A stretch of DNA of 64,000 bases, taken from the IMG/VR virus record IMGVR_UViG_3300033145_003233, positions 248,001 through 312,000 of that record; one strand, written 5' to 3'. A program made the position numbers and the translations under genes. This document shows positions 1 to 64,000 of the stretch, one piece after another (positions within the stretch are counted from its first letter, which is position 1; each line of letters opens with the position of its first letter). The notes under the pieces are model-generated. The model had not been told where the DNA came from and did not search any database. It was given only the letters and a program-made list of their open reading frames with translations.

Positions 1-864
1 ACACATATCTCCAGCTATAATATGAAAATCTCCTTTTCCTGCATTGACTTTAATAGCATCGCATACACTTCTGAATTGGGAATAGCTATTTCTCATATCT
101 GCTGTAACTATAAAATGCCAAGGTAGAAAATTAGGTTCTGTCTCAGATGATTTAGATTTAACTGGTTCGGGAATATGAGCCAACCAATGTTGAGAGAACA
201 TGGTGAAATCTACTATATCTACCGAACCATCTTTATTAAAATCATAAGGCATATCTTCATATCCAAGAGGATGGACCGTAATTTTTATATTACTTATATC
301 CTGCTTCGATGGACCTATTGCAGGATTATCTGTTGCAGTTAATACCATCTCATGAAGACCCACTTGCTCCATTGTGGGGTTCCATATAAATAGTTTAGGG
401 TCATATTGAGAACCTTCAAAAGTAGCTCCTGAAGGAAGATCACTTGTTGTTAATTCAACATTATCTCCATCTGGATCTGTAGCAGTAAATAAATATTCAA
501 ATTCAGTTTTGACAGGAATTGCAAATTGAGTATTAGAAACAATTATCCCTACAGTTTTAAAAATAGCGGCTGAAGTAAAAGTTATTCTATAATGGCCGGC
601 CTGAACATCCGTAGGAGTCCATTGAAATAAGGTTCCATCAAATACGCTTCCTTCCGGCAGGTTCCTTGCATAGACAAGAGAATTACTATCTGAGACAATA
701 GTAATAGACAAAGATTCTCCCTCATCTACTTTTTTAAAATCTACTATCTCTTGAGATCCCCCCTCTACATCAGAAATAGAGATTGCAGAATAAGAGATAG
801 AAGAGAAGGCGAGAATTATTAATGCCAAAAATATTTTACTGTTTCTACAAATTGTTTCCACCAT
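1..864 (-). CDS. Secreted protein with Ig-like repeats, a dockerin-like domain and the start of a metallophosphoesterase domain (truncated by window edge; not in ORF track)
   Basis: Manual translation from ATG at 864: MVETICRNSKIFLALIILAFSSISYSAIS (signal peptide), ATDPDGDNVELTTSDLPSGATF...FIWNPT (Ig-like), DFNKDGSVDIVDFTMFSQHWL (dockerin-like), WHFIVTADMR...FHIIAGDMC (calcineurin-like phosphoesterase motifs I/II). Confidence 0.75.
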   Translation of the reverse strand, partial: MVETICRNSKIFLALIILAFSSISYSAISISDVEGGSQEIVDFKKVDEGESLSITIVSDSNSLVYARNLPEGSVFDGTLFQWTPTDVQAGHYRITFTSAAIFKTVGIIVSNTQFAIPVKTEFEYLFTATDPDGDNVELTTSDLPSGATFEGSQYDPKLFIWNPTMEQVGLHEMVLTATDNPAIGPSKQDISNIKITVHPLGYEDMPYDFNKDGSVDIVDFTMFSQHWLAHIPEPVKSKSSETEPNFLPWHFIVTADMRNSYSQFRSVCDAIKVNAGKGDFHIIAGDMC

Positions 865-1034
865 TCTTTTAGTTCCTTTTTTTTCTTTTTTGAAAATGAA
901 CCATCAGGGACCACTTTAGTTGGAAGTAATCCAGCATTCCTCAGTTCTATTATGGCCTGTCTCGAGGAAAGAGTTTCAATAGTCCCGCTGACATCTTCCC
1001 CATCTTCATTAAGAGCTTCGTAATAATATCTCAC
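819..1034 (-). CDS. Stand-alone PilC/GspF N-terminal-like protein
   Basis: YYYEALNEDGEDVSGTIETLSSRQAIIELRNAGLLPTKV resembles the N-terminus of type II secretion F/PilC proteins; GTG start at 1034 follows GAGGT (ORF track starts at 1052). Confidence 0.6.
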   Translation of the reverse strand: MRYYYEALNEDGEDVSGTIETLSSRQAIIELRNAGLLPTKVVPDGSFSKKKKKELKEWWKQFVETVKYFWH

Positions 1035-1042
1035 ATAATACC

Positions 1043-1318
1043 TCAGGCACATGATAATTCTTTTTCTACATTTTTTAATGTCTTCTGAAGATCTTTAATT
1101 TCTTTTTTTAATTCTTTTTTTCTTGCTCTTAATCTAAATTTATGTTGTATTTCTTTAGTCTCTAATCTAAATAAAACACTTTCTAAATTATATACATATC
1201 TAGAACGACAGGAATAATATGCTAATTGATAACCTGATTTATTCTCTGCCCCATCAACAATACACTCCCACTCAGAATGACCCTTCCATAATATATATAG
1301 AACGATATATTCTCTCAT
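1043..1318 (-). CDS. Hypothetical protein
   Basis: ORF track; overlapping start/stop with neighbours. Confidence 0.5.
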   Translation of the reverse strand: MREYIVLYILWKGHSEWECIVDGAENKSGYQLAYYSCRSRYVYNLESVLFRLETKEIQHKFRLRARKKELKKEIKDLQKTLKNVEKELSCA

Positions 1319-1509
1319 GTCAGAGATATTGGCCAGGAATCTCCCGCATTATTATCCCACCTAGCGTATTGATATATAATTCCTTTTACCGTAGAATGGG
1401 TCTTAGGGAAATGGGCTATAAATAAACCATCATTAGATTTGATTTTATAAGATCTTTTTAGATCTGGTAGCTTTATTTCTAATTGTGTAGTATATGTATA
1501 GTTTCTCAT
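1315..1509 (-). CDS. Hypothetical protein
   Basis: ORF track; GGGGGG SD-like run and promoter directly upstream. Confidence 0.5.
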   Translation of the reverse strand: MRNYTYTTQLEIKLPDLKRSYKIKSNDGLFIAHFPKTHSTVKGIIYQYARWDNNAGDSWPISLT

Positions 1510-1518
1510 ATCCCCCCT

Positions 1519-1546
1519 ATTATATCACATAATTTTCACTTTTCAA
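1519..1546 (-). promoter_or_regulatory. Class 1 (sigma70-like) promoter with AAGTGAAA box
   Basis: TTGAAA-AGTGAAAATTATGTGA-TATAAT. Confidence 0.7.
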
Positions 1547-1551
1547 GTATA

Positions 1552-2637
1552 TTAAAACCACTTTTTGTAGATATTAGCATAAGTCCCATTCTCATAAAGA
1601 GTTAGAATAATCTTATCTATAGGACGTTTTAATTCACTTCCCTTAGATAGAACAAATCCATAGTATTGTTCATCAAACATACCGCCCGCCATAACAACCT
1701 TATCGGGATTGTCTTTTACATAGTTTAAGAGGATAGGATAGTCATAGACAACAGCATCTCCTCTTTCAAGCAGCAGATTATCACAGGCACTACTAATACT
1801 ATCAACTGTTTTAACTTTTGCTCCTAATTCTTTCACATATCCAACACTTGTTGTCCCTTTTTGAGTTAAGACAATTTTGCCTTTTAAATCGTCAGGGCTT
1901 TGAATATCTCCAGCTATCTTTTCCGTTGTATAATCAGCAGACAAAAGAGCAGTAAAATTACAAAAAGCCATAATCCCGCAAAAGATAAGTGCTATTGTTA
2001 TTATTTTTGTTATCCATTTCTTGGGAGTATAATCTCCATATCCAACTGTTGAGCAGGTAACAACACAGAAATAGATAGCTTCAAAAATCCCTGGGATATA
2101 TTTATTATTAATACCCTCGTCTTTCCCTCTTTCGGCAATCCATATTATATGAGAGAAGAGAAGTATAAAGAATATAAAAATACCTATAGGTCTAGACAAG
2201 GCCTCATAAAGAATAGCTCCTCTTGCAATAAAGCCACTACTGGCTTGGTTTTTCAAGACCATAATACCCAAACCAGAGTTCATAGTGGGAACAGAGAAAT
2301 CTGCCCATTCCATTCTAGCAGAACGGATTGTAAGACCTGAGCAACCCACATCTGCATTGCCATTCTTGATATTAGTTTCTATTTCATCCCATGGAACAGC
2401 ATTAAATTTCCAACTTGCAATAAGCCCTTGGGAAACCAATTCTTTTCCTATGGCATTCCATAGTTCTATTTCAAAACCTGAAATTTCTTTGGGGCCATAT
2501 TCGTTATCAGTATTAACAATTACACAGGGGGGCATATCTGAAACATAAACTTGCAAAGGCTTAAAAAAATCGTCCTGTGCCGAAACTATTTGACAACCAA
2601 CAAATAAAACCAACAAAATTACCAACGTTTTCTTCAT
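1552..2637 (-). CDS. GluR0-type ligand-gated potassium channel (SBP family 3 domain split by a two-TM K+ pore)
   Basis: Signal peptide; S1 lobe with SGLTIRSAR; TM helix; pore TCSTVGYGD (K+ filter TVGYG); TM helix; S2 lobe with GTTS, YDYP, EQYYGF, GTYANIYKKWF. Confidence 0.9.
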   Translation of the reverse strand: MKKTLVILLVLFVGCQIVSAQDDFFKPLQVYVSDMPPCVIVNTDNEYGPKEISGFEIELWNAIGKELVSQGLIASWKFNAVPWDEIETNIKNGNADVGCSGLTIRSARMEWADFSVPTMNSGLGIMVLKNQASSGFIARGAILYEALSRPIGIFIFFILLFSHIIWIAERGKDEGINNKYIPGIFEAIYFCVVTCSTVGYGDYTPKKWITKIITIALIFCGIMAFCNFTALLSADYTTEKIAGDIQSPDDLKGKIVLTQKGTTSVGYVKELGAKVKTVDSISSACDNLLLERGDAVVYDYPILLNYVKDNPDKVVMAGGMFDEQYYGFVLSKGSELKRPIDKIILTLYENGTYANIYKKWF

Positions 2638-2659
2638 AGTTTTGTCTCCTAAAAATTAA

Positions 2660-2688
2660 AGAGAGAGAGGATATTATCCCCTCTCTCC
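2660..2688 (-). terminator. Hairpin/terminator between pspA and the channel gene
   Basis: Minus strand GGGAGAGAGGGATAATATCCTCTCTCTCT followed by TTAATTTTT. Confidence 0.55.
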
Positions 2689-2728
2689 CGGTTATAACAA
2701 CGTTACAAAAGCCACACACACGACCACG

Positions 2729-3394
2729 TTATTTCTTTGCCATCAACCTTGCAACTTCATCGTCAACAGCACTATCTCCATGAGTGCCGTACTTACTTTC
2801 CATGTCTTCGATACCACCGGAGGGAGCCATCTCTTCGAAAGCTTCCGCTTCGCACTCATCCGACTCCACAGCGTCTTTAAGCTTATTAAGCTCTGAGAAG
2901 CAATTGTCCGAATCAAGCCCTTGACTTGACTTCGCAAACTCTTTTCTTGCTTCTGCCATTTGCTTACGGACTGCCAGTTGAGTATGATCGCTCTCGGCCT
3001 GACTAACCTTGTTGTTTTTGTCTTGCCATTGGCTCTTCATTCTACCAAGCATCATCTCATCCTGAGAGATCATCTTCTTAAGGCTGTCCGCCCTTTGCTG
3101 GGCCTGCGTCTTATTGGTGATACACGTCCGAACATCATCTTCCTTGCCAGCTTCTGCTGCCTTCTTAGCAAGATTAGTCCATTTCTTGATATCGGCCATT
3201 TCGGTATCAAGTTGACGCTGATTCTTTTTAATTTGTGCCGAATACTTACCAATATTGGCTTGTATCTCAGACAACTTTTTCTTAGAATCCTCAATAGCAA
3301 ACTTGCCATCGCGGATCGGATCTTCCATCGACTTCGCAGCCTTATCCTTTTTCTCACGAGCGGTATTTTTTAACATCTTCCAAAAACTTGCCAT
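2729..3394 (-). CDS. pspA: PspA/IM30 (Vipp1, ESCRT-III-like) family protein
   Basis: 221-aa coiled coil with EDPIRD..FAIED, W...AKKA.EAG.ED and C-terminal VDDEVARL. Confidence 0.85.
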   Translation of the reverse strand: MASFWKMLKNTAREKKDKAAKSMEDPIRDGKFAIEDSKKKLSEIQANIGKYSAQIKKNQRQLDTEMADIKKWTNLAKKAAEAGKEDDVRTCITNKTQAQQRADSLKKMISQDEMMLGRMKSQWQDKNNKVSQAESDHTQLAVRKQMAEARKEFAKSSQGLDSDNCFSELNKLKDAVESDECEAEAFEEMAPSGGIEDMESKYGTHGDSAVDDEVARLMAKK

Positions 3395-3439
3395 CTTTTT
3401 ATCTCCTGATTATTAAAACCTAAAAATCGTTATGGTCTC

Positions 3440-3892
3440 TTACAAAGACTCAACAAGGTGAACATCAAATAAGTTTTTCGCCGTTAAGAGCGCCGCATTT
3501 AAGCTCCTCATAGAAGCAAGAAGCTCATTTTCCGAAATATCCCCAACTGGTATGCTGTCGATTAAAACAACAGGCCACGAAGATCTGTCATCTCCCTCAC
3601 CATCAATGTCAGTTAAGACACTGAAGGCATACGGAAGTGTTTGAGAATTCATGTCCAGAAGACCAAGAAAAAAATCCTCTTGCATCTCAGTATCGACCTT
3701 CGCTATCAACTGACCCCAAGTTGCGATTTCACAACTGATAGTCAGATTGGTATTATCCATCAGGATAACACAAGGGAAAGGGGCAGTGTCACTCCCCATG
3801 GGAACAGCAACGCTATTCTCGTTAAGCTTGGGAGAAAAACCCTGAGCCTCAAGAGTGCGTTCTACGTCAACTAATGTCTTAATATCGTTCAT
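3440..3892 (-). CDS. YjfI (DUF2170)-like protein
   Basis: Size, LLDMNSQTLPYAFS motif and adjacency to PspA as in yjfI-yjfJ. Confidence 0.55.
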   Translation of the reverse strand: MNDIKTLVDVERTLEAQGFSPKLNENSVAVPMGSDTAPFPCVILMDNTNLTISCEIATWGQLIAKVDTEMQEDFFLGLLDMNSQTLPYAFSVLTDIDGEGDDRSSWPVVLIDSIPVGDISENELLASMRSLNAALLTAKNLFDVHLVESL

Positions 3893-3924
3893 CCTACTTG
3901 CTCCTAAAAATTAATTTTAATTGT

Positions 3925-4653
3925 TTACTTCCACAACTTTACATCATTTATATTGACTTTGCATCCTTGAAGAAAAGTTATAAAACTATTTTCTTCATCA
4001 ACATCAATACCTTCGGTAATCTCTGTTTCTATTTCCACATCACCGTATGCGTCCAGCTCAAGAGACTCTTCCTCATCTCTCCATTCTTGAACGTTGTTAA
4101 ATTCAAGAGTAAGTGATTCGGGATTCTCACAGTCAGATTTGGTTTCATATTCCACCACAGTTGCAAATGATTTTTCCCCATCTTCCATGCACAGACCATA
4201 TCTAGGCCCTTCAGTTACATAAACAATATCCTCATCCTGACCATCATCATTCTGGAATATTTTTTGGGAAAAAACAAGAGAAGGAAGTTCGCAATTTTCA
4301 AAGTCTGCTTTTTCAAAGACCCAATCGCTGCCACTATCCAACATATCAGCACGATTACCTTCTTCGAAATCGTCAGGGATATACATAATTTTTAGCTCAA
4401 ACTCATGCTTAATTATCTTTACAATCAAATACCATAAAATATCGCCAAATTCTATATCAAGAATAATCCATTTAATAGGAGCATCTTGACAAGTTATGAC
4501 TCTTCTTCTCTTTATGGTAAAATCAGCACCATTGGCTATATCCTTATGGCCCTCATCCATTAAAAACGATAAAGTCTGCTCATCAGATAGTTGAACTATA
4601 TCATCTATTTTTAATTGCTGCCACTGGGCCACTTTTTCTTTATCTTCTATCAT
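3925..4653 (-). CDS. Acidic hypothetical protein of the PspA operon
   Basis: ATG at 4653 after AAGGAAAAG; co-oriented within the operon. Confidence 0.6.
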   Translation of the reverse strand: MIEDKEKVAQWQQLKIDDIVQLSDEQTLSFLMDEGHKDIANGADFTIKRRRVITCQDAPIKWIILDIEFGDILWYLIVKIIKHEFELKIMYIPDDFEEGNRADMLDSGSDWVFEKADFENCELPSLVFSQKIFQNDDGQDEDIVYVTEGPRYGLCMEDGEKSFATVVEYETKSDCENPESLTLEFNNVQEWRDEEESLELDAYGDVEIETEITEGIDVDEENSFITFLQGCKVNINDVKLWK

Positions 4654-4674
4654 TGCTACTTTTCCTTTAAGATT

Positions 4675-4698
4675 GAGAGAGGGGAAAACCCCTCTCTC
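4675..4698 (-). terminator. Intra-operon hairpin
   Basis: GAGAGAGGGG-AAAA-CCCCTCTCTC inverted repeat. Confidence 0.5.
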
Positions 4699-4724
4699 GC
4701 TCATTTCTCCACAAGGAGACAAAC

Positions 4725-5375
4725 CTATGTAGACTGTTTTCGATTAGCCAAGACAATAGCAACAACGATACCGCCGACCACGAGCAAAGCCACGACTCCT
4801 AAGAGACCGTTATAGTTCCCCGGAGGACGACCGTACACATAGTTGTTGCGAGTCATCAGGGTGTTCATCATCACAGCATCCGACATGGCACTATACATCA
4901 TCCACGTACCAACGTTGTTCATATAACCATATCCACCATAACCAGAATTATAGGAAATGTTAACATTCGTATTCCCTACTCTCGTTGTTTGGGGGATATG
5001 ACTTGGACGGGAAGCTGGCTGTTTGGTATACTTAGAAGTATACTTAGCTGAGTTCTTACTCTTGAACGCGGCTGTCGCTTCAGACTTGCTCTTGAATGCC
5101 GTTCCATTCTTTTTAGCTGTCTCGAATGACTTTTTTGAAACAGCACTTCTTTTTGGAGCAGTTTTAGCACGACCTGTTGATGCTTTCCTCTTCGTCTGAG
5201 TTTTCGCCCTGTTGCTACTCCTATTACTACTTTTATTACTACTCCTGGCGCCACTTCTGCTGCCACCTCTGCTGCCTCCACCTCTACTGCCTCCTCTTGC
5301 AAAAACATCACTCATGCTTGCAAGAAGGAAGATTGCTGCCACCGACAGCACTACCAACCATCTAAATTTCTTCAT
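4725..5375 (-). CDS. Secreted/membrane-anchored protein with an RGG/Ser/Lys-rich region and C-terminal TM helix
   Basis: Signal peptide MKKFRWLVVLSVAAIFLLASMSDVFA, RGGSRGGGSRGGSRSG repeat, C-terminal LLGVVALLVVGGIVVAIVLA; SD AAGGAG. Confidence 0.7.
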   Translation of the reverse strand: MKKFRWLVVLSVAAIFLLASMSDVFARGGSRGGGSRGGSRSGARSSNKSSNRSSNRAKTQTKRKASTGRAKTAPKRSAVSKKSFETAKKNGTAFKSKSEATAAFKSKNSAKYTSKYTKQPASRPSHIPQTTRVGNTNVNISYNSGYGGYGYMNNVGTWMMYSAMSDAVMMNTLMTRNNYVYGRPPGNYNGLLGVVALLVVGGIVVAIVLANRKQST

Positions 5376-5428
5376 CGTTTGTCTCCTTTCAAGAAACATT
5401 ACAAAAATCATTTAAGATTTAAAAATGC

Positions 5429-5456
5429 ATTATACAAAATATACTTTCACTTTCAA
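5429..5456 (-). promoter_or_regulatory. Class 1 promoter driving the PspA/channel operon
   Basis: TTGAAA-GTGAAAGTATATTTTG-TATAAT. Confidence 0.75.
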
Positions 5457-5523
5457 GCATTAAAAAAAATATTTATAACTGTCTATTATAAAACAAGTTA
5501 TAAAAAGCTCATTTTTCACAACT

Positions 5524-5781
5524 TCACTTATCTTTCTTAGCTGGCCCCTTTTTTACCTCTCCTTTTCCCACTTTTTTATCTAATTCGTAGTTCTTATCTT
5601 TTCTATAATCAGTAGCATAAAAGCCACTTCCCTTAAAAATTATACCCGATCCTGCTCCAATTAAACGATTAAGTTTTAATTTCTTGCATTTAGGGCATTT
5701 CTTAAGAACACGACTAGACATCTTTTGAAATTTCTCGAATTGATGATTACAAGCAGAGCATAAATAATCATAAGTAGGAAT
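5524..5781 (-). CDS. FmdB-family zinc ribbon protein with non-canonical ATT start
   Basis: IPTYDYLCSACNHQFEKFQKMSSRVLKKCPKC...GAGSGIIFKGSGFYATDYR; SD AAGGAG 7 nt upstream of ATT at 5781. Confidence 0.8.
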   Translation of the reverse strand: MPTYDYLCSACNHQFEKFQKMSSRVLKKCPKCKKLKLNRLIGAGSGIIFKGSGFYATDYRKDKNYELDKKVGKGEVKKGPAKKDK

Positions 5782-5785
5782 TTTC

Positions 5786-6589
5786 TTGCTCCTTAATAAA
5801 GGTTTTTTACAATTTATTCATAATATAGAATATGTGGAAACAGTAATAAAAGAAAAAATCATTAATATCTATAAAAACAATTTCAACAAAACAATTGTAG
5901 ATATTGCTTCTCAATTTAAAGTTAGCCGTAATACTATTTATAGAGCATTGGAAAAAAATAGAATAGATAAAAATCTGTTAAAATTTGACCATAATTTTTT
6001 CTCTTCCATTAATTCCGAAAAAAGCGCCTACTGGCTCGGTTTTATATTCGCAGATGGGTGCATATGTGATTCACACGGAACTACAAAATCCCTAAATATC
6101 CATTTATCTACTAAAGACGAATTACATCTTAAAGCATTTCAAAAAGATATTAAATCCAGATTAAAAATACATCTTGTAAAAGAAAAAGACAAAAACTCGG
6201 TTTATTGCAGATATTATTCTAATAAATTATGCGAAGATCTTATAAGACTAGGCTGCGTGCCAAGAAAAAGCACTATTTTGAATTTTCCCGACATCCCACC
6301 GCTTCTGCATCGACATTTTATCAGAGGATATATAGATGGAGATGGATGTATTTGTCTAAGAAAAAATGGCCTAAGAAAAAATTTACAGATAGGAATTATA
6401 GGAACTGAGCAGTTTTTATCTTCTCTACAATCTTTATTTTTCAAAGAGCTAAATATTAATCACAAAAAACTTCAGAATAAGGGCAGAGTTAAAAGTTTAA
6501 CCATTAATGGTAACAAGCAATGCCTCCGATTAATAAAATGGCTATATCAAGATAGCACAATATATCTTGCTAGGAAGTGCATAATATAA
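5786..6589 (+). mobile_element. Free-standing LAGLIDADG homing endonuclease with N-terminal HTH
   Basis: AYWLGFIFADGCI and RHFIRGYIDGDGCI motifs; opposite strand to its neighbours; real start may be GTG at 5834. Confidence 0.9.
5800..5824 (+). promoter_or_regulatory. Class 2 (sigmaH-like) promoter
   Basis: AGGT-N17-TAAT upstream of the LAGLIDADG coding region. Confidence 0.5.
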
Positions 6590-6603
6590 TTCATAGGTCG
6601 GCA

Positions 6604-7182
6604 TTACTCTATTTTTCCTATTTTCGAATAATAGTATAGAATTCCCCAAGCCTTAGCTCCAACCTTCTTCCCCGAACCTAATAGCTTATTAATGTCGTCT
6701 ATATCATAAAACAACACTTCTATATCCTCACTATCTTCTTGATCAGTATAACTAATTTCTCCCGCTGCCTTTGCAAACACAATAACACATGATTCATCAC
6801 AAATACCAGGAGAAGAATAAATAGGGCAACTTACATCTGTAATTTCTGTAATATCTAGACCAGTCTCTTCCTTCAATTCTTTAATAGCGGTTTCTGCTAT
6901 ATCTTGCCCCTCTTCTATCAATCCAGCAGGGAATCCATATTCACATCCTCCAATAGCGACTCTATACTCTTTTGTAATAACAAGTCTTCTACCAGTAGGA
7001 GTATCTACAATAGGAGCAATAACAACAGCATCAACACTTGGATCTGCAATAGGATGTTCTTTTCTGGAAACAAAAGTCCATTCTACAGTATTTAATTTAG
7101 CATTAATATATTTCACAAAAAATAAATTAATCCATTTGTTATCTGTAAGTTTTTTAAGTTGTAATATTTTTCTCAAGTTCAT
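6604..7182 (-). CDS. NUDIX hydrolase (ADP-ribose pyrophosphatase-like)
   Basis: Nudix box PAGLIEEGQDIAETAIKELKEETGL; YSSPG. Confidence 0.9.
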   Translation of the reverse strand: MNLRKILQLKKLTDNKWINLFFVKYINAKLNTVEWTFVSRKEHPIADPSVDAVVIAPIVDTPTGRRLVITKEYRVAIGGCEYGFPAGLIEEGQDIAETAIKELKEETGLDITEITDVSCPIYSSPGICDESCVIVFAKAAGEISYTDQEDSEDIEVLFYDIDDINKLLGSGKKVGAKAWGILYYYSKIGKIE

Positions 7183-8489
7183 CTGTCCATTTCTTCCAAT
7201 AACTTTTTATAACGATTTCTATAGTTAGCACTCAAGTGATCTATCTTTTCAGATAACATTATCTCAAATAATTCATCTGGATCAAAATTAGCTAACTTGG
7301 CAAGACCAAGAATCAAGAGAGGAGTAGGAGTGTAGCTCCCTCCTTCGCTTCTTGCCACATTAGAAACACTCACATTTACCTCCTTACATAAAGATAGCTG
7401 ACTTTTCCCTATTGAGGTTCTTTTATTTTTTATATAAGCAGACGTTTTTTTAAAATTCCATCCTATTCCCTTAGAAGTTCCCTCATCAAAACGGAAGGCC
7501 CACCCTCTATTATCTTTCAATTCTCCCTTTTTATATTTATCAAATACTATTCTATGTTTATAATCATACCATCTTACCCTATCAGATAAAACCATCTCAT
7601 AAATAGGCTCTAAATTTAAAAATAAAGAATTACATAATCTATATATCATCATTTGGCCAGGCAGATTCCATGAAAGACAGATACTCCTTATAAGATGAGG
7701 ATGAACTCCTATCAACTTTGACTGCTCTCCGTATGTTAATCCTCGAATTGCTTCTAAGTAAAATACAGAAAAATCAGATTGAAATTCTTCATCCCTCAAT
7801 AATACTGTGTGAGGACAAGAAACATTATCTCTATGATAAGATTTAATTAATTTTATAACTTCATCTTTATCATCTTGCTTCTCCCTGTAATACTCCATAT
7901 ATTCAGCCACTTTTTTTTCTGCATGAGCCACATAGCATTTTATCTTCTCTAATAATTGCATATGAAAGAGATCATATGGGTTAATCTTCAAACATTTAGA
8001 TATAGCAAAAATCTTCTTTAAAGGTAAACTTTTTCTACCAGCTTCTATAGATAAAAGTTCCCTCCTCTCCATCCCCATTATCTTGAGAAAATTTATTATA
8101 GTCAGAGATTGCTCAACTCTCCTATTATGTATATATCTCCCAGTTTTTTTTAATTTTAATGAAACTTTACCTCGAGAATTAGAAGTAGAAAAAAAGATAC
8201 AATTATAAGGGTTCTTGCTAAAATCTCCCTTCTTTTTATAATCCTTATAAAAAAGAACATTCTCTTTAGCAAATCTTTTAGACCATTCTATTATAATAGA
8301 TTGGCAAAAAGATGGCGGATCAATACCCATAGCTTGTGCTATGTGAAAAGCCTTATGAATAGAAGGGATGATCTCTCCTTTTTCTGTCCTCAATATAACA
8401 TCAGGATGAACTCCAGATATCTTAAAAAGATCTTTAAGTGTCCATCCCTTAGAGATTCTTTGAGAACGTACTAGTTCGGCTACATTCAT
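7179..8489 (-). CDS. Transcriptional regulator with multiple XRE-type HTH repeats
   Basis: Repeated XRE-like segments (VRSQRISKGWTLKDL..., IHNRRVEQSLT..., IKNKRTSIGKSQLSL...E.G). Confidence 0.7.
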   Translation of the reverse strand: MNVAELVRSQRISKGWTLKDLFKISGVHPDVILRTEKGEIIPSIHKAFHIAQAMGIDPPSFCQSIIIEWSKRFAKENVLFYKDYKKKGDFSKNPYNCIFFSTSNSRGKVSLKLKKTGRYIHNRRVEQSLTIINFLKIMGMERRELLSIEAGRKSLPLKKIFAISKCLKINPYDLFHMQLLEKIKCYVAHAEKKVAEYMEYYREKQDDKDEVIKLIKSYHRDNVSCPHTVLLRDEEFQSDFSVFYLEAIRGLTYGEQSKLIGVHPHLIRSICLSWNLPGQMMIYRLCNSLFLNLEPIYEMVLSDRVRWYDYKHRIVFDKYKKGELKDNRGWAFRFDEGTSKGIGWNFKKTSAYIKNKRTSIGKSQLSLCKEVNVSVSNVARSEGGSYTPTPLLILGLAKLANFDPDELFEIMLSEKIDHLSANYRNRYKKLLEEMDR

Positions 8490-9085
8490 CTGCTAACAAA
8501 ATCCTCAACAACATATCCATTTTCATCTACATAGTTTTTAATTCTTCCCGCCATGTTATTAATAATTTGTCTAATTCTCTCTCTACTATAATCCAATACA
8601 TCTGCTATTTCAACCATTTCCATTCGTTGCTCATAATAATAATATTTGATTTGCTCTTCTAATGGGCTTAATTCAATTCTGTCAAACAAAAACTCTAAAT
8701 CTCCCCACTCAACAAATGGCTTATATTTCTCTCGTATAGGGCGATAATGGTATCCATATTCTTCTTCGCTTTCTCCAGCAAATTCAAAACCCATTATTTT
8801 AAATCTATCTTCCCACCTACTACGTAAATCTATATAGATAGAGAACCCTGTTCTAAAAGCAAATTTTGCATAGGTAGAAAATTTCACACCCCTAGACGGA
8901 TCATATTTCTCAGCGGCCATACACAAAAACCATATTAAATGACCAGCAACATCATCAATTTCGGGAGGCCTTATTTTTCCGCGATTTAATAACGTTTTTA
9001 TATACCACCATACCAAATTGATATTATCAGCAGCTAGTTGTTTTTGTTCTTCCGTTAAATAATGTTGTCCATAGGGTCTTCCCAT
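8486..9085 (-). CDS. Sigma-70 family RNA polymerase sigma factor
   Basis: DNINLV, KYDPSRGVKFSTYA (region 2); EIADVLDYSRERIRQI (region 4). Confidence 0.85.
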   Translation of the reverse strand: MGRPYGQHYLTEEQKQLAADNINLVWWYIKTLLNRGKIRPPEIDDVAGHLIWFLCMAAEKYDPSRGVKFSTYAKFAFRTGFSIYIDLRSRWEDRFKIMGFEFAGESEEEYGYHYRPIREKYKPFVEWGDLEFLFDRIELSPLEEQIKYYYYEQRMEMVEIADVLDYSRERIRQIINNMAGRIKNYVDENGYVVEDFVSR

Positions 9086-9091
9086 TTCATC

Positions 9092-9664
9092 CTAATCTCT
9101 TATATAAAAATCATTTTTCAATAAACTCCGCGACCTTATAATCCTTCTTAGCTTATTCAGCATCTCCATTATAATTTGCTGAATTCTTCTCCCACTAAGA
9201 TCATATTTCTTTCCCAGTTTTTCCTGAGAAATCTTATGAGAATAATATTCTATCAATATCTTTTTATCTCTTTCTTTAGCATTTATGCCATCAAGAAGTT
9301 CATATAGAAAATCTTTTTTAACCTCTGTTTTTTTAGCATCCTGAACAACACTTTCCTCAAGATAACGAATGTGGGATGAAGAACAAAAATTATATCTATC
9401 AAATTTTTCTTTCTCTTTCCCATAAATTTGTGCTATGCTTTTATTAAACCCCCAATAAGCATAAGTAGAGAACTTAGTTCCATAATCTTCATCATATTTC
9501 GAGGCAGATATACAAAAATTCAAACAAAGATCACTAATTAAATCATCCTTCAAATGAGGAAATATAAATTCTTTTTTCCTCAAATCCGAAATAAAACCTG
9601 TTAACAATCTAATATTATTAGTTACTAATTTCTGTTGTTTTTTTGTTAATCTCGTTCTGCTCAT
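9092..9664 (-). CDS. Sigma-70 family RNA polymerase sigma factor (paralog)
   Basis: KYDEDYGTKFSTYA; SQEKLGKKYDLSGRRIQQI. Confidence 0.8.
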   Translation of the reverse strand: MSRTRLTKKQQKLVTNNIRLLTGFISDLRKKEFIFPHLKDDLISDLCLNFCISASKYDEDYGTKFSTYAYWGFNKSIAQIYGKEKEKFDRYNFCSSSHIRYLEESVVQDAKKTEVKKDFLYELLDGINAKERDKKILIEYYSHKISQEKLGKKYDLSGRRIQQIIMEMLNKLRRIIRSRSLLKNDFYIRD

Positions 9665-9672
9665 TTAAAATT

Positions 9673-9700
9673 ATTATACTATATATACTTTCACTTTCAA
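9673..9700 (-). promoter_or_regulatory. Class 1 promoter driving the sigma/sigma/XRE/NUDIX operon
   Basis: TTGAAA-GTGAAAGTATATATAG-TATAAT. Confidence 0.75.
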
Positions 9701-9704
9701 ATGG

Positions 9705-10499
9705 TTATTTTTCACCTTCCGTGCTTTCCCACATAGCAAACGGATTGATTTTCCTAAGATTATGTCTCTTTTTCCACTTTCTACCATCAAACATATGGGT
9801 TTCAGGAATCCTACATAACCAAAAAGGTAGTTTCCAATTTTTAGTATAAATCGCATAATCCCAACTATTTAGATATTCCCTATTTATTAGTGGGGCTTTC
9901 TGATCTCTAACTTTATAATGGTCTCCCCACAACTGAAGCTCTAAACTTATCTCATCATTCATTAATTCCGACATTTTCCTAACAAATTCCCCTCTAAATA
10001 ACCCTGGCGATGCCGTAGGTTTCTCTACTTCTATAAACAGTTTTTTATCTTTTTCTGATTTATAGGCATGATAAAAAAAGGGGTCAGGACTACCATCAGC
10101 AAGAACATACTTATGTAAATGCACCCAGGCAATCTTAGGATACTCATCAATAATATAAATTAAATCTTCTAAATCAACTTCTGTCATAGAGATCCACATA
10201 TCTTCAAGATTAAAGACATACTTAGAAGTAGTTTGTTTCCACACCCATTTAAAGGCATGAGGCCATTGATGAGTTTTTGGAGAATTGTAAATTATATCAC
10301 TAAAGTACTTTTTAGCCACATTTAGGACATCTTTATAATCATATCTATCATCTCCTATAGGATCTATATTAATGATTAGACGATAATGATATTTATCTTT
10401 ATATTTTTCAAAAAGATTAGCCCAAAAACTCTGATAAGTATTGTCCAGAATCTCTGGTCTTAGAGTTGCTGTGGTTGTTATATCTATTAATTCTTTCAT
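9705..10499 (-). CDS. GT-A-like glycosyltransferase
   Basis: TTTATLRPEIL...INIDPIG...KYVFNLEDMW (DxD-like) pattern. Confidence 0.55.
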   Translation of the reverse strand: MKELIDITTTATLRPEILDNTYQSFWANLFEKYKDKYHYRLIINIDPIGDDRYDYKDVLNVAKKYFSDIIYNSPKTHQWPHAFKWVWKQTTSKYVFNLEDMWISMTEVDLEDLIYIIDEYPKIAWVHLHKYVLADGSPDPFFYHAYKSEKDKKLFIEVEKPTASPGLFRGEFVRKMSELMNDEISLELQLWGDHYKVRDQKAPLINREYLNSWDYAIYTKNWKLPFWLCRIPETHMFDGRKWKKRHNLRKINPFAMWESTEGEK

Positions 10500-10547
10500 A
10501 AAAATCCCTACTATTCAATATCGGAAAATAGTAAGAATTTAATAATC

Positions 10548-10850
10548 TCAGTCCCACAACCAGTCATTTTCTGTACGGAAATAAGGAAGATTGTCATAAT
10601 CTTTCCTAATCATGGCTTGACCTGTTTTGGCTCTGCGGCGTTTCCATTGATGTCTTTTCCAAAACTTGGGAGATTTACGATGTGGTTTCTGATCTCTGCA
10701 AGAATGAGTGTTGTAAAGATAATAACCAGCATGGCTACGGAACCATACTTTTAAAATAATTTCCCCTTTTCTTCTATGCCAGTAACGAATAGGGTTTCCA
10801 TATTCTGGCCCATCAACATAGGAAGGGTAGTTACGATACGTTCTAGTCAA
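10548..10850 (-). CDS. Small basic Trp-rich protein (TTG start)
   Basis: ORF track; SD AGGAG, predicted to be sequestered in a hairpin. Confidence 0.6.
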   Translation of the reverse strand: MTRTYRNYPSYVDGPEYGNPIRYWHRRKGEIILKVWFRSHAGYYLYNTHSCRDQKPHRKSPKFWKRHQWKRRRAKTGQAMIRKDYDNLPYFRTENDWLWD

Positions 10851-10856
10851 TTTATA

Positions 10857-10912
10857 GTCTCCTAATTAATTATATTGTTGTTAATTAACTAAAAGACATC
10901 ATAAGCTTCCTT
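10857..10912 (-). promoter_or_regulatory. uORF (MMSFS*, 10885-10902) overlapping a 16-bp SD-sequestering hairpin
   Basis: mRNA AAGGAAG-ctt-ATGATGTCTTTTAGTTAA; GTCTTTTAGTTAATTA pairs with TAATTAATTAGGAGAC. Confidence 0.6.
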
Positions 10913-10926
10913 AATTATAGTTCCCA

Positions 10927-11106
10927 TTATATTTCTCTTTCTATCTCTCTTTGTGCTATTTGTCTTGCACTTGTTTTTCTGCTCTTTTGAGCGTTCTTTC
11001 TTTGCGTAGGAGTTGTAGTGTTATATCTGTCGCTTGGATATTTATCATGTCCTGGGCAACAGCCACCATCTTTTCTTTTTTTACCATACGCTTTCATTTG
11101 CGTCAT
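10927..11106 (-). CDS. Small basic protein with CCPGHD motif (below ORF-track cutoff)
   Basis: Manual translation MTQMKAYGKKRKDGGCCPGHDKYPSDRY...EIEREI*. Confidence 0.5.
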   Translation of the reverse strand: MTQMKAYGKKRKDGGCCPGHDKYPSDRYNTTTPTQRKNAQKSRKTSARQIAQREIEREI

Positions 11107-11114
11107 TCATTCTA

Positions 11115-11537
11115 CTATATTGGACTTCTTCCTGTCAATACTCTAGTCTCATCATCTCTCAACATCATTTCCAAGACTGCTTTGATGTCCATGATATAAA
11201 GCCTCATTCGAGGATCTGAAGCATTCATCTCAGCAATAATGCTATTTACAATGAGATCAATTTCTTCAGCCCCAATTTCAAGAGTCTCTGCATCATTAAG
11301 ATGTTGCTTGAATGTGGAAAGAGCTAAAATCCACTTCTCAAGATCTGCCACATCACACGGCGAAACATTTTCTGCTGCACATGCATCTAAAGCAAGCATT
11401 TTTTCAAACTCAAGATGATTAACAGCAATACTGGTCACAAGAACAAATGTATCCTTGTGAGAAGGATCTCCTATTGTGCATCCCGTAAAACCCAAGGACA
11501 TAACAAACAGTAATCCAATTAACAATAACTTTTTCAT
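11115..11537 (-). CDS. Putative lipoprotein
   Basis: Signal peptide ending in LGFTGC lipobox. Confidence 0.65.
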   Translation of the reverse strand: MKKLLLIGLLFVMSLGFTGCTIGDPSHKDTFVLVTSIAVNHLEFEKMLALDACAAENVSPCDVADLEKWILALSTFKQHLNDAETLEIGAEEIDLIVNSIIAEMNASDPRMRLYIMDIKAVLEMMLRDDETRVLTGRSPI

Positions 11538-11563
11538 AATTTCTCCCCTAAATATGTTTTTAA

Positions 11564-11909
11564 TGGAGCCGGACGCATCGAAGCGTCGTCCACTGTAGCT
11601 TTAAATCAAACATCTACATGCATAGTTAGTTATTTAGGTTTCGCAAATCAAATCCAAACTAACATGGTTTATCATCGCTATCTCAAATTAGTTTCGCATC
11701 ATATTCTCTTGAGAAAAAGAATATTCAACTATCCTGTTGTCGTGCTTGCTTCCCTAACAGGAGTCAGGAGCAAACAGCCTAAATTGGCTTAGGCAGCCAT
11801 TGCGTAACTGTTGCCAGTTAAAGCTTTTTAGTAGATTTTTACTGAGCCAACTACTATCTCAGGCATGCAATCCAATTCTCTATTCTACGTGTCGATACCT
11901 TTCGACCCC
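11564..11909 (-). ncRNA. ssrA: tmRNA; tag peptide (A)GNSYAMAA* at 11789-11815
   Basis: 5' GGGGTCG pairs with 3' CGGCTCC-A including G3.U70; T-arm GACGC-TTCGAT-GCGTC; resume context TTAACT-GGC; tag ends AA-stop; GCATGC helix; no encoded CCA. Confidence 0.93.
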
Positions 11910-11932
11910 TTTTAATTTTTTAAAGAACAAAA

Positions 11933-12176
11933 ACGTCAATACATTAGACAGGATTGGCTTATTACACCATCTCTAAGAGCAAAGTGCAACTCTCCGCTAC
12001 CCGCTAAGATTTCTGGCTTGCCTACGCGCCTGACTACCAGATGCCCTCTATACCATTGGTCAATTTTTATACCCACTGTTTATTAAACTCTTAACCCTCA
12101 CCTTGTGGGCTAATAACGGGGTCGGAGCTTTTCAAGCGGTTCAATGTGTCGCACCACATCACCAATGTATTAACAT
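11933..12176 (-). ncRNA. Unassigned ~244-nt structured RNA
   Basis: No ORF; GC-rich relative to flanks; 15-bp terminal stem ATGTTAATACATTGG/CTAATGTATTGACGT; several internal hairpins; loop-loop complementarity; consensus promoter immediately upstream. Confidence 0.7.
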
Positions 12177-12189
12177 TTTAATTATCGGT

Positions 12190-12217
12190 ATTATACCAGA
12201 AAATTATCACTTGTCAA
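12190..12217 (-). promoter_or_regulatory. Consensus sigma70 promoter for the ncRNA/tmRNA unit
   Basis: TTGACA-AGTGATAATTTTCTGG-TATAAT. Confidence 0.85.
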
Positions 12218-12219
12218 GT

Positions 12220-12612
12220 CTAAAAAGCATAAACTTTTTCTAAATCTGAAGATGACGGCATTTTCTGATAAATTTCCCCTCTTGGCCCAACAAAATTAGG
12301 GCCTTGCCTTCTTAATTTTACAGTTTGTTGAGAACCATTACTGTTAGTAATCCATATAACCACTGTATTTTGCTCTGCTCTAATTTCTTCTATTTCACTT
12401 CTAATATTTTCCTTATCTTTTTCACTTCCTATTGCATATCCAATAGCTGCCCCAACAACGGCCCCTTCTTCGCCTCCAGCTATAGCTCCTATAATTGCTC
12501 CTGTTGCTGCTCCATTTTGAGCCTCATTATTACATCCAGCCACAACTATTAAAAAGAATAAGGCTATTGCCAAAATCCATAATAATTTTCTAAGTTCACT
12601 TTTTTCTTCCAT
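12220..12612 (-). CDS. Glycine-zipper lipoprotein
   Basis: VVAGC lipobox; GAATGAIIGAIAG...GAAIGYAIG; C-terminal WITNSNGS...GPRGE. Confidence 0.75.
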   Translation of the reverse strand: MEEKSELRKLLWILAIALFFLIVVAGCNNEAQNGAATGAIIGAIAGGEEGAVVGAAIGYAIGSEKDKENIRSEIEEIRAEQNTVVIWITNSNGSQQTVKLRRQGPNFVGPRGEIYQKMPSSSDLEKVYAF

Positions 12613-12635
12613 CTTATTTCCTTTCTACATTATTT

Positions 12636-13496
12636 TTAATCAAGTAGATTTGAAGTCCCTTTTAACATATCCCTAGTAACAGAAAGATCCTTAGCAAGCC
12701 ATGGGTCTCCGCAGAAATCAGCATAATAAGAATATGGCAAATAACCATAACCAGCTGCTCCCCAAAATTGACTCCAACTATTTTTAAGTTGAAAAACCTG
12801 CTCGGCATCATCATATCCAATAACTAGTATTGCATGCCATCCCCAATCTTCATTTGGCTTAGAAGGATAAGGGATTTTACCATTCACTAAAAGACCATAC
12901 ATTTCTTCAAAGCAAGGCATAGCAACAACAGCTGGACCTTCGACTAATGCTCTTTTAAGCCCTTCAACACTACCACTCTCAATGCTCCAATAAGAATCAA
13001 TAGTAGCCCACTTAGCAACCATGTGCGCCCATTGTTTAGGCTCTCCTATATTAATTGGATCGTCTCGATAAGGCCATCCTTTTTCAGTCGGAACGCCAAT
13101 CTTATGAATTACTTTAAAACCAGACCTAAGATTAGTTCCCTGTACATCTGGTCCCCATGGGTCTATCTTCTTAGCATTCCAATATACCCATTGTTCTGAA
13201 AAATTATATTCTCTATCTTTTCTATGATCTTTCTTACCAGCCTCTACTTCTGCCTCATGCTCTTTTCTCTCCTGCCACTCTTTTAATGCGCATACAGCAA
13301 AACCAACACAACTTCCCAATGCTCCTTGATACTTTACCGGAGACATTTCTGGTATCCTATCTATTTTGGGAGGTAAACTAGATGCAGTTTTTAAGATTCT
13401 ATTCTTGTCAGGAAGAGCCTCAAACTTATAATCTTTTTCGTCTGGAGGATCTTTAAATAAACCTCCCGATAAAAACGGTTGCTTAATTTTGCTCAT
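12636..13496 (-). CDS. Papain-like (C1A) cysteine protease
   Basis: QGALGSCVGF, WHAILVIGY, KNSW catalytic motifs. Confidence 0.9.
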   Translation of the reverse strand: MSKIKQPFLSGGLFKDPPDEKDYKFEALPDKNRILKTASSLPPKIDRIPEMSPVKYQGALGSCVGFAVCALKEWQERKEHEAEVEAGKKDHRKDREYNFSEQWVYWNAKKIDPWGPDVQGTNLRSGFKVIHKIGVPTEKGWPYRDDPINIGEPKQWAHMVAKWATIDSYWSIESGSVEGLKRALVEGPAVVAMPCFEEMYGLLVNGKIPYPSKPNEDWGWHAILVIGYDDAEQVFQLKNSWSQFWGAAGYGYLPYSYYADFCGDPWLAKDLSVTRDMLKGTSNLLD

Positions 13497-13541
13497 AATA
13501 TAATCCCCATATAAAAAATCTTAATATTTATCATTTTTTAT

Positions 13542-13566
13542 ATTCGATATTCTATCCAATATCCCT
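13542..13566 (-). promoter_or_regulatory. Class 2 (sigmaH-like) promoter
   Basis: AGGG-N17-GAAT upstream of the C1A protease. Confidence 0.55.
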
Positions 13567-13854
13567 GTTTTTTTCTAAAATTTAACTTTCCTATATTTAT
13601 CTCAAGCCTCTCAACTTGTTTTCCCATTTTTTTTCAAAATAAGCCGTTCTTTTTCTCTCTTGTCTAATCTTATGATTTTTATACACACTAACTAACCATC
13701 TAATTAAAAAAAATTGACTTACTCTTACCATTATCTTCTCTTTCAATGATGACACATAAAAAGAAAAATTTGCCCAGGTCATCGCAAGGCAAATTCTCGG
13801 TTAAAAAGCTAAATATCTCCCATATTAATAGATTAAAAAGATAGAAAATCCTTT

Positions 13855-14439
13855 TTAATTATGCTCAAAATTGATATTAGCTATTTCTCGCTCATTAATC
13901 AAACTTTCTACACGCGGATTAAATTCGTATAATCCCTCATCATACTTAAATCTCTTAATGATGATAGGTTGATTTTTAAGAAGAGAAGGATATTTATCAA
14001 GATACTCTTTGTTATCAGTCATTACAGAATTATAAGGTCCATATACAATTTTCTTTACCCTAACCTGGATCATAGCCCTAACACATTCTATGCAAGGAAA
14101 TCCAGTGATATAAAATACAGAACCCACCAATGGAGTATTATGATGAGTAGCCATATAAATACAGTTTCTCTCTGAGTGTTCAAAATATATATATTTCTCA
14201 GGCCTAGTCAAAGGAATTTCCGCATCAATAGAGCCTTGAGGTGGGCTATTATAACCTGCTGATAATATTCCCCCTTTAGGATCAATAGCTAAACAACCGT
14301 GCTTGCTGGACGGGTCGAGAGACTTCCTAGCAATCTCAAAGCAAAGATTCATACAATACAAATCTACACACGGCCTTCCCAACTCGTCCATCCCCAATTC
14401 ATCTATTGTTTTAAACGAGTTTGTTTTTTTCTTTTTCAT
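13855..14439 (-). CDS. dCMP deaminase
   Basis: SAGYN, HSERN, PCIEC zinc-dependent deaminase motifs. Confidence 0.85.
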   Translation of the reverse strand: MKKKKTNSFKTIDELGMDELGRPCVDLYCMNLCFEIARKSLDPSSKHGCLAIDPKGGILSAGYNSPPQGSIDAEIPLTRPEKYIYFEHSERNCIYMATHHNTPLVGSVFYITGFPCIECVRAMIQVRVKKIVYGPYNSVMTDNKEYLDKYPSLLKNQPIIIKRFKYDEGLYEFNPRVESLINEREIANINFEHN

Positions 14440-15194
14440 TTTTGCTCCCTATTAAATTGTTTAAGTGGACCTTCCCATATAGGCATGCTTTCGCCCCTAT
14501 CCCAAATTTCTACCAACCCATCTTCCTGCAATTCTTCCAATGTGATTTCTCTACTTTCTCTTTTGGAAACCTCTACAAGAATTTTCTTATCATAGAAGGG
14601 CATACCATTATCGCTATATTTCACCCCTCCTGAAAAAAGACTTAATCTTTTTACACAAGCAGAATTAAGAAATAAACACTTATCAGTGGTTGTTAAAAAT
14701 ATACTACTATTGTGTTTCTTATAACATTGCAAATTATTAACCTTGAAAAGAGCAACATCATTACTTACAAAATTCTTTATCTCTATTGTTGTATTATAAT
14801 TATTTAACATTACTTTAAAATCAGGATGGTTGGGAGCTTTAAGATATGCCCATCCAAGAGGTTTATCATCAAATGTCTGAATTTCTACCTTATTACCTTT
14901 TCTCTCCAATAGGTCTTTAAATTCTGTCATCAACCTAAGCTCTTCTCTCCCTGTGCGGCGCTGTTTAAGTTGAAACTCTGCATCATCTCTATAATCATTT
15001 CTACTATGTCTTACTCCCTGCCCTCCAGAACATGGAACTCCATATAGTTCAGCATTTTTTCTTATTTTTGCATTCTTCTCACAAAATAAAGTACGAGTTA
15101 TTTTATTCTCTTCTAACTCATCTAAATAATCATTAAGCTTAGCTTCTAACAAATCTCTTATTCCATTTGTTGTTAGGGTTTTCTCTTCTATCAT
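14436..15194 (-). CDS. Putative PD-(D/E)XK nuclease
   Basis: HPDFKVML...IEIK; translationally coupled to the methyltransferase. Confidence 0.5.
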   Translation of the reverse strand: MIEEKTLTTNGIRDLLEAKLNDYLDELEENKITRTLFCEKNAKIRKNAELYGVPCSGGQGVRHSRNDYRDDAEFQLKQRRTGREELRLMTEFKDLLERKGNKVEIQTFDDKPLGWAYLKAPNHPDFKVMLNNYNTTIEIKNFVSNDVALFKVNNLQCYKKHNSSIFLTTTDKCLFLNSACVKRLSLFSGGVKYSDNGMPFYDKKILVEVSKRESREITLEELQEDGLVEIWDRGESMPIWEGPLKQFNREQK

Positions 15195-16396
15195 TTTAAA
15201 ATTTCCTCTATCGTCTTAACTTCTATCCCATAAAACATGGTAGGATCTGTTGCAGATTCTCCTCTCCTACTTTTCGTGGTATGGGCCTTCTTCTTACCCT
15301 TCCTGGATTTAGCGAAAGTAAGTCGTTTTCTGGCTTCTTTCAGATACTCCTTATTCGTGTCAATACCTACATAATTATGATCATGTTTTATAGCTACCTC
15401 TCCCGTAGTTCCTGTTCCATTAAAAGGATCTAATATCAAACATTTTTTAATTTTATTTATATCACATTTGCAAGCTTTCTCAAAATCTTCCGGGACTAAC
15501 TCCAGACGATAGCCCTTCTTATTATTAGCTGGTATCTTAACTTTACTAAACTTTCTTTCCCATGGCTTGCCACAATTAGCACAACAACCAGCGTTAGAAG
15601 CAGAAGCTTTAATACAAGGTTCAATTAGAGCCGGAGGATAAGTGGCATAATGTTTTCCCTTGTAGCTAGCAACAGAAGTTCTCCACACCGACCTCTTATT
15701 CCTTTTACCATAATGCTCAAATATTCTATCTTGATCTTGCCTGAATGTCCCATGCTGTTCATTTGCCCCAAACCCCTGGATACCATCAGGTTGATCTTTA
15801 GTATCTTCTAAAACACCATAATAATCATAAAAATATTTAGGAGACTTACTAAATAAAAATAGATATTCGTGTCCACGAGTCGGCCTATCTTTAGCTCCAT
15901 CAGGCATGGGATTTGTTTTTTCCCATATAATATCACAACGCAAATACCACCCATCTTTTTGGAGAGCAAATGCAACCATCCAAGGAATGCCGAATAATTC
16001 TTTCTTCTTTATATAAGAATGCTTAAGGGCCTTTTTGTCCGCAGAACCTCTCGTTCTTCCTTTTCTATCCCACCCATTTGTAGCCCTAGTAAATCCAGAA
16101 TCATTGTTATAACTATCTCCCATATTAAGCCAGAAAGTTCCGTCTTTCCTCAGAACCCTTTTAACTTCTCTTAAAATTTCTACTAAATTTTCTACATATA
16201 ATTCAGGAGTGGATTCCTGCCCTAGTTGATCATCTGCAAAATAATCTCTTAGTTGCCAGTATGGAGGACTAGTCACAACAGTTTGAAATGTATTATCTGG
16301 AAATTGCTTCAAAACATCCCTAGAATTTCCTTCTAACAAAAGAAATTTTTTCGTAATACTTTCCAAAGACATTGTTTGTACATCTATACCTGACAT
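15191..16396 (-). CDS. N4-cytosine/N6-adenine DNA methyltransferase (beta class)
   Basis: TSPPY, HYATYP, DPFNGTGTT motifs; CxxC insertion. Confidence 0.9.
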   Translation of the reverse strand: MSGIDVQTMSLESITKKFLLLEGNSRDVLKQFPDNTFQTVVTSPPYWQLRDYFADDQLGQESTPELYVENLVEILREVKRVLRKDGTFWLNMGDSYNNDSGFTRATNGWDRKGRTRGSADKKALKHSYIKKKELFGIPWMVAFALQKDGWYLRCDIIWEKTNPMPDGAKDRPTRGHEYLFLFSKSPKYFYDYYGVLEDTKDQPDGIQGFGANEQHGTFRQDQDRIFEHYGKRNKRSVWRTSVASYKGKHYATYPPALIEPCIKASASNAGCCANCGKPWERKFSKVKIPANNKKGYRLELVPEDFEKACKCDINKIKKCLILDPFNGTGTTGEVAIKHDHNYVGIDTNKEYLKEARKRLTFAKSRKGKKKAHTTKSRRGESATDPTMFYGIEVKTIEEILK

Positions 16397-16936
16397 TTAT
16401 TCTTCCAGTTTAGAAATAATGTAATTAATTATCCCGTCCTGATCAAGACATGAACGACTCGTAAAAGATATTTTATTCGCAACCAGAACCCCCTTCACTG
16501 AAATATCTATACGTTTTGCCTGTGGCAACGTTTCATATCTTCCAACTTCATCATAAAATTTATCTTCCCTGTCAATAAAAATATGAAGAGCAGGATACAA
16601 CTTCTCAAATTCTAAAGCTGCTAATCTCATAGGCTCCTGCAAGGGCACTTTATGATGATAAGCATAAAAATATTGAAGCATAAGAGGGGAGTCACTAACT
16701 ATTAAATCTACGCCTGCTCTTAGCCTGATATCCTCTTTCTGGATCTGCCCTGCTTGAAGATAAAAACTATCACAATCTTTTGGGATGCGAGGAATATAGG
16801 TCCAATCTTTTATACACTCATCTACTAACTCAATATCATATCCTTTAAAACCAAGTTGAGCACGTATATTAGTAGCTGTTATAGATTTTCCACAACCTGC
16901 TCCACCATATAAATTTATTCTTCTTATCTTACTCAT
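16397..16936 (-). CDS. AAA_28/NadR-like P-loop NTPase
   Basis: INLYGGAGCGKS; SDSPL; GRYET. Confidence 0.7.
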   Translation of the reverse strand: MSKIRRINLYGGAGCGKSITATNIRAQLGFKGYDIELVDECIKDWTYIPRIPKDCDSFYLQAGQIQKEDIRLRAGVDLIVSDSPLMLQYFYAYHHKVPLQEPMRLAALEFEKLYPALHIFIDREDKFYDEVGRYETLPQAKRIDISVKGVLVANKISFTSRSCLDQDGIINYIISKLEE

Positions 16937-17559
16937 ATTTCTCTCCCGGGAAATACATAATTATCAAACTCTTTTAATTTGCTATCTATTTTTCTTGATG
17001 CTGCATAGTCCGCTAATTGAACAATTTGTAATATTAGCTTATTATTCTCGTCCATTACATCTTTCCATGGAAAAGATAATGACTCATTTGTGAACCTTCC
17101 CATATGTAATGCTACACAGGCTATAATAGCTCCTGCATTCTTCGCTTCTATCTCTCTAGGATAGTTATCATATAAATCCCTCATTTGAATAGCTAACATT
17201 GGGCCATGAGTTTCCCAGTATCGTGCTAATGTGGGCTTTTTATCCTTATCTAATAACTTGCCAAATTTTTGGAGATCATGTAGGAGGAGAGAAGAAATTA
17301 TAATATCAAGATCTGTACAGCCAAAATTGTCTGCCAATTTCCTACCCCACCAGACGCATAATTTAGTATGAATTACAATCCCATGTTCTCCATTACATGC
17401 CTGAGGGTGATGTTTATGAGACGAGGAAGCCGAAAAATCCCAAAAATAATCTGGAGTTAACTTATCAAAACAACTTAAAGTAAAAGATTTTGTACAACGA
17501 GATTGTATATATTTTAATTCTTCATCAAAAACTTTTCTCGCTATCTCTCTATTAGACAT
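16933..17559 (-). CDS. HD-domain phosphohydrolase
   Basis: ASSSHKHHP, HT, LLHDL, HMG, LADY. Confidence 0.8.
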   Translation of the reverse strand: MSNREIARKVFDEELKYIQSRCTKSFTLSCFDKLTPDYFWDFSASSSHKHHPQACNGEHGIVIHTKLCVWWGRKLADNFGCTDLDIIISSLLLHDLQKFGKLLDKDKKPTLARYWETHGPMLAIQMRDLYDNYPREIEAKNAGAIIACVALHMGRFTNESLSFPWKDVMDENNKLILQIVQLADYAASRKIDSKLKEFDNYVFPGREI

Positions 17560-17903
17560 TACATATTCTCCATTTCCTCTAAAACTTTATCCCAGTCTCC
17601 CCTGAACCCTATCCCTCTGTCATCTATATAGAATGTAGCAGGTGGCTTATCACTTTTCAACACTTCATCATACGGAATTTCATGTTTATCAAGATATTCT
17701 TTCATAATTCTACGTTGAGTTTCTTTATCAATAGGATATTTACTCATCTCATCTGAGGTTCTAGCAGAAAGAATAAGAATAGTAAAACCCTTATCTTTTA
17801 TTTTTTGAAGAGCTTCTTTAGCTCCCCTTGTAGGAGGCCCCATGCCAGGATAGTCTCCCCACTCTGCTATAGTCCCATCAAAATCTATTATAACAGTTGA
17901 CAT
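17559..17903 (-). CDS. HAD-superfamily phosphatase
   Basis: DFDGT, SAR, KPPATFYIDDR. Confidence 0.8.
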   Translation of the reverse strand: MSTVIIDFDGTIAEWGDYPGMGPPTRGAKEALQKIKDKGFTILILSARTSDEMSKYPIDKETQRRIMKEYLDKHEIPYDEVLKSDKPPATFYIDDRGIGFRGDWDKVLEEMENM

Positions 17904-18662
17904 CTACTTTCCAGACTTTCTTTTATTTTCAACATAGATATTAACTTTCTCTACTATTCTTAAGGCCTCATCATCTCTCATTTTAAAAGACAAAATATGA
18001 TCAGATGGTTTGTGACTTAAACTATCATGCCACCTATATTTTATTAATGGTTCATGAAAATTAACTAATATTTTATCACTTAGAACCATCCTAATAAAAA
18101 GATCTAAGTCATGAGCTATAATTAACTCTTCATCATATCCTCCCATTTCATAAAATGCTTCTCGATGATAAACACAGGCGGGATGAGTAGTATAACAACG
18201 ATACAATCTTAAGAGATGTCGTAACATTTCTTTTCTATCTTTTGCATATTGTATAATTTCACCATTACAAACACCATCCTTATCCATCTTGAAAGCAGGA
18301 GCACTAACTAAAGAATATTGGGGATTATCTTCCAGCATCTCCACTTGTTTCTCAAATCTATGAGGTAAACTAATATCATCACCATCTACAACTCCTATGT
18401 ATTTCCCTCTTGCAAGATTATTTCCTATATTACGAGAGACTGGACAATTCATATTTTTTTCATTACTAATTATCTGATATTCCCCATCAAAATTTTTCAT
18501 TGTTTCTTCGATAATTTTAAGAGTACAATCTGTAGAGCCATCATTCACAATAATAATTTCAAAATCCTTGAATGTTTGATTAAGAACTGATTCTAGAGCT
18601 TCTTTAATATATTGTTCAGAATTATAGACAGCTATAACCACACTTAGTATAGGATCTGTCAT
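17904..18662 (-). CDS. Glycosyltransferase family 2
   Basis: SVVIAVYN, VNDGSTD, DGDD, GGYDE motifs. Confidence 0.9.
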   Translation of the reverse strand: MTDPILSVVIAVYNSEQYIKEALESVLNQTFKDFEIIIVNDGSTDCTLKIIEETMKNFDGEYQIISNEKNMNCPVSRNIGNNLARGKYIGVVDGDDISLPHRFEKQVEMLEDNPQYSLVSAPAFKMDKDGVCNGEIIQYAKDRKEMLRHLLRLYRCYTTHPACVYHREAFYEMGGYDEELIIAHDLDLFIRMVLSDKILVNFHEPLIKYRWHDSLSHKPSDHILSFKMRDDEALRIVEKVNIYVENKRKSGK

Positions 18663-19507
18663 CTTATATGTTGCTCTAAATCAAACAGATATTTGTCATC
18701 TAACTCATTAACTATGATAGGAGAATGAGTAGTTGCTATAATCTGAATATTAGGGAATATTTCTTCTATCTTATTCAATAAATTCATATGCCTTTTAAAA
18801 TAAATATGCATTTCTATATTATCTATAAGCAAGATATCACTTTCATCGGCCCTCCTGAATAGGCTAACAAGCAATGTAGCTATCTTCTTCTCTCCCTCAG
18901 AAAAACTTTTATAATGAACCTGAGTATTCCCATGTTTCATAATAACGAAATCAGTATAAAGATAATAATTACTTTGCTCTTGAACTATAGACTGATGTGG
19001 TAAATAGCAATCAAAATTATAAACAGTCTTAGCTATATCAATGAATTCTGCTTCCCATTTTTGAGCTATTTGGAAACCATACATATTAATAGGATTATCA
19101 GAATCAATATAGGAAGACGCAGACAAAAGTTCTCGAGGCAGTTCATTTGTAGTTAGCCCCATCTTATCATCCCAATTATTTTCTACTATAACTTTCTTTT
19201 CCCCTTCTTCAGTGAGAAAAACCGCTTCCATAAAAAGATTAGTCTTTTTTTTATCGAAGGCCACATATGTAGGATTATAATTAGGATGATAAGTTAATCT
19301 ACGAAGAAAGAGTTTATTATCTAATCTTCCAATAAGCCTTCGAGGGGATGACAATAGATCTACGGCCCTTATAAGGTTGGATTTTCCAACCCCATTAGGA
19401 CCATAGAATATTGCCCATCTTTTTACTCCCTCTCCATCTGATAGATCTAACTCAAAATCCTTATACCCACAATAATTAGTAAGTTTAATACTTTTGAGTT
19501 TAATCAT
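18659..19507 (-). CDS. ABC/SMC-like ATPase (AAA_15/AAA_21)
   Basis: GPNGVGKS, FSEGEKK, LLIDNIE, TTHSP. Confidence 0.85.
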   Translation of the reverse strand: MIKLKSIKLTNYCGYKDFELDLSDGEGVKRWAIFYGPNGVGKSNLIRAVDLLSSPRRLIGRLDNKLFLRRLTYHPNYNPTYVAFDKKKTNLFMEAVFLTEEGEKKVIVENNWDDKMGLTTNELPRELLSASSYIDSDNPINMYGFQIAQKWEAEFIDIAKTVYNFDCYLPHQSIVQEQSNYYLYTDFVIMKHGNTQVHYKSFSEGEKKIATLLVSLFRRADESDILLIDNIEMHIYFKRHMNLLNKIEEIFPNIQIIATTHSPIIVNELDDKYLFDLEQHIR

Positions 19508-19525
19508 AAACTACCTAAATCCATA

Positions 19526-19936
19526 TTAAATAGAATCAAATTCTTCAGTCGATGCAGGTGTATCGTTACCAGCTATAGCGGGAACTCCCTCATTAGCCTT
19601 TTTGCTATCAACAAAATTGAAGTTCTCTACCACAACCCTAATACGACTTTGGTTCTTGCCACTCTCCTTGTCAGTCCATTTTTCTTGCTTGAGGCGACCA
19701 TCGAGGAAAATAGGTCTTCCCTTTGTGAAATGATCAGCAATAGTCTTAGCTGCTCCACCCCAGATTTCACAATCTATGAAGGAAACTTCACTTCCGGCTT
19801 CTCCTTGAGGACCAGTCCAAGTCCTGTTTACAGCAATGACAAAATTTGCCACCTTTTTTCCACCCTGAATTTCCTTGTATTCAGGATCTTGGGCAAAATT
19901 TCCCATCAAAATCACTTTGTTATAGTCTCTAGACAT
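19526..19936 (-). CDS. ssb: Single-stranded DNA-binding protein
   Basis: NKVILMGN..QDPE, FIDCEIWG, GRLKQEKW. Confidence 0.92.
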   Translation of the reverse strand: MSRDYNKVILMGNFAQDPEYKEIQGGKKVANFVIAVNRTWTGPQGEAGSEVSFIDCEIWGGAAKTIADHFTKGRPIFLDGRLKQEKWTDKESGKNQSRIRVVVENFNFVDSKKANEGVPAIAGNDTPASTEEFDSI

Positions 19937-20022
19937 ATTAACAACTCCTTACTAAAATTAAACTAAATTTCTAAAATACTCGATTAAATATACAGTAATC
20001 TCTTTCACTTTTAAAGTAAAAA

Positions 20023-20295
20023 ATGAAAAACTTTAAAACTCCATTTATTAGCAAAAAATCTTTTAAAAGAAGACACAGCAAATGCCAAATTTGCGAAGAA
20101 AAAGAATACAAGCTGTTGGACACTCATAGAATCATAGCCGGTGGAAAATATGAAGAAACTAATTGTGTGTGCATTTGCACTTCTTGTCATCGTAAACATC
20201 ATTCTAAACTAATAATTATAAAAAAATGGGTTCATTCTTCTGCCGGTAATTTACTATATTATATAGACGAAGACGGAAATGAACAATTTAGATAA
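20023..20295 (+). CDS. Small HNH endonuclease
   Basis: CQIC...DTHRII..GKY..TNCVCICTSCHRKHH. Confidence 0.75.
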   Translation: MKNFKTPFISKKSFKRRHSKCQICEEKEYKLLDTHRIIAGGKYEETNCVCICTSCHRKHHSKLIIIKKWVHSSAGNLLYYIDEDGNEQFR

Positions 20296-20536
20296 AAGGA
20301 TAATACCCCTCCTGATCGGCTTCAGATGCTAATAAACACAACTTCTCCACATATACTTTAATTTCTTCTAATGTGGGAATAAAATCAAAACCAACCGCTA
20401 GATTATAGCCCTTATAGTCATCAATCAAACACAAAATATCTCCCCCAGGAACAGATATGTAAGTTATATCATCTGGAGGGAAACCTATTGCCTGAGCAAC
20501 TAAACATCTAATTAATTCTAGTTCTCTATTCGTCAA
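20288..20536 (-). CDS. Hypothetical protein
   Basis: ORF track; shares a PPDDI segment with its upstream neighbour. Confidence 0.45.
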   Translation of the reverse strand: MTNRELELIRCLVAQAIGFPPDDITYISVPGGDILCLIDDYKGYNLAVGFDFIPTLEEIKVYVEKLCLLASEADQEGYYPFI

Positions 20537-20537
20537 T

Positions 20538-20858
20538 TTAGCTCATCTTATTTAATATATCTCTAACATATCTTTCTTCATATACGTCTACCCAATCAAA
20601 AAATGGACTTTCTCCCGTTAAAATCATATCAATAATTTTTTCTCCATATTGATTGTAAATAGCTTTTTTCTCTTCTCTCGTCAAAGGAACAATATCATAC
20701 AGCCCATCTTCTCTAGAACAAGCATCCCTCACAGTCCTCATAATACATTTTATAATGGCTATCATATTTATATCATCAGGAGGAACATCAAAATGCTTCG
20801 CTATTATAATCCTCCATGGTTCACAAAATCTAAATTGTCTTTTTTCTCTACTATTCAT
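20538..20858 (-). CDS. Hypothetical protein
   Basis: ORF track; coupled to thioredoxin. Confidence 0.5.
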   Translation of the reverse strand: MNSREKRQFRFCEPWRIIIAKHFDVPPDDINMIAIIKCIMRTVRDACSREDGLYDIVPLTREEKKAIYNQYGEKIIDMILTGESPFFDWVDVYEERYVRDILNKMS

Positions 20859-21192
20859 TGAAAACCTTTTCTATATCTTTCTTTATCTCTTTTTTAGAAC
20901 GTAAACCCATATGTTGATCTACTAATTCCCCATCCTTAAAAATTAAAATAGCCGGAACCCCGGCTATACCAAATTTAGAAACAGTGCTACTATTAACAGT
21001 CACATCTGCTTTGCAAATCTTAACTTTTCCATTATATTCATTATTTAATTCTTTGATAGTATTAGCGATAGTTCTACAAGGACCACACCAATCGGCATAA
21101 AAATCAACTAGCACTGGTTCAACACTCTCTATCACTTCTTTCTGAAAATTGTCATTTGTTATCTCTTGTATATCTTGTATTTCTTCCGCCAT
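20851..21192 (-). CDS. trxA: Thioredoxin
   Basis: VDFYADWCGPC. Confidence 0.95.
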   Translation of the reverse strand: MAEEIQDIQEITNDNFQKEVIESVEPVLVDFYADWCGPCRTIANTIKELNNEYNGKVKICKADVTVNSSTVSKFGIAGVPAILIFKDGELVDQHMGLRSKKEIKKDIEKVFNE

Positions 21193-21222
21193 TATCTTTC
21201 CCCCTATTTAAGATTCGAGTTA

Positions 21223-21552
21223 TTATATTGTTATATTTTTTTTCCTACATTCATCACAAAGTTTCTCCCTCAAATCATCTAGAAAAAGAGACCTTCCTCT
21301 AACCTCACATATTGCCTGATAACTCTGTCCTTGAGCAAATCCCTCATTATATGCTTCTTTATTATTATCAACAAATGCTTCCGTTGCCTTTTCATAGTGC
21401 ATTTCAATCTCTTCTTTCTCAGCTTGCAATTTTTCAACTAAATTCTTAGCGTAACGTGTTAAATCAGTTTTACAACAAGAAGACGACATCAATTTTTCAT
21501 GCAATTCTTCATCAGTAGGTACTGCACCTGTTGTTTTATCATTTTCTCCCAT
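21223..21552 (-). CDS. Hypothetical protein
   Basis: ORF track. Confidence 0.5.
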   Translation of the reverse strand: MGENDKTTGAVPTDEELHEKLMSSSCCKTDLTRYAKNLVEKLQAEKEEIEMHYEKATEAFVDNNKEAYNEGFAQGQSYQAICEVRGRSLFLDDLREKLCDECRKKNITI

Positions 21553-21648
21553 CTCGTTTCTCCCATCTTTATGTACATACCTTTATGGCAGACAGTGTGT
21601 ACATTGTTAAAAATAATTGAGTTCTCCCCCCATTATTTTCTTCCCCCT

Positions 21649-21855
21649 TTATTGCCCTGGAGGTTTTATCCCAAGAAGGCTCATAACCAAGCCAAAGGCA
21701 AATGGAACCCATAAAGGCGCCCATACTCCCCACCAACTCCATGTTATAATAGCAAGCAGCTTTAATGTAATAAACATAAAAACTAATGCCAAAATAAAAA
21801 CAATAAAAATGATTCCCATTGTTTTTTGAAAATCTGGATCAAACGGATCGTACAT
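21649..21855 (-). CDS. Small membrane protein
   Basis: Two hydrophobic segments; LKLLAIITWSWWGVWAPLW. Confidence 0.6.
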   Translation of the reverse strand: MYDPFDPDFQKTMGIIFIVFILALVFMFITLKLLAIITWSWWGVWAPLWVPFAFGLVMSLLGIKPPGQ

Positions 21856-21878
21856 GATTTTCTCCCTTTCTTTCTCTT

Positions 21879-22298
21879 TTATAAATCCATAAGCTCAAAT
21901 CTATCATCACCTGTATAATTATCCTCTTCTTCCTCTTTTTTCTTCTCTTTCTTAGCATCTTCACTTCTAGCAGCAACCTCATGATAAAGGTCATCGAGAG
22001 CATCAGTTGCTGGGGGTTGAGGAGCAAAACCTTCAGCTTGAAAAGCTTGCTCCTCTTCGGTAGGTTCTGTGTCCCCAGCATCGGTCGCTGCTAAATCAGC
22101 TTCGTGTTGTGCTTGTTGCTGCCTTTGTCTTACTCTTATCTCTTCCATCGTTTTGCCCATATGGTCTAATCTTCTCAGTTCCTCAAGAGCCTCTGCTTTT
22201 CTCTTAGTACTTCTCCCTTTTAACCATCCAGCTATCATCCCAACAGCAGCCGCTCCTGCGACATAAACAACCGGAACTAATGGTAATACCGCTAACAT
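21879..22298 (-). CDS. Membrane-anchored hypothetical protein with C-terminal RFELMDL
   Basis: N-terminal TM segment, acidic tail. Confidence 0.55.
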   Translation of the reverse strand: MLAVLPLVPVVYVAGAAAVGMIAGWLKGRSTKRKAEALEELRRLDHMGKTMEEIRVRQRQQQAQHEADLAATDAGDTEPTEEEQAFQAEGFAPQPPATDALDDLYHEVAARSEDAKKEKKKEEEEDNYTGDDRFELMDL

Positions 22299-22303
22299 TT
22301 TAC

Positions 22304-22630
22304 TTACTCCTTCAAATCCAATATGTCAAATCTACTAGATATTCTATCACTTTTCAACTTATTTCTTTCACTTTCTCCGAAATGACCATCCAAACATTCG
22401 AATTCGATGTTAGGATACGCTTTAACTATATCCCTTACCGCTTGGCGTGCCCAACTCTTACCCCACCACCCATATAATAATACTATCGTATCTTTTTCCA
22501 TAACTTCATTAAATTTGTCCAAAGTGCGAGCATGCGTAGCTTCTTTGCCTGTAGAATATTTATTTTTTCGCAGGTATGTCCAATAAGAATCAGATTTTCC
22601 GCTAATTACGTATCTCATTAATATATTCAA
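22304..22630 (-). CDS. Hypothetical protein with C-terminal RFDILDL
   Basis: ORF track. Confidence 0.5.
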   Translation of the reverse strand: MNILMRYVISGKSDSYWTYLRKNKYSTGKEATHARTLDKFNEVMEKDTIVLLYGWWGKSWARQAVRDIVKAYPNIEFECLDGHFGESERNKLKSDRISSRFDILDLKE

Positions 22631-23216
22631 ACAAATCGTTAAAAGTCTCTTCTAAATCAACATCTCCATCAAGTAGATGAAAAGGAGAAGGCCATTGAAA
22701 TACATGACCACCAAATTTTCTGAATCTCTTAATCTTTCCTTTATCATCATCTACAAGAAGTGCCCTGGGAGAAGCACAAAGATATTTGTTCCTTCCAATA
22801 AGAAAGTCCTTAAAATCATCTCCAAAATGTTTTCTTAACCATTGCACTTTTCCTGCTGCACAATCAGGGTCATTAGAAGGAGAACTCAAGAAGGAAAAAT
22901 AATCTGATCTCTTCTTTAGCTCTTCGTATAGTCTTTTACCCCAAGGCAATAACTCCATATCAGCCCACCACTTACTTCCTTCTTTCTTTATTATAGGCCA
23001 CATCTTCTCATCCCCGCCGACATAAGTTTCCATCCTTTTACCATTCTTAATTTCTTCCCTTATTTTTTCATCCTCTATATCTATACCGAGTGTCTTACCA
23101 GCAGATTTCTCCCAGAATGAGCAAACGCCATCAATATCTAAAAATATTATCAAACCACTTTTCTTTTTACTTTTTGCCATAATTATTTTATTCGGATCTT
23201 GCACTTTCATTAACAC
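22602..23216 (-). CDS. 5'(3')-deoxyribonucleotidase (HAD)
   Basis: FLDIDGV, LSSP, GKVQWL, LLVDD. Confidence 0.8.
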   Translation of the reverse strand: MLMKVQDPNKIIMAKSKKKSGLIIFLDIDGVCSFWEKSAGKTLGIDIEDEKIREEIKNGKRMETYVGGDEKMWPIIKKEGSKWWADMELLPWGKRLYEELKKRSDYFSFLSSPSNDPDCAAGKVQWLRKHFGDDFKDFLIGRNKYLCASPRALLVDDDKGKIKRFRKFGGHVFQWPSPFHLLDGDVDLEETFNDLFEYINEIRN

Positions 23217-23221
23217 GCCCT

Positions 23222-23791
23222 TTACAACTTTCTAATATCTTTGCCATCTATTTCATTACCGATATAATCCCATACCGGAGAGGGATCGGCAAAGATATCT
23301 ACTGTTTCTGTAGGTCTAGCAAAAATCTCCACGCGAGGAGAGTAGCTGACCTTCTCTATCATTTTTCTCATTGCTTCTGGTTTCTCGCTATGTTTGCCTC
23401 TAGGCCAAGAAAAACCAGTTTTCCCCTGTTGTCTTTTTCCATCTATCACCTTGTAAGGTAATCTACCTTTTACTCCAAACAAGCAATCTTCTGTTACACC
23501 CCTAAAATACTGACCTAATCCTATTTTCCCTTCTTTAAACCATGTGATTTTAGTAATATATCTAAAACCCCATGCTTCCATAACATCCCCGCCATCAAAG
23601 AAAAAATTATTAGTTACCCATAGATATAAATGACAATTATCCTCTGAAATGCTTTTTATAAAATCACCCATAGCTATAATGTCTGATGTTTTCATTAGAG
23701 GATAATGTTTATCTGCTCCTCTCTTGATTTTACCTCCGCCACGTTCATTCCAGGGCGGGTCCGCATAAATAGTTTTATATTTCTTTATCAT
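23222..23791 (-). CDS. MT-A70 family adenine methyltransferase
   Basis: IYADPPW, HYPLM, LYLWVTN, HSEKP, EIFAR. Confidence 0.9.
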   Translation of the reverse strand: MIKKYKTIYADPPWNERGGGKIKRGADKHYPLMKTSDIIAMGDFIKSISEDNCHLYLWVTNNFFFDGGDVMEAWGFRYITKITWFKEGKIGLGQYFRGVTEDCLFGVKGRLPYKVIDGKRQQGKTGFSWPRGKHSEKPEAMRKMIEKVSYSPRVEIFARPTETVDIFADPSPVWDYIGNEIDGKDIRKL

Positions 23792-24048
23792 TATTTAACC
23801 ATCACTTTCTTTACTCTTAAGCTTTCTATAAAATGCTCCATACCATTAGGAACATTATATTTACCCTCTCTTGGATTATTCCCAAAAATTACTTTAAAAT
23901 AATTCACAGGCATAGAAATAATAGCTCTTAATCTCTTTGTTCCACCATATAAAATAGTACAATTCCATAAACTACAAAATTCTGCCAATGTAGTCATAGA
24001 TATTTTATAAGGGAAAATAAGATCTAATTCTATAAGAACTCTTATCAT
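23791..24048 (-). CDS. Hypothetical protein
   Basis: ORF track; translationally coupled. Confidence 0.5.
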   Translation of the reverse strand: MIRVLIELDLIFPYKISMTTLAEFCSLWNCTILYGGTKRLRAIISMPVNYFKVIFGNNPREGKYNVPNGMEHFIESLRVKKVMVK

Positions 24049-25055
24049 TTTATTTTTTCAGTTAAAAAATCTATAATTTCCACATCATCTAATATATTTA
24101 TTTCTGACTCCCATATATATATTATATGATATCCATATTTTTCAGCATTTAATCTTTTTTTATCATCTCTTTTCCATATTTCTGATGCCAACTTATATCC
24201 ACCTGGATAATTTATTGCATCTTCCTTTTTATATAATAGAGGATTAGCATGCCAATAATCTCCATTAACCTCAATAATTATTTTTGATTTATTTATTTTA
24301 AAATCATAACTTTTTCTATTAATCCAAAACTGCCATACATAAGAAATATTCAACCACATCAAAGCTTTAGACACTCTAGTTTCTAATTTACTTTTAAAAA
24401 AATAAGATAAATTCTTACATCTTTTTTGTATTATCTCATTTTTTTGCTCATCTGTTAATGCTTTCCAATATCTTTTATAACCATCATTCATTGCTTTCAC
24501 GCGTTGCAGTTTTTCTTCTTTTGTTTTTCCATCCCAATATTTTTGTGTATTACCATATCTATTTGGTAAAGATTTTTTACCATATTTTGTCTTCATATAA
24601 TTATGTAACCACTGATAATATTCTTTGCTTTTCCAAATATTATCTACTCCATAATTCTTTATAAATGTTTCTTTCTTTTTGTCTTTTATGCTTTTTACTT
24701 TCGATACATTATCAACTCCATACTTTTTAATACATGTTTTTTTATATTTTTTTGCCCTACTATCTAAAGCATTAGATGTCCCTATGTCTCTTTTCTTAAT
24801 TTTAAAATAATCTAATAAAAATATAGTTTGATTATAGTTTAATTCATATTCTTTTTTAAAATCTGGAAGACTATATTTCTTAACGAGATATAGGTCTTCC
24901 ATCTCAGATTTAGTGAAATTATATTTCGTAATAAAACATATTTGTTTAAATTTTATTTCTTTTCTATCTAAATTTAACTCATTTTTATTTGCACAAAAAT
25001 AAATATGCCTACCATTTTGAGGTTTTATTTTTTGTTGACATACAAAACATTCCAT
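24045..25055 (-). mobile_element. Putative homing endonuclease (DUF559/Vsr-like catalytic domain, KYGVDN repeats)
   Basis: SKLE...YDF...IIEVNGDYWH...RD..K; TCIKKYGVDN and TFIKNYGVDN repeats; very low GC. Confidence 0.75.
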
Positions 25056-25090
25056 TTTATTTCCCTTAATAATATAACTTACTATATACT

Positions 25091-25115
25091 ATTAAGTAAA
25101 AAAATAGATATTCCT
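25091..25115 (-). promoter_or_regulatory. Class 2 (sigmaH-like) promoter
   Basis: AGGA-N17-TAAT upstream of the DUF559 endonuclease. Confidence 0.5.
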
Positions 25116-25139
25116 CTAATTTTTTAGTAATATTTTAAT

Positions 25140-25424
25140 TTATTCTTTATCTCTTAAAAACCTAATTATTCTTTCTCCTTCCGTTTTTTGGTCCTCCATC
25201 CATTGCCAGAATTCATCCCAAAAATCGATATAACAAATCATGCAAATACCCTTCACTCCATCTATTTTATGTTCTAATCTGAGAAAAAGAGAAAAATTAT
25301 TATCCATATTTTTCATGAACTCTCTATTAAAACCAGGAATGTCTTCTAGCAATTCTCGGGCCTGTTGGCCAGCTATCTTTAATTCACTATCATCATACTT
25401 CCTTTTACATTTTTTACATTTCAT
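25140..25424 (-). CDS. Hypothetical zinc-finger protein
   Basis: CKKC...CMIC. Confidence 0.5.
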   Translation of the reverse strand: MKCKKCKRKYDDSELKIAGQQARELLEDIPGFNREFMKNMDNNFSLFLRLEHKIDGVKGICMICYIDFWDEFWQWMEDQKTEGERIIRFLRDKE

Positions 25425-25438
25425 TTTACCACCTTTTC

Positions 25439-25705
25439 CTAAATTATCTCCTTGTGAGCAACATTTAACTGTCCTATGAAATCTCCTATATCATCTAAAC
25501 ACCCCTTATTAAAAACAACAACATCTGCCATCACTATCTTTAATATAGGGGAAAAAACATATTGTCTCCAAGGAGCATACCACTGAACTCTTCCAAGTTC
25601 ATCTCCATTACTATTGCTTTTACAAGAATATACCTTTGTTTTAGGTTTTTTCTCTATTTCTACAAAATTAATATACTCATTTTTCATCTTCAAATCTTTC
25701 AGCAT
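25439..25705 (-). CDS. Hypothetical phage protein
   Basis: LGRVQWYAPWRQYVFSP...FNKGCL..I. Confidence 0.55.
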   Translation of the reverse strand: MLKDLKMKNEYINFVEIEKKPKTKVYSCKSNSNGDELGRVQWYAPWRQYVFSPILKIVMADVVVFNKGCLDDIGDFIGQLNVAHKEII

Positions 25706-25707
25706 AA

Positions 25708-26148
25708 CTACTCTGGTATCTCACTTACCCATCCCTTCCTATATATAGAGGAAATTTTCGCACTGTCTGGAAATTTATTTTTTTTTTCTTCACAGATTTC
25801 GTTCCATGCTTCTTCACTAGGGCAGTCAAGCTCACCTCCATAACTCAATGGAGAAAGTTCTCTCCACATTTCAAGACTGAATATATGACAATCATAACAT
25901 GTAAAATCTCCGCTTACCCACATTGAAGGTTTCTTTTCTTCACAAAGCTGACAAATTCCCTTTATTGTTGCTTCTCTTCTTGCTTGCTGATATCTTTTTT
26001 CTTCATCTTTTTTTCTCGCTGTTTTTCTTCTTATATATTCTTCTGCTGTTTCAAAGATAAGAAGCTCAAATCTATTTTCTATTTCAAAGCCGTCCACTGT
26101 AATAATCATCCCATCTTTCTTGCCAATGTTCATTATATTGAGAATCAC
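25708..26148 (-). CDS. Zn-finger protein with RFELLIFETAEE module
   Basis: CQLC...CYDC; N-terminal module shared with its neighbour. Confidence 0.55.
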   Translation of the reverse strand: MILNIMNIGKKDGMIITVDGFEIENRFELLIFETAEEYIRRKTARKKDEEKRYQQARREATIKGICQLCEEKKPSMWVSGDFTCYDCHIFSLEMWRELSPLSYGGELDCPSEEAWNEICEEKKNKFPDSAKISSIYRKGWVSEIPE

Positions 26149-26440
26149 AAGTAGGGCATAGAAAATAAGATCTATTAGGATCTTCTAATGGCTCTTTATC
26201 TACGTCCCATGTATACATAGTCCTAGATGAAACCCATGATAGATTTTCTCTACCATGACACTCATAAAAATATCCTTCACAACAACCACTATTTTCTATC
26301 TCTTGTAGTTTTCTATTTCTTTCTGATTGTTCCCTATTTCTTCTATCTTTTTCCTCCTCAGCAGTTTCAAAAAGTAACAACTCAAACCTACTGTTTATAG
26401 GAAGCAAATAATAAGGATCTTCTTCCCACCAAAAATTCAT
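26084..26440 (-). CDS. Zn-finger protein with RFELLLFETAEE module
   Basis: CCEG...C...LCPTC. Confidence 0.55.
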   Translation of the reverse strand: MNFWWEEDPYYLLPINSRFELLLFETAEEEKDRRNREQSERNRKLQEIENSGCCEGYFYECHGRENLSWVSSRTMYTWDVDKEPLEDPNRSYFLCPTCDSQYNEHWQERWDDYYSGRL

Positions 26441-26444
26441 TATA

Positions 26445-27311
26445 TTATCCCAACCCCAATATTTCAGCTTTTTCTTTCCATTCTCTATTCTCTAATTTCC
26501 CCACTTTTTCAATTGTCTTTAAAGGCCCACCAGGAAAAAGAATTCTCCTTAATGCCAATACCTCATATCTTGTAAGCAACATACCTCCTCGATAAGGGCT
26601 ATAATCTTCCCACGCATCAGTAGCCCAAGGAACAATAGGCTTAATTAAATCTAAGATCGCATCAGCATATACTTGCACTTCTTGTTGAGCATGACTATCA
26701 CATCTCAAATCTAAAAAGTGAAGTAAATTTTTAAGGTCTATCTTCCAGTACCACTCTGTATAAATGTTTAGGGGAAGAGTCATCCTGGCCTGTTCTCTAA
26801 CTAAGTCCCTTTCAAGAAAATCTTTATACAACTCATAAGCACCCAGGGAGGTTCCATCCAACATATCGATAATATTATCTGCTTCCTTCCCTTCAATTCT
26901 GCCCTCAGACCCTTGCTTATTGATAGCAGATTGTTTCCTGATGTTATCTGTTGCTGGAATATAAAATTCATCTGGCATTTCAGAGTACCTACCGCTTAAC
27001 TCATTTATAGAAGCAGTTCTATGACGCACAATCTGCCTTGCCACGAAGATAGGTAATTTCATGTGAAATTTGAATGTCACCATTTCAAAAGGAGAAGTAT
27101 GATTATGTCTTAATAGATATCTAATAAGAATTTTATCATCAGTGATGGTCTTAGTTCCTCTCTGATAACTACATCTAGCAGCCTCTGCTATAGCATGATC
27201 AGCAGTATCTTCCCCATCACGTATCTGCCTTGGCATACAGTCCACTAGCTTAACATAACCCTTATCAAGACACCTAATATCTGTTACCCTACCACTCATA
27301 ATATCCAGCAT
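26445..27311 (-). CDS. thyX: Flavin-dependent thymidylate synthase
   Basis: HTSPFE, RHRTASINELSGRY, HAQQEV. Confidence 0.95.
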   Translation of the reverse strand: MLDIMSGRVTDIRCLDKGYVKLVDCMPRQIRDGEDTADHAIAEAARCSYQRGTKTITDDKILIRYLLRHNHTSPFEMVTFKFHMKLPIFVARQIVRHRTASINELSGRYSEMPDEFYIPATDNIRKQSAINKQGSEGRIEGKEADNIIDMLDGTSLGAYELYKDFLERDLVREQARMTLPLNIYTEWYWKIDLKNLLHFLDLRCDSHAQQEVQVYADAILDLIKPIVPWATDAWEDYSPYRGGMLLTRYEVLALRRILFPGGPLKTIEKVGKLENREWKEKAEILGLG

Positions 27312-27384
27312 AACTTATCTCCATTTTAATTAACTATATATTCTCTACATTCTACCGTATTTATTTTCACTTTCACATAAAAAA

Positions 27385-27409
27385 AGGTTTTAAGCTATAA
27401 ATATTGAAG
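27385..27409 (+). promoter_or_regulatory. Class 2 (sigmaH-like) promoter for the response regulators, back-to-back with the class 1 thyX promoter (27349-27376, minus)
   Basis: AGGT-N17-GAAG on plus strand; GTGAAA-GTGAAA...TAGAAT on minus strand. Confidence 0.5.
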
Positions 27410-27449
27410 TTATATTTATCATCCCATGGATTATATAAGGATATAACTA

Positions 27450-27923
27450 ATGAATATAAAGAGATTTACGGTACTTTCTATAGAAGATAATAAACCCGAT
27501 TTTGTTCTTTTAGAAAAAGCTTTGAACAAGATTGAGGGTCTTTCTCTTGATATTATTAATATCCCCAGCGGAGAAAAATCACTAGATTTTATATACAAAA
27601 AAGGGGAATACACAGAAGCCACTACTCCTGATTTAATTATTTTAGATATTAATTTACCCCTTTTAGATGGTCAAGAAATATTAAAAATCTTAAAAGAAGA
27701 TAAAAAGTATAGAATAATACCTGTCATCATGTTTAGCACTTCTGACAACGAAAAAGATATAAAAAAATCCTATGGCCTATATGCCAATTCTTACATAACT
27801 AAAACATTTGATATTAATGAATTATTCAGAAAAATAGCCGACATGGGAGAATACTGGTTAAAAACCAGTGAAATCCCAAATCTGAATAATATTTGTATTG
27901 TACAAAAAAACAATAAAAATTAA
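27450..27923 (+). CDS. Single-domain response regulator (Rcp1-like)
   Basis: IEDN, PDLIILDINLP, IPVIMFSTS, ANSYITK. Confidence 0.92.
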   Translation: MNIKRFTVLSIEDNKPDFVLLEKALNKIEGLSLDIINIPSGEKSLDFIYKKGEYTEATTPDLIILDINLPLLDGQEILKILKEDKKYRIIPVIMFSTSDNEKDIKKSYGLYANSYITKTFDINELFRKIADMGEYWLKTSEIPNLNNICIVQKNNKN

Positions 27924-27933
27924 GGAGAAAAAA

Positions 27934-28350
27934 ATGAAGATATTAGTAATAGATGATAGCAGAGAAGATAGGGATCTCATAATCACTCATATAAAAAAAT
28001 CTCAAAGAAGAGAAAAAATCACCACTGACGAAAGCAACTGCTTAGAAGATGCTCTTAAAAAAATTAAATTAAATAATTATGACGTTATTATTTTAGATTT
28101 GATTCTCCCAGAAAGCGATGGCATAGAAACTGTTAAAAATATTGTAAGACATCTTAAAGAAACAAATAAAAATATACCCATAGTTATCCTAACAGGAGTG
28201 GAAGACTACAAGGTAGGAAGAGAAGCAAGACTTTTAGGAATAAAAGATTATCTTATCAAAGACGAAATTCAAGAAAAAGATCTAACAAGAGCATTGAGTT
28301 TTGCTATTCGAGGAAATCATACCAAAAAAAGATTTCTATCATCTGCATAA
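27934..28350 (+). CDS. Single-domain response regulator
   Basis: ILVIDDS, DVIILDLILPESDG, IVILTG, DYLIK; SD AAGGAG. Confidence 0.9.
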   Translation: MKILVIDDSREDRDLIITHIKKSQRREKITTDESNCLEDALKKIKLNNYDVIILDLILPESDGIETVKNIVRHLKETNKNIPIVILTGVEDYKVGREARLLGIKDYLIKDEIQEKDLTRALSFAIRGNHTKKRFLSSA

Positions 28351-28351
28351 A

Positions 28352-28382
28352 TATAGGGCCATTAATGTAATGGCCCTATATC
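28352..28382. terminator. Bidirectional terminator between convergent genes
   Basis: ATATAGGGCCATTA-ATG-TAATGGCCCTATAT inverted repeat. Confidence 0.75.
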
Positions 28383-28383
28383 T

Positions 28384-29544
28384 TTAACTACCTACTTTTA
28401 AATCTTCCATAAATCCCTCTTTTTTCTCTTCCCTCTTCCCAGCTTTTAAGATTTTTTTCAAAGTTGCTTGATCACAATAATTTATGTAAATCATCCCCGC
28501 AGGTTCTTTGTCCCAGTGACCTATCTTCTTAGGATCATCATAAATATCTTGTTTAATTAATGCTCCTGCTCCTATCTCTAACTGTTTAACAGGAGTGATC
28601 TTCCTAACATTTGATGCCGCTTGAGGAGCTACATTACCTTTCTTCATTTTGAACTTAGCACTAGTGTTACTACTACTAGAAACTGACGAGGAAGGAGAAG
28701 ATGAACATCCGGAACTAGACACACCTTTCCCATATGCACCACCCACAGATTGCCCACATGCACCACCCACATAACCTATAAAAGGAGGATGACTCCCAAG
28801 GCTTTTTAAATTGCTGCTCATATCCATATCATCCACTGATAAACAATCTAAAGTACCTTCAAACGTATTGTTTGAAATAAGATCGTTATATGCTCCCCTT
28901 GTTGGAGCAGGCTTTGGTTGAGGCTTCTTTTCTTTACTCAGATAAAAAGCCACTCCTATAGCAAAAACTCTTTCTTTTCCTATTAATTGAGCAGCTATCC
29001 CCCTCATTTCTTCACTGGTAAAAATATATTGTCTTATTTTTCCGTCAGGAGCACGGAAGCCATCAAGCCACAACCCTCCGTAAGGAGTCCCAGTATTACA
29101 AATGTAATTTTGTCCTGGCCACTTAAAACCACATTTTTCACAGAATCTATCCTGTTTAAAATTAACCTTATGAACAGGACATTTCTTTTTATATTTTTCT
29201 AAGCGAAGAGGCTTCTTGCCAACCATCTTTTGTCCCGTAATCGGATTAACTCCCTGAATTGAGATGACGATTGCAACATCATGAGTATGACGAGTACACT
29301 GGTTAAAATCAAGCCACATTCCATGATCTTCTTCAACACCCACGAAATAGCTACTAGCCATATCTGAGCCATGCATCCAGGTAGAAGGGCACCCAGGATA
29401 TTCATCCACAGGATAAACAGTTTGTACAGCGTATGGAGGTAAATTTTGAGCTACTTCTTCTCCATCAGAAAACCAACTATCTACCTTACGAGGCATATTA
29501 AAAGAACATACTAAATCTTTTTTAACTGACATATTATTTGACAT
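28384..29544 (-). CDS. Conserved uncharacterised protein with Zn-ribbon insertion
   Basis: LPP...MWLDF...QNY...WLDGF...IRQY...GAGALIKQDIYDD pattern recalled from an uncharacterised bacterial/fungal family; CPVH...CEKC. Confidence 0.55.
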   Translation of the reverse strand: MSNNMSVKKDLVCSFNMPRKVDSWFSDGEEVAQNLPPYAVQTVYPVDEYPGCPSTWMHGSDMASSYFVGVEEDHGMWLDFNQCTRHTHDVAIVISIQGVNPITGQKMVGKKPLRLEKYKKKCPVHKVNFKQDRFCEKCGFKWPGQNYICNTGTPYGGLWLDGFRAPDGKIRQYIFTSEEMRGIAAQLIGKERVFAIGVAFYLSKEKKPQPKPAPTRGAYNDLISNNTFEGTLDCLSVDDMDMSSNLKSLGSHPPFIGYVGGACGQSVGGAYGKGVSSSGCSSSPSSSVSSSSNTSAKFKMKKGNVAPQAASNVRKITPVKQLEIGAGALIKQDIYDDPKKIGHWDKEPAGMIYINYCDQATLKKILKAGKREEKKEGFMEDLKVGS

Positions 29545-29566
29545 ATTATTTCTCCTTTAATCGAAA

Positions 29567-29594
29567 ATAGGTGGACAGACCAGCTGCCCACCTA
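29567..29594 (-). terminator. Rho-independent terminator-like hairpin
   Basis: TAGGTGGGCAG-CTGGT-CTGTCCACCTA-TTTT. Confidence 0.65.
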
Positions 29595-29609
29595 CCGATT
29601 CAACGGTTA

Positions 29610-30488
29610 TTAACACTCTATGTTGTCGCCAAAAGGCTGATTACCGCGATCAGATTTTCCGCTGCCTCCGAGTTTCATCTTAAGCAATGGAAGACTTCCA
29701 GTTTTTGATAACTCATCAAACTCCAAGGAAGCCTGAGGATATCTGCTTCTTAGGGTGTCTAAGGTACAACTTTTAGTCATCACCCTATCAAGAATATCAT
29801 TTGCATCAGCAGCAGCTTCAACACAAATCTCTTCAGTTCTCTCAACAGCTATCCACAGCAACTGACGAATATCCATAGAAACACCATCCCATGAACGACC
29901 TGTCTGATCGCATGTCTCGCCGGAACGTAATGACCTTCCTGGATAAATAGGATTCTCATTTGCATAAGAATCTGGACGGTCCCCTACTCTATACGTAGCA
30001 GTAGGCCTTCCCCCTACAAAAGCACGATCAACTTCTGGCAAATTGTTTTCCAAGTCCTCTAATAATTTAGCTGACTCTTCCACAACCACCTTGCCATCGT
30101 TATCAAAGATAATAAAACATTTCCCTTCGGAACGCTCTTTTAATCTTTTACCGACAGCATTCTTCACATCTTTTGGATTGTAACGTTCCAAAAGCCCTCT
30201 TGCATCCATGCCATTAGCCTTTCTTTCAGAGACATAACCGGATTTCTTTGTACTTCCGTTGTCTGCCTGCCGAAACATATGGGCCAAGCTCCGTGCCATT
30301 ATCTTAGGAATACCGCAACTCTGCAAGTCTTCCCAGCTAACAGCTTTTAACGTTTGTTCTGATGTCCCGCCTAACTTACGCAGACTTTGCAAAAAATTAT
30401 CAAAGTCTATCTTATCGGGGGCATCAACAGTGGAATTGTGCTCATCTATAACCTGACGAGCGGATTGGATCTTTGAATCAAAACTCAT
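29610..30488 (-). CDS. Hypothetical protein with SAM/HhH-like N-terminus
   Basis: LKAVSWEDLQSCGIPKIMARSL; strong SD AAGGAG. Confidence 0.6.
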   Translation of the reverse strand: MSFDSKIQSARQVIDEHNSTVDAPDKIDFDNFLQSLRKLGGTSEQTLKAVSWEDLQSCGIPKIMARSLAHMFRQADNGSTKKSGYVSERKANGMDARGLLERYNPKDVKNAVGKRLKERSEGKCFIIFDNDGKVVVEESAKLLEDLENNLPEVDRAFVGGRPTATYRVGDRPDSYANENPIYPGRSLRSGETCDQTGRSWDGVSMDIRQLLWIAVERTEEICVEAAADANDILDRVMTKSCTLDTLRSRYPQASLEFDELSKTGSLPLLKMKLGGSGKSDRGNQPFGDNIEC

Positions 30489-30500
30489 TTGAATCTCCTT

Positions 30501-30552
30501 TACTCTAACTCTAAACTACTAACTAACTAACTAACTCTAACTCTAAACTCTA
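30501..30552 (-). repeat. UAG-repeat tract (10 TAG triplets) in a 5' leader directly upstream of the SD
   Basis: Minus strand TAGAGTTTAGAGTTAGAGTTAGTTAGTTAGTTAGTAGTTTAGAGTTAGAGTAAAGGAG. Confidence 0.85.
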
Positions 30553-30582
30553 CGTAGCAGAACAACTACCACTATATTAACT

Positions 30583-30639
30583 ATTCGACAAGAATAGCTC
30601 AACTCCTTTAATTATACCAGATAATCTTTCACTTTTCAA
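30583..30639 (-). promoter_or_regulatory. Tandem class 1 (30611-30639) and class 2 (30583-30607) promoters
   Basis: TTGAAA-AGTGAAAGATTATCTGG-TATAAT, then AGGA-N17-GAAT. Confidence 0.65.
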
Positions 30640-30855
30640 GAAAAAATAAAAATTATGCCCAATCTAAATTTTCTGGGTCTGTTGGAATCCCCTTCCCTAT
30701 ACTAAACCCATAATCTACTAGTATAAACCGATCATTCCATGAGTGAATAAGCCCACGTTGTCTTAATCCTCCATCATCAAAAATGACATCCTTCATTTTA
30801 TCCTTTTTTGTAAGTTCTTTAATGTCAATCATATAGACATTATAGCATATTATTT

Positions 30856-31632
30856 TCACTTTTCAAGAGAATTTATAAAAGGATGATCTCTCCAAAAGAT
30901 ATGATTCTTATTTATCTTATCCTTAAAATTCTCCATCATGTCCCTATATTTAAAAGAACGAGGTTTTTTATATTTATGACTTGAAGAGAAATTCCATGAA
31001 GTCAAAAAAGACACGTCCCTTTTTTCTAATAAAGAAGATATGCATATCTTATCAAGATACCTATATATATTAGTCCTTTGATATTCGGCCTTTCGTTTAT
31101 TTTTATATCGTATTTTATCACAATATAATATATGATTATCAAAAAACAATATTGTAATATTTAAACAAACATAAGCAGTCCACCACCAAGAAATATCATC
31201 AAAACCTAGAAATGTGGGAAAACATAAATCTATTATATCTCTATGAAAAGCAAGCACAGCCGTATCATATGTTGTAAATTTTTGATGGAAACGATAAGCA
31301 AGAGTTCCAACGGCAGGCTCATATTCTATTAAGAAATCATCAAACACTTTCCATGGGTTTTTGCCCCTGTCTTCTGAATACTTCTTTTCCCGTATGAATA
31401 ATTCCAGGTCATCATCTAAAACGACATAATATAAATATTTTTTAGGAACGGCCTCTATCAACTTATTCCTACCCTCCCAAACAGTACTATCAGGAAAGAA
31501 TATATTATTCTTATGTTCTACAGGTCTCTTCCAAGAATGTATATAAACATCTCTCCCCATATCCTCTAATATTTTGACATAATCCGGAATGTAGTCGGGT
31601 GTTTGAACTAAATATGCAATGTTATTATCCAT
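30856..31632 (-). CDS. Glycosyltransferase-like protein, paralog 1
   Basis: GRNKL..VPKKYLYYVVLDDD; N-terminus near-identical to its neighbour. Confidence 0.5.
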   Translation of the reverse strand: MDNNIAYLVQTPDYIPDYVKILEDMGRDVYIHSWKRPVEHKNNIFFPDSTVWEGRNKLIEAVPKKYLYYVVLDDDLELFIREKKYSEDRGKNPWKVFDDFLIEYEPAVGTLAYRFHQKFTTYDTAVLAFHRDIIDLCFPTFLGFDDISWWWTAYVCLNITILFFDNHILYCDKIRYKNKRKAEYQRTNIYRYLDKICISSLLEKRDVSFLTSWNFSSSHKYKKPRSFKYRDMMENFKDKINKNHIFWRDHPFINSLEK

Positions 31633-32404
31633 TAATAAAAGGATGGTCCTTCCAAAAAATATGATTTTTATCTACTCTATTTTTAAAATTCTCAGCCATC
31701 TTCGCATAGTCTCCTAAACGAAATTTCTCTGGCGGGAGAAATAAAGTTGGATATTCCTGTTCATGATAAAAAACACGTTTGAAATTATCTTTGTCCTCTT
31801 TATACAAAAAAGATTTCTTCCATACATTATTAAACAACCTATTAGAATAAGCCCTGCAATATTCTCTACCTAATTTATTCGCGAATTCTAATCCATCACA
31901 ATAATACACATACAAGTAAAAAGCATAAATAAGAGTTATTATATGCATAGATCCAGTCCACCACCATGAGAGATTATCAAAGCCGGTATATACAGGGAAA
32001 CCCACTTTCATAACATCCTTATGATAAGCCAAAATTGATCCTTCACACCTAACTCTTTTTCGAGTAACCTCATAAGCTATAGTCCCTACAGCAGGTTTAT
32101 ATTCAATTAAAAAATGCTCGAATACTTCCCACGGATTTTTATTTTTAAAACATCTACCTTCCTTAATATATAATTCAACATCATCTTCCACAGAAATATA
32201 ATATAGATATTTCTTAGGTACTATTTCTGCCAATTTATTTTTTCCCTCCCAGCATGTGCTCTCTGGAAAGAATATATTATTTTTATGTTCTAATGGCTTC
32301 TTAAAAGAAAGTAGATACACATCTCTACCCATATCCTCTAATATTTTGACATAATCGGGAATGTAATCTGGAGTTTGTATAAGATATGCTATATCTTGCT
32401 TCAT
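31625..32404 (-). CDS. Glycosyltransferase-like protein, paralog 2
   Basis: IAYLIQTPDYIPDYVKILEDMGRDVY...VEDD...KNHIFW.DHPFIN shared with paralog 1. Confidence 0.5.
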   Translation of the reverse strand: MKQDIAYLIQTPDYIPDYVKILEDMGRDVYLLSFKKPLEHKNNIFFPESTCWEGKNKLAEIVPKKYLYYISVEDDVELYIKEGRCFKNKNPWEVFEHFLIEYKPAVGTIAYEVTRKRVRCEGSILAYHKDVMKVGFPVYTGFDNLSWWWTGSMHIITLIYAFYLYVYYCDGLEFANKLGREYCRAYSNRLFNNVWKKSFLYKEDKDNFKRVFYHEQEYPTLFLPPEKFRLGDYAKMAENFKNRVDKNHIFWKDHPFING

Positions 32405-33547
32405 CTATTCTTCTTGAAAATCAATCGATTTAGAAATAGTAAAATATACATAGGACCCCTTATCTTTTTCTGAATCTATCCATATCTTACCCCCATGGGC
32501 TTCTACTATCCTTTTACAAAGTGCTAACCCTATCCCTGTACCAGGATATTCTTCCCTAGAATATAATCTTTTAAAGATACCGAATACCCTGTCCATATAT
32601 TTAGAATCTATCCCTAAGCCATTATCTTTAACATAAAACAGCCAGCACGAATCTTCATCACAACAACCTATCCTGATAAAAGGAGATTCCTTGGACCTAA
32701 ATTTTAATGCATTACTAATTAAATTATGTAATAATTGTTTAATTCTAAAACGAATACCAAGGATGTGTGGCAAATCACCCTCCACAATAATTTTTGCACT
32801 GGACTCCCGAATCTTCACCTCAAAATCCATCATTGTTTCTTCTAACAAGTCATTTAAATTGATGGTCTCAAATGGCTTATCCCTTCTCCCTACTCGTGAA
32901 AAATCAAGTAGCTCTTCTATAAGTGTCTTCATTCTTATAGTGGCATCAATAATATAAAGAAAATACTTTTCAGCATCTTGATCTTCATCATATAAAGACT
33001 CACCTTTTTTCCTTTTCTCTGTAAGCAACTGACAATAACTAGAGACCACTCTTAATGGCTCCTGTAAATCATGAGAAGCGACATACGCAAATTCTTCAAG
33101 TTCCTGATTGCTTTGTCGCAAGGCATCTGCCGTTTCTTCCAATGTTCTACCATCCCTTATCCTTTCAGTAGCGTCCTGTTGAAAACCTACAAACCCTATT
33201 GTTTCGTCCTTATCGTTTTTTAACGGAGAAACAGTGAGGTCCATTAAAAAAATATCTCCATTTTTACGTTTATTTTTTAATAACCCCTTCCACGTTCCCC
33301 CATTATTAATTACCCTGGAGATACCATGTTGTATCTCATCTTTATTTACCTCCGCATTTAATATGCCAGGATGTTCCCCTAGTAATTCTTTTCTATCAAA
33401 ACCATATAAATTTTCCGATGCCTTATTGATGTATACTATACTTTGGTCTAAATTTGTAACAATAACAGATTCATGCATCTGCTCCATGACTGCCTTAAAA
33501 AACCATATTTCCTTATAAAAATTTTTATTTATAATATTCTTGTTCAT
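32405..33547 (-). CDS. PAS-domain sensor histidine kinase (Cph1-like HisKA-HATPase)
   Basis: PAS/PAC; FAYVASHDLQEPLR; NLISNALKF; DNGLG; GTGIGLA. Confidence 0.95.
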   Translation of the reverse strand: MNKNIINKNFYKEIWFFKAVMEQMHESVIVTNLDQSIVYINKASENLYGFDRKELLGEHPGILNAEVNKDEIQHGISRVINNGGTWKGLLKNKRKNGDIFLMDLTVSPLKNDKDETIGFVGFQQDATERIRDGRTLEETADALRQSNQELEEFAYVASHDLQEPLRVVSSYCQLLTEKRKKGESLYDEDQDAEKYFLYIIDATIRMKTLIEELLDFSRVGRRDKPFETINLNDLLEETMMDFEVKIRESSAKIIVEGDLPHILGIRFRIKQLLHNLISNALKFRSKESPFIRIGCCDEDSCWLFYVKDNGLGIDSKYMDRVFGIFKRLYSREEYPGTGIGLALCKRIVEAHGGKIWIDSEKDKGSYVYFTISKSIDFQEE

Positions 33548-33549
33548 TT

Positions 33550-33912
33550 TTAGGCTTCTTTAAGAGCAACCCATTCACCTATACAAACCCTAGCTATTAT
33601 CTTACCATCTTCTTCAATAATACTTATCTTTGAATCAGCATGCATTTTCATATTCATCGTAGGAGCATCTTCTATTTCTATATCATAAGAAGAAACAAAG
33701 ATAATCCTATCAGGCTTATGCCCCTGAGCCGCACAATAAGCTATGATATCATCTACCACCAACCCATGAAAGTCGAAAATAGCATGATTTGTCTTCATTA
33801 AAACTACTCCATTCATTTCATATAAGATATTATCAGATAAAAGATATTTCTCATTTCTTCTAAAATATTTATTCAAAATATCTACAAAAGATTGTTTTAA
33901 ATTAATTGCCAA
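33550..33912 (-). CDS. Hypothetical protein
   Basis: ORF track; SD AGAGGGG. Confidence 0.5.
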   Translation of the reverse strand: MAINLKQSFVDILNKYFRRNEKYLLSDNILYEMNGVVLMKTNHAIFDFHGLVVDDIIAYCAAQGHKPDRIIFVSSYDIEIEDAPTMNMKMHADSKISIIEEDGKIIARVCIGEWVALKEA

Positions 33913-33944
33913 GTTTAAACCCCTCTTTTTATTAAAATACTATA

Positions 33945-35462
33945 TTAATAATTAAAATCTAATTTTTCCTTCATTCCTATGTAAACTGCTTCATAAGCTG
34001 TTAGTTTACCTTCAGAAGTTAATTTAATAAGAACTTTTTCCTTTTCGGAATTAGTTAAACCTGCTAATCTAGGTTCAATTATATTATAAGTTTTTTCTAA
34101 TTTAGTCATATCTTCATCACCAAATACAAATTTTGCTCCACCATGAACTGATTCCTCGCTTGAGCTGCTTGAGCTACTTAGGCTTGAACTACTTTGGCTA
34201 GAACTTGAACTACTTAAGCTAGAGCTACTTTGGCTTGAACTACTTGAGCTAGAGCTACTTTGGCTAGAGCTACTTGAGCTAGAGCTACTTGAGCTAGAGC
34301 TACTTGAGCTAGAGCTACTTGAGCTGGAACTGCTTGAGCTAGTAGCAACCGAAGCACACTCATCAGTGTTAGTATCACAGACAGTAGTATGAAAATAATT
34401 TGGACCAAATACTGTAGCACACCATGCTGTCCCAGATGTTGCTTCACAATTAGCGTCTATACTAATAGCAATCGGCAATTGATCTTCCCTTACCACAAAA
34501 CACGAATGTTTAGCTGCATTAGTAGACCTTCCCCAATCAGTCGCCAGATGTTCTCCCTCAGCTACATACTGCCCCCATCCTTCCCCATATAACTTTAAAT
34601 AATTAGGATGAGAAGGAGAAACACCATCGCAAGGATTATTAACACAATCAGGTGGATTACTCTGGCTAATTAATCTTCTACTTGTCCCCACACAACCACT
34701 ATCCCATATTATTTCTCCGGTACAAGTTTGTCCATCATAATTAGCGTATATAATTATTCGATCTCTTACTGTATAGGTAGTATATTCCATAAGAAAATTA
34801 GCCCATCTATTCGGAGATGTTCCCTGCCAGTCACTAGGGCATTCTAATCCCAGACAACACGATTCACAACTATTATATATAGGAGTAGGAATAGAATCTA
34901 AAATCAATTCCCCTCCCACAATGGGAGTTTTATTGTCATAGGCATCTTGATCTACATACCAGCACAAATCATCATATTTAAAATAAGATGGCAATACAAC
35001 CGCTGCCGCCTCATTTACGTATAAAGTATAACCTGGTGGAGTCTGTGGAGGATTACATCCAGTATCGCATAATTGAGCTTCCACCTTTTCATCCCCTATT
35101 TCTTCGCATAATAAACTGGACTCAGCCTGTATGTCACTTTCAAAAAAAGTCTGATCTATCCTAACCTTTGCCTTAAAATAAACTATACCATCACAACCAG
35201 ATACATCTATGGTAGCAGAATATGGCTCGTTCAAAGAAGAAGAATCTAGAACATTATCTAAAGAAGAACTATTATTACAACTCCATAATAATTTATTATA
35301 TGTAAGAGTATCAAAAGATCTATTATAACTATCTTCTATAACCCATTCTACACGCAGATTGTTACCAGAACAATTCCAACCAGTGATAATAACCTGTATA
35401 TCTTCTGGACAAACAGGTTGCTCACATTGATCAAAACCATTTACATATCTTTGAAAAGCCAT
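33945..35462 (-). CDS. Cys-rich paralog with poly-Ser linker (probable virion fibre/appendage)
   Basis: MAFQRY.NGFDQC family; about 22 Cys; ~60-residue Ser tract. Confidence 0.6.
   Translation of the reverse strand: MAFQRYVNGFDQCEQPVCPEDIQVIITGWNCSGNNLRVEWVIEDSYNRSFDTLTYNKLLWSCNNSSSLDNVLDSSSLNEPYSATIDVSGCDGIVYFKAKVRIDQTFFESDIQAESSLLCEEIGDEKVEAQLCDTGCNPPQTPPGYTLYVNEAAAVVLPSYFKYDDLCWYVDQDAYDNKTPIVGGELILDSIPTPIYNSCESCCLGLECPSDWQGTSPNRWANFLMEYTTYTVRDRIIIYANYDGQTCTGEIIWDSGCVGTSRRLISQSNPPDCVNNPCDGVSPSHPNYLKLYGEGWGQYVAEGEHLATDWGRSTNAAKHSCFVVREDQLPIAISIDANCEATSGTAWCATVFGPNYFHTTVCDTNTDECASVATSSSSSSSSSSSSSSSSSSSSSSSSSSQSSSSSSSSSQSSSSLSSSSSSQSSSSLSSSSSSSEESVHGGAKFVFGDEDMTKLEKTYNIIEPRLAGLTNSEKEKVLIKLTSEGKLTAYEAVYIGMKEKLDFNY
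34158..34340 (-). repeat. Poly-serine coding repeat (15-bp unit GAGCTAGAGCTACTT on plus strand)
   Basis: Three perfect tandem units at 34276-34320 plus degenerate copies. Confidence 0.9.
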
Positions 35463-35480
35463 AAAAATATTTTCTATATA

Positions 35481-36806
35481 TTAATTAAGGAAATCTAATT
35501 TCTCTTCAGTGCCAATATAGATAGCCTCATAAGCAGTTAATTTTCCATCTCCCACCATCTTAATGAGAAATACCTCTTTTTCAGAATTAGTTAAACCTGC
35601 TAATTGTGGCTTAATTAAGTTATAAGTTTTTTCTAATTCAGGTTCATCCTCTGGTGTAAATGAAAATGTATAAATTTCATGAATATCGCTAACCATGGGA
35701 GAACACAAATCATTACTACCTCCGCAAAAAGTAGCATGAAAATTATTTGGACCAAATACGGTAGCACACCATACTGTAGGATCTCCACTATGACAGTTGG
35801 CATCTATACTAATACCAATAGGCAATTGATCTTCTGCTACTCCAAAACATGCTTGCTTAACATTACTTTGACTATGTGTCCAATCAGTAGCTAATAACTC
35901 ATCTCCACTGACATATTTACCAATGCCCTCACCATATAAAGATCTATAATCCGGGTGAGCTGGAGGAACACCTTGACACGGATGATTGTGGCAATCTGCC
36001 TTACCGCTCCTTAATGTTCTAGCTGTCCCCACACAACCACTAGTCCATATTATCTCACTACCTAAACAAAACTCTGGAACATAATTAGCCCACACTCTTA
36101 TTTGATCTCTAGCCGAATAAGTAGTATATTCTATAAGAAAGAGACCCCAAGAATTGGGAGTTAGCCCTTGCCAGTCACTAGGGCATTCCAATCCTAAACA
36201 ACATGATTCACAAGTAGCATGAGAATTAGGGAGAGATGCTAAAACAAAATCCCCCGCAGAAATAGGAGTCCTATCATCATAAGCAGATCGATCTACATAC
36301 CAGCATAAATCATCATATTTAAAATAAGCTGGCAAGGCCACAGCAACTGCTGCCTCATTCACATATAAATCATAAGCAGGAGGAGTCTGTGGAGGATTAC
36401 AAGTCTGGCATAATTGTGCTCTTACTTTTTCATCTCCCAACTCCTCGCATAAAAAAGTAGACTGATTCTTAATATCACTTTCAAAAAAATCATTATCTAT
36501 TTTAACTCTTGCTTTAAAATAAACTATGCCATCGCAACCAGACACATCTACAGTAGCAGAATAAGGTTCTATCAAAGAGGGAGAATTAACACTATTGCTA
36601 AATGAAGAGCTATCATTACAACTCCATAATAATTTATTATATGGAAGATCAGGAAAAGATGTATTGTACGTATCTTCTATAACCCATTCTACATATAAAT
36701 TATCATTAGAACAATTCCAACTACTAATAACAACACTTATGTCATTAGTAGGACAAGTAGGAGGGTTACATTGATCAAAACCATTTATATATCTTTGAAA
36801 AGCCAT
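35481..36806 (-). CDS. Cys-rich paralog
   Basis: Collinear with 33945-35462 including C-terminal LEKTYN.I.P.LAGLTNSEKE domain, but without the Ser tract. Confidence 0.6.
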   Translation of the reverse strand: MAFQRYINGFDQCNPPTCPTNDISVVISSWNCSNDNLYVEWVIEDTYNTSFPDLPYNKLLWSCNDSSSFSNSVNSPSLIEPYSATVDVSGCDGIVYFKARVKIDNDFFESDIKNQSTFLCEELGDEKVRAQLCQTCNPPQTPPAYDLYVNEAAVAVALPAYFKYDDLCWYVDRSAYDDRTPISAGDFVLASLPNSHATCESCCLGLECPSDWQGLTPNSWGLFLIEYTTYSARDQIRVWANYVPEFCLGSEIIWTSGCVGTARTLRSGKADCHNHPCQGVPPAHPDYRSLYGEGIGKYVSGDELLATDWTHSQSNVKQACFGVAEDQLPIGISIDANCHSGDPTVWCATVFGPNNFHATFCGGSNDLCSPMVSDIHEIYTFSFTPEDEPELEKTYNLIKPQLAGLTNSEKEVFLIKMVGDGKLTAYEAIYIGTEEKLDFLN

Positions 36807-36837
36807 TAAAATATTTTCTATAAAACCAAAATTAAAT

Positions 36838-37167
36838 TTATTGCCATGTTCCGTTTTCTGCCGTAACTAACCAGTCCCCATATCTATTTGATACTATCGT
36901 TATACATTCTCCAGCAGCATCTGCCCAAAGAGGAGTAGAAATTGGGTAGTACTGATAGTTAAAAGAAGCTCCATTTGGATCTATTCTTAATCGATACTGT
37001 GCTTGACAAGCTATAATAAAATAAGTACCAGATTCAGGATTAACTGGCAAAGTCAAAGTTATTGTCCCACCTGCCCCATAATTCGTATGCACACTACCCG
37101 ATTCAGACTCTAGAAGAGTATCATTAGATGTATGATTTTCTACCGTTAAATAATTATTATAAGCCAT
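36838..37167 (-). CDS. Fibre-repeat-like single-domain protein
   Basis: TITLTLP..P.SG...LRIDP...WADAAGECI...ENGTW. Confidence 0.55.
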   Translation of the reverse strand: MAYNNYLTVENHTSNDTLLESESGSVHTNYGAGGTITLTLPVNPESGTYFIIACQAQYRLRIDPNGASFNYQYYPISTPLWADAAGECITIVSNRYGDWLVTAENGTWQ

Positions 37168-37170
37168 TAT

Positions 37171-37530
37171 TTATGTTTCCATACTCCATGTTCCATTTTT
37201 AGATGTAGTTAACCAATCCCCATTTGAATCCGCGACGAAAGAAATACATTCTCCCATAGAATCTGCCCAAATATATTTATTAGGAGTCTTAGATTGATTA
37301 GAGTTATCTATAATGGCAGCCGAACCAGGATCAACCCTTAATTGAATCGGAGGAGTATATAGAGTCTCAACAGAAAAACAGAATGTAGTTCCCATAGAAG
37401 CAGATGCCGGAAGAAAAATAGTTATATCCTCAGTAGCATTTAAATTAGTATGGATCGACCCTCTTTGCGAAGAACGTAAACTATAATCATTCGTATGATT
37501 TCTTACACATAAATTTTCTTTATTATACAT
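37171..37530 (-). CDS. Fibre-repeat-like single-domain protein
   Basis: GSIHTN..A...LP...LRVDP...WADSMGECI...KNGTW. Confidence 0.55.
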   Translation of the reverse strand: MYNKENLCVRNHTNDYSLRSSQRGSIHTNLNATEDITIFLPASASMGTTFCFSVETLYTPPIQLRVDPGSAAIIDNSNQSKTPNKYIWADSMGECISFVADSNGDWLTTSKNGTWSMET

Positions 37531-37548
37531 ACTGATTCCTATAAAATC

Positions 37549-38913
37549 TTAAGCTTGTTCAGACCATGTTCCATTTTTAGCTATTGTAAACCATTGGTTA
37601 TTCACCCCATAAACTATTGTCAGAGTTTCTCCGACAGCATCTGCCCATTTATATTTGCCGGGAGTCCACCCGCTATTGTCCCGGATAGTATTAGACCCAA
37701 AAGGTTCAATTCTTAACTGATTATTTCTATTAACCATAAATGTATACCATGTGCCTATTGGGGGAGAATCAGGAAGATTAAACTGAACAGTACCAGCATC
37801 TCGAACAAGCACAAAACAAGTCCCCGTTTCGCTAGCGATTGTATTATATGGTGTAGAAGCAACTTCTACCACATCTCTTGAAAAATATCTTCCGGTACAA
37901 TTACTAGGAACATCAAAACAGCCGCCTTCATCTCCTCCACATTCTTCTAGTTCGAAACCATCTGGCCCTTCTATATATACACACCATCTGGTTCCTGATC
38001 CCCCCGCACAATCAGGAGCAATCTCTATCCCTATCGGAAGTTGAGACTCAAAAACAGGGAAACAAGCTGCCCTAACACTCCCTACAGCTAATCTTCTAGT
38101 ATTATTTCCCAACGGTTCTCCCTCCCCTTCTCCTAGACTAGTCCCAGCACAAGTGCTGCTCCAAACAACATCCCCGGTACATGTATCTTCATCGAAATTA
38201 GAATATATTATAATTTCATCTTTAATAGTATAAGTTTCATATTCTATATAAAAATTAGCTATATTATCTCCACTAAGAGCCTCCCATTCAGTAGGGCATG
38301 AATCTAATTCACAACTATCACAATTATTATAAATAGAACCTACGCTATCTAAAACTATTCCTAAACTATCATCATATGTTACTTCATTATCATAAGAATC
38401 TTCATCTATATACCAGCATAAATTATCATGTCTAAAATATAATGGTATTGTTGGCACTCCCGTTTTATCAATATATAAATCAGAATAACCCTGCGGGACA
38501 TCTCCTATAGAACAGGCTTGTGCTCTAACCATATAAGTATTAACAGTAAGACCGCACATATCAACATTAATAGAATAAGTATCGCTTTCAAAGAAGGTTT
38601 GATCAATTCTTATTTTAACTTTAAAATAAACTACCCCATCGCATGAAGATATATCAACGATAGCATTATAAGGATCGATATCAACAAAAGAAATGACAGA
38701 ATTATTAAATGAAGAGCTATCGTTACAACCCCACACTAATTGATTGTAACCTAAATGGGAAAAAGATCTATTATAAACATCATTTATAGTCCATTCTACG
38801 TACAAGCTCCTATCTATATTACAACTCCAATTTATTATATTTATTGTTATATCGCTAGGACAAACAGGGGGTTCACACTGGTCAAAACCATCTATGTACC
38901 TTTGAAATGCCAC
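37549..38913 (-). CDS. Cys-rich paralog with C-terminal fibre-repeat-like domain
   Basis: MAFQRYIDGFDQC N-terminus; C-terminus WADAVGET...KNGTW homologous to the two small ORFs. Confidence 0.6.
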   Translation of the reverse strand: MAFQRYIDGFDQCEPPVCPSDITINIINWSCNIDRSLYVEWTINDVYNRSFSHLGYNQLVWGCNDSSSFNNSVISFVDIDPYNAIVDISSCDGVVYFKVKIRIDQTFFESDTYSINVDMCGLTVNTYMVRAQACSIGDVPQGYSDLYIDKTGVPTIPLYFRHDNLCWYIDEDSYDNEVTYDDSLGIVLDSVGSIYNNCDSCELDSCPTEWEALSGDNIANFYIEYETYTIKDEIIIYSNFDEDTCTGDVVWSSTCAGTSLGEGEGEPLGNNTRRLAVGSVRAACFPVFESQLPIGIEIAPDCAGGSGTRWCVYIEGPDGFELEECGGDEGGCFDVPSNCTGRYFSRDVVEVASTPYNTIASETGTCFVLVRDAGTVQFNLPDSPPIGTWYTFMVNRNNQLRIEPFGSNTIRDNSGWTPGKYKWADAVGETLTIVYGVNNQWFTIAKNGTWSEQA

Positions 38914-38947
38914 TTATTTCTCCCCCATTGTTCATAATTAAAAGCAT

Positions 38948-39670
38948 TTATTCATAATATTCTTCTGGTAATATTACATCTCCCTGACCGAGACAAGTTA
39001 ATAGATTATCCCAACTCATTTTATAAAAACCTTTTCTATATTTCTTCCTTTTATATTTATAGAATTGGTGATGGGAATCAACTATCCATAATCCCTTATC
39101 ATCATATCCATTAGCAGCTACGGCATGCTCCACCCAATCTCCATTAATAGAATCATAATTTCCATCTTCTCCATCTTTTGGAAATTTCTGAAACATAGTC
39201 CACACATATGACAAAAGAACTGGCTTACGTCTATTCAAATGTTGTTGAATATATTTTCTAAAATCAAAATTTATCTTAATATTATTATCGTAATCTATCT
39301 TCTTAAGCCATTTATAAACATTTTTAGTTGTCTCTTTCTCTTCTTCATCTTCTTTTTTATTGCAAGAATCTTTTAATGTTTTTATTAATCTTTTTCTCCC
39401 AAAATTAGCCCAAGAATAATCAAAAACAGCTAAATCACTAGTTATAAGAGTAACCTTATAAAAGCCTAATAGATTTAGCAATAAACACATCTGACCAGAA
39501 TCTAAACCTTGTTCTTTAAGATCTTCTTCAGACATTATCTTCTTGTAAGCCAAGTCCCTGACATATTCATAATCTATTTCAGGATTATAATAATTCGTCA
39601 CACAAGCTATCGAAGCGACAGCACAGTGAGCAGGCTCTTGTAAAAAATGGGTCATCTTTAACCGTCGCAT
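38948..39670 (-). CDS. C39-like cysteine peptidase
   Basis: QEPAHCAVAS, EHAVAANG, IVDS (Q/C/H/D). Confidence 0.65.
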   Translation of the reverse strand: MRRLKMTHFLQEPAHCAVASIACVTNYYNPEIDYEYVRDLAYKKIMSEEDLKEQGLDSGQMCLLLNLLGFYKVTLITSDLAVFDYSWANFGRKRLIKTLKDSCNKKEDEEEKETTKNVYKWLKKIDYDNNIKINFDFRKYIQQHLNRRKPVLLSYVWTMFQKFPKDGEDGNYDSINGDWVEHAVAANGYDDKGLWIVDSHHQFYKYKRKKYRKGFYKMSWDNLLTCLGQGDVILPEEYYE

Positions 39671-39705
39671 ACTACTATCTCCTTACTCCTTGCAAAATAA
39701 TTTCA

Positions 39706-40218
39706 TTATATCTCGAATTCTCCTCCGCTTTTATAAATTTCATATAACTTAATAGCCTTATCTAACATCTCAGCAAATATTTCTTTAGATTTTCCGCTAT
39801 CTTTAAAATGAGCCTCTATAATAGGATAAATCGTTTTTATAACTTCTGTTTTGCTTTTCCCATTAATAAATTCCCATGTCATTTGAAGTACAAAACTTTG
39901 GACCTCCTCTGGGTCATTAAAATAAAACATCTCTTCTGATCTTCTCTTTAACCAATGAAAGAACTCATGAATAACAAAATGAAAGTTTTCTTTGAAAAAA
40001 TTATCATCTAACAATCTTTCATCAATTCGTATAAGCCTCCCATTCCCCTCAGAAAACTTACCTTGCAAATCTAGAACCTCTATTTCTAGATTAGTATCTA
40101 TCTCAGACAAAGGTATATGATAATAATCAGCTATAGACTGAGTAAAAGGGTGGTTCTTTAAAATAGATTTTAATCTATTTATAAAATTATCATTATCACC
40201 TTGTTTATACCAATTCAT
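39706..40218 (-). CDS. Zincin-like metallopeptidase with MNWYK N-terminus
   Basis: IHEFFH...PEE. Confidence 0.6.
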   Translation of the reverse strand: MNWYKQGDNDNFINRLKSILKNHPFTQSIADYYHIPLSEIDTNLEIEVLDLQGKFSEGNGRLIRIDERLLDDNFFKENFHFVIHEFFHWLKRRSEEMFYFNDPEEVQSFVLQMTWEFINGKSKTEVIKTIYPIIEAHFKDSGKSKEIFAEMLDKAIKLYEIYKSGGEFEI

Positions 40219-40231
40219 ATCCTATCCCCCT

Positions 40232-41116
40232 TTATGTCGTAAAATTAACTCTGAAAGTATCAGAGATACCACTTAATTGTCCACTAATTGCAATATCAAC
40301 ATACGCATTTTCTCCTTCAGAAATTAAATATTTATAAAGAATATTATCGATTAAAATCACTCCTGCTTTATGAAAATTAGGAACATTCATTACCGATATA
40401 ACTTCCTGAATAAAACTATGACTATATGATGATATAGAAAAAGAATAATTCTCGTCATTAAAGGTAGTTTGCCTTTTATAAAAAATAGAATTTAAAGGAT
40501 AAGAAAAATCAGACTGAGATTCCGCTGCCTCTGCTAAATAAGCATATGGAGAAAACAGAACATAATAATCACTTGAACTCTCTATTCTTACATATACATC
40601 TCTTCCCACAGAAGTATAGGTGCTCCTATTAGTAATATCTGTCACTTTCACAGGAATATAATGAAAATATTTATCTTCATCATTTACAAGAACCCGAAAC
40701 TTTATAAAATCATTATCAGTAGTATCTCTTATATAACAATCTATAGCTCTAACTCTTACTGTAGGATTAGATAAGTCTATGGAATTAATAACATCTAAAA
40801 CTAAAGGAACACTTCCCGATGGGTCATCGTTCCACCCCCCATAAACACTATTAGTAATTAATGAATACTCCACATCCTCCCCATTACTAGCATCTGTTAC
40901 ACTTATAGAAAAATCAGTAACTTGGATATCTTCCCATTGCGTTTCTGCTTCATCAAGCCTTTTTCTAATTAATATATAAAATCTATCAGCTTTAGGGCTA
41001 GTAATTTCAAGAGGGAACATAATGTTAAACCCCGGCTCATAGTAGTTAGGACTTCCTACATATTGAAGAATCCCATCTTCTATAACTTGATATCCTCCTA
41101 AAGCAACCTGAAGCAT
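40232..41116 (-). CDS. Hypothetical beta-rich (probably structural) protein
   Basis: ATG at 41116 after GGAGG. Confidence 0.5.
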   Translation of the reverse strand: MLQVALGGYQVIEDGILQYVGSPNYYEPGFNIMFPLEITSPKADRFYILIRKRLDEAETQWEDIQVTDFSISVTDASNGEDVEYSLITNSVYGGWNDDPSGSVPLVLDVINSIDLSNPTVRVRAIDCYIRDTTDNDFIKFRVLVNDEDKYFHYIPVKVTDITNRSTYTSVGRDVYVRIESSSDYYVLFSPYAYLAEAAESQSDFSYPLNSIFYKRQTTFNDENYSFSISSYSHSFIQEVISVMNVPNFHKAGVILIDNILYKYLISEGENAYVDIAISGQLSGISDTFRVNFTT

Positions 41117-41117
41117 T

Positions 41118-43643
41118 TTATACCTCCGCCACAATCAAAGATAAAACAGCAGTATCTTCTATCATGTCAAAAACTTCTTTCCTAAGTTTTTCTTTATTAT
41201 CTGGATTCCATATAATCCTAACTTGAGTACCCTTGATATCATCTACTTTTCCATATTCTTGAGGATTAGCCATCCCCTTCCTTCTGTCTCTTACCCTCAT
41301 ACCTACTTGATATTGAGGAAGAGCTTCTTTCGGACCTTTCACAATTTCTGTTTTATCTTGATATAACTTATCAATAGCCTCCGGTAAAACTTGTGACAAT
41401 TTTACTTGCTTAAACCAATTCCCTGACATTAGCGGCTCCCTATATTTATTAATTATTTCTGGGGCCATCGCATGGACGGCCTGAGTAGCTTGAACTTTAG
41501 AATTCTCAAAAACATTTTGTTTCTCATTCCCGTCTGGCATAGTAGCAAAACTCATATCAATCTTGCCAGTATCTTGAAGCTCTTTAAGTCTATTTAATAC
41601 TTCTTTTATATAACCAGTAGAAGGACTTAAAACAGGAGTAAGAGTAGAAAATATATTTATTATATCACTTCCATTTATCACTGTTCCTCGAAATATCCCA
41701 GTTGGACTTTCTACAAAATTACTAAAATTTTCAAAGAATTTAGTATGTTTTTCTTCATTATAATTATCTGGTTGAGATGCCATATCATCAGCTTGAACAT
41801 GATACAAAACGTACTTCCATAAGTCTTTATGTTCTTCATCTTTACCATGCATTCTTGTATCTCTTAAAAATCTACCCCTACCTTTAGGCCCCCACTTATC
41901 AGCAGAATGAGGACGCATATGTAATCTTATAACCTGATTAACTATATCTCTCTCATCTCTACCAACACCAATAGATTTAAGGATCTGATTTGCCATCTTA
42001 GTAGATGCTCTCTCGTGATCTATATATTGCATCTGTTCCACATTCTTAGGATGAGGCTTCTGCACACCACCTTTCATCTTTCCAAAATCATGAAATAAAG
42101 CAGCAAGATTCATAAGGCCCCTCATATGATCACTTTCTCCATTATCTTGCATTATCTTATTCATATTTTTTACAACTTCTAAAGTATGATCTAATAAATT
42201 ATATTTATGATAAGGAGTTTGTTGATTCATCATTATACCTTCAGGATGCAAATCATCCATTTCAGGAACTTTAAATGCTGACTTATATAAACCAGTACTA
42301 AATAATAATTTAAGAGAATCAACTGGATTTCCCATTAACATCTTCATTAATTCTGGTCCAGCTCTTTCAGAAGCTACCTTCTTACTATATGATTCATGAA
42401 TAGAAGGATCTCCCATTGCCTTAACAATAGAATCATCAATTACGCTATTAGGAAAACGACTATGAAAACGCAAAACTCTCAAAAGCCTAAGAGGATCTTC
42501 ATGAAAAGTTTTATATGATTCATCTGGAGTTCTTAAAACTATTTGACCATCTCCCTCTATCCCCAAATCTTTTTTCCCGCCAACAAAATCATCTACCTCA
42601 CCTGTATCTATATTATAATAAAGAGCATTGATAGTTAAATCTCTTCTTCTAACATCTTCCTTGGGATTATTTGTAGTAGTAATTTGTGGTTGACGACTAT
42701 TGGGATCAGGATAATGCTCTGTTCTCATTGGAACAAATTCTATTTTTTGGCCGAATAAATCAACTGCTCCAACCATCAACTTATCATCAGGAGCTTTCTC
42801 TAATGGATCAGCAGATTTCTCCAAACTTACCTTATATGCTTTAGAAACATCAATTATATTATGCCTAACGGCTGCTTCAGCAACTAATTGAGCGAAATCA
42901 TAACCAGGCATATCAATAGCTATATCTATGTCATCACTAGGTATCCCCAATAACTTATCTCTCACCCATCCACCAGCTACTCTCATTTGAATATTAAGCC
43001 CGTGTCCTTTTTTAACTGTCTTTAAAAACTCAAATATGTTTTTCTCCTTAGGAGTAAGAGATAATTCAGAATGACCCCCGATTACTCTCTGCCCCTTTTT
43101 AAAAACCTTCTTCCCAGTAGTAGATAATCTAGAAGTAGGAAAAGAGAGACCAGGAACACTATTAGAAACCAAACACTCCACACCGATATCAAATTCTTCT
43201 ACTATATTTTTAACCGAGTCAAAAGATCCCATAGCAGCAGGCTCATTAACAATAATTCTTATAAGAGAATCAGATATATCTAACTCTTCTGCAAAGTTTA
43301 GTTGCAATCCCCCAAAGCGACTCTTTTCAGCCCCTGTTTTTTGAGAATCTAGTACTAAAAATATAGAATACTCTTTAAAATATTTATCAGCAAACCTCTG
43401 AGAAAACAGAGGAATAGGACTAAAAAAAGATATCTTATTCTTAATTAAAAAACCTCTTAAGTCTATAATATCACAAGGAAAAACCATATGTCTTGTAGGC
43501 AAGAAAGCAGCAAGGTCATCAATTAATCTGTCCGAACAATCAGCCACATAGGAAAATAATGACCTAAATCTTTGCAAACAGGATAAAATAACATCCTTAT
43601 CCACGTTTATTGGATCTCCTCTTATTTCTCGAACAACCCCCAC
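41118..43643 (-). CDS. cca: CCA tRNA nucleotidyltransferase with HD domain and N-/C-terminal extensions
   Basis: GGWVRD, DDIDIA, RRDLTINA, DPLRLLR, ERAGPEL, LFHDFGK. Confidence 0.9.
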   Translation of the reverse strand: MGVVREIRGDPINVDKDVILSCLQRFRSLFSYVADCSDRLIDDLAAFLPTRHMVFPCDIIDLRGFLIKNKISFFSPIPLFSQRFADKYFKEYSIFLVLDSQKTGAEKSRFGGLQLNFAEELDISDSLIRIIVNEPAAMGSFDSVKNIVEEFDIGVECLVSNSVPGLSFPTSRLSTTGKKVFKKGQRVIGGHSELSLTPKEKNIFEFLKTVKKGHGLNIQMRVAGGWVRDKLLGIPSDDIDIAIDMPGYDFAQLVAEAAVRHNIIDVSKAYKVSLEKSADPLEKAPDDKLMVGAVDLFGQKIEFVPMRTEHYPDPNSRQPQITTTNNPKEDVRRRDLTINALYYNIDTGEVDDFVGGKKDLGIEGDGQIVLRTPDESYKTFHEDPLRLLRVLRFHSRFPNSVIDDSIVKAMGDPSIHESYSKKVASERAGPELMKMLMGNPVDSLKLLFSTGLYKSAFKVPEMDDLHPEGIMMNQQTPYHKYNLLDHTLEVVKNMNKIMQDNGESDHMRGLMNLAALFHDFGKMKGGVQKPHPKNVEQMQYIDHERASTKMANQILKSIGVGRDERDIVNQVIRLHMRPHSADKWGPKGRGRFLRDTRMHGKDEEHKDLWKYVLYHVQADDMASQPDNYNEEKHTKFFENFSNFVESPTGIFRGTVINGSDIINIFSTLTPVLSPSTGYIKEVLNRLKELQDTGKIDMSFATMPDGNEKQNVFENSKVQATQAVHAMAPEIINKYREPLMSGNWFKQVKLSQVLPEAIDKLYQDKTEIVKGPKEALPQYQVGMRVRDRRKGMANPQEYGKVDDIKGTQVRIIWNPDNKEKLRKEVFDMIEDTAVLSLIVAEV

Positions 43644-43809
43644 ATCCTCCTACTACTCTCTTCGTAGGAGTTTTTAATGTTCTAACTCCAGTAGGGGGAA
43701 CATTTTTAATAGTATCGGACTTACCAATAATAAGAACATCCTTTTTTCTATTCCCGATACGAACTACCTGCCTAGTAGCTTTAAGATTTGGACTGTTTAT
43801 TTCTTTCAT
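43597..43809 (-). CDS. Small basic protein with GCGGC motif
   Basis: ORF track. Confidence 0.4.
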   Translation of the reverse strand: MKEINSPNLKATRQVVRIGNRKKDVLIIGKSDTIKNVPPTGVRTLKTPTKRVVGGCGGCSRNKRRSNKRG

Positions 43810-43811
43810 TT

Positions 43812-44465
43812 TTACCCCTCTATAACCATATCTCCTACGCTATCTTTTAATCTAGTCAAAACCTTGCTTAGAACCTTTTTAGTTTTTGTACTGTCTATAT
43901 GTTGCATCTCATCATTTACTATTATTTTTAATTGGTTGAAAATCAAATTAACGGGCTTAGCATTATCATAATAATCAGAAAGTTTATTTTCATAAGTAAG
44001 AATGGTTTCAGCTAGTTTTTTTATTGTCTCGGCACTTTTTCTTCTCTCCACCAAATCTATATCCTCACTTTGTTGAGCTATAGAAAACATCTCTCTCTCC
44101 ATGACAGCTATTCTAGATCTTAAAGCAGCAACCTTGTTTGTCTGCATATTCACCCATTGTTGGATATTATCTGCATACTCTTGAAGAGACACATTGTTTT
44201 GAGATGCCTTATGATGATAAACAATATGATTCCTAACAGCAGGGCCTGAGATATCAAAATTGTGTTCATTCTTTAACTTATTTTTTATTTCAGTGTAGTT
44301 TTTTCTTCCTTGATTATCATAAATTCTTTCTGCCTCTTCCCTTAAATCAGAATTACACAATTTACACGTAGGTCTCTTTATCTTATCCATACTAAACAAA
44401 TAAGGAACAACACTGGAATCTACTGGTGCTCCAGCAACAACTATTTCTTCACTTTTTTTTGCCAT
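43812..44465 (-). CDS. Zn-finger/coiled-coil hypothetical protein
   Basis: CKLC...H..YH. Confidence 0.5.
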   Translation of the reverse strand: MAKKSEEIVVAGAPVDSSVVPYLFSMDKIKRPTCKLCNSDLREEAERIYDNQGRKNYTEIKNKLKNEHNFDISGPAVRNHIVYHHKASQNNVSLQEYADNIQQWVNMQTNKVAALRSRIAVMEREMFSIAQQSEDIDLVERRKSAETIKKLAETILTYENKLSDYYDNAKPVNLIFNQLKIIVNDEMQHIDSTKTKKVLSKVLTRLKDSVGDMVIEG

Positions 44466-44824
44466 TATACCCAGCCTTTCATAGGTTTTTCTTTTCCTTC
44501 ATGAATAAATTCTGTCCTCTCCTTTTTAAAAGAAGATATTAACATATCAATTTTTTCAATCCCTTCTTCACATAACGATGCGAATTTCCACGGACTATCT
44601 AATGCTAGATAATCTGCTTGAATTAGAATCTCATGTAATAAAGGATAAGATGTTATTTTTGAAGAGCTTATAATTCTATAATTTGCTTCTTTAGCATTTT
44701 TGCCACTTTGAAATATAAGTTTCGCAAGAGTTGTTAAAGTATCTTTTGTCTCAGTTAAATATCTTATCTTACTGTTAAGAAGATTTCTCTTACCGAAATC
44801 CTTAGCTATTTTGAACCAGTTCAT
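44465..44824 (-). CDS. Hypothetical protein with MNWFKIAK N-terminus
   Basis: ATG at 44824 with SD AAGGAG. Confidence 0.55.
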   Translation of the reverse strand: MNWFKIAKDFGKRNLLNSKIRYLTETKDTLTTLAKLIFQSGKNAKEANYRIISSSKITSYPLLHEILIQADYLALDSPWKFASLCEEGIEKIDMLISSFKKERTEFIHEGKEKPMKGWV

Positions 44825-45452
44825 TACGATTCTCCTTGCCATAAAGAGCTATCAATAGGCTTTCGGCCATCCCATCCGTATTTGTCTTTTCGAAGACTTT
44901 TGCCATTTTAGGGTACAATGTCGAAACAAGGGATCTAGCTGCTGTTTTAGATTCAGCTTTTACCTGCCTATTTAATTTATCTATTTGCTTTTTATTCTCA
45001 TTTTTAGCCTGCTTTTCCTCTAAACTTTTAGATAACACCCTTAAATCCCTAATCTCGGCTTTTTTCGCAATAATACCATCAGTGATTAATTCTGAAAATT
45101 GTTTCTTCCATTTTTGAGATGATACGATGATAGGCAAATGATTAAAAAGGCCCATAACTATCCCCTCTAGATTCCCAAAACCCTTGCCAAAAGCAAATGA
45201 ACTTACTGATCCTTCTCCCGGCATGCTAGAAACCCTCTCTAGCACAATCATACTTTTTTCACTAAGATGCTTTACAAATATATCTCTTATTTTTTGTAGA
45301 TCATAAAGTCGCTTCGTCTTTATCTTACCCTTAACTTTCTTGGTGAGTTTTATTACGGGCATTTTATACACAACCGGGAGTGCTTTCCGGCTATTGGATA
45401 AAATAGATATCCCCCCACTGAAGCCTGGGTCTATTCCACAAAATATTATCAT
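44802..45452 (-). CDS. ruvC: RuvC-like Holliday junction resolvase
   Basis: GIDPGFSGG, VLERV, SAFAFG-like SSFAFG, QKWK, DGMAESLLIA. Confidence 0.8.
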   Translation of the reverse strand: MIIFCGIDPGFSGGISILSNSRKALPVVYKMPVIKLTKKVKGKIKTKRLYDLQKIRDIFVKHLSEKSMIVLERVSSMPGEGSVSSFAFGKGFGNLEGIVMGLFNHLPIIVSSQKWKKQFSELITDGIIAKKAEIRDLRVLSKSLEEKQAKNENKKQIDKLNRQVKAESKTAARSLVSTLYPKMAKVFEKTNTDGMAESLLIALYGKENRNELVQNS

Positions 45453-45509
45453 GCTTTCTCTCCTAAATCATTATACTTACTTATCGACTTAGGAGAGAAT
45501 TTATATAAA

Positions 45510-45541
45510 AATATAGCCACATGTATTTATGTGACTATATT
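45510..45541 (-). terminator. Terminator-like hairpin
   Basis: AATATAGTCACAT-AAATAC-ATGTGGCTATATT-TTT. Confidence 0.55.
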
Positions 45542-45562
45542 GTTCAGAACTGATTACATGTA

Positions 45563-45766
45563 CTATCCACAGAAAATTGTATCTCCGACTATCACCTTAA
45601 CTTCTTCAGAACCTTTGAAAAATTCTTTCAATTCTTCTATAATTTCCTGATCCCCCTCTACAAGATAAGATAGAATCTCCAGCAATTTTTTGTTATGCTC
45701 CCTATCCCCTCTTTTAAACTTTATATGCCCAGTCGGAAGAATCTCTAATTTCAAATCATCTAACAT
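45563..45766 (-). CDS. Hypothetical protein
   Basis: ORF track. Confidence 0.45.
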   Translation of the reverse strand: MLDDLKLEILPTGHIKFKRGDREHNKKLLEILSYLVEGDQEIIEELKEFFKGSEEVKVIVGDTIFCG

Positions 45767-46127
45767 TTTTCTTTTTGTTCTTGCCTTTTATATGATTTTT
45801 TTTCTTTGCCTTTTTCTTCTTAGCCTTCTTGACATTTTTTTTAGCTACTGCGGTTTTGATGGTATATTTAGAATCCATCTCCATCACCTGACAGTCAGGC
45901 TCTTTCAAATCCCTAGCGATGCTCTCAACAGGAATGATTTCAGTCCCTCCATCACTTAAAGAAATCTCTCTCATCGGGGAGCTAGCCTCTTGGGTAACGT
46001 CTGCTCTAACCGTATAAATAATACTGCCGATTCTGTACCGGAAACCGGGTGGAAAAGCAAGTTTCTCCATTTTCGTATCCCCTACTATTATTGGAGCCTC
46101 TGTTTTAAAAATTTTCTTAAATGCCAT
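45756..46127 (-). CDS. Hypothetical protein with Lys-rich tail
   Basis: ORF track. Confidence 0.5.
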   Translation of the reverse strand: MAFKKIFKTEAPIIVGDTKMEKLAFPPGFRYRIGSIIYTVRADVTQEASSPMREISLSDGGTEIIPVESIARDLKEPDCQVMEMDSKYTIKTAVAKKNVKKAKKKKAKKKNHIKGKNKKKNVR

Positions 46128-46139
46128 AATTAAATTCTC

Positions 46140-46334
46140 CTACCATCTTTGTTTTACACGTACTTTTTGATCCTTGTAAAATTCAGACTTCTTAGTAACT
46201 TTTTTCTCATCTCCTAGAGCATTAATCAGATCTTGGATATCTCCCTGACATTCTTTTCCAGAGTATCCAATTTGATCGAACTCTACGGTCCCATCATCAT
46301 TAATTAATACTTTAATTGTTCTAAATCCAGCCAT
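46140..46334 (-). CDS. DUF2997-like small protein
   Basis: IKVLINDDGTV..D.IGYSGKEC...LG...KSEFY. Confidence 0.6.
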   Translation of the reverse strand: MAGFRTIKVLINDDGTVEFDQIGYSGKECQGDIQDLINALGDEKKVTKKSEFYKDQKVRVKQRW

Positions 46335-46577
46335 TATTTTTATTCCTTAATTAAAAATCCACTTTCTGTTTTAACAGCAGATATCTTGTCTTTATCTTCT
46401 TCCTGAAACACCATTTTAACAATTTCTTCTTTCACTTTCAAGAACTTTTTTTCACAATTATCAACAATTAGAATCAATTTATCCGCTGTCTTCTCTCGAT
46501 CCTCTTTATTCTCTTCTTTATACTTACAACACATACCTGCCAATTGGGTCAAAGAATGAATAAGTAAAATTACTCTT

Positions 46578-47777
46578 TTATATATTTCTTTCATCTTCCC
46601 ATATCCCATAAAGCATTTTTTTATGCTCTAATACTCCATCTACCGTATTCTTTTTTGTTATTTCCGCACATATAGTAAGAAATATTACTTGAAAAATCGC
46701 TCTTATTTCTGCATCGGTACATCCTGAACGAATTTTTAATAAAGCCTTTATCAAAACATAATAAATCAATATTAATTCATTATAAGTATAACAAGAAACT
46801 TTTGCTTTATTAAACCTCGTCTCGAATATAGAATTAATCATCTTTAACGAGTATTTAGAAATCGGCTTACCATCTTTAGTTTTTACTGTCGTCTTTATTC
46901 TCTGCGATCTTCCCGAACTTTCTAACTTATTTATATTCGATATTTTATCCTTAATTTCCTTTGATGACATATTGTTATTCGTTCCACTTTTGGCTAACAA
47001 TAACAATTCATATCTCCATGCCATCCCCTGTATCAATAGAATAGCTTCTTGACGGAAATATTTAGCTCTCTCAAGATGATCAGTAACAATCCCCATAGAA
47101 GAGCAATATTTCTTAGCATCTAAAAAATTATAAAGAGTCCAAACAACGAATTCCCTAGAAGAAGAGCAAACAGCATAAATATCTTTTTCTTTAACTTTGG
47201 TCTTACCATAGATATAGTTATAAGTCTTTAACAACAATAAACGCAGTCGATCTACATCTACATCTTGTCCTTTAATATTTAAAGAATCAACAATTAATCT
47301 ATTTAAATCTTCATCTAACTCTATTTTTCTTTTCTTAAAGAAACGATATGCGGCTTTAATACCATCTATCTTATTTATTTTCTGAGGAAACTTAAAAACC
47401 TGTCCATATTTTCTTACTTCTTTCGAAAAGGACTCAGCCGAAACTCCAACTCCATTAAAGATAAGAACATTACCAGCAGGAATTGAAGGGAATAACTTCT
47501 TAAAATTATTAAGAACTTTTGTTCTTTCTTGAGTTTTTAATTTAGATTTATCTTTTGTTACTTTTTTAGCGTTAATCTTAATTTTAGGCAAGGCTTTTAC
47601 AATAAACAATCTTCTTTGTGCAAAGCAGGAAATCTCTGTAGCCATATGAGAAACCTTTTCATAATTATCTTCCTCATCGAAGAGAAAAAGCTCATAATCC
47701 CCCATAGATTGCTTGATCTTCTCAAGTTGTCCCTGCCGATCAAACAGATTGCCTTCTATAAGAACAACAGTATCCAT
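46578..47777 (-). CDS. holA: DNA polymerase III delta subunit-like (clamp loader)
   Basis: EISCFAQRRLFIVK...IYAVCSSSREFVVWTLYNFL; adjacent to the clamp and dnaX. Confidence 0.6.
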   Translation of the reverse strand: MDTVVLIEGNLFDRQGQLEKIKQSMGDYELFLFDEEDNYEKVSHMATEISCFAQRRLFIVKALPKIKINAKKVTKDKSKLKTQERTKVLNNFKKLFPSIPAGNVLIFNGVGVSAESFSKEVRKYGQVFKFPQKINKIDGIKAAYRFFKKRKIELDEDLNRLIVDSLNIKGQDVDVDRLRLLLLKTYNYIYGKTKVKEKDIYAVCSSSREFVVWTLYNFLDAKKYCSSMGIVTDHLERAKYFRQEAILLIQGMAWRYELLLLAKSGTNNNMSSKEIKDKISNINKLESSGRSQRIKTTVKTKDGKPISKYSLKMINSIFETRFNKAKVSCYTYNELILIYYVLIKALLKIRSGCTDAEIRAIFQVIFLTICAEITKKNTVDGVLEHKKMLYGIWEDERNI

Positions 47778-47779
47778 AA

Positions 47780-49093
47780 TTATTTCGTAGAAACCGTAAA
47801 AAATATATAAAAATTCTCAGAAGTGTTCTTAACCTCATTCTCTATTGTTTGAAATTTAATAAGAACAGGCTTCATCTGTTTCAACTTATCATCTTTTATA
47901 GAGTCTAAGACAGACTGACTATCGAAATTTAATTGAACTCTACCCTTCTTGCCACCTTGGACCATCATCTCAAACAGATATTCTGAATTACAACGGAACC
48001 AGATTTTCTCTCCCTTAGTAATAGAATGATCTTCATCTACAATACCTACAGCAGAAGGACTGAGATATGCTGTTTGAGGAGTCACCACAAAAACTTCATT
48101 ATCTGTATCAAATACTATTTCCGTATTATGGATATCAGCATCATGTTGTCTATACGTTCCTCCGATAGTCGCTACCGCATCCTTCCACTCCTCTAACTCG
48201 GTGTAAATTCTATTAGGATATTGATAATCAAGGATATCTACTAGATTAGGATATTTGGTGAAATATTCTAATCCAAAAACACACATTATCATCTCATCAA
48301 ATTCTATCATAATTTGTTGAGGGATATCGTCTTTAGCATTTGCTTTTACCGTTTTTATCGTTACCTCTTCACAACTAGCCTCTGATAAAAGCTTAAAAAT
48401 AGTTTGATGATTTATCTGTGGAAGAATCACTCGCAAGTCCTTATCTCCCTTGACAAGATGCTCCCCTTCAACTGACTTAATGGCAAACCTGCCACCGCTA
48501 CCTGCCGAAAACCTTAAAATATCTTTTGTACCTTTAGTCGCTATTTCTAGAAGCATACACATGTACATTATATACTTTTCTTCGAAAGCAGGAGCGAAGA
48601 GGATATCCTTCATACCAACCACAAAAGCTTCTCTATCTATAACTGACTCTTTAGAAAATTCTCTCCCTATATTCGGAGGGACAACAGTTTCAGAAACAAC
48701 AGGCATAGATCGACTGGACATCTTAAGAACTTTGTTTTTACTTTTATCTTTAGTTTCAACTATAGGAATTATCTTTAGTTGATTAGACTCCAGCGAAAAT
48801 TCAACCGACTTACATGAAGAAAAAGAATTAGTAAACTTAAATAAATCTTCTCCATATACTGTGGCCTTACCATCACTTTTGCACTCATAATCTAAAGAGT
48901 CACAATTGCTACCAGATATAGGAGAGATAATGCTAGCTCTCCCACTATAAGCAAAAAGGATAATCCTATCTTTTTCTGCCTTTATTGTTATTAAATTAGC
49001 GAACTTGGCATCACTTGGAACATTTCTAGTTGCTACTTCAACAGCCGGTTTGATAGCCTTACGAAATGCTTCTACATTAACTTCAAATTTCAT
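47780..49093 (-). CDS. dnaN: DNA polymerase III beta sliding clamp-like
   Basis: MKFEVNVEAFRKAI; GKATV; RFSAGSGGRFA; KYPNL..I; FRCNSEYL. Confidence 0.7.
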   Translation of the reverse strand: MKFEVNVEAFRKAIKPAVEVATRNVPSDAKFANLITIKAEKDRIILFAYSGRASIISPISGSNCDSLDYECKSDGKATVYGEDLFKFTNSFSSCKSVEFSLESNQLKIIPIVETKDKSKNKVLKMSSRSMPVVSETVVPPNIGREFSKESVIDREAFVVGMKDILFAPAFEEKYIMYMCMLLEIATKGTKDILRFSAGSGGRFAIKSVEGEHLVKGDKDLRVILPQINHQTIFKLLSEASCEEVTIKTVKANAKDDIPQQIMIEFDEMIMCVFGLEYFTKYPNLVDILDYQYPNRIYTELEEWKDAVATIGGTYRQHDADIHNTEIVFDTDNEVFVVTPQTAYLSPSAVGIVDEDHSITKGEKIWFRCNSEYLFEMMVQGGKKGRVQLNFDSQSVLDSIKDDKLKQMKPVLIKFQTIENEVKNTSENFYIFFTVSTK

Positions 49094-49172
49094 CTCTCAT
49101 CTCCTAATATTCTAAACATATCACTCATCTCACTATATTAATATATATACTTCCACTTTTCCATTCTTTTTT

Positions 49173-49895
49173 TTAAGAACATGATTCTCCATACTTGTCA
49201 TATATCTCTTTTGCCTTCATCTTAATACGAGAAAGAGCGTTATCAATACTTTTGATATTAGTACGTTTTTTAGTACCACCCTTGATATATACTTTATTAA
49301 TTTTTGCAGTAATTTCTTCATAAGAACATTTATGTGCATATAATATGAAGACATTTCTCTCTAATTTAGATAACCTTTGATATAACCTACTAAAAAGATT
49401 TTTGTAATATTCCTTATCGCTAACTATATCAATAACACCTGCTTTAGTTTTAGGCAGGATATCTGACAAATATAATTTTTCATCTTCATGAGTCCCTCTA
49501 TCTTGATCTAACGATAAACTCGTATTTAATGCTTTTCTTTTATTTTGAAAACTGCTTTTTAATATAGTCGATAAATGTCTTCTAATACACAAAATAGCAA
49601 ATTTATCAAATGGATATGGTTGATCTCCCGATCCTCTCTCTTTATTATAATCAGGAATAGCCTTGAATCTCAAAGCATATAAGCCCTCTTGTAAAATATC
49701 ATCAAAATTAAAACCTGGTATATAAAATTGCCTAGTAATATAAATTAATTTTGATTTTATACGATGTTCTATTTCATTATAAGCACAATTTTGTCGCCTT
49801 TTTCTTCCTTCTCCTCTTACTATTTCTACTAAATCTTCATACTTTAATTTTTCAACAGGCCCCAAAATCCTTTTGGAAATCCTGGATCTTGCCAT
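49173..49895 (-). CDS. SigH-like sigma factor
   Basis: FYIPGFNFDDILQEG; FAILCIRR; KRKALNTSLSLD; SYEEI...KSIDNALSRIKMK. Confidence 0.85.
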   Translation of the reverse strand: MARSRISKRILGPVEKLKYEDLVEIVRGEGRKRRQNCAYNEIEHRIKSKLIYITRQFYIPGFNFDDILQEGLYALRFKAIPDYNKERGSGDQPYPFDKFAILCIRRHLSTILKSSFQNKRKALNTSLSLDQDRGTHEDEKLYLSDILPKTKAGVIDIVSDKEYYKNLFSRLYQRLSKLERNVFILYAHKCSYEEITAKINKVYIKGGTKKRTNIKSIDNALSRIKMKAKEIYDKYGESCS

Positions 49896-49962
49896 TGAAT
49901 TCCCCTTCCTATATAATCTTTATAACATATTTATATCGACATATAGAAAAAAAGGGATTAAT

Positions 49963-51078
49963 CTACCTCTTAGACTTCTCCTGACTAGCTATGAGAAGAG
50001 ATTCAACTGCAAATTTATTAAAAAGCTGCACCGGATTAAGGCTATATTCCACTCCAAATGCCACATTGCTTAAAAGATTCATTAATTTTAGAATCATATC
50101 TCCAGAAGAAATGCTGGAATTCTGATGAAGATATCTCTTAATTTCTTCCTGAGTAAAATCAAATGGATCAAGATCTTGCTTGCATGTTCTTATTAGTAAT
50201 AAATTATTAAGATGCTCGTACACTCCATCAAGAATAAATTTCACCTCTTTGCCATCTCGAAATATCTGATTAATAGTTTGAAAACATCCTATACTATTTT
50301 TGCTAATAATATGATCAACCATCTCAAAATATAAAGATTCATCTATAACCCCCAATGCTTCCCTGGCCTTGGTAGCTGTAATTTCTTCCTCTCCTGCATA
50401 ATTCATAAGAGTTTGCAAATTCTGAAGACAATCTCTAACAGACCCCTTTGCATGTTTGGCTATTATCTGCAATGCTTTTTCCTCACAATTCAATCCTTCT
50501 TTCTGAACAATCTTTTTAAGATGCTCAAATATCTCAGGCCACGGTACTTTATTAAAAGTCCATAAAATACAGCGACTATGAATCGTTGGTTTAAAAGATT
50601 GAGGCTCTGTAGTACAAAGAATAAATCTCACAAATTTAGGAGGTTCTTCAATCATCTTTAAAGAAGCTTCAGCAGCAGCCCCCGTTAAAGAATGTGCCTC
50701 ATCAATAATAACGTATCTTGTTCTGCATTCAACTGGACAATGATACAATGATTTGTGTAAATCTCTAATATCATCTACCTTTCCTCCGCTTCCAGCATCT
50801 ATTTCCCTCACTTCGTAAGACTTCCCTGTAAAAATTTCTTCACAATTTGAACATTTTCCACAAGGATCTTTTTTACCTTCTTTGCAATTCTCCATAGCTG
50901 CTATAATTCTAGCTGTAGTCGTCTTGCCACAACCATAATTACCCGCTAAGATATAAGCATGATGAAGAGTATTAGATTTAAAAGCATTTGTAAAAGCTTT
51001 TACAACAACTGGTTGTCCAATAACATCTGATAATTTCTTCGGTCTATATTTTAAACATAATGGTTCTTCGATATTCAT
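49963..51078 (-). CDS. dnaX: DNA polymerase III gamma/tau subunit
   Basis: KYRP, HAYILAG..GCGKTT, C..PCGKCSNC, IIDEAH, EEPP, TIHSRC, GSVRD. Confidence 0.95.
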   Translation of the reverse strand: MNIEEPLCLKYRPKKLSDVIGQPVVVKAFTNAFKSNTLHHAYILAGNYGCGKTTTARIIAAMENCKEGKKDPCGKCSNCEEIFTGKSYEVREIDAGSGGKVDDIRDLHKSLYHCPVECRTRYVIIDEAHSLTGAAAEASLKMIEEPPKFVRFILCTTEPQSFKPTIHSRCILWTFNKVPWPEIFEHLKKIVQKEGLNCEEKALQIIAKHAKGSVRDCLQNLQTLMNYAGEEEITATKAREALGVIDESLYFEMVDHIISKNSIGCFQTINQIFRDGKEVKFILDGVYEHLNNLLLIRTCKQDLDPFDFTQEEIKRYLHQNSSISSGDMILKLMNLLSNVAFGVEYSLNPVQLFNKFAVESLLIASQEKSKR

Positions 51079-51289
51079 TTTCTTCTCCCTTAACCACCAT
51101 CAACGAGATCCCATTAAAATTTTAAGGTATTCTTTAATAAGCTCAAAAGCTTCTGGTTTGGTAAATCCCTCTTTCACTAATTCGTTATACATGGCTTTTA
51201 AAGCTCCAGGTAAAGTTCTATTGAATAACTCAGTAAATTGATCAAATTCAAAAACAGCTTTATTTGCCGAGGGCAATTTTTCTTTATCT

Positions 51290-52027
51290 TCAGCCATCTA
51301 TTAACACCTTATCTTTAAGAATAGAATTCATTAATCTATAAGTTTCTTCATTCTGCTCTTCAATAGACATCTCCCTATTATCTATAACATAAGCATTCCC
51401 CCCTAACGATTCCCAATCATAGTCATCAAGTGCGACTTCGCTTTCATGAGGATCTACATCACAAATATCTCTAAGTAATCTAAAAATAATCCCCTCATTT
51501 TTAGCAATCCCTTCAACTTCGCTAGGAAATCTTGCATCAGAGATAAGAGCAATATCAAATTCTTCTTTTTCAATAGCTCTGAATGTTGCATTCACCCATA
51601 TAGAATCATCAAAATATTTTCTAAAAATATTAGTTCCGACTATTTGCATGACTTCTCTAGCTGTCATAAACCCATCTTTTCTTACGAAATCAGCAAGAGG
51701 AGTCCCTGGCATACGATATGCGGGAGAGCGTTTAAGCTCTCTATATTTATCCCCTATTTCTGATGGTAATCTGTTCCAGCTATATGTGGTTAAACTATTT
51801 TTTTCTTCATCGCTACCATAACACTGCTCACGACTGAGACCCATAACATCCATACAAATCTTTTCCTTTAAAGCATCTGCGAAACTATACATCTTAAGAC
51901 TATATTGGGAACAGTCTTTATATCTAAATTTTAGTCGAAAGAATTTTGTTAGTCCATCGCATAAAGTATTTTTTCCAGATTGCTTTTTACCTGACGCACC
52001 GATGATAAAAGTTTTCTTTTTTCCCAT
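51290..52027 (-). CDS. Deoxynucleoside monophosphate kinase
   Basis: GASGKKQSGKNT, SFADALK, REVMQIVGT, SDARF, HESE. Confidence 0.85.
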   Translation of the reverse strand: MGKKKTFIIGASGKKQSGKNTLCDGLTKFFRLKFRYKDCSQYSLKMYSFADALKEKICMDVMGLSREQCYGSDEEKNSLTTYSWNRLPSEIGDKYRELKRSPAYRMPGTPLADFVRKDGFMTAREVMQIVGTNIFRKYFDDSIWVNATFRAIEKEEFDIALISDARFPSEVEGIAKNEGIIFRLLRDICDVDPHESEVALDDYDWESLGGNAYVIDNREMSIEEQNEETYRLMNSILKDKVLIDG

Positions 52028-52048
52028 TATCTCCCCCTCCTAATTCTT

Positions 52049-52498
52049 TTAGATTTTCTTAATAAAGAAAGAGGTTTTCCCTTGCAAGTCCTCATGATCT
52101 GTCGATTCAATAGTATTACCCTTCACATCTTTAGCAAACCAATCTTTCTCATTGGCTCTACTTGCCGAGACATTCCCTAAATAAATTCTTACTGTCGCTT
52201 TTTTAATATCTTGCAAAGGAACAGATTTAGCATCTTCTCCCGTGATAGCATATGCCGCCTTGTACATCAGGGGTTCACTCCCACCATAGACATATTTAGT
52301 TTTTTTGTTAGGAGTCTTAATATCAACCATATAAGCTTCCCAGCTCCGCTCTCTATCAGAAGCCGTAAGAGCATTATTAACATTAATATCAGTAATCTCC
52401 TGTTTGGCCCTCTTAATAATCTCATCGATATCCGTAGAAGTCAACAAGATACTACCTTGCCCATATTCATCCCTTGACCATAATTGATAACTAGCCAT
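52049..52498 (-). CDS. Hypothetical protein
   Basis: ORF track; SD AAGGAG. Confidence 0.5.
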   Translation of the reverse strand: MASYQLWSRDEYGQGSILLTSTDIDEIIKRAKQEITDINVNNALTASDRERSWEAYMVDIKTPNKKTKYVYGGSEPLMYKAAYAITGEDAKSVPLQDIKKATVRIYLGNVSASRANEKDWFAKDVKGNTIESTDHEDLQGKTSFFIKKI

Positions 52499-52800
52499 TT
52501 TTTTCTCCTTTTATAAATCTAAATTTTATTTTTGAACAATTCTTCATAACCCCCTGATCATTCTCTTCGCAAGGAATTAAATCACCAAGTTCCGGATTCC
52601 AAGTTACTGCTATTGCTTCTCCATTGAGAACAGCTTTAGCATCTTTGATTCTTTGTTTCCTTATTTTCCAGTATTTTTTTGTAAGAATACCATAATAAAA
52701 AGGCATTGGCATGTGATTGACCCAAACCCCAGGTTCAATTTCTGACTGGCACATGTATAAACTCTTATAGTATTCTAAAAATTTATCTATTCGGTACATT

Positions 52801-53253
52801 TTAATCTATTAAAGTTTTTAACTTATCTTTTCCCATTGTTTCAAAAGAAATAGCATGGTGAGTAACAAGAATAGATGGTGTAAAATCTAAGTCCATCAAA
52901 TCGACTAGCCTATCTATAGCTTCTTCAAAATTCTTTAAATCTTCTTCAGAAGCTGGTCTATCATTACTTCCCACTTTTACAATAAAAACATTATTTTTAA
53001 AATCATCTTTATCTATTTTGCAAATTTCATAAGCCATTTTTAGCTCCTTATTAAAATTTCTTTCATTTGCTTCTGCTATAGCTTCATAAGCATCGTCTAC
53101 AAACAATTTTTTACAATCCTCTGAACAATAGACATATCTTCCATCTGTAATAACTGCTTTCTTTTCCTGACACCAATCACAAACGTCTGTTTCTGATAAT
53201 TCTCGAGGATGGAAATCCATTTCAGCTTTAATCTTGCTATAATCTATTTCCAC
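52801..53253 (-). CDS. Hypothetical protein with Zn-finger
   Basis: CDWC...YCSEDC; VKVGSNDRPAS. Confidence 0.5.
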   Translation of the reverse strand: MEIDYSKIKAEMDFHPRELSETDVCDWCQEKKAVITDGRYVYCSEDCKKLFVDDAYEAIAEANERNFNKELKMAYEICKIDKDDFKNNVFIVKVGSNDRPASEEDLKNFEEAIDRLVDLMDLDFTPSILVTHHAISFETMGKDKLKTLID

Positions 53254-53711
53254 TTAAAATCATCATCATTTAAGATATGAGGAATATCAGGATCATCAAG
53301 AAAATCAATCCCAAGACTTCTGAACATAGCCCCAAATCCTTTTGTATCACAAGAATTAACTTTCCCCTCATTGTCCTCACCTGTTGGCAATCCATGAAGA
53401 ATATCTGCTGTGTGAGCTAGCTTATGCTTTTCACTCATCTCTTGCCAATCATGAGCATATAAAACAACGTACCACGAATAAGGACAATGAATAGCAACAG
53501 GCATTTTAACTGCCTGAAGATTCCATGTTCTCTCTCCGTTGCCTTCTTTTTCTTTCCTGGTTTTATTAGTGATATTGACACAGCAAACTTTATCTATATC
53601 CACACTTATAAATTTCTCAGGGAATTTTCCTACAATCTTAACTGCCATCGTATTAAATTCATCATTTACTTCATATTCCGGTTTTTCTTGTGCCATCTTT
53701 AACTCCCTCAA
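53244..53711 (-). CDS. Putative phage metallopeptidase-like protein (degenerate HExxH)
   Basis: DWQEMSEKHKLAHTADILHG. Confidence 0.45.
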   Translation of the reverse strand: MRELKMAQEKPEYEVNDEFNTMAVKIVGKFPEKFISVDIDKVCCVNITNKTRKEKEGNGERTWNLQAVKMPVAIHCPYSWYVVLYAHDWQEMSEKHKLAHTADILHGLPTGEDNEGKVNSCDTKGFGAMFRSLGIDFLDDPDIPHILNDDDFKWK

Positions 53712-53779
53712 TAATAAAATATTACAATATTCTTCATTCGTAAGTCATATTCTATAAAAATAACTTTCACTTTGCAAAC

Positions 53780-54355
53780 TTAAACCACGACCCACCTATC
53801 ATCAGGGACTATTTTCCCCTCATACATTAATTTAAAATGCTCAACACATTCCTCAACAGAATCAAAGACCTCATCTTCATCTACATGCTGTATTAACCAT
53901 GATGGAATATCATATTTATCTTGACCTTCTGCCATGATTACAAAACATGGTTTATGTTGATGTTTTGCCGTAACAAACTCTTCATAAGAACCACACAAAT
54001 GAACATCAATATCGCAATATAAAACAAGGACATGACTCAAATCAACCATTCTCAAATCAAACCGTGCAAATATTTTAACCTCTGCTTTAGCTCTCTCCCA
54101 TTTCCTTCTTTTCATCAACTCCTGAATCCTCGTCTTCTCATCTCCTACTTCCGATCCCATTCCCTTAGGCTTATTAGTAGGATCAAAGAAAAGAAATGGA
54201 AGTTTAAGTCTTTTGCATCTTGCAATAAATTCTTTTCTCCACCCGATACCATCATCTTTGACCCTATCAATAGGACCACTTAAAAAGATCTTCACCCCGT
54301 CCAAACTCTTCATATTTTTCTCCCTCTTATTTATTCTCCATGATTTTTTAAACAA
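53780..54355 (-). CDS. Nucleoside 2-deoxyribosyltransferase-like protein
   Basis: IFLSGPID...GWR...DP...DLRMVD...GSYEE. Confidence 0.7.
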   Translation of the reverse strand: MFKKSWRINKREKNMKSLDGVKIFLSGPIDRVKDDGIGWRKEFIARCKRLKLPFLFFDPTNKPKGMGSEVGDEKTRIQELMKRRKWERAKAEVKIFARFDLRMVDLSHVLVLYCDIDVHLCGSYEEFVTAKHQHKPCFVIMAEGQDKYDIPSWLIQHVDEDEVFDSVEECVEHFKLMYEGKIVPDDRWVVV

Positions 54356-54532
54356 TTTTTAGTTACACATCTTCCTTTAAGATCTACTTGAATGGGACCG
54401 CAACCCTCACACAAAACGCGTGCTGCAAGACCTTTATCCCATTCTTTTTTAGTAGTCATTTCCCTAAAATCTCCATACGGAAAATCTAAATCTTTGGCAC
54501 ACTGTTCACAAAAATCTGCCATATCTCCACTC

Positions 54533-55378
54533 TCACTCTATTATCAAATCGATGTCTCTTTGTCCGACATCAAATATCTCTTCTTTGGTTCTCTCATTAT
54601 TAAGTAAAAGATCAGCTATCTCTTCATCAAACAATTCATTAGCTTCATCACATTCATTTTTATCCCAGTAACTATCAGGTTCAAATATGTTAATTGCCTC
54701 GCCCCCGCCACCTGGAGGGTGCATAACAGTAGAAATACCAGAAGGAATCTTCACATTAAATGACTTACCATTCCACTCTATTATAAAAATACCGTCAGCA
54801 GGACGATAATCTTGATCATAAGCTTCATCATTATGATTTACCCCTTCGACCTGATAAGGAAAAAAACGTCTACGAATTAAAGCTATCAAACTTATAGTAG
54901 GAGAAAACAATTCAAAACCCCAACCATAAAAACAGGCTCTTTCTATTTTATCCACTCTAAATTCAAAAAAAGTGTCGCTTTCCGTCTTATGCTGCCTTGT
55001 TTTTTCTTTCTTATTACGTCTAGAAGGACTTTGCCAATGGCTGCCATAAACAGGTCCACTAGCACTAAAACTATAAGCATTATATGGCCTACTCCTGTCA
55101 AGCACATCTTGCCATCCTTCTACTTTTTCATCATTAGCATCCACTACTAACGCATACGGATTTCCCCAAGCTGACCAACTAGCAACAAATGATAAAGAGT
55201 TATTAGAATCTTCATAAATAAGTCGTTTAATTGGCATCCCTTTTACTTCTTGAAAAATAAAGTATTTGCCTGGCCCTGTTTTACAAGAAAAGATAAAATC
55301 CATTTTATACAAATTCTTGCCAAATCTCATCTTTATAATATCAACTATATTTTTAATATCAGTCAACTTTATAGACAT
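54533..55378 (-). CDS. Hypothetical protein
   Basis: ORF track. Confidence 0.5.
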   Translation of the reverse strand: MSIKLTDIKNIVDIIKMRFGKNLYKMDFIFSCKTGPGKYFIFQEVKGMPIKRLIYEDSNNSLSFVASWSAWGNPYALVVDANDEKVEGWQDVLDRSRPYNAYSFSASGPVYGSHWQSPSRRNKKEKTRQHKTESDTFFEFRVDKIERACFYGWGFELFSPTISLIALIRRRFFPYQVEGVNHNDEAYDQDYRPADGIFIIEWNGKSFNVKIPSGISTVMHPPGGGGEAINIFEPDSYWDKNECDEANELFDEEIADLLLNNERTKEEIFDVGQRDIDLIIE

Positions 55379-55640
55379 TTAATTTTCTTCTTCCTCGACA
55401 ATTTCTAATGCAAAATCAAGAGCCTCTTTTAATTTTAATAGAGCAGTTCTATTTCTTATATTTAATTCAAATGAACCACTCCTTATAGATAAATGACATA
55501 GCTCATTATTTACCGTCCCACGTATGTTCCCCTTAGAAAAATCATGGTCATAAGATAAAGACTTATAGCCAGTAGCTTCCACCGCTTCATCTATCTTCAC
55601 TCTTTTATATTTGTCTTTTGGTACTGTCCTCTGCATTTTA

Positions 55641-56090
55641 TCAATCCTTTATATTTAATAATTTGCGTTCTTCTGAACTTAACTTACTAATAGCCCTACT
55701 TCGCTTTTCACGACGCTCTCTTGCCTGTTTTTCTTTTTTCGTCAATTCCCTATCTATACCTTTAGTCATTGTTAAAAACCATTTTTTATGATAATCACTT
55801 ACGGGATGGATTTTAACAGCAACACGATAAAGTTCATCAGCAACTTTAGCAGGATCTCTCTTCTTGCTTTTTGCCCATTTCTTTAAAATAACATCTCTTA
55901 CTCTTTTTGTGTCTTTCTCCTGATGCTCGGCCCACCATTTACTTATCTTGGTATTTGAATAGTCGCGAAATAAACCATCTCCTTGCAATTCCCCACAAAG
56001 AAAACACAAATTTTGTGTAAGTTCATCTATTTCATTTATATAATCACTATGATCACAACCGACATCACCAAAATCACTTCTGCACGGCAT
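55641..56090 (-). CDS. Hypothetical phage protein (MPC...LC..C...WW.EH..KD pattern)
   Basis: ORF track. Confidence 0.5.
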   Translation of the reverse strand: MPCRSDFGDVGCDHSDYINEIDELTQNLCFLCGELQGDGLFRDYSNTKISKWWAEHQEKDTKRVRDVILKKWAKSKKRDPAKVADELYRVAVKIHPVSDYHKKWFLTMTKGIDRELTKKEKQARERREKRSRAISKLSSEERKLLNIKD

Positions 56091-56370
56091 CTTTAGTTCC
56101 CTGAATCATTTCTTCCAGCATTATTCTTATCCCCTATGTCCACATTCGCACCAACCATAAGAGCTATTTCTCCATCTATAATTCTATACCAAGAATAATA
56201 TTCTTCTGCTTTTTTCTCTTCTAAAGATTTTGCAGTAGGATCTTTAATTCCTATTTCAAAACCTCCATCTCTCATGCATACTACTAATTTTTCTCCCTCT
56301 TCTGTTTCAAAAAGGACAGAATTAAAAACTTCTTTTAATCGGATAGTCATACCTTCTGTTACATCTATTT

Positions 56371-57147
56371 TCATTTTATCAACCATCCTATAATCCTAGA
56401 TATCCACCCTGGTTTTTGGTCAACTTTTGATTTATTATTCTGAGTATTAAGCAATCCTCCTTGATTGTTCACTTCAGAGTTGCCACCGGATTGAGTGTTA
56501 TTTCCTTTTGATCCGATAATGTTATTATTAACAAAATTTGCTTCCATTGTTACCCCATCTTTCTTTAGTCTTAATTCAGGCAAATTTTCTATTTTATACT
56601 TGTCCTGAATTTCTATAATATACGTATTTAATTTTTCTCTGAACCCCCGTTCTATCGATTCTAAATGCCACAGAGTATATTCCACCATCCAATTTGGCAT
56701 CCCTTCATAAAATACAAAATTTGACAGGCCAAATTCTTTGCGTTCTTCATCACTAACTTCCTTAAGTACTTCAAGCAGACCAGTATTTTTTTTAACACTC
56801 CTGCATATTTCACTTATAGTTAAGGTACATTCCCATTCCTCAAATACATGATACTTCCGAAACCCATTATACTCCCATCCACCGCCTTGACCGAATAAAA
56901 AAATACCACAATCACAATTCTTTAATTTTCTATAATAAGAACCAAATTTAGAAATATCTCCTGCCTCATATCCTTTGATCTCCTTCTCTATCCACTTAAC
57001 TAGATTTTTATTACAGATCTTAAGAAAAATCTTTCGAGCAAGAAAACTTAATTTTACAGTATCTTCTCCATTTAATAGCCCCTCCTCAATTCGATTAATC
57101 GATTTTATTATTTTATCTTTCATTTCATTATACCAGATTATTTTCAC
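56371..57147 (-). CDS. AbiTii-like domain protein
   Basis: LAR.I...WIEKEIKGY...YYRKL. Confidence 0.5.
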   Translation of the reverse strand: MKIIWYNEMKDKIIKSINRIEEGLLNGEDTVKLSFLARKIFLKICNKNLVKWIEKEIKGYEAGDISKFGSYYRKLKNCDCGIFLFGQGGGWEYNGFRKYHVFEEWECTLTISEICRSVKKNTGLLEVLKEVSDEERKEFGLSNFVFYEGMPNWMVEYTLWHLESIERGFREKLNTYIIEIQDKYKIENLPELRLKKDGVTMEANFVNNNIIGSKGNNTQSGGNSEVNNQGGLLNTQNNKSKVDQKPGWISRIIGWLIK

Positions 57148-58034
57148 TTTTCAATTACAAAATACTGACCATTTGATCTATTGAAACCTACAATATCTTG
57201 TTTATATAAATCGGCAACACAATTCTGCAAACTAATATGAGAGCTAGTGTGCTCAGATCTTGTAAGTAACAACAAATTATTAATATAATTATTTAAAGTA
57301 TCTCCGTCTATATGATGGACACACTCGTTAATAAATAGCTTCCTTCCAATTTTTAACTCCATTAACGCTACATGATAATTTTTTGTAATCCACTTCCCAT
57401 TATTGTTTTTATAAGCATATTTATAATAGTAACTATTCGTCCTTTTATAATGAATTTTATAAAGCTTATTGACATTTAAATTATATTCATTATGATCTAA
57501 AAATGAAACAGTTTCGTTCAAAACATATTTTTTATTTACTCTATCAAACCATATCTTTTCACCAAATAAATCATAACCGATTTTTTCCGTTTGATGATGA
57601 CACCTACTATGATCTCCGTTTAAATTAAATAAATATAAATTAAATATTTCATTATTTATTTTATTAAAATCAATATGATGAATTCTCTCTTCTTTATTTA
57701 ATTTTCTACCAAGATGTTGCTCCATTACATATTGATGTTCAAAACATTTCCTACCGTTATCAACAGTAAGCAATCTATATCCCCCATTATGCAATCCATG
57801 TTTAAAATTCTTATTTTTTTCGCCCCTAGGTCTTTTCCCGCTATATTTTAGCAATTGAGAACAAGAGAGACATAAATCAATTTCATTATTCCTATTTAAA
57901 CGTCCTTTTTTAACAACATCTAAACGAGATTCTTTTTTAACTCCACATTCTTCACACTTTATTACACATATCGTTCTATACTGTTTTTTGTTATTTTTAC
58001 CAACTATTTCTTTTTTAAATGTTCTTATAACCAT
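57144..58034 (-). mobile_element. HNH homing endonuclease (two HNH domains)
   Basis: EHQYVMEQHLGRKL..EERIHHIDFNKINN; YHVALMELKIGRKL...VHHIDGDTLNN..NL.LLTRSEH. Confidence 0.88.
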
Positions 58035-58098
58035 AGGAATCCTCCATTGTTAAAGTATTTTTCTATTATATAATTACTCTAACGATGGAGAAAATCCT

Positions 58099-60093
58099 TT
58101 ATTTTTTCTTCCACTTTTTAAACTTTTTCTTTTTAAATACTATCTCTTCTCCCGTATCTTTGTCATAAAAGCCCCTGCAATCATCTTTTCTCCAGTTTCG
58201 ACAGCCAAGATACTCCCAATTTTTTTTACTTTTCTTTTTAATCAGCGGCTCATCACAGTTAGGGCAAACAAAATTACTTTCTTCTATTTCTATTTTTGGT
58301 TTTTCTTTTGGTTCGCCATCTTTAGAAATATCACATTTATAATCACATTTGATAGTTTTATTGGATCTATTGCTACAACTCAAAAACTCTCCCCATTTAC
58401 TATATTTTTTTAAGAGATTTGCTCCGCACTGAGGACATTTAAAATCAGTTTTACTATTCTCTTCTTTTTTCTCTTTCGATCTTTTAATATCTTCTTTTAA
58501 TCTATCCCAAAATTCTTGTAAAACATCTACCTTACAACAATCTCCCCTAGAGATACAATCAAGCTGGGTTTCTAAATTAGATGTGAATCCAAGGTCAACA
58601 AAGCAAAAATTTGCTCCCACCAAGAAATCGGAAACCCTAATCCCCATCTCTGTAGTATAGATTATATTTTTCTTCTTTTCGATGTAACCTCTTTTAAACA
58701 AAGTAGTTGGAATAGAAGCATATGTACTAGGGCGACCAATACCCCTCTTTTCAAGTTCTTTTGTAAGAGATGATTCACTATATCTTGGAGATGGAGAAGT
58801 GAATTTCTGCTCAGTTTTTACATTTATCAGTTTTAATTCTTCCCCAACGACAAATTCGGGCAAGACAGAAGTAGAAAAAGACCCATAATTCCATACTTTT
58901 TTCCATCCATCAAAAATCACTTTACTTCCATTTGCCCCGAAAATGTACTTCTCACACTCAAATTCTGCCGTTCCAACGAACTGAATTAGATTTGCCATCT
59001 GAGAGGCTACAGTCCGTTTCCAGACGATTTTATATAATTTGGCATTATCACCCCCAGATACGCTTTCTTCGGCTATATCGGTCACTCTGATGGCTTCATG
59101 AGCCTCCTGAGCAGTAGACTTATTGGCAAATACATTCTTCTTACTTGAAAGATATTTATCTCCATATTTAGTTGGAATTAGACATCTCATAGCTTGAACA
59201 AAATCAGGGACAATATATGTCGAATCGCTTCTTATATATGTGATAGATCCCTGCTCATAAAGAGATTGAGCCACCTGTGCTGTCTTCTTAGATCCCCATC
59301 CAAGAATAGAAGAAGCTGACTGATATAATGTCGAAGTAGTAAATGGAGGATAAGCTCTTGTAGATTTTTCTTTTGTCTCATATTTTGAAACTATCCATTT
59401 TTCCTTCTTCAACACATCAACAATGTCATTAGCTTGCTTTTCTGTTTTTATTTCTAATGGCTTAGGAACCTTAATATTAGCTATTACTCTTTCCCCATTG
59501 TTCCTTTCTAATTCTACTTCAATTGGCCAATATTCTTGTGGAACAAAATCCCTTATCTCTTTTTCTCTCTCTGCAAGAATTCTTAATGCCGCGCTTTGAA
59601 CTCTTCCAGCAGATGGACCACCAGTAGCTTGTTTTGTGGGGAAAGATGCCTTATACCCACACAACCTATCAAGTATTCTTCTACACTCATAGCTAGCAAC
59701 CATATCCATATCTAAATCACCAGCATTTTTAATTGCCTCTTGAACAGCACTTTTTGTAATAGAACCAGTCACTGCTCTTTTAATAGTTGTACCTTTAGGA
59801 ATATAACGAGAGATATGCCATGCAATTGCTTCTCCCTCTCTATCAAGATCAGACATAAGATATACTATCTCTGCCTTCTTAGCCTTATCTTTAATCTTTT
59901 TAATAGTATCTTGTTTATCAGAATTGATAGCATAAGTTGGTTTGAAATCATTTTTCAAATCAACGCTTAATTTCTTTTTAGGAAGATCTGCAACATGTCC
60001 CATAGACGCAATTACATCGTAATCTTTACCAAGATATTTCTTAATGTAACCAGTCTTTTTAGGAGACTCAACTATTACTAAGTATTTGGACAT
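58099..60093 (-). CDS. topA: Type IA DNA topoisomerase I
   Basis: IVESP, DLDREGE, SAGRVQS, ITYIRSDS, GIGRPSTY, C-terminal Zn ribbons. Confidence 0.97.
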   Translation of the reverse strand: MSKYLVIVESPKKTGYIKKYLGKDYDVIASMGHVADLPKKKLSVDLKNDFKPTYAINSDKQDTIKKIKDKAKKAEIVYLMSDLDREGEAIAWHISRYIPKGTTIKRAVTGSITKSAVQEAIKNAGDLDMDMVASYECRRILDRLCGYKASFPTKQATGGPSAGRVQSAALRILAEREKEIRDFVPQEYWPIEVELERNNGERVIANIKVPKPLEIKTEKQANDIVDVLKKEKWIVSKYETKEKSTRAYPPFTTSTLYQSASSILGWGSKKTAQVAQSLYEQGSITYIRSDSTYIVPDFVQAMRCLIPTKYGDKYLSSKKNVFANKSTAQEAHEAIRVTDIAEESVSGGDNAKLYKIVWKRTVASQMANLIQFVGTAEFECEKYIFGANGSKVIFDGWKKVWNYGSFSTSVLPEFVVGEELKLINVKTEQKFTSPSPRYSESSLTKELEKRGIGRPSTYASIPTTLFKRGYIEKKKNIIYTTEMGIRVSDFLVGANFCFVDLGFTSNLETQLDCISRGDCCKVDVLQEFWDRLKEDIKRSKEKKEENSKTDFKCPQCGANLLKKYSKWGEFLSCSNRSNKTIKCDYKCDISKDGEPKEKPKIEIEESNFVCPNCDEPLIKKKSKKNWEYLGCRNWRKDDCRGFYDKDTGEEIVFKKKKFKKWKKK

Positions 60094-61600
60094 GCGTTTT
60101 TTCTTTTAATCCTTCAGAAAATTCTTTTCTAATTTTTTTAGAAAGCTTATTACCTAATCCCATCTCTTCTTCCTTATCGACAATAAATTTCAAGATATTG
60201 TCACATATATCCTGTATTTCTTGTCTCTCATACCAACCCTTTTCTAGTCCCAGTTTTATTTCCTCTGATTCAGATAAAGAATTAGTTTCAAGATGATCTG
60301 GAAGATATAAAAAAAATAACATTTCTTTATTATGTAAAGGGAACTCGGGGCAATAACTCGATATAGTTTGTTCATGAACAAAATGATGGCAATGTAATTC
60401 TGGCCCTCTTTTATAACAAGTGGGAAATTTTATTCTATATAAATAATCACTATATCCTTTTATTGTAGCTATCTCTATAGTTTCACGACCACCATAATCT
60501 ATAGCCCATTCAAGATCGTTTTTAAATAAATCCTCAAATACCTTTATTAAAGCATATAATTCAAAATCCCTATAATCAATGTGAGAATAACAATGTTTTT
60601 TATTCATCACTTTATAATTTCTCAAAATTGCCGTTTCTCTCTTTATCTTTTTGGTTATTTCCTTTTTAACCTCATCAAAATTAGATGGTATAGAAGTAAA
60701 TGCTAAGTAAGGATCTTCTATATTAATACCTTCAAACATATTTCTATTTACAATAATATTTTTGTAGCCAGAATAATTAACAGATTTATGAACAGGTCTT
60801 TCTGCACAACCATATATATAATCAGACATATGAAATGATTCTATATGAGAAATATTTATATTATGTTCTCTTAAGGCTTTCTTTAAAGAAGACGGGGATT
60901 TAAAAGAATGTGACTCTATATTCAAACATAATTTTGTATTGATAGGAGCATTATGATATCCCTTTTGTCTAAAAAACTCTTCAAAATCATCCTCCTCAAT
61001 TTCTTCAAACTTCTCTATGAAATACTCTCTCCACTTTTTCTCCGCAAAATCATATGCTTGCCTATTAACAGAATCTTCTTCAGCATATTTATCTGGTCTA
61101 AGATATAACATTTTCTTATTTTTATATTCTTCTGTCCACAGAGAAAAATCCACAAATCCCACTTTTTTCATGATAGAAAGAATATTCCATGAATAATATC
61201 TTGAATCCTTAGTATAATTAGGAGAAATTCTAAAATATTTAGAAGCCCATCCTGTGAAAATATAAGAACTTTTCGAGAAGATGACTCTGCCAGAAGAATG
61301 ATTATCAACTAATTTCTTTTTTGTGGTAGGCCTCTGGTCCATCTCCCACAAGCCAGATAAAGTAGTCCCCCCGATATTATATGCCCATTGATATCTGCGA
61401 TAACTTAACCCTCCTATATTAATAACTTGATGAACATAGTCCATTACAGAAAAAATATGTTCTTCTAAACCAAAAACATAGTTACGATTTCTATAGTTAC
61501 GATCTTTAAAGTTCTCTATAAATATTATAGAAAATAATCTCTTATTAGGACATCGGGCTGGAAGATATATATCAGGAAGCTTACTTTTATATTCCATCAA
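60068..61600 (-). CDS. Hypothetical protein
   Basis: 510-aa ORF. Confidence 0.55.
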   Translation of the reverse strand: MMEYKSKLPDIYLPARCPNKRLFSIIFIENFKDRNYRNRNYVFGLEEHIFSVMDYVHQVINIGGLSYRRYQWAYNIGGTTLSGLWEMDQRPTTKKKLVDNHSSGRVIFSKSSYIFTGWASKYFRISPNYTKDSRYYSWNILSIMKKVGFVDFSLWTEEYKNKKMLYLRPDKYAEEDSVNRQAYDFAEKKWREYFIEKFEEIEEDDFEEFFRQKGYHNAPINTKLCLNIESHSFKSPSSLKKALREHNINISHIESFHMSDYIYGCAERPVHKSVNYSGYKNIIVNRNMFEGINIEDPYLAFTSIPSNFDEVKKEITKKIKRETAILRNYKVMNKKHCYSHIDYRDFELYALIKVFEDLFKNDLEWAIDYGGRETIEIATIKGYSDYLYRIKFPTCYKRGPELHCHHFVHEQTISSYCPEFPLHNKEMLFFLYLPDHLETNSLSESEEIKLGLEKGWYERQEIQDICDNILKFIVDKEEEMGLGNKLSKKIRKEFSEGLKEKTHVQILSNS

Positions 61601-61621
61601 AATAATCCCTCTTTCATCGAA

Positions 61622-61660
61622 AATGGCACGAGCACATCACAAAAACATGCCCGTGCCATT
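61622..61660 (-). terminator. Terminator-like hairpin
   Basis: AATGGCACGGGCATG...TGTGCTCGTGCCATT-TT. Confidence 0.6.
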
Positions 61661-61681
61661 GCCTGAGTGGTTTATAGGCTC

Positions 61682-61891
61682 TTATACAACAATCTCAGGT
61701 AAATCATAGAGTCTGGTAGCTCCTGGAGCAGATTGGATATATCCACCATACTCTCCTCGGCAAGCTACGACACCATCAATTCTACCCTTCCTCGCAAGAT
61801 CATATGCTCGTTTGCGAGAAATCCATTTGCCTCCTACTTTCCACTGAACAGTATGTCTCTTAACATCTGTTCCTCTTTTTTGTACCTTCAT
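61682..61891 (-). CDS. DUF3892-like small protein
   Basis: ISRKRAY.LA..G.I.GV...YIQS.P....LYDLP. Confidence 0.5.
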   Translation of the reverse strand: MKVQKRGTDVKRHTVQWKVGGKWISRKRAYDLARKGRIDGVVACRGEYGGYIQSAPGATRLYDLPEIVV

Positions 61892-61986
61892 AATTATTCT
61901 CCTGTTAAATACAAAATACGTCTTTTAGACATCAAAGCTATATTCTAACCTATTAGCTTTCACTTTCCAAATGTTTTTTAGGAATG

Positions 61987-62457
61987 TCAAGACTCCGAGG
62001 GGCAAATCATCACGTTTCGCGAAGGTGTTTCTTCTACTACTTCTTCTTCTTCTTTCTCCCATCCCCGTATCCCCGCCTTACCTGAAGCAACGCCCGCTAT
62101 GATACACCACGCATTTCTCTCCCTATGTGAACCCTTTATCCATTCTTTATCAGAAGCATTGCTTGTCAAACAAGGATCTCCTTTGACATTATATTTAGCG
62201 GTAAAAATGCCATTAATTCTCAACCTTTCGAATGCATGACGAAGAGAATCATTCTGACCTGGTATATCTAAATGTTTTGATAGAGAAAATAAATTAGCTT
62301 GCACTCCCTCTATAACAGATATGACACAAGCTATGCCAAGACACCCCTCCCAATCTGAATCTGATAATTGAGCGTACTCCTCAATTCCACAAATAGTTTT
62401 TAAAAGAGGCTCGTACCTTTTTAGTCCATTGAAATTTCTACTCATTCTTTCCCCCAT
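61987..62457 (-). CDS. Hypothetical protein
   Basis: ORF track. Confidence 0.5.
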   Translation of the reverse strand: MGERMSRNFNGLKRYEPLLKTICGIEEYAQLSDSDWEGCLGIACVISVIEGVQANLFSLSKHLDIPGQNDSLRHAFERLRINGIFTAKYNVKGDPCLTSNASDKEWIKGSHRERNAWCIIAGVASGKAGIRGWEKEEEEVVEETPSRNVMICPSES

Positions 62458-62484
62458 GGAAATTTAAATTTTACTATCGTTGAT

Positions 62485-63393
62485 CTAATCTATGGCAAGG
62501 TCTACTGGCAACATCGATAGAAACTTTTCATCCCTATTGATTACCCCCGCAACCGCCTCCATATAGAGCTTCCAAACTTTCTTCACATCTGGTTTATCGC
62601 GAAGAACAGATTTAGGACGCATCTCTTCTGCTTTTTTAACTACTTCATCATGAAGCACTTCAAGTTCTTCCTTAGTATATTTTCCAGCTCTAATATCCAA
62701 AAGTTCTTGAGCATTAGGCCTTGGAAAAGTCATCGTTCCAGTTTCCATTAATTCTGTAAGTTGTTGAACAAGACGAATAGAGTGAGCAGCACTTTTACGA
62801 CAGAAACCGTATTTTTCAATATCTGCTTTTCTCTTAGCTCCAAGTCCGGTCATAGAGGAGATACATTTCTTTTCATCTACAGAATTAAGAATGTCAATAA
62901 TTTGATCTATCTTTTCTTTCTTGAGCTGCCAATGACTACGAACATCATTAATAACTTCTTTTTTACTTTTATTAAATCTAGTAGAAACCAGTTTAACAGC
63001 CATAGCCTTACGCCATTCACCTGTACTATATCCCATAATCCTACCATAGATAGCATTACTGATGATATGTTCCTTTAACTCCATAATAACTTTTCCCAGA
63101 GGAGTCACAATCTTAATATGTTCAGTAGGCGCAAAAAATAATTCTGAGCATTGAGGATCTCCCTTAAGAACAAGCCTAATAAAAGCTAAAATGCTATAAA
63201 TCTTGGTGTCCCCTTCCATTTCTTGACTATCAAATTTCTTTACCCCAATAAGATAAGGAAAGGGAGGAGCTACAAACCCTCTTAGATCGTAATCTGACGT
63301 AGGAGTGGCCATGCCATAAAGATAGCTGCCAGACTCACAAAGGAAATCTGGGTTAGCTAAAGCAATTTGTAGTAATTCTTCGTCTTTTTTCAT
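62485..63393 (-). CDS. Pol-beta-superfamily nucleotidyltransferase (YcgL/RlaP-like)
   Basis: SGSYLYGMATPTSDYDLRG; KSAAHSIRL; LLDIRAG. Confidence 0.85.
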   Translation of the reverse strand: MKKDEELLQIALANPDFLCESGSYLYGMATPTSDYDLRGFVAPPFPYLIGVKKFDSQEMEGDTKIYSILAFIRLVLKGDPQCSELFFAPTEHIKIVTPLGKVIMELKEHIISNAIYGRIMGYSTGEWRKAMAVKLVSTRFNKSKKEVINDVRSHWQLKKEKIDQIIDILNSVDEKKCISSMTGLGAKRKADIEKYGFCRKSAAHSIRLVQQLTELMETGTMTFPRPNAQELLDIRAGKYTKEELEVLHDEVVKKAEEMRPKSVLRDKPDVKKVWKLYMEAVAGVINRDEKFLSMLPVDLAID

Positions 63394-63482
63394 TTTCTCT
63401 ATTTTCTTTAGGATACACTAAAATCTTTCACTTTCAACTACTTTTTAAAAAAAACATTTGTCTGGAAATTTAGATTATTATC

Positions 63483-63944
63483 TTATCCAAATATCTGACC
63501 TATTTCAGGTATCTCATCATCCATGATTTCCAGGATTAAAGTCCCCTCTTCTTCTTCATAAGTATTTTCACCTGGATAAACCGTGAAAACTACTTGCGTC
63601 TTCATCTCTATCTTATTGTACTTCAATTCTACATCTCTAATAGTATTCTCTATAGTAGGAGCATCAGTTACAGCAGACGCAAAAGTAAGTTTCTTTTTAG
63701 TCATCTGAACTTTATTTATTATAGAATAAATATCTGCCATAAATATCTTATTCCTTCTTTTCCTCTTTTTCTTCTTTGTTCTTTTCTTTCTAACATTTTT
63801 TACAACCTTCTTCTTACGTCTTGTAACAGCCTTTTTCTTAGTTTTTCTTTTTACAACTTTCTTCTTTTTCTGTTTCTTTAATTTTACACTCTTTTTTTTC
63901 ACTTTGATAGTTCTTTTTTTTATTTTTTTCTTAGTTTTTTTCAC
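63483..63944 (-). CDS. Protein with histone-like Lys/Arg-rich N-terminus
   Basis: About 65 N-terminal residues dominated by K/R; acidic C-terminus. Confidence 0.5.
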   Translation of the reverse strand: MKKTKKKIKKRTIKVKKKSVKLKKQKKKKVVKRKTKKKAVTRRKKKVVKNVRKKRTKKKKRKRRNKIFMADIYSIINKVQMTKKKLTFASAVTDAPTIENTIRDVELKYNKIEMKTQVVFTVYPGENTYEEEEGTLILEIMDDEIPEIGQIFG

Positions 63945-64000
63945 TCATACTCCCCCAGTCCTTCGCAGTTATCAGCCCTAGCAGACATTTTTTCAGCAAT

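What the first reader, a model, noticed from the sequence alone, without database searches (positions are those of the whole stretch)
819..1052. Stand-alone mimic of the PilC/GspF cytoplasmic N-terminus
Seen: a ~70-aa ORF (GTG at 1034) reads MRYYYEALNEDGEDVSGTIETLSSRQAIIELRNAGLLPTKV followed by a Lys run and an amphipathic WWKQF helix. It lacks the T2SSF domains and TM segments. Known: PilC/GspF N-terminal regions engage the assembly ATPases, and several Pseudomonas phages block type IV pili to exclude superinfection. Inference: a dominant-negative decoy that shuts off pilus assembly, suggesting the pilus is this phage's receptor.
Basis: partly seen in the sequence, partly recalled or inferred. 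Interest (0 to 1): 0.6.

Follow-up and report, generated by a model that had tools for sequence, protein, structure and literature searches.

The report
Megaphage stand-alone PilC/GspF N-domain protein
A 548-kb phage carries a small, selectively maintained gene that copies only the first ~45 residues of the bacterial pilus/secretion platform protein PilC/GspF and joins them to a likely membrane-binding tail, so it probably docks at the host's type IV pilus machine, though its target and effect are untested.

Summary
Window 819..1034 (-) encodes a 71-aa protein in a 547,943-bp IMG/VR megaphage.

- **Homology.** Residues 1-45 are a true homologue of the extreme N-domain of PilC/GspF (Pfam 38.1 PF28597, T2SSF_N). 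Support comes from the precomputed Pfam hit, NCBIfam GspF positions 1-51 (E 9e-7), hhalign against T2SSF-bearing PilCs (99.4%, E 2e-21), and an AF2 beta-beta-alpha-beta model that superposes on a planctomycete PilC at 1.5 A.
- **Tail.** A Lys run and a strongly amphipathic C-terminal helix follow the domain.
- **Missing machine parts.** The phage has no T2SSF core, ATPase, prepilin peptidase or secretin. It does have two type IV pilin-like genes about 38 kb away.
- **Selection.** The gene is under purifying selection (dN/dS 0.06-0.09).
- **Relatives.** Other phage-like contigs carry the same domain with a TM helix or an amphipathic tail. One has a homologous pilin gene about 1 kb upstream.

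Published models place ATPase contacts on the Cyto1/Cyto2 domains, not on this N-domain. The N-domain's partner is unknown, and deleting it only weakens function.

My best reading is a membrane-tethered N-domain that occupies the platform N-domain's docking site and modulates, most likely attenuates, host pilus assembly. I rate it a new variant of phage interference with type IV pili. No binding or phenotype evidence exists.

The parts
819..1034 (-). CDS of the 71-aa stand-alone T2SSF_N protein (GTG start 1034, TAA stop 819-821). An alternative in-frame ATG at 1052 would add 6 residues.
   Evidence: purifying selection
900..1034 (-). T2SSF_N domain (residues 1-45), beta-beta-alpha-beta fold. 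It keeps the family's invariant or near-invariant residues Y5, E6, A7, G12, E20, A27, R32, G35, P38, T39 and K40.
876..890 (-). Lys run (residues 49-53), encoded by an A-rich tract. It is four residues longer in the relative L002.
822..875 (-). C-terminal amphipathic helix (residues 54-71), a putative in-plane membrane anchor. Its coding sequence overlaps the start of the next gene by 46 nt.
   Evidence: hydrophobic moment 0.66, reached by 22 of 2000 shuffles; helix 49-69 in the AF2 model; overlap
1041..1044 (-). GAGG Shine-Dalgarno 6 nt upstream of GTG 1034
1519..1546 (-). Sigma-70-like promoter (TTGAAA, 16 nt, TG-extended TATAAT; 11 of 12 matches) ahead of the four-gene leftward unit
   Evidence: consensus match only
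1043..1509 (-). Two upstream co-oriented, overlapping ORFs (64 aa at 1315..1509; 91 aa with a coiled-coil end at 1043..1318). They form a single 154-aa ORF in L002. Function unknown.
1..864 (-). Downstream co-oriented gene, which runs off the window: signal peptide, He_PIG Ig-like domain(s) and a dockerin-like segment. Its ATG at 864 lies inside the tail-coding region of the T2SSF_N gene.

Best explanation
The gene encodes a cytoplasmic, membrane-tethered copy of the N-domain of the type IV filament platform protein (PilC/GspF).

**Shown.** Residues 1-45 are a bona fide T2SSF_N domain that keeps the family's conserved surface and core residues. The rest of the platform protein is absent from the protein and from the whole phage. 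The gene is under purifying selection.

**Inferred.**
- The Lys run plus the amphipathic C-terminal helix hold the domain on the inner face of the cytoplasmic membrane. The platform's own N-domain is described as staying at that membrane surface in simulations of PulF, on a flexible basic linker.
- There the phage protein occupies whichever site of the host type IV pilus or type II secretion machine normally receives the platform's N-domain.
- Because the native N-domain boosts assembly without being essential, the expected effect is modulation. Most likely this means fewer or shorter-lived pili, with the balance shifted toward retraction.
- That would limit adsorption of pilus-dependent competitors, or of progeny, to infected cells.
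- It probably acts together with the phage's two pilin-like proteins.
For: - **Homology and fold:**
- **No other machine parts in the 548-kb genome:** no T2SSF, T2SSE, prepilin peptidase or secretin. Any activity must therefore go through host components.
- **Pilin-like genes:** two canonical prepilin-type genes (leader, then G|FT[LI][IV]E) lie in the same genome.
- **Linkage elsewhere:** in the phage-like contig L016 a homologous pilin (37% identity) lies about 1 kb upstream of, and on the same strand as, a stand-alone T2SSF_N gene.
- **Selection:** dN/dS is 0.06 to 0.09.
- **Recurrent architecture:** low-GC, phage-like contigs carry T2SSF_N followed by a TM helix (P0003, P0004, P0011, P0020) or an amphipathic tail (P0005).
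- **Tail:** its hydrophobic moment of 0.66 was reached by 22 of 2000 shuffles.
- **Literature on the native N-domain:** it is peripheral and kept at anionic membranes in simulations, its deletion lowers activity, and a pilG N-domain mutant is rescued by removing PilT (PMC10790770).
- **Precedent:** phage proteins that target or replace T4P parts (PMC13436744, PMC11656802, PMC12952977).
Against: - No partner of the native N-domain is known, so 'competition' has no defined target.
- Deleting the N-domain gives only a partial defect, so a decoy may have a weak effect.
- The phage N-domain is acidic (net -4), whereas the PulF N-domain is described as basic and lipid-binding.
- The host is unidentified, and whether it has pili is unknown.
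- The operon neighbours (two unknown ORFs and a secreted Ig/dockerin protein) have no established pilus link.
- Only one close homologue exists (L002).
- The low dN/dS of the tail is confounded by its overlap with the next gene.
- There is no binding or phenotype evidence of any kind.
Confidence: 0.45

Rival explanations
1. Co-option rather than blockade. The stand-alone N-domain acts in trans as an accessory that helps the host machine assemble the phage's own pilin-like proteins, or export phage exoproteins such as the secreted Ig/dockerin protein encoded next to it. The infected cell would then build a phage-specified filament or secretion route.
For: - The phage has two pilin-like genes but no assembly machinery.
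- A pilin gene and a T2SSF_N gene are adjacent in L016.
- The native N-domain enhances assembly.
- The next gene in the operon encodes a Sec-signal protein.
- There is a weak similarity between the pilins' C-terminal part and that protein's He_PIG domain (pairwise E 0.017).
Against: - There is no evidence that an N-domain can act in trans.
- The pilins lie 38 kb away in this genome.
- The Ig-domain similarity is marginal.
- The published precedent for phage pilins is defence by replacement (PMC12952977), not construction of a new filament.
Confidence: 0.2
2. The small beta-beta-alpha-beta module is used against a target outside type IV filament systems. Examples would be another membrane-associated host complex, or RNA polymerase in the manner of T7 Gp2 and YkzG. 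The kinship to PilC would then reflect only evolutionary origin.
For: - The best PDB fold matches are YkzG and T7 Gp2 (E 0.1-0.3, TM about 0.5). The PulF study found the same structural neighbours for the native N-domain.
- T2SSF_N is found fused to varied partners: HTH_17, unknown helical domains and TM helices. That suggests a portable binding module.
Against: - The fold matches are not significant, and the fold is very simple.
- The PulF study notes that the Arg used by Gp2 is absent from the N-domain.
- A membrane tether fits poorly with an RNA polymerase target.
- All family-conserved residues are retained, which argues that the ancestral interaction is kept.
Confidence: 0.12
3. It is a non-functional remnant of a captured pilC 5' end, or a gene-calling artefact like many database 'stand-alone' T2SSF_N entries.
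For: Many short T2SSF_N proteins in the databases are frameshifted or truncated pieces of real pilC genes.
Against: - No T2SSF sequence follows it or occurs anywhere in the phage.
- dN/dS is 0.06 to 0.09 at dS of about 0.9.
- It has its own SD.
- It has a distinct, conserved tail.
- The same design recurs in other phage-like contigs.
Confidence: 0.05

Closest known systems
N-domain of GspF/PilC platform proteins (Pfam PF28597 T2SSF_N; PulF residues 1-54)
   Same: It is homologous in sequence and has the same beta-beta-alpha-beta fold. Like planctomycete PilCs, it is followed by a basic linker. It is expected to sit at the cytoplasmic face of the membrane.
   Different: It is not attached to the Cyto1/TM/Cyto2 core and ends instead in an amphipathic helix. 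It is phage-encoded. The domain is acidic, whereas the PulF N-domain is basic.
Prophage-encoded FimU (P-FimU) of F10-like Pseudomonas phages (PMC12952977)
   Same: It is a phage-carried homologue of a host type IV pilus component that depends entirely on the host machine. The megaphage also carries pilin-like genes.
   Different: P-FimU is a full-length minor pilin that is built into the pilus tip and leaves function intact. Here only a 45-residue cytoplasmic domain of the platform protein is copied, and no incorporation or defence has been shown.
Small phage inhibitors of pilus assembly: Aqs1, Tip and Zip acting on PilB (PMC13436744, PMC11656802). From my own knowledge, not checked here: PfsE of Pf4 acting on PilC.
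   Same: They are small phage proteins presumed to act at the cytoplasmic base of the T4P machine. Superinfection exclusion is a plausible benefit.
   Different: There is no sequence relationship: tblastn against 50,697 deposited phage genomes found nothing. Those inhibitors are not homologues of machine parts. Aqs1 binds the PilB N2 domain, whereas this protein's target is unknown.
T7 Gp2 and YkzG (RNA polymerase epsilon), small beta-beta-alpha-beta proteins
   Same: They are the nearest solved folds, as also reported for the PulF N-domain.
   Different: The matches are not significant and there is no sequence similarity. The functional Arg of Gp2 is reported absent from the N-domain. The membrane tail argues for a different site of action.
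C-terminal amphipathic membrane-targeting helices of MinD/FtsA type (own knowledge, not tested here)
   Same: It has a basic stretch followed by a short, strongly amphipathic terminal helix.
   Different: There is no homology, and membrane binding of this tail is only inferred.

Membership tests
Pfam PF28597 T2SSF_N (domain family) | Significant profile match to the N-terminal about 45-50 residues of GspF/PilC | tested here: met
   Precomputed Pfam hit. The model is absent from the local Pfam copy, so it was tested independently: NCBIfam GspF positions 1-51, E 9.1e-7; hhalign 99.4%, E 2.3e-21 against T2SSF-bearing PilCs; M. xanthus PilC, E 1.4e-4.
Pfam PF28597 T2SSF_N (domain family) | Beta-beta-alpha-beta fold | tested here: met
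   The AF2 model has strands 2-8 and 14-20, a helix 24-33 and a strand 37-43, with pLDDT about 89. It superposes at 1.5 A over 54 residues on a planctomycete T2SSF protein model.
GspF/PilC platform proteins (full-length) | Two T2SSF (PF00482) cytoplasmic repeats | tested here: not met
   There is no PF00482 in the ORF or anywhere in the 547,943-bp phage.
GspF/PilC platform proteins (full-length) | Three transmembrane segments | tested here: not met
   The protein is 71 aa and its maximum Kyte-Doolittle 19-mer is -1.04.
Phage T4P inhibitors (Aqs1/Tip/Zip/PfsE) | Sequence kinship to a characterised inhibitor | tested here: not met
   tblastn of the ORF against INPHARED phage genomes at E <= 1 found no match. 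PHROGs gave no family.
Phage T4P inhibitors (Aqs1/Tip/Zip/PfsE) | Binds PilB or PilC and abolishes piliation | not testable with these tools
   One complex prediction with a planctomycete-type PilB returned 'no answer'. This is not evidence either way.
Phage-encoded replacements of T4P components (P-FimU type) | Homologue of a host T4P/T2SS component carried by a phage that lacks the machine | tested here: met
Phage-encoded replacements of T4P components (P-FimU type) | Takes the host component's place in the machine and blocks pilus-dependent phages | not testable with these tools
   This needs expression, localisation and adsorption assays.
Gp2/YkzG RNA-polymerase binders | Significant structural or sequence similarity, plus the conserved surface Arg on the sheet | tested here: inconclusive
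   Foldseek gives E 0.1-0.3 and TM about 0.5. The literature says the Arg is absent from the PulF N-domain. This was not examined residue by residue here.

The most novel reading that the evidence does not exclude
Huge phages carry a minimal kit for the host's type IV filament machine: a membrane-tethered platform N-domain plus phage pilins. With it they reprogram the machine rather than simply block it. They might cap or rebuild the filament with phage pilins, or redirect it to export phage exoproteins. On this reading the T2SSF_N module is a portable address tag that different phages fuse to different membrane anchors and effector domains.
Probability: 0.15. Interest if true: 0.75.

Novelty: new variant of a known kind. 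Interest (0 to 1): 0.5.

Why it matters
- **An open question becomes testable.** The partner and role of the PilC/GspF N-domain are unresolved in type IV pilus and type II secretion biology. The PulF study ends by saying its interacting partners must be identified. A natural, soluble-sized, stand-alone version kept by selection in phages is a ready-made bait and a trans-acting probe for that question.
- **A possible new route of interference.** It would add a new way for phages to interfere with type IV filaments: copying a fragment of the platform protein, rather than evolving an unrelated inhibitor or a full pilin.
- **A lead on megaphage biology.** It suggests that uncultivated megaphages, here possibly of Planctomycetota, manipulate host surface filaments.

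Tried and rejected
- **Single-sequence phmmer against PDB:** only chance hits.
- **Local Pfam and PHROGs:** no family, because PF28597 is newer than the local copy.
- **Literature search for 'T2SSF_N':** nothing.
- **The search for related loci with single proteins:**
  - The ORF itself found no relatives in IMG/VR, GTDB genomes or JGI metagenome contigs.
  - P0009 and the neighbouring channel gene found no relatives in IMG/VR.
  - P0011 gave 47 viral loci, but they all match its C-terminal domain (residues 52 onward), not T2SSF_N, so I dropped them.
- **tblastn against INPHARED phages:** no match.
- **Sequencing-run search:** none was listed.
- **Complex prediction of the ORF with a planctomycete-type PilB (L008):** verdict 'no answer'. 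I do not use it as evidence for or against binding.
- **Database 'stand-alone' T2SSF_N proteins on long contigs** (P0054, P0105, P0123, and also P0016): these are frameshifted or truncated pieces of real pilC genes. I rejected them as true stand-alone relatives.
- **HPr link:** an HPr gene lies near the T2SSF_N gene in L005 and L016, but the megaphage has none.
- **Alternative genetic code:** none was needed.

Full report
**What is there**

The window is bases 248,001-312,000 of a single 547,943-bp IMG/VR virus record rated complete. The record has 33.6% G+C and 29 tRNA genes.

On the minus strand, 819..1052 is an open frame of 77 codons from ATG 1052, or 71 codons from GTG 1034.
- GTG 1034 has a GAGG 6 nt upstream. 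28 of 44 long ORFs in the window have a comparable Shine-Dalgarno.
- The collection's own gene call also starts at the GTG (P0001).

It begins with an N-terminal segment starting RYYYEALNEDGEDVSGTIE. A five-Lys run follows (residues 49-53), and then a Trp/Phe-rich helix runs to the C-terminus. It has no T2SSF domain and no hydrophobic segment.

**Is the PilC/GspF resemblance real?**

Yes. Four independent lines support it.
1. The collection's precomputed Pfam 38.1 annotation is PF28597, named T2SSF_N. That model is missing from the local Pfam copy, which explains the blank and the error.
2. NCBIfam's full-length GspF model TIGR02120 aligns its positions 1-51 to residues 3-53, with E 9.1e-7.
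3. An exhaustive phmmer search of 1.84 billion representatives found 20 proteins at E <= 1e-3, and the match in each covers the N-domain region of the query.
   - Three of them carry a Pfam T2SSF domain further on: P0016 and P0019 (using the precomputed labels) and P0021.
   - A profile of the hits finds Myxococcus xanthus PilC residues 18-61 in the PDB, E 1.4e-4.
   - hhalign of the stand-alone set against 22 T2SSF-bearing PilC fragments gives 99.4% probability and E 2.3e-21, aligning to PilC residues 2-48.
4. The AF2 model has strands 2-8 and 14-20, a helix 24-33 and a strand 37-43 (pLDDT about 89), then a helix 49-69.
   - This is the beta-beta-alpha-beta fold described for the PulF N-domain (PMC10790770).
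   - It superposes on a 432-aa planctomycete T2SSF protein model over 54 residues at 1.5 A.
   - Its best PDB neighbours, YkzG and T7 Gp2 (not significant), are the same two that the PulF authors found for the native domain.

**Is it a functioning gene or a fragment?**

Many short T2SSF_N entries in the databases are artefacts. On long contigs they are followed directly by T2SSF pieces of the same broken pilC gene. That is not the case here.
- The next gene encodes a signal-peptide, He_PIG Ig-like, dockerin-like protein.
- The whole phage contains no T2SSF sequence.
- A 1,288-bp JGI contig (L002) is syntenic at 79% nucleotide identity and carries the same gene.
- Against L002, dN/dS is 0.06 for the whole ORF and 0.09 for the N-domain alone, with dS near 0.9.
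- The tail is equally conserved, but its coding sequence overlaps the start of the next gene by 46 nt (ATG 864, conserved in L002). Its conservation is therefore confounded.
- The Lys run differs in length by four residues between the two phages.

**Anatomy and setting**

The tail has a hydrophobic moment of 0.66, reached by 22 of 2000 shuffles. Its net charge is +5, whereas the N-domain is -4.

The gene is third in a tightly packed leftward unit.
- A near-consensus sigma-70-type promoter lies at 1546-1519 (11 of 12 matches, extended -10; a consensus match only).
- A 64-aa ORF and a 91-aa ORF follow. They form one 154-aa ORF in L002.
- The T2SSF_N gene comes next, and then the secreted Ig/dockerin protein.
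- Further upstream lie a GluR0-like ligand-gated K+ channel and a PspA/IM30 homologue.

**The rest of the phage genome**

The phage lacks T2SSE ATPases, prepilin peptidase and secretin. It has no second T2SSF_N copy.

It does have two tandem genes with a canonical prepilin-type N-terminus: a short basic leader, then G|FT[LI][IV]E. Both are over the Pfam N_methyl cut-off, and the 153-aa one (L010 1147..1608) is also over the TIGR02532 cut-off. They lie about 38 kb before the window.

**Relatives**

The closest true relatives are short proteins on low-GC contigs packed with small unannotated genes. Several of these contigs share other genes with this megaphage.

Their design recurs.
- One or two T2SSF_N modules are followed by a TM helix in P0003, P0004, P0011 and P0020.
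- An amphipathic terminal helix follows in P0005.
- An HTH_17 domain comes in front in P0004.

In L016, a pilin-like gene that is 37% identical to the megaphage's pilins lies about 1 kb upstream of the T2SSF_N gene on the same strand.

Among cellular proteins, the nearest N-domains are labelled Planctomycetota PilC. They are followed by a Lys/Gly-rich linker. One example sits in a PilB-PilT-PilC-pilin cluster (L008).

**How it most likely works**

*Shown:* a selectively maintained, stand-alone T2SSF_N domain in a phage that carries no other part of the assembly machine (no platform core, ATPase, prepilin peptidase or secretin), only two pilin-like genes.

*Inferred:*
- The Lys run and amphipathic helix place the domain on the inner face of the membrane. 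The platform's own N-domain also stays at that membrane surface on a flexible basic linker in simulations.
- The retained family residues (Y5, E6, A7, G12, E20, A27, R32, G35, P38, T39, K40) suggest that the ancestral contact is kept.
- The protein would therefore occupy the site that receives the platform's N-domain.

The literature limits what follows from this.
- ATPase contacts are modelled through Cyto1/Cyto2, not through the N-domain.
- Deleting PulF residues 2-54 lowers but does not abolish secretion and piliation.
- The domain is also dispensable in P. aeruginosa PilC and in N. meningitidis PilG.
- A pilG N-domain mutant is rescued by removing PilT.

I therefore expect attenuation or re-tuning of pilus dynamics rather than a shut-off, and I put this reading at 0.45. 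The rivals are:
- co-option of the machine for the phage's own pilins or exoproteins (0.2);
- a target outside type IV filament systems (0.12);
- a dead remnant (0.05).

**Comparison with what is known**

The protein is a member of the T2SSF_N domain family. It is not a platform protein, because both defining features (T2SSF repeats and TM segments) were tested and not met.

In concept it is closest to two groups.
- Phage-carried copies of pilus parts: prophage FimU, PMC12952977.
- Small phage inhibitors acting at the pilus base: Aqs1/Tip/Zip, PMC13436744 and PMC11656802.

It has no sequence kin among 50,697 deposited phage genomes, and it differs from both groups in copying only a 45-residue cytoplasmic domain. 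I found no paper describing such a protein.

**Limits**

- There is no binding, localisation or phenotype evidence.
- The one complex prediction gave no verdict.
- The host is unknown.
- Only one close homologue exists.
- No sequencing run was listed, so expression could not be checked.

Noticed in passing
L010:699-1157(-) and L010:1147-1608(-) (G000:C1 about 209.9-210.8 kb, roughly 38 kb before the window): Two tandem type IV pilin-like genes (152 and 153 aa) with a short basic leader and G|FT[LI][IV]E. Their C-terminal parts carry a 'WTPQETGLSKM' motif reminiscent of He_PIG Ig domains. The only relatives are one Logan contig (73% identity) and the L016 pilin (37% identity). An FkbM-type methyltransferase gene lies next to them.
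   Followed up: partly
window 1043-1509 (-): The two ORFs upstream of the finding (64 aa and 91 aa, overlapping by ATGA) correspond to one continuous 154-aa ORF in the related contig L002. This means either a frameshift or assembly error here, or a genuine split.
   Followed up: partly
window 1-864 (-): A secreted protein (signal peptide, He_PIG Ig-like domains, dockerin-like segment) whose start codon lies 46 nt inside the T2SSF_N gene. It shows a weak similarity (pairwise E 0.017) to the C-terminal part of the phage pilins.
   Followed up: partly
window 1552-2637 (-) and 2729-3394 (-): A phage-encoded GluR0-like channel (SBP_bac_3 ligand-binding domain split by an Ion_trans_2 pore) and a PspA/IM30 homologue sit next to the operon. 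This forms a cluster of genes acting on the host inner membrane.
   Followed up: no
window 8486-9664 (-), 32405-33547 (-), 41118-43643 (-): Two adjacent sigma-70-family factors, a PAS histidine kinase, and a CCA-adding/poly(A) polymerase-HD protein. The window also has ThyX, dCMP deaminase, a DNA methylase, a papain-like protease, a NUDIX protein and a LAGLIDADG endonuclease on the opposite strand (5786-6589).
   Followed up: no
L016:519-794 and L005:1373-1651: PTS HPr-like genes lie within about 2 kb of the stand-alone T2SSF_N genes in two phage-like contigs. The megaphage itself has no HPr.
   Followed up: partly
P0003, P0004, P0005, P0015: Some relatives carry two tandem T2SSF_N modules. 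P0004 adds an N-terminal excisionase-type HTH_17 and a C-terminal TM helix, which suggests the module is shuffled among phage proteins.
   Followed up: partly
G000:C1 171.6-183.6 kb: A dense array of 27 of the phage's 29 tRNA genes on one strand.
   Followed up: no

Follow-up and report, generated by a model that had tools for sequence, protein, structure and literature searches.

A proposed five-gene PspA membrane-maintenance cassette with a predicted GluR0-type K+ channel, probably captured from bacteria and carried by a very large bacteriophage

Results

The window analysed here is a 64,000-nucleotide stretch of a 548-kb IMG/VR contig. On its minus strand, between 1552 and 5375, five co-oriented genes (g1 to g5) lie behind a recurrent sigma-70-like promoter (Table 1). 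All five open reading frames named in the original prediction are present, and a single promoter does precede them. This promoter, TTGAAA-N16-TATAAT, agrees with the consensus at 11 of 12 positions and is the top sigma-70-type match within the first 9 kb. Five exact copies occur in the window, each on the coding (minus) strand, against 0.08 expected, and a sixth has one mismatch; in these copies the motif extends to TTGAAA(A)GTGAAA. The related phage-like contigs L003, L004 and L006 retain the promoter upstream of g1. The next copy begins 6 bases past the channel stop codon, so that the cassette is bracketed by promoters of the same class.

Table 1. Features of the cassette and its boundaries (window coordinates)
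Feature	Coordinates	Strand	Description
Cassette promoter TTGAAAGTGAAAGTATATTTTGTATAAT	5429..5456	-	sigma-70-like -35/-10 hexamers, 16-nt spacer, extended GTGAAA motif
g1, 216 aa	4725..5375	-	N-terminal signal/TM, RGG/Ser/Lys-rich region, C-terminal TM
GC-rich hairpin, perfect 10 bp, GAGAGAGGGG/CCCCTCTCTC	4674..4699	-	in g1-g2 spacer, without T-run
g2, 242 aa	3925..4653	-	acidic (pI 4.1), beta-rich, cytoplasmic
g3, 150 aa	3440..3892	-	acidic; CesT/Tir/YbjN chaperone fold, directly upstream of pspA
g4, PspA/IM30 (ESCRT-III-like), 221 aa	2729..3394	-	PF04012 over full length
Intrinsic-terminator-like hairpin	2648..2689	-	14-bp stem (hairpin 2689-2659) and T-run, inside 91-nt spacer between pspA and channel gene
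g5, channel, 361 aa	1552..2637	-	signal peptide, S1, M1, P-loop (TVGYG), M2, S2
Next promoter, same class	1519..1546	-	downstream boundary of cassette

The start of g1 is most likely the ATG at 5375, which is preceded by GGAG, rather than 5411. The protein has a pI of 11.3, two hydrophobic segments, a conserved block (GGYGY...GTWMMY...RNNYYY) and a middle domain predicted to be extracytoplasmic. It had no match in Pfam, PHROG or NCBIfam; its homologues include the gene that opens cellular PspA modules, as hhalign showed for L014 (E 1e-33). For g2, the TTG start given at 4722 is probably incorrect; in alignments its homologues begin at the position of the ATG at 4653. The g2 family comprises 399 representative clusters and has no Pfam model, and DUF4178 weakly matched one of 84 members. 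The AlphaFold model of g2 (pLDDT 95.9) matched no PDB fold. A lead from the Atlas pointed to DUF2491/DUF4178, and g2 is possibly a distant relative of these families, which correspond to the YjfK position. g2 is also homologous to a gene of the cellular module (E 1.7e-24). Neither the RGG-rich nor the acidic protein is an accessory unknown; both are conserved components of a cellular PspA module. The hairpin between their genes (fold -30 kcal/mol, z -3.9) is genome-specific and is missing from L003, in which g1 and g2 abut.

No Pfam family matched g3. Its structural model (pLDDT 85) matched YbjN (6vu7), ExsC, SigE and SicP with a Foldseek probability of 1.0, and the closest cluster in an Atlas structure search was DUF2170 (TM 0.74/0.82). 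YbjN was weakly matched by 5 of 21 g3 relatives, and Pfam DUF2170 by none of the 21 family members. The position of g3 is that of YjfI in the CesT/Tir-PspA dyad. The description of g3 as YjfI-like therefore holds for fold and gene position but not for the DUF2170 profile. Small ORFs replace g3 in L081 and L082, which indicates that the chaperone is not indispensable.

The assignment of g4 as PspA was confirmed by its match to PspA_IM30 (PF04012; 62.6 bits, cut-off 33.9, E 5.4e-17). The protein carries the conserved motifs DPxRDGKxAIED (N-terminal) and VDDEVAKLM (C-terminal), and scores 52.6 bits with the NCBIfam PspA equivalog, far under the 243-bit cut-off. It is 76-78% identical to PspA of L003 and L004, and in a tree it falls among cellular PspAs from the homologous module. 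GenBank phage records yielded no relatives of g4.

A complete GluR0-type channel with an intact TVGYG filter and ligand-binding Arg had been proposed for g5, and Pfam, structural and alignment data agree with this. Pfam found SBP_bac_3 (E 7.8e-23) interrupted by Ion_trans_2 (E 4.1e-14), Lig_chan and Lig_chan-Glu_bd. The best PDB match was the ligand-binding domain of Nostoc GluR0 (2pyy, E 1.5e-32), to which S1 (27-132) and S2 (239-361) align on either side of the pore. Hydropathy gives a signal peptide and two TM segments, and the Arg sits within GLTIRSAR. Among 47 members of the channel clade, STVG[YF]G, R108 and D299 do not vary, and Thr103 and a GTTS motif hardly do; such constancy across 47 diverged sequences points to purifying selection. 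We predict that g5 forms a K+ channel whose gating depends on extracellular amino acids. GenBank phage records contained no full-length relative of g5, only one weak match to the ligand-binding half. The nearest clearly cellular GluR0 homologues (L011 and L012) are 35-36% identical to g5 and have no PspA nearby, and the phage-like contig L013 has the channel alone, which indicates that the channel can work without the module.

Hairpins with other stems, all with a U-run behind them, occupy the equivalent position between pspA and the channel gene in L003, L004, L006, L009 and L036 (z -3.6 to -5.6), while the spacer of the window itself has a fold z of just -1.9. Structure and position are conserved, whereas sequence is not. 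With a terminator-like hairpin conserved at this point, expression of the five genes is probably unequal. The hairpin could halt most transcription ahead of the channel gene, and it is a probable attenuator giving a high PspA-to-channel ratio.

The window contains no capsid, terminase or other virion gene, so the phage status of the contig rests on its IMG/VR classification and its gene content. Coding is on a single strand throughout, most ORFs are orphans, several homing endonucleases are present, and PHROG matches identify phage replication genes. The cassette is surrounded by regulatory and replication genes, and no lysis gene is linked to it in the window. Its GC content of 0.399 is the highest of any 3.8-kb stretch in the window (mean 0.339, sd 0.017). 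In every relative the cassette likewise exceeds its flanks in GC, which suggests a foreign origin. PADLOC defence models gave nothing above coiled-coil noise for the five proteins.

Of 12 phage-like contigs compared, 11 carry the cassette, at times with DUF350/YjfL. The order g1-g2-g3-PspA-channel occurs in L003, L004, L006, L008, L009, L036, L038 and L080, and is retained in L081 and L082 apart from the small ORFs at g3. In the diverged phage cassettes, identity falls to 36-47% for PspA and about 28-44% for the channel. Every full-length GluR0-type channel that IMG/VR yielded, five in all, adjoins a PspA module; the remaining 36 matches are short channels that consist of the pore only and have no accompanying PspA. 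Trees of PspA and of the channel are congruent, each recovering the identical phage lineage as a well-supported clade. The phage setting of the original prediction is supported, and the combination is conserved in related huge phages; a lack of such conservation had been named as refuting the prediction.

The g1-g2-g3-PspA unit is also present in cellular MAGs of Lentisphaerota, Desulfobacterota, Planctomycetota and Pseudomonadota. At three cellular loci this four-gene module has a K+ channel next to it. The channel is of the RCK type in L014 and L019; the third locus, on a Victivallales MAG contig with genes for GH42 and lacto-N-biose phosphorylase, has one of the GluR0 type together with DUF350.

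Discussion

The five genes appear to form a membrane-maintenance cassette of bacterial origin, which a very large bacteriophage carries behind a promoter of its own. Cellular operons have been described in which the CesT/Tir-PspA dyad is accompanied by DUF350, a lipoprotein, DUF4178/DUF2491 and a K+ channel (Ravi et al. 2024, PMC11237479). Together with the cellular loci compared here, that study bears out the expected link between YjfI-YjfJ-type loci and K+ channels. The cassette resembles groups 2 and 3 of that study in its chaperone-PspA dyad and its beta-rich cytoplasmic partner at the DUF4178/DUF2491 position, and it also has in common with those operons a partner that is secreted or lipid-anchored, a DUF350/YjfL gene that is not always present, and linkage to a K+ channel. 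Moreover, true homologues of g1 to g4 occur in cellular MAGs in identical order. Unlike the published operons, the phage cassette has a phage promoter and lacks polyamine-metabolism genes and, in the lineage of the window, DUF350; its g2 and g3 fall outside the Pfam DUF2491, DUF4178 and DUF2170 models, and its GluR0 channel is of a type gated from outside, in contrast to the "intracellular ligand sensing" reported (PMC11237479). Like E. coli PspABC, the cassette uses an effector of the PspA/IM30 family, but it has no PspB, PspC or PspF, and g4 belongs to a YjfJ-like branch with a CesT-fold partner.

PspA is an ESCRT-III-like protein that remodels and repairs membranes. We consider it fairly probable that the phage transcribes, from its own sigma-70-like promoter, a trimmed copy of a YjfI-YjfJ-type (CesT/Tir chaperone-PspA) envelope-stress operon of cells, and that this cassette would stabilise the membrane and control K+ and membrane potential during infection. 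The CesT-fold chaperone g3 would hold or deliver PspA, whose partners would be the acidic, beta-rich g2 and the membrane-anchored, basic g1 facing outside the cytoplasm. PspA may then assemble on the host cytoplasmic membrane, sealing or stabilising it while the 548-kb phage runs through its long infection cycle. We propose that the channel is made in smaller amounts than PspA because the terminator-like hairpin precedes its gene. It would add a K+-selective conductance opened by amino acids at the external domain, so that K+ movement might keep the membrane potential close to the K+ equilibrium potential, besides supporting turgor and K+ supply.

The cassette might instead act against competitors or host defence, by shielding the cell from depolarising abortive-infection effectors or by blocking entry of superinfecting DNA through membrane potential or K+ gradients. 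It is established that PspA counters loss of proton-motive force, many abortive-infection effectors are membrane pores, and the regulatory and replication neighbourhood with a sigma-70-like promoter is compatible with early expression. However, PADLOC returned only coiled-coil noise, and cellular genomes hold the module amid ordinary metabolic genes, which indicates that its basic role is physiological; action against competitors or host defence is unlikely. A role of the channel as sensor or timer appears quite unlikely. Here, external amino acids from lysing neighbours or a nutrient-rich gut lumen would gate K+ flux and tune infection tempo or lysis timing, with PspA only buffering stress. 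The intact external domain, the invariant Arg108 and Asp299 that bind alpha-amino acids and the nearly invariant Thr103 and GTTS are consistent with this, as is the constant use of an external-sensor, ligand-gated channel in the phage lineage where two cellular modules have internal-sensor RCK channels. Yet the cellular Victivallales operon also has the GluR0 type, so external gating is no phage invention; amino acids are probably ever-present in the likely habitats and would be a poor signal, and no lysis gene is linked in the window.

The high GC of the cassette, here and in every relative, and the lack of virion genes in the window would also fit a recently captured cellular operon without a specific phage role, or a cellular or mis-assembled contig. 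This is very unlikely. The cassette and its phage-type promoter have been retained despite the divergence of PspA and channel, functional residues are invariant and the two trees agree. One-strand coding, orphan ORFs, homing endonucleases and replication-gene matches likewise argue for a phage. The contig is in IMG/VR, and a 2026 preprint cites a 548-kb, high-confidence, PspA-encoding IMG/VR phage (Yuan & Chen, bioRxiv 10.64898/2026.10.24.761521). Membrane maintenance by a trimmed cellular operon is our preferred reading. Its retention in related phages makes the cassette a good system for studying how a virus manages its host membrane, and a useful one for asking what lies behind the frequent linkage of PspA to K+ channels.

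The original prediction was aware of no account of this gene combination in a phage. Its novelty is partly pre-empted: PspA with a neighbour called a "two-TM substrate-binding transporter" already appears in the Yuan & Chen preprint, where the neighbour is not recognised as a K+ channel. As in those phages and in Jug phages (PMC12880540), large-genome phages carry PspA, often beside membrane proteins. Neither report identifies a GluR0-type K+ channel in that neighbour or recognises g1 to g3, the internal hairpin or a source operon in cells, and the pspA-like gene of the Jug phage adjoins terD, not a channel. GluR0 itself conducts K+ and rescues E. coli deficient in K+ uptake (PMC13099474). g5 shares with Synechocystis and Nostoc GluR0 (2pyy; PMC13099474) the S1-M1-P-M2-S2 arrangement, TVGYG, the ligand-binding Arg and Asp and the lack of a third TM, but it is phage-encoded and fixed beside a PspA module, and its ligand-gated K+ conductance is a prediction. 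Like chlorovirus Kcv and small two-TM phage channels, g5 is a virus-encoded pore, predicted to be K+-selective; unlike g5, the known phage channels are pore-only, at about 117-259 aa. Chloroviruses also have a ligand-gated glutamate-receptor-like channel, and in one survey they were the only viruses with such genes (PMC6163359).

Gene identities in the cassette

The observation behind the original prediction is real and its gene identities are largely right: ORF calls found all five co-oriented genes of the cassette (g1 to g5) on the minus strand as described, and Pfam profile matches bore out the PspA (g4) and GluR0-type channel (g5) assignments. SBP_bac_3 covers residues 34–361 of g5 (E 7.8e-23) and encloses Ion_trans_2 at residues 154–232 (E 4.1e-14), and Lig_chan and Lig_chan-Glu_bd match over the same span. 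The best solved relative is 2pyy, the ligand-binding domain of a Nostoc GluR0 homologue (E 1.5e-32), which aligns in two pieces, residues 27–132 and 239–361, that flank the pore insert; the alignment with full-length AMPA receptors spans residues 65–361. A hydropathy scan placed one signal segment and, flanking the TVGYG loop, two TM segments, and detected no other TM segment. As read from these alignments, the layout of g5 is that of GluR0 (S1-M1-P-M2-S2). Among 47 members of the channel clade, STVG and the last Gly (G201) of the K+ filter are invariant, and the filter Tyr is Y in 43 members and F in 4. The ligand residues expected for the alpha-carboxylate and alpha-amino groups are an Arg in S1 and an Asp/Glu plus a Ser/Thr in S2. 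R108 and D299 occur in 47/47 members and T103 and the GTTS motif in almost all, and all of these line up with the corresponding 2pyy residues. The g5 product is predicted to be a K+ channel gated by amino acids, with an intact pore and amino-acid-binding site.

That huge phages carry pspA was already known. Yuan & Chen (bioRxiv 10.64898/2026.10.24.761521) found it in 184 huge phages and 667 IMG/VR genomes, and listed a pspA neighbour as a 'two-TM substrate-binding transporter', which they did not call a channel, in a text without any mention of potassium. A pspA-like gene also adjoins terD in Jug phages (PMC12880540). In a survey of viral transport genes (PMC6163359), phage K+ channels were small and pore-only, and glutamate-receptor-like genes were confined to chloroviruses. 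The novelty originally claimed for the gene combination is thus reduced for pspA itself but stands for its neighbour, newly recognised here as a putative ligand-gated K+ channel; also new are the assignment of g1–g3 to the module, the identification of its cellular origin and the conserved internal hairpin. The cassette channel gives an identity to the 'two-TM substrate-binding transporter', and g5 appears to be the first GluR0-type ligand-gated channel recognised in a bacteriophage within the libraries searched. GenBank phage records held no relative of full-length g5, only one weak match to its ligand-binding half, and no relative of the g4 PspA by tblastn; megablast of the first 12 kb of the window gave no match.

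PspA is an ESCRT-III-like protein that binds and seals stressed membranes. The g4 protein scores 62.6 bits against PF04012 (cut-off 33.9), with residues 7–220 covering profile positions 5–217 of 220. Its score against TIGR02977, the NCBIfam equivalog for canonical PspA, is 52.6 bits, below the cut-off of 242.95, and neither ORF calls nor Pfam found pspB, pspC or pspF near it; g4 is not a member of the canonical PspA equivalog of the PspABC system. A C-terminal peptide, VD(D/M)E(V/L)(A/Q)(K/R)(L/M)M, is conserved and common to the phage and cellular members of the module in our PspA alignment (A9). This peptide may serve as the site where g3, the CesT-fold partner, docks.

The remaining three proteins, g1, g2 and g3, had no match in Pfam, PHROGs or NCBIfam, and BLASTP and hhalign comparisons of g1, g2, g3 and PspA with YjfM, YjfK, YjfI and YjfJ of E. 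coli found none with either thin or deeper profiles. The predicted model of g3 (pLDDT 85) matched YbjN (6vu7), ExsC (3kxy), SigE, SicP and other class-I secretion chaperones in Foldseek with probability 1.0 and TM 0.5–0.65, and its nearest structural clusters in the ESM Atlas were DUF2170 and YbjN (TM 0.73–0.83). The model gives g3 the fold of the CesT/Tir/YbjN chaperone superfamily, at the chaperone position of a CesT/Tir-PspA dyad. DUF2170 (PF09938) did not match g3 at E up to 10 or any of 21 relatives, the YbjN profile matched 5 of these 21 weakly, hhalign against E. coli YjfI gave a probability below 1%, and a PDB sequence search with the g3 profile found no match. The earlier description of g3 as YjfI-like is therefore correct as regards its fold and its place among the genes, but g3 does not belong to the YjfI family.

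The g2 protein is acidic (pI 4.1) and its model is beta-rich (pLDDT 95.9), with no meaningful match in a PDB fold search. Its family comprises 399 representative clusters and has no Pfam model; DUF4178 matched one of 84 members (E 0.006), and hhalign against E. coli YjfK found nothing. A language-model score of 0.89 and TM values of 0.58–0.63 are leads to DUF2491/DUF4178, the model used being that of a neighbouring cluster rather than of g2 itself. We take DUF2491 and DUF4178 to hold the YjfK position. In the strongly basic g1 protein (pI 11.3), Lys and Arg outnumber Asp and Glu by 31 to 3 over residues 27–190. Hydropathy places a signal/TM segment at its N-terminus and a TM segment at its C-terminus, which predicts a location outside the cytoplasm for the middle domain. 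For g1 and g2, alternative starts at 5411 and TTG 4722, respectively, are less likely, since alignments with relatives, together with a GGAG in the case of g1, favour the starts in the table.

Features of the cassette and of other genes in the window (window coordinates)
Feature	Position	Strand	Remarks
Next promoter copy	1546–1519	minus	begins 6 bases past channel stop codon
g5, channel	1552–2637	minus	361 aa, last gene of cassette
Hairpin pspA–channel	2648–2689	minus	in 91-nt spacer; 14-bp stem, then T-run
g4, PspA/IM30	2729–3394	minus	full-length PF04012
g3	3440–3892	minus	directly upstream of pspA
g2	start most likely ATG 4653	minus	from alignments with relatives
Hairpin g1–g2	4674–4699	minus	perfect stem; specific to this genome
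g1	start most likely ATG 5375	minus	from alignments; 8 nt behind GGAG
Cassette promoter, TTGAAA-16-TATAAT	5456–5429	minus	best sigma-70-type match in first 9 kb
Zinc-ribbon gene	5524–5721	minus	65 aa, FmdB-type, CxxC
LAGLIDADG gene	5786–6589	plus	among few opposite-strand ORFs
Multi-HTH gene	7179–8489	minus	436 aa; HTH_3, HTH_31
Sigma-70-like gene	8486–9085	minus	regions 2 and 4
Neighbour of sigma-70-like gene	9092–9664	minus	
Second homing endonuclease	24045–25055	minus	
Sensor histidine kinase	32405–33547	minus	complete; PAS, HisKA, HATPase_c
CCA-adding enzyme	41118–43643	minus	841 aa
HNH endonuclease	57144–58034	minus	

Promoters and hairpins

Exact copies of TTGAAA-N16-TATAAT occur five times in the window, all on the coding strand, against a chance expectation of 0.08. 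All five carry an extended (A)GTGAAA motif, and there is a sixth copy with one mismatch. Three related contigs conserve the motif ahead of g1, with an equal spacing to the ribosome-binding site. Because the next copy follows directly after the channel stop codon, the cassette is a bracketed unit. The hairpin and T-run between pspA and the channel gene had escaped the original prediction. The same spacer carries a hairpin and U-run in the related contigs L003, L004, L006, L009 and L036, with unrelated stem sequences and fold z-scores of −3.6 to −5.6; in the window's own spacer the z-score is only −1.9. Retention of the hairpin by position while its sequence changes argues for a function. It may act as a partial terminator, so that much PspA and little channel would be made. 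The idea that the hairpin arms (GAGAGAGGGG) form a genome-wide repeat family was rejected, since they are confined to the cassette's two hairpins and their count is no higher than chance for this length.

Phage-like relatives

The gene order g1-g2-g3-PspA-channel recurs in two IMG/VR contigs of 351 and 298 kb, with identities of 76–78% for PspA, 67–81% for g3, 65–67% for the channel and 45–50% for g1 and g2. The same order is found in L006, L008 and L009, the channel of L009 being only 42% identical; L038 also carries the cassette, and DUF350/YjfL stands in front of it in L036 and L080. Overall, the conservation in related phages expected by the original prediction was found, with linkage in 11 of the 12 phage-like contigs whose context was read and the channel alone in L013. 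An alignment-based scan of IMG/VR recovered five full-length GluR0-type channels, all beside a PspA module; the other 36 matches were short pore-only K+ channels without one. The window lineage forms one supported clade in the PspA tree (SH-aLRT 99), and the same contigs fall within one supported clade of 49 rows in the channel tree (SH-aLRT 96). In one sub-lineage, L081 (4795–5270) and L082 (3060–3740) have two or three small ORFs (68–83 aa) in place of g3, which the g3 profile did not detect and which could be split or decayed g3 or unrelated genes. An acyl-carrier-protein (PP-binding) gene (3828–4091) is inserted between pspA and the channel gene in L008, a 6.7-kb contig binned as a Clostridiales MAG that looks like a phage fragment rather than cellular DNA.

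Cellular counterparts and origin

In the operons described by Ravi et al. (PMC11237479), a CesT/Tir-PspA dyad forms the core, and further members are DUF350, a lipoprotein, DUF4178 or DUF2491, polyamine enzymes and a K+ channel that senses ligand intracellularly. This confirms the link of cellular YjfI-YjfJ-type loci to K+ channels that was given as background in the original prediction. The best classification of the cassette is as a variant of this cellular operon family carried by a phage. A distant g3 relative led to L014, a short contig that has housekeeping genes of cells alongside g1-g2-g3-PspA (by hhalign, g1 matches at E 1e-33 and g2 at E 1.7e-24), in which an RCK-type K+ channel adjoins the module and is divergently transcribed. 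When the PspA alignment was run against 185,579 species genomes, it recovered 15 related cellular loci, from Lentisphaerota, Poribacteria, Thermodesulfobacteriota, Planctomycetota and Pseudomonadota. By HMM search of their ORFs, the four-gene module is complete in L016, L022, L023, L024 and L025, g1 and g2 are fused in L020 and L027, and five loci have the g3-PspA dyad alone. PspA is followed directly by an RCK-type channel in L019. Some cellular modules thus adjoin an RCK-type channel, whereas the phage cassette has a GluR0-type one.

The operon of L016 (Victivallales) reads GluR0-type channel, unknown gene, DUF350, g1, g2, g3, PspA and has genes for GH42 beta-galactosidase and lacto-N-biose phosphorylase as neighbours. 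Cells therefore possess the complete combination with its GluR0-type channel. In the channel tree, L016, L036 and L038 fall outside the window's clade, and the closest clearly cellular channels (L011, L012) have no link to PspA, which indicates that the PspA-channel pairing either arose more than once or was reshuffled. No other 3.8-kb stretch of the window is as GC-rich as the cassette, which is also richer than its flanks in every relative; this fits acquisition from cells. GC3 is uneven within the cassette, at 0.42–0.48 in g1, g3 and g4 and 0.28–0.29 in g2 and g5 (overall GC of the window, 0.34), and this may reflect different acquisition times or codon constraints. The L012 contig (Ga0366840_1000005, 312 kb) is clearly cellular and comes from the same metagenome as the phage (3300033145). 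Its GluR0-type channel, 35% identical to that of the phage, lies among ABC-transporter and heat-shock genes with no PspA nearby, and the organism is possibly a community member or host candidate.

Possible function

Our data support the view that this phage lineage keeps a trimmed cellular PspA module under a phage promoter, joined to a K+ channel. Given that PspA is known to seal membranes and GluR0 to provide a ligand-gated route for K+, the role we judge most likely is that the PspA module would keep the host membrane tight while the channel adds K+ conductance. The added conductance would steady membrane potential, turgor and K+ supply over a prolonged infection, with the hairpin limiting how much channel is made. 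Synechocystis GluR0 is a K+ conductor that can rescue E. coli deficient in K+ uptake and influences how volume responds to a KCl shock (PMC13099474). A rival explanation is that the cassette protects against depolarising defence systems or superinfection. Against a defence role, no component matches known defence-system models in PADLOC, where PspA gave only weak coiled-coil matches to JetC and LmuB (E 3e-4 to 4e-3) and the other four proteins gave none. The channel might instead be an external amino-acid sensor that tunes the tempo of infection. That the operon is a passenger, without a specific function for the phage, is made less likely by its persistence in deeply diverged relatives, its conserved promoter and its invariant functional residues. 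A tight membrane with an added K+ path remains the preferred role.

A broader proposal, which we consider improbable, is that huge phages have repeatedly recruited the PspA module and an externally gated K+ channel as a virus-run 'resting-potential' system, which would couple membrane potential and K+ balance to outside amino acids and either tune infection tempo or protect against depolarising defences. If it were true, the recurrent association of PspA, in both cells and phages, with K+ channels of two unrelated kinds would reveal a general functional coupling, so far unexplained, of ESCRT-III-like membrane repair with K+ conductance. The structures of PspA/ESCRT-III proteins and of bacterial K+ channels are well studied, but their physiological roles are poorly understood, and to our knowledge no function has been assigned to YjfJ-type PspA operons. 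In the cassette such an operon is paired, in a virus, with a predicted ligand-gated K+ channel; as a compact and conserved unit that is self-contained and has a defined promoter, it provides a minimal system in which the role of the module can be studied. If the module keeps hosts energised or resists depolarising defences, it would explain in part how huge phages sustain very long infection cycles.

The contig and its other genes

The contig, IMGVR_UViG_3300033145_003233, has 547,943 bp in IMG/VR. All but four of the window ORFs of at least 120 aa lie on one strand, GC skew is uniformly negative, and the large ORFs are mostly orphans. Stop-codon reassignment was rejected, as all three stop codons are used and coding density under code 11 is 85%. 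Phage-typical genes include a DNA methyltransferase, CCA-adding enzyme, topoisomerase I, clamp loader, thymidylate synthase, sigma-factor-like proteins, a multi-HTH regulator, a NUDIX protein and LAGLIDADG and HNH homing endonucleases; no virion hallmark gene was found among the window ORFs scanned. On indirect grounds the contig is likely a phage, given its IMG/VR entry, one-strand ORFs, orphans, homing endonucleases and phage-type clamp-loader, thymidylate-synthase and methyltransferase matches. A Bacteroidota host, as for Lak or Jug phages, seems unlikely, since a Shine-Dalgarno-like motif precedes 38 of the 73 window ORFs (15% background) and such motifs, like TTGAAA/TATAAT promoters, argue against this phylum. 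High-confidence PspA-encoding IMG/VR phage genomes reach 548 kb (Yuan & Chen, bioRxiv 10.64898/2026.10.24.761521), and this contig is probably one of them.

No tRNA genes were found in the window, and its CCA-adding tRNA nucleotidyltransferase core is embedded in a much longer polypeptide. A sensor histidine kinase gene lies elsewhere in the window, as do the second homing endonuclease and the HNH endonuclease. The multi-HTH protein has several Cro/C1-type domains, at both ends. The sigma-70-like gene and its neighbour lie just upstream of the cassette, with a promoter copy (TTGAAAGTGAAAGT...TATAAT, 9700–9673) ahead of them; these phage sigma factors may or may not use the promoter of the cassette. 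In L006, the syntenic region (2148–3333) contains two adjacent Sigma70_r4 genes. The LAGLIDADG and zinc-ribbon genes are just upstream of the cassette promoter region, and the latter is syntenic with the Zn_ribbon_8 gene of L006.

Follow-up and report, generated by a model that had tools for sequence, protein, structure and literature searches.

A LAGLIDADG homing endonuclease gene within the first codons of a huge-phage FmdB gene is associated with a rewritten gene start

Free-standing homing endonucleases of phages, such as the seg and mob genes of T4 (e.g. SegF; Belle, Landthaler and Shub 2002), spread by intron-less homing: the endonuclease gene lies between or at the edge of conserved genes rather than in an intron or intein, related genomes show presence/absence polymorphism at the same site, and spread is presumed to occur by double-strand-break repair with co-conversion of the flanks, with immunity caused by sequence differences in the carrier. 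The T4 enzymes belong to the GIY-YIG and HNH families and sit in intergenic gaps. In fungal mitochondria, mobile LAGLIDADG ORFs inserted in protein genes carry a foreign gene end (Allomyces atp6; Glomus atp6, atp9, cox2 and nad3; PMC3630166): the 3' end of the gene is duplicated, the native copy is left as an unused remnant that matches close relatives and the working copy travels with the element. A third case is nrdA of Aeromonas phage Aeh1, which is reportedly split by mobE (Friedrich et al. 2007): here, an endonuclease was inserted within a phage coding region, new translation signals keep the gene working, and both halves are expressed and reassemble.

We analysed a 64,000-nucleotide stretch (the window) of a 547,943-bp virus record (IMGVR_UViG_3300033145_003233, positions 248,001 to 312,000) with 33.6% G+C and a cluster of 29 tRNA genes. 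The genome is that of a huge phage. An alternative genetic code was ruled out, as open reading frame statistics and 29 ordinary tRNAs fit table 11. In this window, a LAGLIDADG gene sits 14 bases inside a small zinc-ribbon gene of the FmdB family, and the gene survives on a second copy of its first codons that starts with ATT instead of ATG. The parts of the locus are:

6604-7182, minus strand: NUDIX hydrolase gene (Pfam NUDIX, 1.5e-12); its TAA stop (6606-6604) overlaps the orphaned ATG (6604-6602) as TAATG
6590-6604, minus strand: orphaned native 5' end of FmdB, ATG CCG ACC TAT GA(A), encoding MPTYE
6542-6604, minus strand: short leftover frame of 20 codons, from MPTYE to TAG (6544-6542), running antisense into the 3' end of the endonuclease gene and still coupled to the NUDIX stop
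5786-6589, plus strand: free-standing LAGLIDADG homing endonuclease gene with an N-terminal HTH, antisense to the host operon; open frame of 267 aa, or 251 aa from the likely GTG start at 5834
5782-5833, minus strand: right junction between the endonuclease start and FmdB, carrying the Shine-Dalgarno sequence AAGGAG (5794-5789)
5779-5781, minus strand: ATT, the inferred initiation codon of the working FmdB copy
5524-5781, minus strand: FmdB-family zinc-ribbon gene (85 aa, CxxC...CxxC), the functional copy

At the far end of the endonuclease frame, and running four bases beyond it, the minus strand reads AAGGAG and seven further bases, followed by ATT CCT ACT TAT GAT, which opens the FmdB frame. 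The observation in the preliminary description is correct in every detail, including the three differences between the two copies (G3T, G6T and C9T). The duplication is not caused by chance: the probability of ATG CCN ACN TAY GAN at one fixed site is about 1e-7 from the base composition of the window, and the relaxed pattern ATN CCN A[CT]N TAY GA occurs only six times on both strands of the 548-kb genome, three of which are the two copies here and a paralogous gene start. No homology between the copies was found beyond codon 5: a local alignment with two 1-nt insertions appeared to extend the stub to about +26, but the shared run also aligns to the conserved C-terminal coding sequence of the related endonuclease in L092 and the alignment score is reached by 14 of 5116 control windows, and the extension is better explained as the endonuclease's own 3' end. 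The stub frame also meets a TAA four codons after its TAG, which likewise speaks against an alternative genetic code.

The 85-residue protein has the PxYxY start of FmdB proteins followed by CxxC...CxxC and matches Zn_ribbon_8 (PF09723) over residues 2-41 with an E-value of 2.3e-14; C8, C11, C29 and C32 are invariant in the alignment of homologues and ATT occupies the position of Met1. No in-frame ATG, GTG or TTG lies between the upstream stop, 13 codons before, and ATT, and the next ATG would delete the first CxxC of the zinc ribbon. A public annotation of an identical contig also calls the gene at 85 aa, which is the ATT start. In contrast, standard gene callers miss or truncate related genes: in several contigs, among them L003, L420 and L425 (alleles are named by locus number), FmdB was called from an upstream TTG or an internal ATG where the true start position is ATH (ATT, ATC or ATA), and the family is therefore mis-annotated in public collections. 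A dead gene that lost its start through the insertion is very unlikely, even though there is no canonical start codon: dN/dS is 0.08 against L003 and 0.08-0.14 in four comparisons that pair ATH with ATH or with ATG alleles (the codon alignment with L425 is not included), all four zinc-binding cysteines are invariant and a consensus Shine-Dalgarno sequence sits at ideal spacing.

The endonuclease gene is single-copy in the genome and hits Pfam LAGLIDADG_3 (PF14528, 2.3e-10, over two stretches) and HTH_7. Both LAGLIDADG motifs are present (YWLGFIFADG and RGYIDGDG) and their acidic residues, D90 and D186, are invariant in 13 homologues. An AlphaFold2 model (pLDDT 88, pTM 0.79) predicts the pseudo-symmetric alpha-beta-beta-alpha-beta-beta-alpha double-domain fold; in a Foldseek search, the best match was I-Tsp061I (1e-9), followed by I-AniI and I-OnuI, and a profile search hit 2dch at 5e-4. 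Homologues align from GTG 5834, which corresponds to their Met. The window's endonuclease has a GTG or TTG start, no clear Shine-Dalgarno sequence and a C-terminus that is a few residues shorter than in relatives, and it may already be losing activity. A conserved inverted repeat (AAGAGTA...TACTCTT) next to a T-run, which looks like a terminator on the endonuclease strand, lies just upstream of the endonuclease start in L007 (about 270-335) and L092 (about 4350-4410); this spacer is absent from the window.

An intron whose splicing joins MPTYE to the body has only the duplicated first codons flanking an endonuclease gene in its favour and is very unlikely: a search with Rfam models at E <= 1 over 4500-8000 matched no group I or group II intron and returned only two sub-threshold snoRNA-like hits elsewhere, the endonuclease stands alone on the opposite strand, and the downstream copy is complete with its own Shine-Dalgarno sequence. 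Moreover, L003 and L420 carry the ATT gene without any insert to splice, L003 with no upstream exon at all.

The module of two sigma-like genes, a multi-HTH gene, NUDIX, FmdB and three further genes is syntenic in other large phage-like contigs, with NUDIX proteins 57-64% identical to the one of the window. The window's 7179-9085 region (minus strand) contains the gene of a 436-aa protein with HTH_3-type matches in two separate regions, near residues 8-59 and 360-407, and a sigma-70-like gene, which form a conserved module with NUDIX and FmdB across this huge-phage clade, and the HTH gene varies greatly in length between relatives. GTDB genomes gave only cellular NUDIX relatives at 51% identity or less; a blastn search of phage GenBank and a single-protein scan of viral contigs gave no match. 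As the preliminary description had proposed, relatives without the endonuclease have NUDIX and FmdB contiguous: L422 reads TAATG CCT CAT, L424 reads TAATG CCT ACA, and in L002, L004 and L005 the stop is directly followed by ATG CCA ACA. Thus, there is presence/absence polymorphism at the same site: it is occupied in the window, L009 and L092, scarred in L420 and empty in L422, L424, L003, L002 and L004.

Nine endonuclease-bearing alleles, including the window, abut the first codons of FmdB-type genes, with endonucleases 41-74% identical and in either orientation. In five of them, and in one allele whose endonuclease was deleted, an orphaned native start ends at +9 to +14, which marks the insertion point and, by inference, the cleavage region. 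Monomeric, double-motif LAGLIDADG enzymes cleave targets of 18-22 bp, and here the target is only inferred from these stub ends. L092 has the stub ATG CCT CAT TAT, an antisense endonuclease and the working start AGGAG-8-ATC CCT CAT TAT; its endonuclease frame (3581-4336, minus strand) is still open over about 250 codons but the codon aligned with the Met of relatives is ATA and the GGAG before it has decayed, indicating a likely early pseudogene. L420/L421 have the stub ATG CCA ACT TAT, about 60 nt from the two ends of a deleted endonuclease, and GGAGG-8-ATT CCT ACC. L006 has the stub ATG CCT ACA after a different upstream gene, and an endonuclease, but the contig ends before the working start; in L007 the contig ends before any stub, the endonuclease is present and the working start is ATG CCA AGT, with Ser at codon 3. 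L008 has the stub ATG CCA ATT TAC, an endonuclease and the restored copy ATG TGT CCA ATT TAC, while L171 has no stub, an endonuclease and an ATC start; these two alleles concern a second PxYxY gene family. The endonuclease is antisense in the window, L092, L006-L008 and L171. It is co-oriented with the target only in L172 (stub ending at TATGA, TTG start), L173 (no clear stub, ATT start) and L174 (stub ending at TATGA, new ATG), where it overlaps the host gene out of frame (around 2150-2240): in L173 and L174 the endonuclease stop is the out-of-frame TGA embedded in TAT GAT, in L172 it overlaps the new TTG start, and in all three the last codons of the endonuclease contain the Shine-Dalgarno sequence for the downstream zinc-ribbon gene.

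NUDIX identities define the host clusters L002/L004/L420, L092/L422, L003/L424 and L090/L091. Each stub carries the wobble bases, and in L092 the unusual His codon, of the empty-site relatives of its own cluster, indicating that the stubs are native. The working copies share ATY CCT, and their right junction is homologous between the window and L420 and, around the Shine-Dalgarno sequence, also in L092, three endonuclease or scar alleles from different host lineages. This fits an element that brings its own start, although the working copy of L092 shares the lineage-specific His3 codon with its stub, which a simple model of donor-borne first codons does not predict. Alternatively, one ancient insertion in the common ancestor may have been inherited vertically, with repeated precise or partial losses and without horizontal transfer of a replacement start. 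In favour of this view, endonuclease divergence (61-63% identity of the window to the others) is similar to host NUDIX divergence (57-63%), the right junction is homologous and L420 shows that loss happens. However, cluster-specific wobble and His3 states are hard to keep in a 12-nt non-coding relic at saturated synonymous divergence, and the left junction falls at different points of the endonuclease 3' end in the window and L092; we consider this explanation unlikely.

Of the eight endonuclease-adjacent alleles whose downstream start lies on the contig, seven have it altered at or next to the start codon (ATT, ATC, TTG, an extra codon or a new ATG) and only one, L007, keeps the canonical ATG-Pro, compared to 133 of 165 endonuclease-free unique alleles (Fisher p = 1.3e-4; alleles are not independent). 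The three wobble differences in the window are not the consistent recoding that the preliminary description had suggested: in L092 the two copies differ only at the third base of the start codon, and the recurrent change is at or next to the start codon. Genome-wide use of ATH starts was ruled out: ATG dominates, and only two genes combine a strong Shine-Dalgarno sequence with an ATH codon and no canonical alternative, both from the PxYxY-start families that this endonuclease lineage targets. The second of these, outside the window at genome position 411,181 (locus L250, about 2425-2682, minus strand; IPIYEFEHPETGEIFE...), starts with ATT after GGGGAG, has no ATG, GTG or TTG anywhere in its frame and has no endonuclease; its ATT is a point difference from a relative's ATG in an otherwise collinear native context, and relatives carry the same endonuclease lineage at this locus (L008, L171) or a plain ATG (L332). 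The genome's 171,686-183,550 region contains a cluster of 27 tRNA genes, three of them with anticodon CAT.

It had been stated beforehand that endonuclease-free relatives already using ATT would refute the proposed interpretation, and taken literally this condition is fulfilled: L003, L363, L380 and L251 use ATT, L090 uses ATA and L425 uses ATC. In L425 (600-860), the NUDIX stop reads TAATTC and is followed by about 250 nt with a small CxxC...CxxC open frame and only then by the ATC-started FmdB, and this may be another rearranged former insertion site. We read the free ATH alleles as after-effects of the endonuclease, because L420 retains both copies and ATT after deletion of the endonuclease ORF and every host cluster holds both ATG and ATH alleles; this reading is inference. 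ATT, ATC and ATA could interconvert neutrally and the number of independent G losses is uncertain, and some ATH alleles (L003, L420, L171, L380, L251) have an in-frame TTG or ATG a few codons upstream. A cause unrelated to the endonuclease, such as a clade-wide regulatory feature with deliberately weak or factor-sensitive initiation next to which the endonuclease merely landed, is not excluded: ATH starts are common in endonuclease-free members of this phage clade, the paralogous gene uses ATT in a native context, and all ATH alleles keep strong Shine-Dalgarno sequences. We regard it as unlikely, since the stubs left by three independent insertions are all ATG, and the TTG, the inserted codon and the new ATG next to endonucleases fit a change of the site better than a weakening of the start. 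Also, a survey dominated by bacterial FmdB genes found 74 ATG, 3 GTG, 1 TTG and 2 ATT, and both ATT alleles lie on low-GC, phage-like contigs; bacterial-type genes thus show 0 ATH in about 78.

The interpretation in the preliminary description, a 5'-end version of intron-less homing in which the element carries a cleavage-resistant duplicate of its target, is partly supported. The sequences themselves establish that a free-standing LAGLIDADG gene has invaded FmdB 12-14 nt after its start codon, that the native start was left behind as a dead stub, that the working gene begins at a second copy of the first codons with its own strong Shine-Dalgarno sequence and an ATT codon, that the same endonuclease lineage sits at the 5' end of FmdB-type genes in eight other alleles with the downstream start nearly always altered, and that the gene remains under purifying selection. 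What we infer, from sequence alone, is initiation at ATT, cleavage, homing and immunity: the endonuclease would cut intact ATG CCN ACN TAY GA... starts in endonuclease-free genomes, and repair would copy the donor's endonuclease together with its replacement start, with the left end joined illegitimately when the donor's upstream flank is not homologous, stranding the recipient's own start. The replacement start would be immune because the site is changed at the start codon, the one position that can change without altering the protein, and a consensus Shine-Dalgarno sequence would compensate for the weak codon; ATH starts in endonuclease-free relatives would be resistance alleles or relics left after the endonuclease decayed. 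We give this explanation a probability of about 0.7.

The locus resembles intron-less homing by the free-standing phage endonucleases, with a gene that lies in no intron or intein and presence/absence polymorphism at the same site. In comparison with T4, a LAGLIDADG enzyme here sits inside the first 14 nt of the target gene, leaves a stranded start and, in this view, comes with a replacement Shine-Dalgarno sequence and start codon. Relative to the fungal mobile ORFs, the arrangement is a mirror image: the 5' end is duplicated, so that the element would have to supply translation initiation signals rather than a stop, the ORF is antisense rather than fused in frame, the duplicate is only 12-14 nt and the host is a phage. 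The association with non-AUG starts sets it apart from both systems. As in Aeh1, the endonuclease is inserted inside a phage coding region with new translation signals, but the upstream piece is a five-codon stub and the whole protein would be made from the downstream copy. Literature searches for a link between FmdB and endonucleases or for start-codon immunity found nothing relevant. Non-AUG start codons are usually explained by regulation, and a selfish endonuclease offers a different, testable cause; the recurrence of the pattern in relatives suggests that the endonuclease drives the loss of ATG. The case also shows how a homing endonuclease can colonise the very first codons of a gene, where no intron or intein could rescue the host, as inferred by bringing its own ribosome-binding site and start. 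The inferred target is short, well-defined and highly conserved, and the enzyme family could be characterised quickly. A more far-reaching reading, which remains tentative and which we consider somewhat less likely than not, is that the third base of the start codon is the immunity determinant in an arms race between one LAGLIDADG lineage and the FmdB-type genes of huge phages: as ATG is the only codon the enzyme could rely on absolutely, escape would go through ATT, ATC, ATA, TTG or an inserted codon, and selfish endonucleases would then be a cause of non-AUG initiation codons in phage genes, including in genomes from which the endonuclease has since vanished.

Downstream of FmdB, at 5429-5456 of the window (minus strand), a near-consensus promoter (TTGAAA-16-TATAAT) lies ahead of the gene of a 216-aa secreted or membrane protein, and a very similar promoter precedes FmdB in L007.

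What the first reader, a model, noticed from the sequence alone, without database searches (positions are those of the whole stretch)
11933..12217. Unassigned ~244-nt structured RNA with a kissing-loop pairing, upstream of tmRNA
Seen: an ORF-free, GC-enriched block starts just after a TTGACA-16-TATAAT promoter. Its ends form a 15-bp helix (12162-12176 with 11933-11947). A second long-range helix pairs CTCCGACCCCG (12117-12127) with CGGGTAGCGGAG (11992-12003) and encloses further hairpins. The loop GGTGCGA (12149-12155) is complementary to TTGCACT (11983-11989) in a distant hairpin, giving 7 bp with G.U pairs. One hairpin, GTCAGG-CGC-GTAG-GCA-AGCC (12015-12034), loosely resembles SRP helix 8. 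I cannot match the RNA to RNase P, 6S or a canonical SRP RNA. Inference: a compact, tertiary-folded phage RNA, probably co-transcribed with tmRNA and possibly acting on the ribosome or in protein targeting.
Basis: partly seen in the sequence, partly recalled or inferred. Interest (0 to 1): 0.8.

Follow-up and report, generated by a model that had tools for sequence, protein, structure and literature searches.

The report
New structured RNA beside megaphage tmRNA
A roughly 250-base non-coding RNA with its own strong promoter, and a fold kept intact by compensating mutations in related giant phages, lies just upstream of the phage's tmRNA gene; it matches no described RNA family and its function is unknown, although its neighbours point towards translation.

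Summary
The window is part of a 548-kb megaphage contig. On the minus strand, a perfect TTGACA-16-TGgTATAAT promoter drives an ORF-free stretch of about 250 nt (about 12183 to 11925). This stretch ends 16-24 nt before a full-length tmRNA gene. Rfam gives no hit, even at E<=10.

I found two true homologues in syntenic contigs (L021, L033; neighbouring peptidase 59-62% identical). Both have the same promoter.

- **Structure:** RNAalifold on the three sequences gives 59 pairs, 17 of them with changes on both sides. The energy is -44.4 against -17.5+-3.4 for column shuffles (0 of 200 reach it).
- **Confirmed:** the 15-bp terminal helix, with 6 compensatory pairs and no mismatch.
- **Rejected:** the long-range CTCCGACCCCG/CGGGTAGCGGAG helix, the "kissing loop" (not conserved, and at chance level even in the window), and the "SRP helix 8" hairpin, which lies in a variable region.
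- **Revised fold:** a multi-helix junction with tRNA-like topology and six invariant motifs.
- **Context:** in relatives the same locus holds arrays of other small RNAs separated by a 15-nt spacer motif. One of them is a near-copy of 23S rRNA helices 43/44.

Function is unproven. My best guess is a trans-acting RNA of the phage's translation take-over module.

The parts
12190..12217 (-). Sigma-70-type promoter: -35 TTGACA (12217-12212), 16-nt spacer with extended -10 TG (12198-12197), -10 TATAAT (12195-12190). The inferred start is near 12183.
   Evidence: 12/12 match, TG present. The same TTGACA-17-TGaTATAAT stands in front of both homologues (alignment A2).
11925..12183 (-). The whole non-coding RNA ("type A"), about 250 nt. 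The core closed by the terminal helix is 12176-11933.
   Evidence: No ORF. Homologues L021 5902-6146 and L033 2018-2271 (nhmmer E 2.5e-26 and 7.4e-28). Consensus fold far better than shuffles.
12162..12176 (-). P1, 5' strand of the terminal helix. It pairs with 11947-11933.
   Evidence: 15/15 pairs in the window. The 11 shared pairs are kept in all three sequences, and 6 of them change on both sides.
11933..11947 (-). P1, 3' strand of the terminal helix, followed directly by a U-rich tract (11932-11921).
12142..12161 (-). Hairpin A: a 7-bp stem (12161-12155 / 12148-12142) with loop GUGCGA, separated from P1 by zero to two nucleotides depending on how the stem's base is drawn (RNAalifold, pairs it directly after P1). 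The loop begins GUGYGA in all homologues.
   Evidence: The stem covaries (GAUGUG/CACAUU against GGUGCU/AGCACU).
12073..12139 (-). Domain P2-P3: P2 is CCGCU/AGUGG (12139-12135 / 12077-12073). P3 is AAGCUC/GAGUUU (12130-12125 / 12090-12085). P3a is ACCC/GGGU (12122-12119 / 12097-12094). The internal loops carry the invariant motifs UGAAAAGC and GUUUAAUA.
Evidence: P2 has 3 of 5 pairs changed on both sides and P3 has 2 of 6.
12040..12057 (-). P4 hairpin (AAUG/CAUC) with a 10-nt loop, GUAUAGAGGG here. The consensus GGUAYNGAGGGC (including the closing pair) is nearly invariant.
   Evidence: Its 3' strand can alternatively pair with 12017-14 or with CGGA of the 22-nt block; this is unresolved.
12014..12039 (-). 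P5 (UGG/CCA) closing a variable hairpin.
   Evidence: The sequence is not conserved among homologues. No SRP model hit.
11991..12012 (-). Invariant 22-nt block AAAUCKUAGCRGGUAGCRGAGA. Its GCRGG (12004-12000) is the 5' strand of P6.
Evidence: Identical in all three apart from K and R positions.
11948..11990 (-). A variable hairpin (11990-11960) followed by the invariant AGCCAAUCCUG. P6 3' strand CCUGU (11952-11948) abuts P1 with no spacer (a T-arm-like position). An inner GC/GC pair joins 11997-96 with 11958-57.
   Evidence: P6 and the inner GC pair recur in a shorter relative of the family at L024 2515-2675 and in "type C" of L017.
11916..11930 (-). Spacer motif TTGTTCTTTAAAAAA (consensus TTGYTCTTTRAAAAA), lying between the RNA and the tmRNA.
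   Evidence: One exact copy in the 64-kb window. It recurs before every small-RNA unit and before the tmRNA in L017, L019 and L021.
11561..11909 (-). Phage tmRNA gene. The tag reading frame gives GNSYAMAA by eye. CCA is not encoded.
   Evidence: Rfam RF00023, 105.6 bits, full length. ARAGORN misses it.

Best explanation
**Shown**
The interval is a gene for a stand-alone structured RNA of about 250 nt on the minus strand. It belongs to a family not described in Rfam.
- It has its own consensus sigma-70 promoter with an extended -10. That is the kind of promoter a host RNA polymerase uses without phage factors, so I expect early, strong expression.
- Its fold is under selection. A 12-15-bp terminal helix closes a junction of five further arms: hairpin A, P2-P3, P4, P5 and P6.
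- Six sequence blocks in the loops and junctions do not change.
- The layout has the topology of a tRNA: a terminal stem, then a short hairpin directly or within two nucleotides of it, a large central domain, and a 5-bp arm stacked directly onto the 3' strand of the terminal stem.

**Inferred**
- The terminal stem and its U-rich tail define and protect the ends of a stable RNA. This RNA is released either by termination or by cutting at the conserved spacer motif.
- The invariant junction and loop blocks form a binding surface (or, less likely, a catalytic core).
- I think the RNA acts in trans as part of the phage's translation take-over set. It occupies a dedicated "RNA island" that always ends in the phage tmRNA.
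- In relatives, that island carries interchangeable small RNAs, including a mimic of the 23S rRNA GTPase-associated centre.

The most likely mode of action is binding or titrating a host or phage protein of the translation or RNA-processing machinery.
For: - **Promoter:** 12/12 match with TG, conserved in both homologues. In those two, the predicted start falls on the first base of P1.
- **Homologues:** L021 and L033, with nhmmer E 2.5e-26 and 7.4e-28. Both lie in a syntenic block: SSB, AAA ATPases, DNA methylase, dCMP deaminase, C1 peptidase, then the RNA island, then two sigma factors.
- **Structure:** RNAalifold gives 59 pairs, 17 changed on both sides, and energy -44.38. Two hundred column shuffles give -17.5+-3.4 and 5.8+-2.3 (maximum 12) such pairs; none reaches the real values. 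Sliding the partners by 1-3 columns drops canonical pairing from 95% to 33-41%. The reverse complement folds worse, at -28.3.
- **Not coding:** no conserved ORF.
- **Family and topology:** a 150-nt relative in L024 and units B and C in L017, L019 and L021 share P1, the YG linker, the hairpin, and the ...AAUCCUGY arm abutting P1.
- **Island context:** tmRNA lies downstream in every locus. The spacer motif stands before each unit. Unit G matches 23S rRNA 1054-1088 at 32/34 positions, z = 20, and it covaries between L017 and L033.
Against: - There are only three full homologues, so the covariation counts cannot be turned into R-scape-style significance.
- There are no expression data, so the ends, abundance and processing are all inferred.
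- The link to translation rests on neighbourhood alone. The RNA's profile has no similarity to E. coli rRNA or to any Rfam family.
- The relation to units B and C rests on short shared motifs only; the profile HMM does not detect them.
- tmRNA occurs without this RNA in L017, L019 and L034, so the two are not obligate partners.
- The P4/P5 region has two or three mutually exclusive pairings that all fit the three sequences.
Confidence: 0.5

Rival explanations
1. It is a cis-acting leader: a riboswitch-like or protein-dependent attenuator. Formation of P1 next to the U-rich tract would stop transcription, so the element would gate read-through from the strong promoter into whatever lies downstream.
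For: - It is promoter-proximal in all three loci, with the start at or near P1.
- The P1 3' strand is followed at once by UUUUUGUUCUUU, GUUCUUUG or GUUUUU.
- The downstream cargo differs: tmRNA in the window, other small RNAs in L021, and an 88-aa ORF with a ribosome-binding site in L033.
- The P4 3' strand has alternative, mutually exclusive partners that all fit the data.
Against: - A helix closing about 220 nt is not a normal intrinsic terminator, and the scan calls none there.
- No riboswitch or T-box model matches.
- Shorter units that share its end motifs (L024, B, C) sit inside arrays without a promoter of their own.
- The downstream genes share no function that one ligand would sensibly control.
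Confidence: 0.15
2. It is a ribozyme. The invariant junction blocks would form a catalytic core, for example for self-processing of the polycistronic RNA island at the spacer motif.
For: - Its size and architecture fit: a multi-helix junction with stems that covary around strictly invariant unpaired blocks, including a 22-nt one.
- A conserved 15-nt motif lies at every unit boundary.
Against: - No known ribozyme family matches.
- The arrays in L017 and L019 have the same spacer motif but lack this RNA.
- Nothing here tests for cleavage.
Confidence: 0.1
3. It is merely the long 5' leader of the tmRNA precursor, acting as a folding or processing scaffold with no function of its own.
For: - It lies 24 nt upstream of the tmRNA on the same strand (23 nt between them).
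- No strong promoter stands between them.
Against: - In L021, two other RNA units (about 390 nt) separate it from the tmRNA. In L033, an ORF plus a 430-nt RNA do so.
- L017, L019 and L034 have the tmRNA without it.
- Unrelated phage tmRNAs (L015, L016) have a coding gene directly upstream.
- Conservation of 17 compensated pairs is not expected of a disposable leader.
Confidence: 0.05
4. It is a highly diverged copy of a known universal RNA: SRP RNA, RNase P RNA, 6S RNA, a group I intron, or a tRNA with an insertion.
For:
- The ends have tRNA-like topology.
Against: - Rfam's 4227 models give nothing at E<=10 on the window copy or the L021 copy.
- The SRP-like hairpin is not conserved.
- ARAGORN finds no tRNA.
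- P1 is 12-15 bp rather than 7. The T-like loop lacks UUCRANY, and no CCA is present.
Confidence: 0.04

Closest known systems
tRNA and the tRNA-like domain of tmRNA
   Same: - The order of elements matches: a terminal (acceptor-like) stem, then a short hairpin (D-arm position) separated from it by at most two nucleotides, and a 5-bp arm (T-arm position) stacked on the 3' strand of the terminal stem with no spacer.
- Like tmRNA, a large functional insert takes the place of the anticodon arm.
- It lies next to a tmRNA gene.
   Different: - The terminal stem is 12-15 bp and A/U-rich.
- There is no CCA or discriminator context, no G3-U70, and no D-loop GG.
- The T-like loop is UA...CAAU with an inserted hairpin rather than UUCRANY.
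- Neither ARAGORN nor the Rfam tRNA or tmRNA models detect it.
Small stable RNAs of unknown function encoded in phage tRNA clusters (T4 species 1 and 2 RNAs, rnaC/rnaD).
   Same: These are phage-encoded stable RNAs of more than 100 nt that sit among translation-related RNA genes. They have paired ends and presumably are released by processing.
   Different: No sequence relation was tested or is expected. The present RNA is larger, has its own consensus promoter, and has a 170-nt conserved core.
Large orphan structured RNAs of phages and bacteria (GOLLD, ROOL, raiA motif, HEARO)
   Same: These too are complex multi-helix RNAs with invariant junction nucleotides and unknown function. Several are phage-borne and lie near tRNA genes (from my own knowledge).
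   Different: All of them are Rfam families, and none matches. This RNA is smaller than GOLLD or ROOL and is known from only three contigs.
   Same: Only the local string GUCAGG...AAGCC in the window copy.
   Different: The hairpin lacks the GNRA tetraloop and the AGCA side of the symmetric loop. It is not conserved in L021 or L033, and no SRP model hits.
rRNA-mimicking regulatory RNAs (ribosomal-protein operon leaders such as the L10 and L1 leaders)
   Same: In relatives, the same RNA island contains a unit that copies 23S helices 43/44, and possibly one resembling the L1 stalk. A decoy role for the island as a whole is therefore conceivable.
   Different: The RNA under study shows no rRNA similarity itself. 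It is also not upstream of a ribosomal-protein gene.

Membership tests
SRP RNA (Rfam Bacteria_small_SRP / Bacteria_large_SRP) | Covariance-model score at or near the gathering threshold | tested here: not met
   No SRP hit at E<=10 on window 11850-12300 or L021 5880-6540.
SRP RNA (Rfam Bacteria_small_SRP / Bacteria_large_SRP) | A conserved helix 8 with a GNRA tetraloop and symmetric/asymmetric loops (the Ffh-binding site) | tested here: not met
   The candidate hairpin 12034-12015 has loop GUAG and lacks AGCA. The segment differs in sequence and length in L021 and L033.
tRNA / tRNA-like | Detection by a tRNA finder or the Rfam tRNA model | tested here: not met
   ARAGORN finds nothing in the window or in L017, L019, L021 or L033 apart from the tmRNA of L033. 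Rfam gives none.
tRNA / tRNA-like | Cloverleaf topology: acceptor stem, 2 nt, D-arm ... T-arm directly joined to the acceptor 3' strand | tested here: inconclusive
   The topology is present in all family members. However, the stem lengths and loop sequences (no UUCRANY, no D-loop GG, no CCA) are not those of tRNA.
tmRNA | Rfam tmRNA, alpha_tmRNA or tmRNA_permuted models; a tag reading frame | tested here: not met
   Only the adjacent gene 11909-11561 matches. There is no second or permuted piece in 11925-12185.
RNase P RNA, 6S RNA, group I/II introns, known self-cleaving ribozymes, phi29 pRNA, GOLLD/ROOL/raiA/HEARO | A covariance-model match (all are Rfam families) | tested here: not met
   Nothing at E<=10.
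Riboswitch / T-box leader | A match to a known aptamer class, plus a separate terminator/antiterminator or RBS-sequestering platform upstream of a regulated gene | tested here: not met
   No aptamer model hit. No canonical terminator was called. The downstream genes are unrelated to one another. Ligand binding cannot be tested with these tools.
rRNA mimic (as for unit G of relatives) | Significant local similarity to 16S, 23S or 5S rRNA that recurs at the same place in the homologues | tested here: not met
   The profile HMM against the E. coli rrnB operon gives a best E of 2.7 over 17 nt. The best local alignments of the three copies hit different rRNA regions. The positive control, unit G, gives z = 20.
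Conserved structured ncRNA (generic) | Homologues with compensatory base changes beyond the null, strand asymmetry, and no conserved ORF | tested here: met

The most novel reading that the evidence does not exclude
The RNA is one cartridge of a modular, phage-encoded "RNA island". In this island, tRNA-shaped scaffolds display different decoy domains, including copies of ribosomal RNA sites such as the uL11/L10-binding GTPase-associated centre. Together with the phage tmRNA, the cartridges would reprogramme or protect the host translation apparatus. On this reading, the 170-nt conserved core of this cartridge binds a translation or RNA-processing protein that no known RNA mimic targets.
Probability: 0.2. 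Interest if true: 0.85.

Novelty: new variant of a known kind. Interest (0 to 1): 0.62.

Why it matters
Giant phages carry many translation-related genes, but their non-coding RNAs other than tRNA and tmRNA are almost unexplored.

- **A new RNA.** This is a complex-fold RNA of about 250 nt with a consensus early promoter and clear compensatory evolution. It has no relative in Rfam or in GenBank phages.
- **A variable RNA locus.** It sits in a locus where related phages swap in other small RNAs, one of which copies the 23S rRNA site that binds uL11/L10 and the translational GTPases.
- **If the cartridges are decoys or scaffolds.** They would then reveal a new layer of phage control over ribosomes or RNA processing.
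- **Tractability.** The RNAs are small and well defined, and could be studied by pull-down and structural work.

Even if the function turns out to be mundane, the corrected secondary structure and the three-sequence seed are enough to start a family model.

Tried and rejected
1. **Known families.** I ran Rfam at gathering score on the whole window and at E<=10 on the locus and on the L021 copy. Only tmRNA and chance hits appeared (SpF41 at E 2.9).
2. **GenBank phages.** blastn with the window, L021 and L033 copies found nothing, even at E<=10.
3. **IMG/VR scans.** Scans with a 20-mer, two conserved-block patterns and a family-wide 3'-module-plus-spacer pattern returned only the source contig.
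4. **Metagenome and GTDB scans.** These returned only the SDBT01 contigs I already held, plus chance hits inside coding genes.
5. **Synteny through the flanking 140-aa lipoprotein.** This gave only two short ENA contigs of no use.
6. **More distant peptidase relatives (45-49% identity, L003-L007).** These have neither the RNA nor a tmRNA nearby.
7. **Upstream regions of other phage tmRNAs (L011-L016).** No similar RNA is present; coding genes abut the tmRNA.
8. **An rRNA-mimic hypothesis for this RNA.** Rejected.
9. **A coding hypothesis, including recoded stops.** Rejected: all three stop codons end long ORFs in the window, and no conserved frame exists.
10. **RNA-RNA duplex prediction against the cognate tmRNA.** The unrestricted duplexfold output was uninformative, so I dropped it.
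11. **Sarcin-ricin-loop resemblance of the P4 loop.** Considered by eye and dropped: there is no GAGA tetraloop, no counterpart of A2665, and no LSU model hit.
12. **Unretrieved contigs.** Two Logan contigs that probably hold further homologues (those of P0006 and P0016) could not be retrieved because the sample files were too large.
Full report
**Where we are.** The window is part of IMG/VR contig IMGVR_UViG_3300033145_003233, which is 547,943 bp long. It has 34% G+C, nearly all genes lie on the minus strand, and all three stop codons are in ordinary use. Genes around the finding include a C1 peptidase, dCMP deaminase, a DNA methylase, two sigma-70-like factors and an HTH protein. Further away lies an 841-aa tRNA-nucleotidyltransferase-like protein. 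A full-length tmRNA gene lies on the minus strand at 11909-11561 (Rfam RF00023, 105.6 bits). ARAGORN does not call it.

**Checking the observation.** On the minus strand there is a perfect promoter: TTGACA, 16 nt, TGgTATAAT (12217-12190). It scores 12/12 and has the extended -10 TG. From about 12183 to about 11925 no reading frame is open on that strand. G+C is 0.41-0.44 against 0.34 overall. The 15-bp helix 12176-12162 / 11947-11933 is there. Rfam finds nothing for the interval, either at gathering score or at E<=10. On its own, the sequence folds only slightly better than shuffles (-72.0 against -64.2+-4.9 kcal/mol, z = -1.6). The opposite strand folds worse than its shuffles (z = +0.9). The window alone therefore cannot decide whether the structure is real.

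**Finding relatives.** Direct DNA searches failed. GenBank phages gave nothing, and an IMG/VR 20-mer scan returned only the source contig. The flanking 140-aa lipoprotein has almost no relatives. The C1 peptidase 450 nt upstream was more useful. Its closest homologues, at 59-66% identity, lie in clearly syntenic blocks: SSB, AAA ATPases, methylase, deaminase, peptidase, a gene-free gap, then two sigma factors. These blocks are on contigs from deep-sea sediment (SDBT01, Loki's Castle), from Logan assemblies and from ENA assemblies. Each gene-free gap ends in a tmRNA. nhmmer then found two true homologues of the RNA: L021 5902-6146 (E 2.5e-26) and L033 2018-2271 (E 7.4e-28). Both follow the peptidase gene directly. 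Both are preceded by TTGACA-17-TGaTATAAT, and the predicted start falls on the first base of the terminal helix (alignment A2). Further scans of IMG/VR, the JGI metagenomes, GTDB genomes and GenBank phages used blocks conserved in all three copies. They returned only contigs I already held, or chance hits in coding genes. The family is therefore rare in current data.

**The structure.** RNAalifold on the three sequences (alignment A3) predicts 59 pairs, and 17 of them have at least one sequence changed on both sides with the pair kept. The consensus energy is -44.38 kcal/mol. As a control I shuffled alignment columns within classes of equal gap pattern and conservation, 200 times.
- Shuffled energy was -17.5+-3.4 (minimum -26.4).
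- Shuffled counts of doubly changed pairs were 5.8+-2.3 (maximum 12).
- No shuffle reached the real values.
- Sliding the 3' partners by 1-3 columns lowers canonical pairing from 95% to 33-41%, and the number of fully kept, doubly changed pairs from 14 to 0-2.
- The reverse-complement alignment folds to only -28.3, which fixes the strand.

An independent enumeration of every helix of 4 bp or more that all three sequences keep at homologous columns ranks the same helices first.

**The helices, in window coordinates.**
- **P1:** 12176-12162 / 11947-11933. Six of the eleven shared pairs change on both sides and none is broken.
- **Hairpin A:** 12161-12155 / 12148-12142. The loop always begins GUGYGA.
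- **P2:** 12139-12135 / 12077-12073 (CCGC/GUGG, CACG/CGUG and CCAU/AUGG in the three copies).
- **P3:** 12130-12125 / 12090-12085 (AAGCUC/GAGUUU, AAGCCUC/GAGGUUU, AAGCCAG/CUGGUUU).
- **P3a:** 12122-12119 / 12097-12094.
- **P4:** 12057-12054 / 12043-12040, with the near-invariant loop GGUAYNGAGGGC.
- **P5:** 12039-12036 / 12017-12014, closing a variable hairpin.
- **P6:** 12004-12000 / 11952-11948 (GCRGG/CCUGY), with an inner GC/GC pair and a second variable hairpin. Its 3' strand abuts P1 with no spacer.

Between the helices lie blocks that do not vary: UGAAC, UGAAAAGC, GUUUAAUA, the P4 loop, the 22-mer AAAUCKUAGCRGGUAGCRGAGA, and AGCCAAUCCUG.

**What fails.**
Its 3' strand is part of the invariant 22-mer, while the 5' strand drifts without compensation and is partly deleted in L033. 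Those bases belong instead to P3/P3a and P6.
- The "kissing loop" keeps 7/7, 1/7 and 2/7 pairs at homologous columns, and its partner lies in a variable hairpin. A free search finds only 6-bp runs in L021 and L033, which 40% and 92% of shuffles reach. In the window itself, 35% of shuffles give a run of 7 bp or more between that loop and the rest of the molecule.
- The "SRP helix 8" hairpin sits in the variable P5 apex.
- One point stays open. The 3' strand of P4 can pair with the P4 5' strand, with the P5 3' strand, or with CGGA of the 22-mer. Each alternative is compatible with the three sequences.

**The neighbourhood is an RNA island.** A 15-nt motif, TTGYTCTTTRAAAAA, follows the RNA in the window at 11930-11916. 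It occurs there and nowhere else in the 64 kb as an exact match. In the relatives it precedes every unit of an array of small RNAs, and it also precedes the tmRNA in L019 and L021. The arrangements are:
- **Window:** promoter, A, motif, tmRNA.
- **L021:** promoter, A, motif, B, motif, F, motif, tmRNA.
- **L033:** promoter, A, an 88-aa ORF, motif, G, tmRNA.
- **L019:** ORF, motif, D, motif, B, motif, tmRNA.
- **L017:** ORF, motif, E, motif, D, motif, C, motif, G, tmRNA.

Each unit is closed by its own terminal helix. Units B and C, and a 150-nt unit at the end of L024, share end modules with A. These are P1, two nucleotides (YG), a short hairpin (in C and L024, GCGU-GUGUGAA-ACGC), and at the 3' end ...AGCAGG...AAUCCUGY running straight into P1. 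The L024 unit carries AGCAGG-UA-GC-GGGUAAU-GC-CAAU-CCUGU, which confirms P6 and its inner GC pair. This is the connectivity of a tRNA, or of the tRNA-like domain of tmRNA, with a large insert in place of the anticodon arm. The stem lengths and loop sequences are not those of tRNA, however, and no tRNA finder reports them. The profile HMM of A does not detect B or C, so this wider kinship rests on short motifs and topology only.

**Function.** What is shown:
- The promoter is of the type host RNA polymerase uses unaided.
- The RNA is under strong structural selection and is not coding.
- It is a recurring but dispensable occupant of a locus that always ends in the tmRNA.

What is suggestive: unit G of L017 and L033 begins with a near-copy of 23S rRNA 1054-1088, which is helix 43, the uL11 site of the GTPase-associated centre. 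The match is 32/34 positions with z = 20, and the Rfam LSU model gives a local hit at E 0.11. Unit G ends with the helix 44 loop GCGUAAUAGCAC. Its helix 43 stem covaries between the two phages (GGC/GCC against GGA/UCC). Units D and B give borderline matches to the L1 stalk and to 16S 346-375 (z = 4.2 each).

The island therefore looks like a collection of translation-related RNAs. I tested directly whether A is also an rRNA mimic, and it is not. The best local alignments of the three copies hit different rRNA regions, and the profile HMM finds nothing in the E. coli rrnB operon.

My best explanation is a stable, trans-acting RNA whose invariant junction blocks bind a protein of the translation or RNA-processing machinery. 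P1 and the U-rich tail or spacer motif would define and protect its ends. I put about 0.9 on [quoted passage not shown]. I put about 0.3 on the translation-related trans-acting mechanism. The reported confidence of 0.5 is for the combined statement.

The rivals are a P1-dependent attenuator (0.15), a ribozyme (0.10), a tmRNA leader (0.05) and a diverged known RNA (0.04). The remainder is "something else".

**Novelty and literature.** No Rfam 15 family matches. A large survey of candidate structured RNAs in IMG/VR required at least three matching regions (PMC10690425), and this RNA has a single IMG/VR locus, so it is unlikely to be in that set. Searches for papers on megaphage tmRNA loci or phage rRNA mimics found nothing relevant. 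The comparison with the T4 species 1 and 2 RNAs comes from my memory only (searches gave no text).

**Verdict.** It is an undescribed RNA family of unknown function in an interesting, modular RNA locus of giant phages.

Noticed in passing
L017 6922-7358 and L033 2570-2998 (relatives); also GenBank AP018399.1 150244-150606 (XacN1), JN882285.1 289502-289794 (GAP32), OR258281.1 about 312945, MK813943.1 about 75085, MZ092003.1 about 83977: This is a 230-430-nt unannotated RNA-like unit. It opens with a near-copy of 23S rRNA helix 43 (GGCUUAGAAGCAGCCA...UUUAAAGA) and closes with the helix 44 loop (GGCGUAAYAGCACAC). A variable insert lies between them, and a terminal stem closes the whole. In the megaphage relatives it sits directly in front of the tmRNA. 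In XacN1 it follows a 2'-5' RNA ligase gene and ends in a canonical terminator. It has no Rfam family. It looks like a widespread, undescribed phage mimic of the uL11/L10-binding GTPase-associated centre. It is not present in this window.
   Followed up: partly
window 11916-11930 (-); L017 6504, 6664, 6907; L019 6391, 6667; L021 6302, 6515; L033 2554: The 15-nt motif TTGYTCTTTRAAAAA stands 1-9 nt before every small-RNA unit and before the tmRNA, in the position where unit A has a sigma-70 promoter instead. It could be a phage-specific promoter (two phage sigma factors are encoded a few genes away) or an endonuclease processing site. I did not resolve this.
   Followed up: partly
L019 6406-6505, L017 6679-6775 (unit D); L019 6520-6660, L021 6165-6301 (unit B): Unit D has a borderline match to the 23S L1-stalk region 2100-2127 (AGCCUGAUGAGGAUAGGUGG). 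Unit B has a borderline match to 16S 346-375 (GGAGCAGAGUGGGGAAU...). Both give z = 4.2, which is suggestive only. Unit D also contains CUGAUGA, but no hammerhead model hit appears.
   Followed up: partly
window 11561-11909 (-) and 41118-43643 (-): The tmRNA scores 105.6 bits in Rfam, yet ARAGORN misses it. Its 3' end reads CUCCAUUA, so CCA is not encoded. The window also encodes an unusually long (841 aa) tRNA-nucleotidyltransferase-like protein that could add CCA.
   Followed up: no
L006 4710-5342 and 6477-6656 (IMGVR_UViG_3300037247_001786, 461 kb): In this more distant megaphage, the C1 peptidase gene is split. Residues 12-227 and 225-284 of the query match 1.1 kb apart on the same strand, which suggests an intervening element such as an intron, an intein or a mobile insert.
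   Followed up: no
window 7179-9664 (-): Two tandem sigma-70-like genes (regions 2 and 4) lie next to a 436-aa protein with two HTH domains. This trio is conserved downstream of the RNA island in all syntenic relatives.
   Followed up: no
L033 2290-2556; L019 6115-6387; L017 6222-6500; L020 3508-3780: A conserved ORF of about 90 aa with no Pfam match (motif ...IGEDW...HWCGSQ...) lies immediately before the small-RNA arrays in relatives, and directly after unit A in L033. It is a possible protein partner of the island. I did not look for it in the window; the three small window ORFs I scanned against Pfam matched no family.
   Followed up: partly
L010 (ENA ERZ23499165, sample ZINK19-1_SAMN08473126): A 586-bp contig encodes an 89%-identical copy of the lipoprotein downstream of the tmRNA. 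A close relative of this phage therefore exists in that sample, but the contig is too short to reach the RNA.
   Followed up: no
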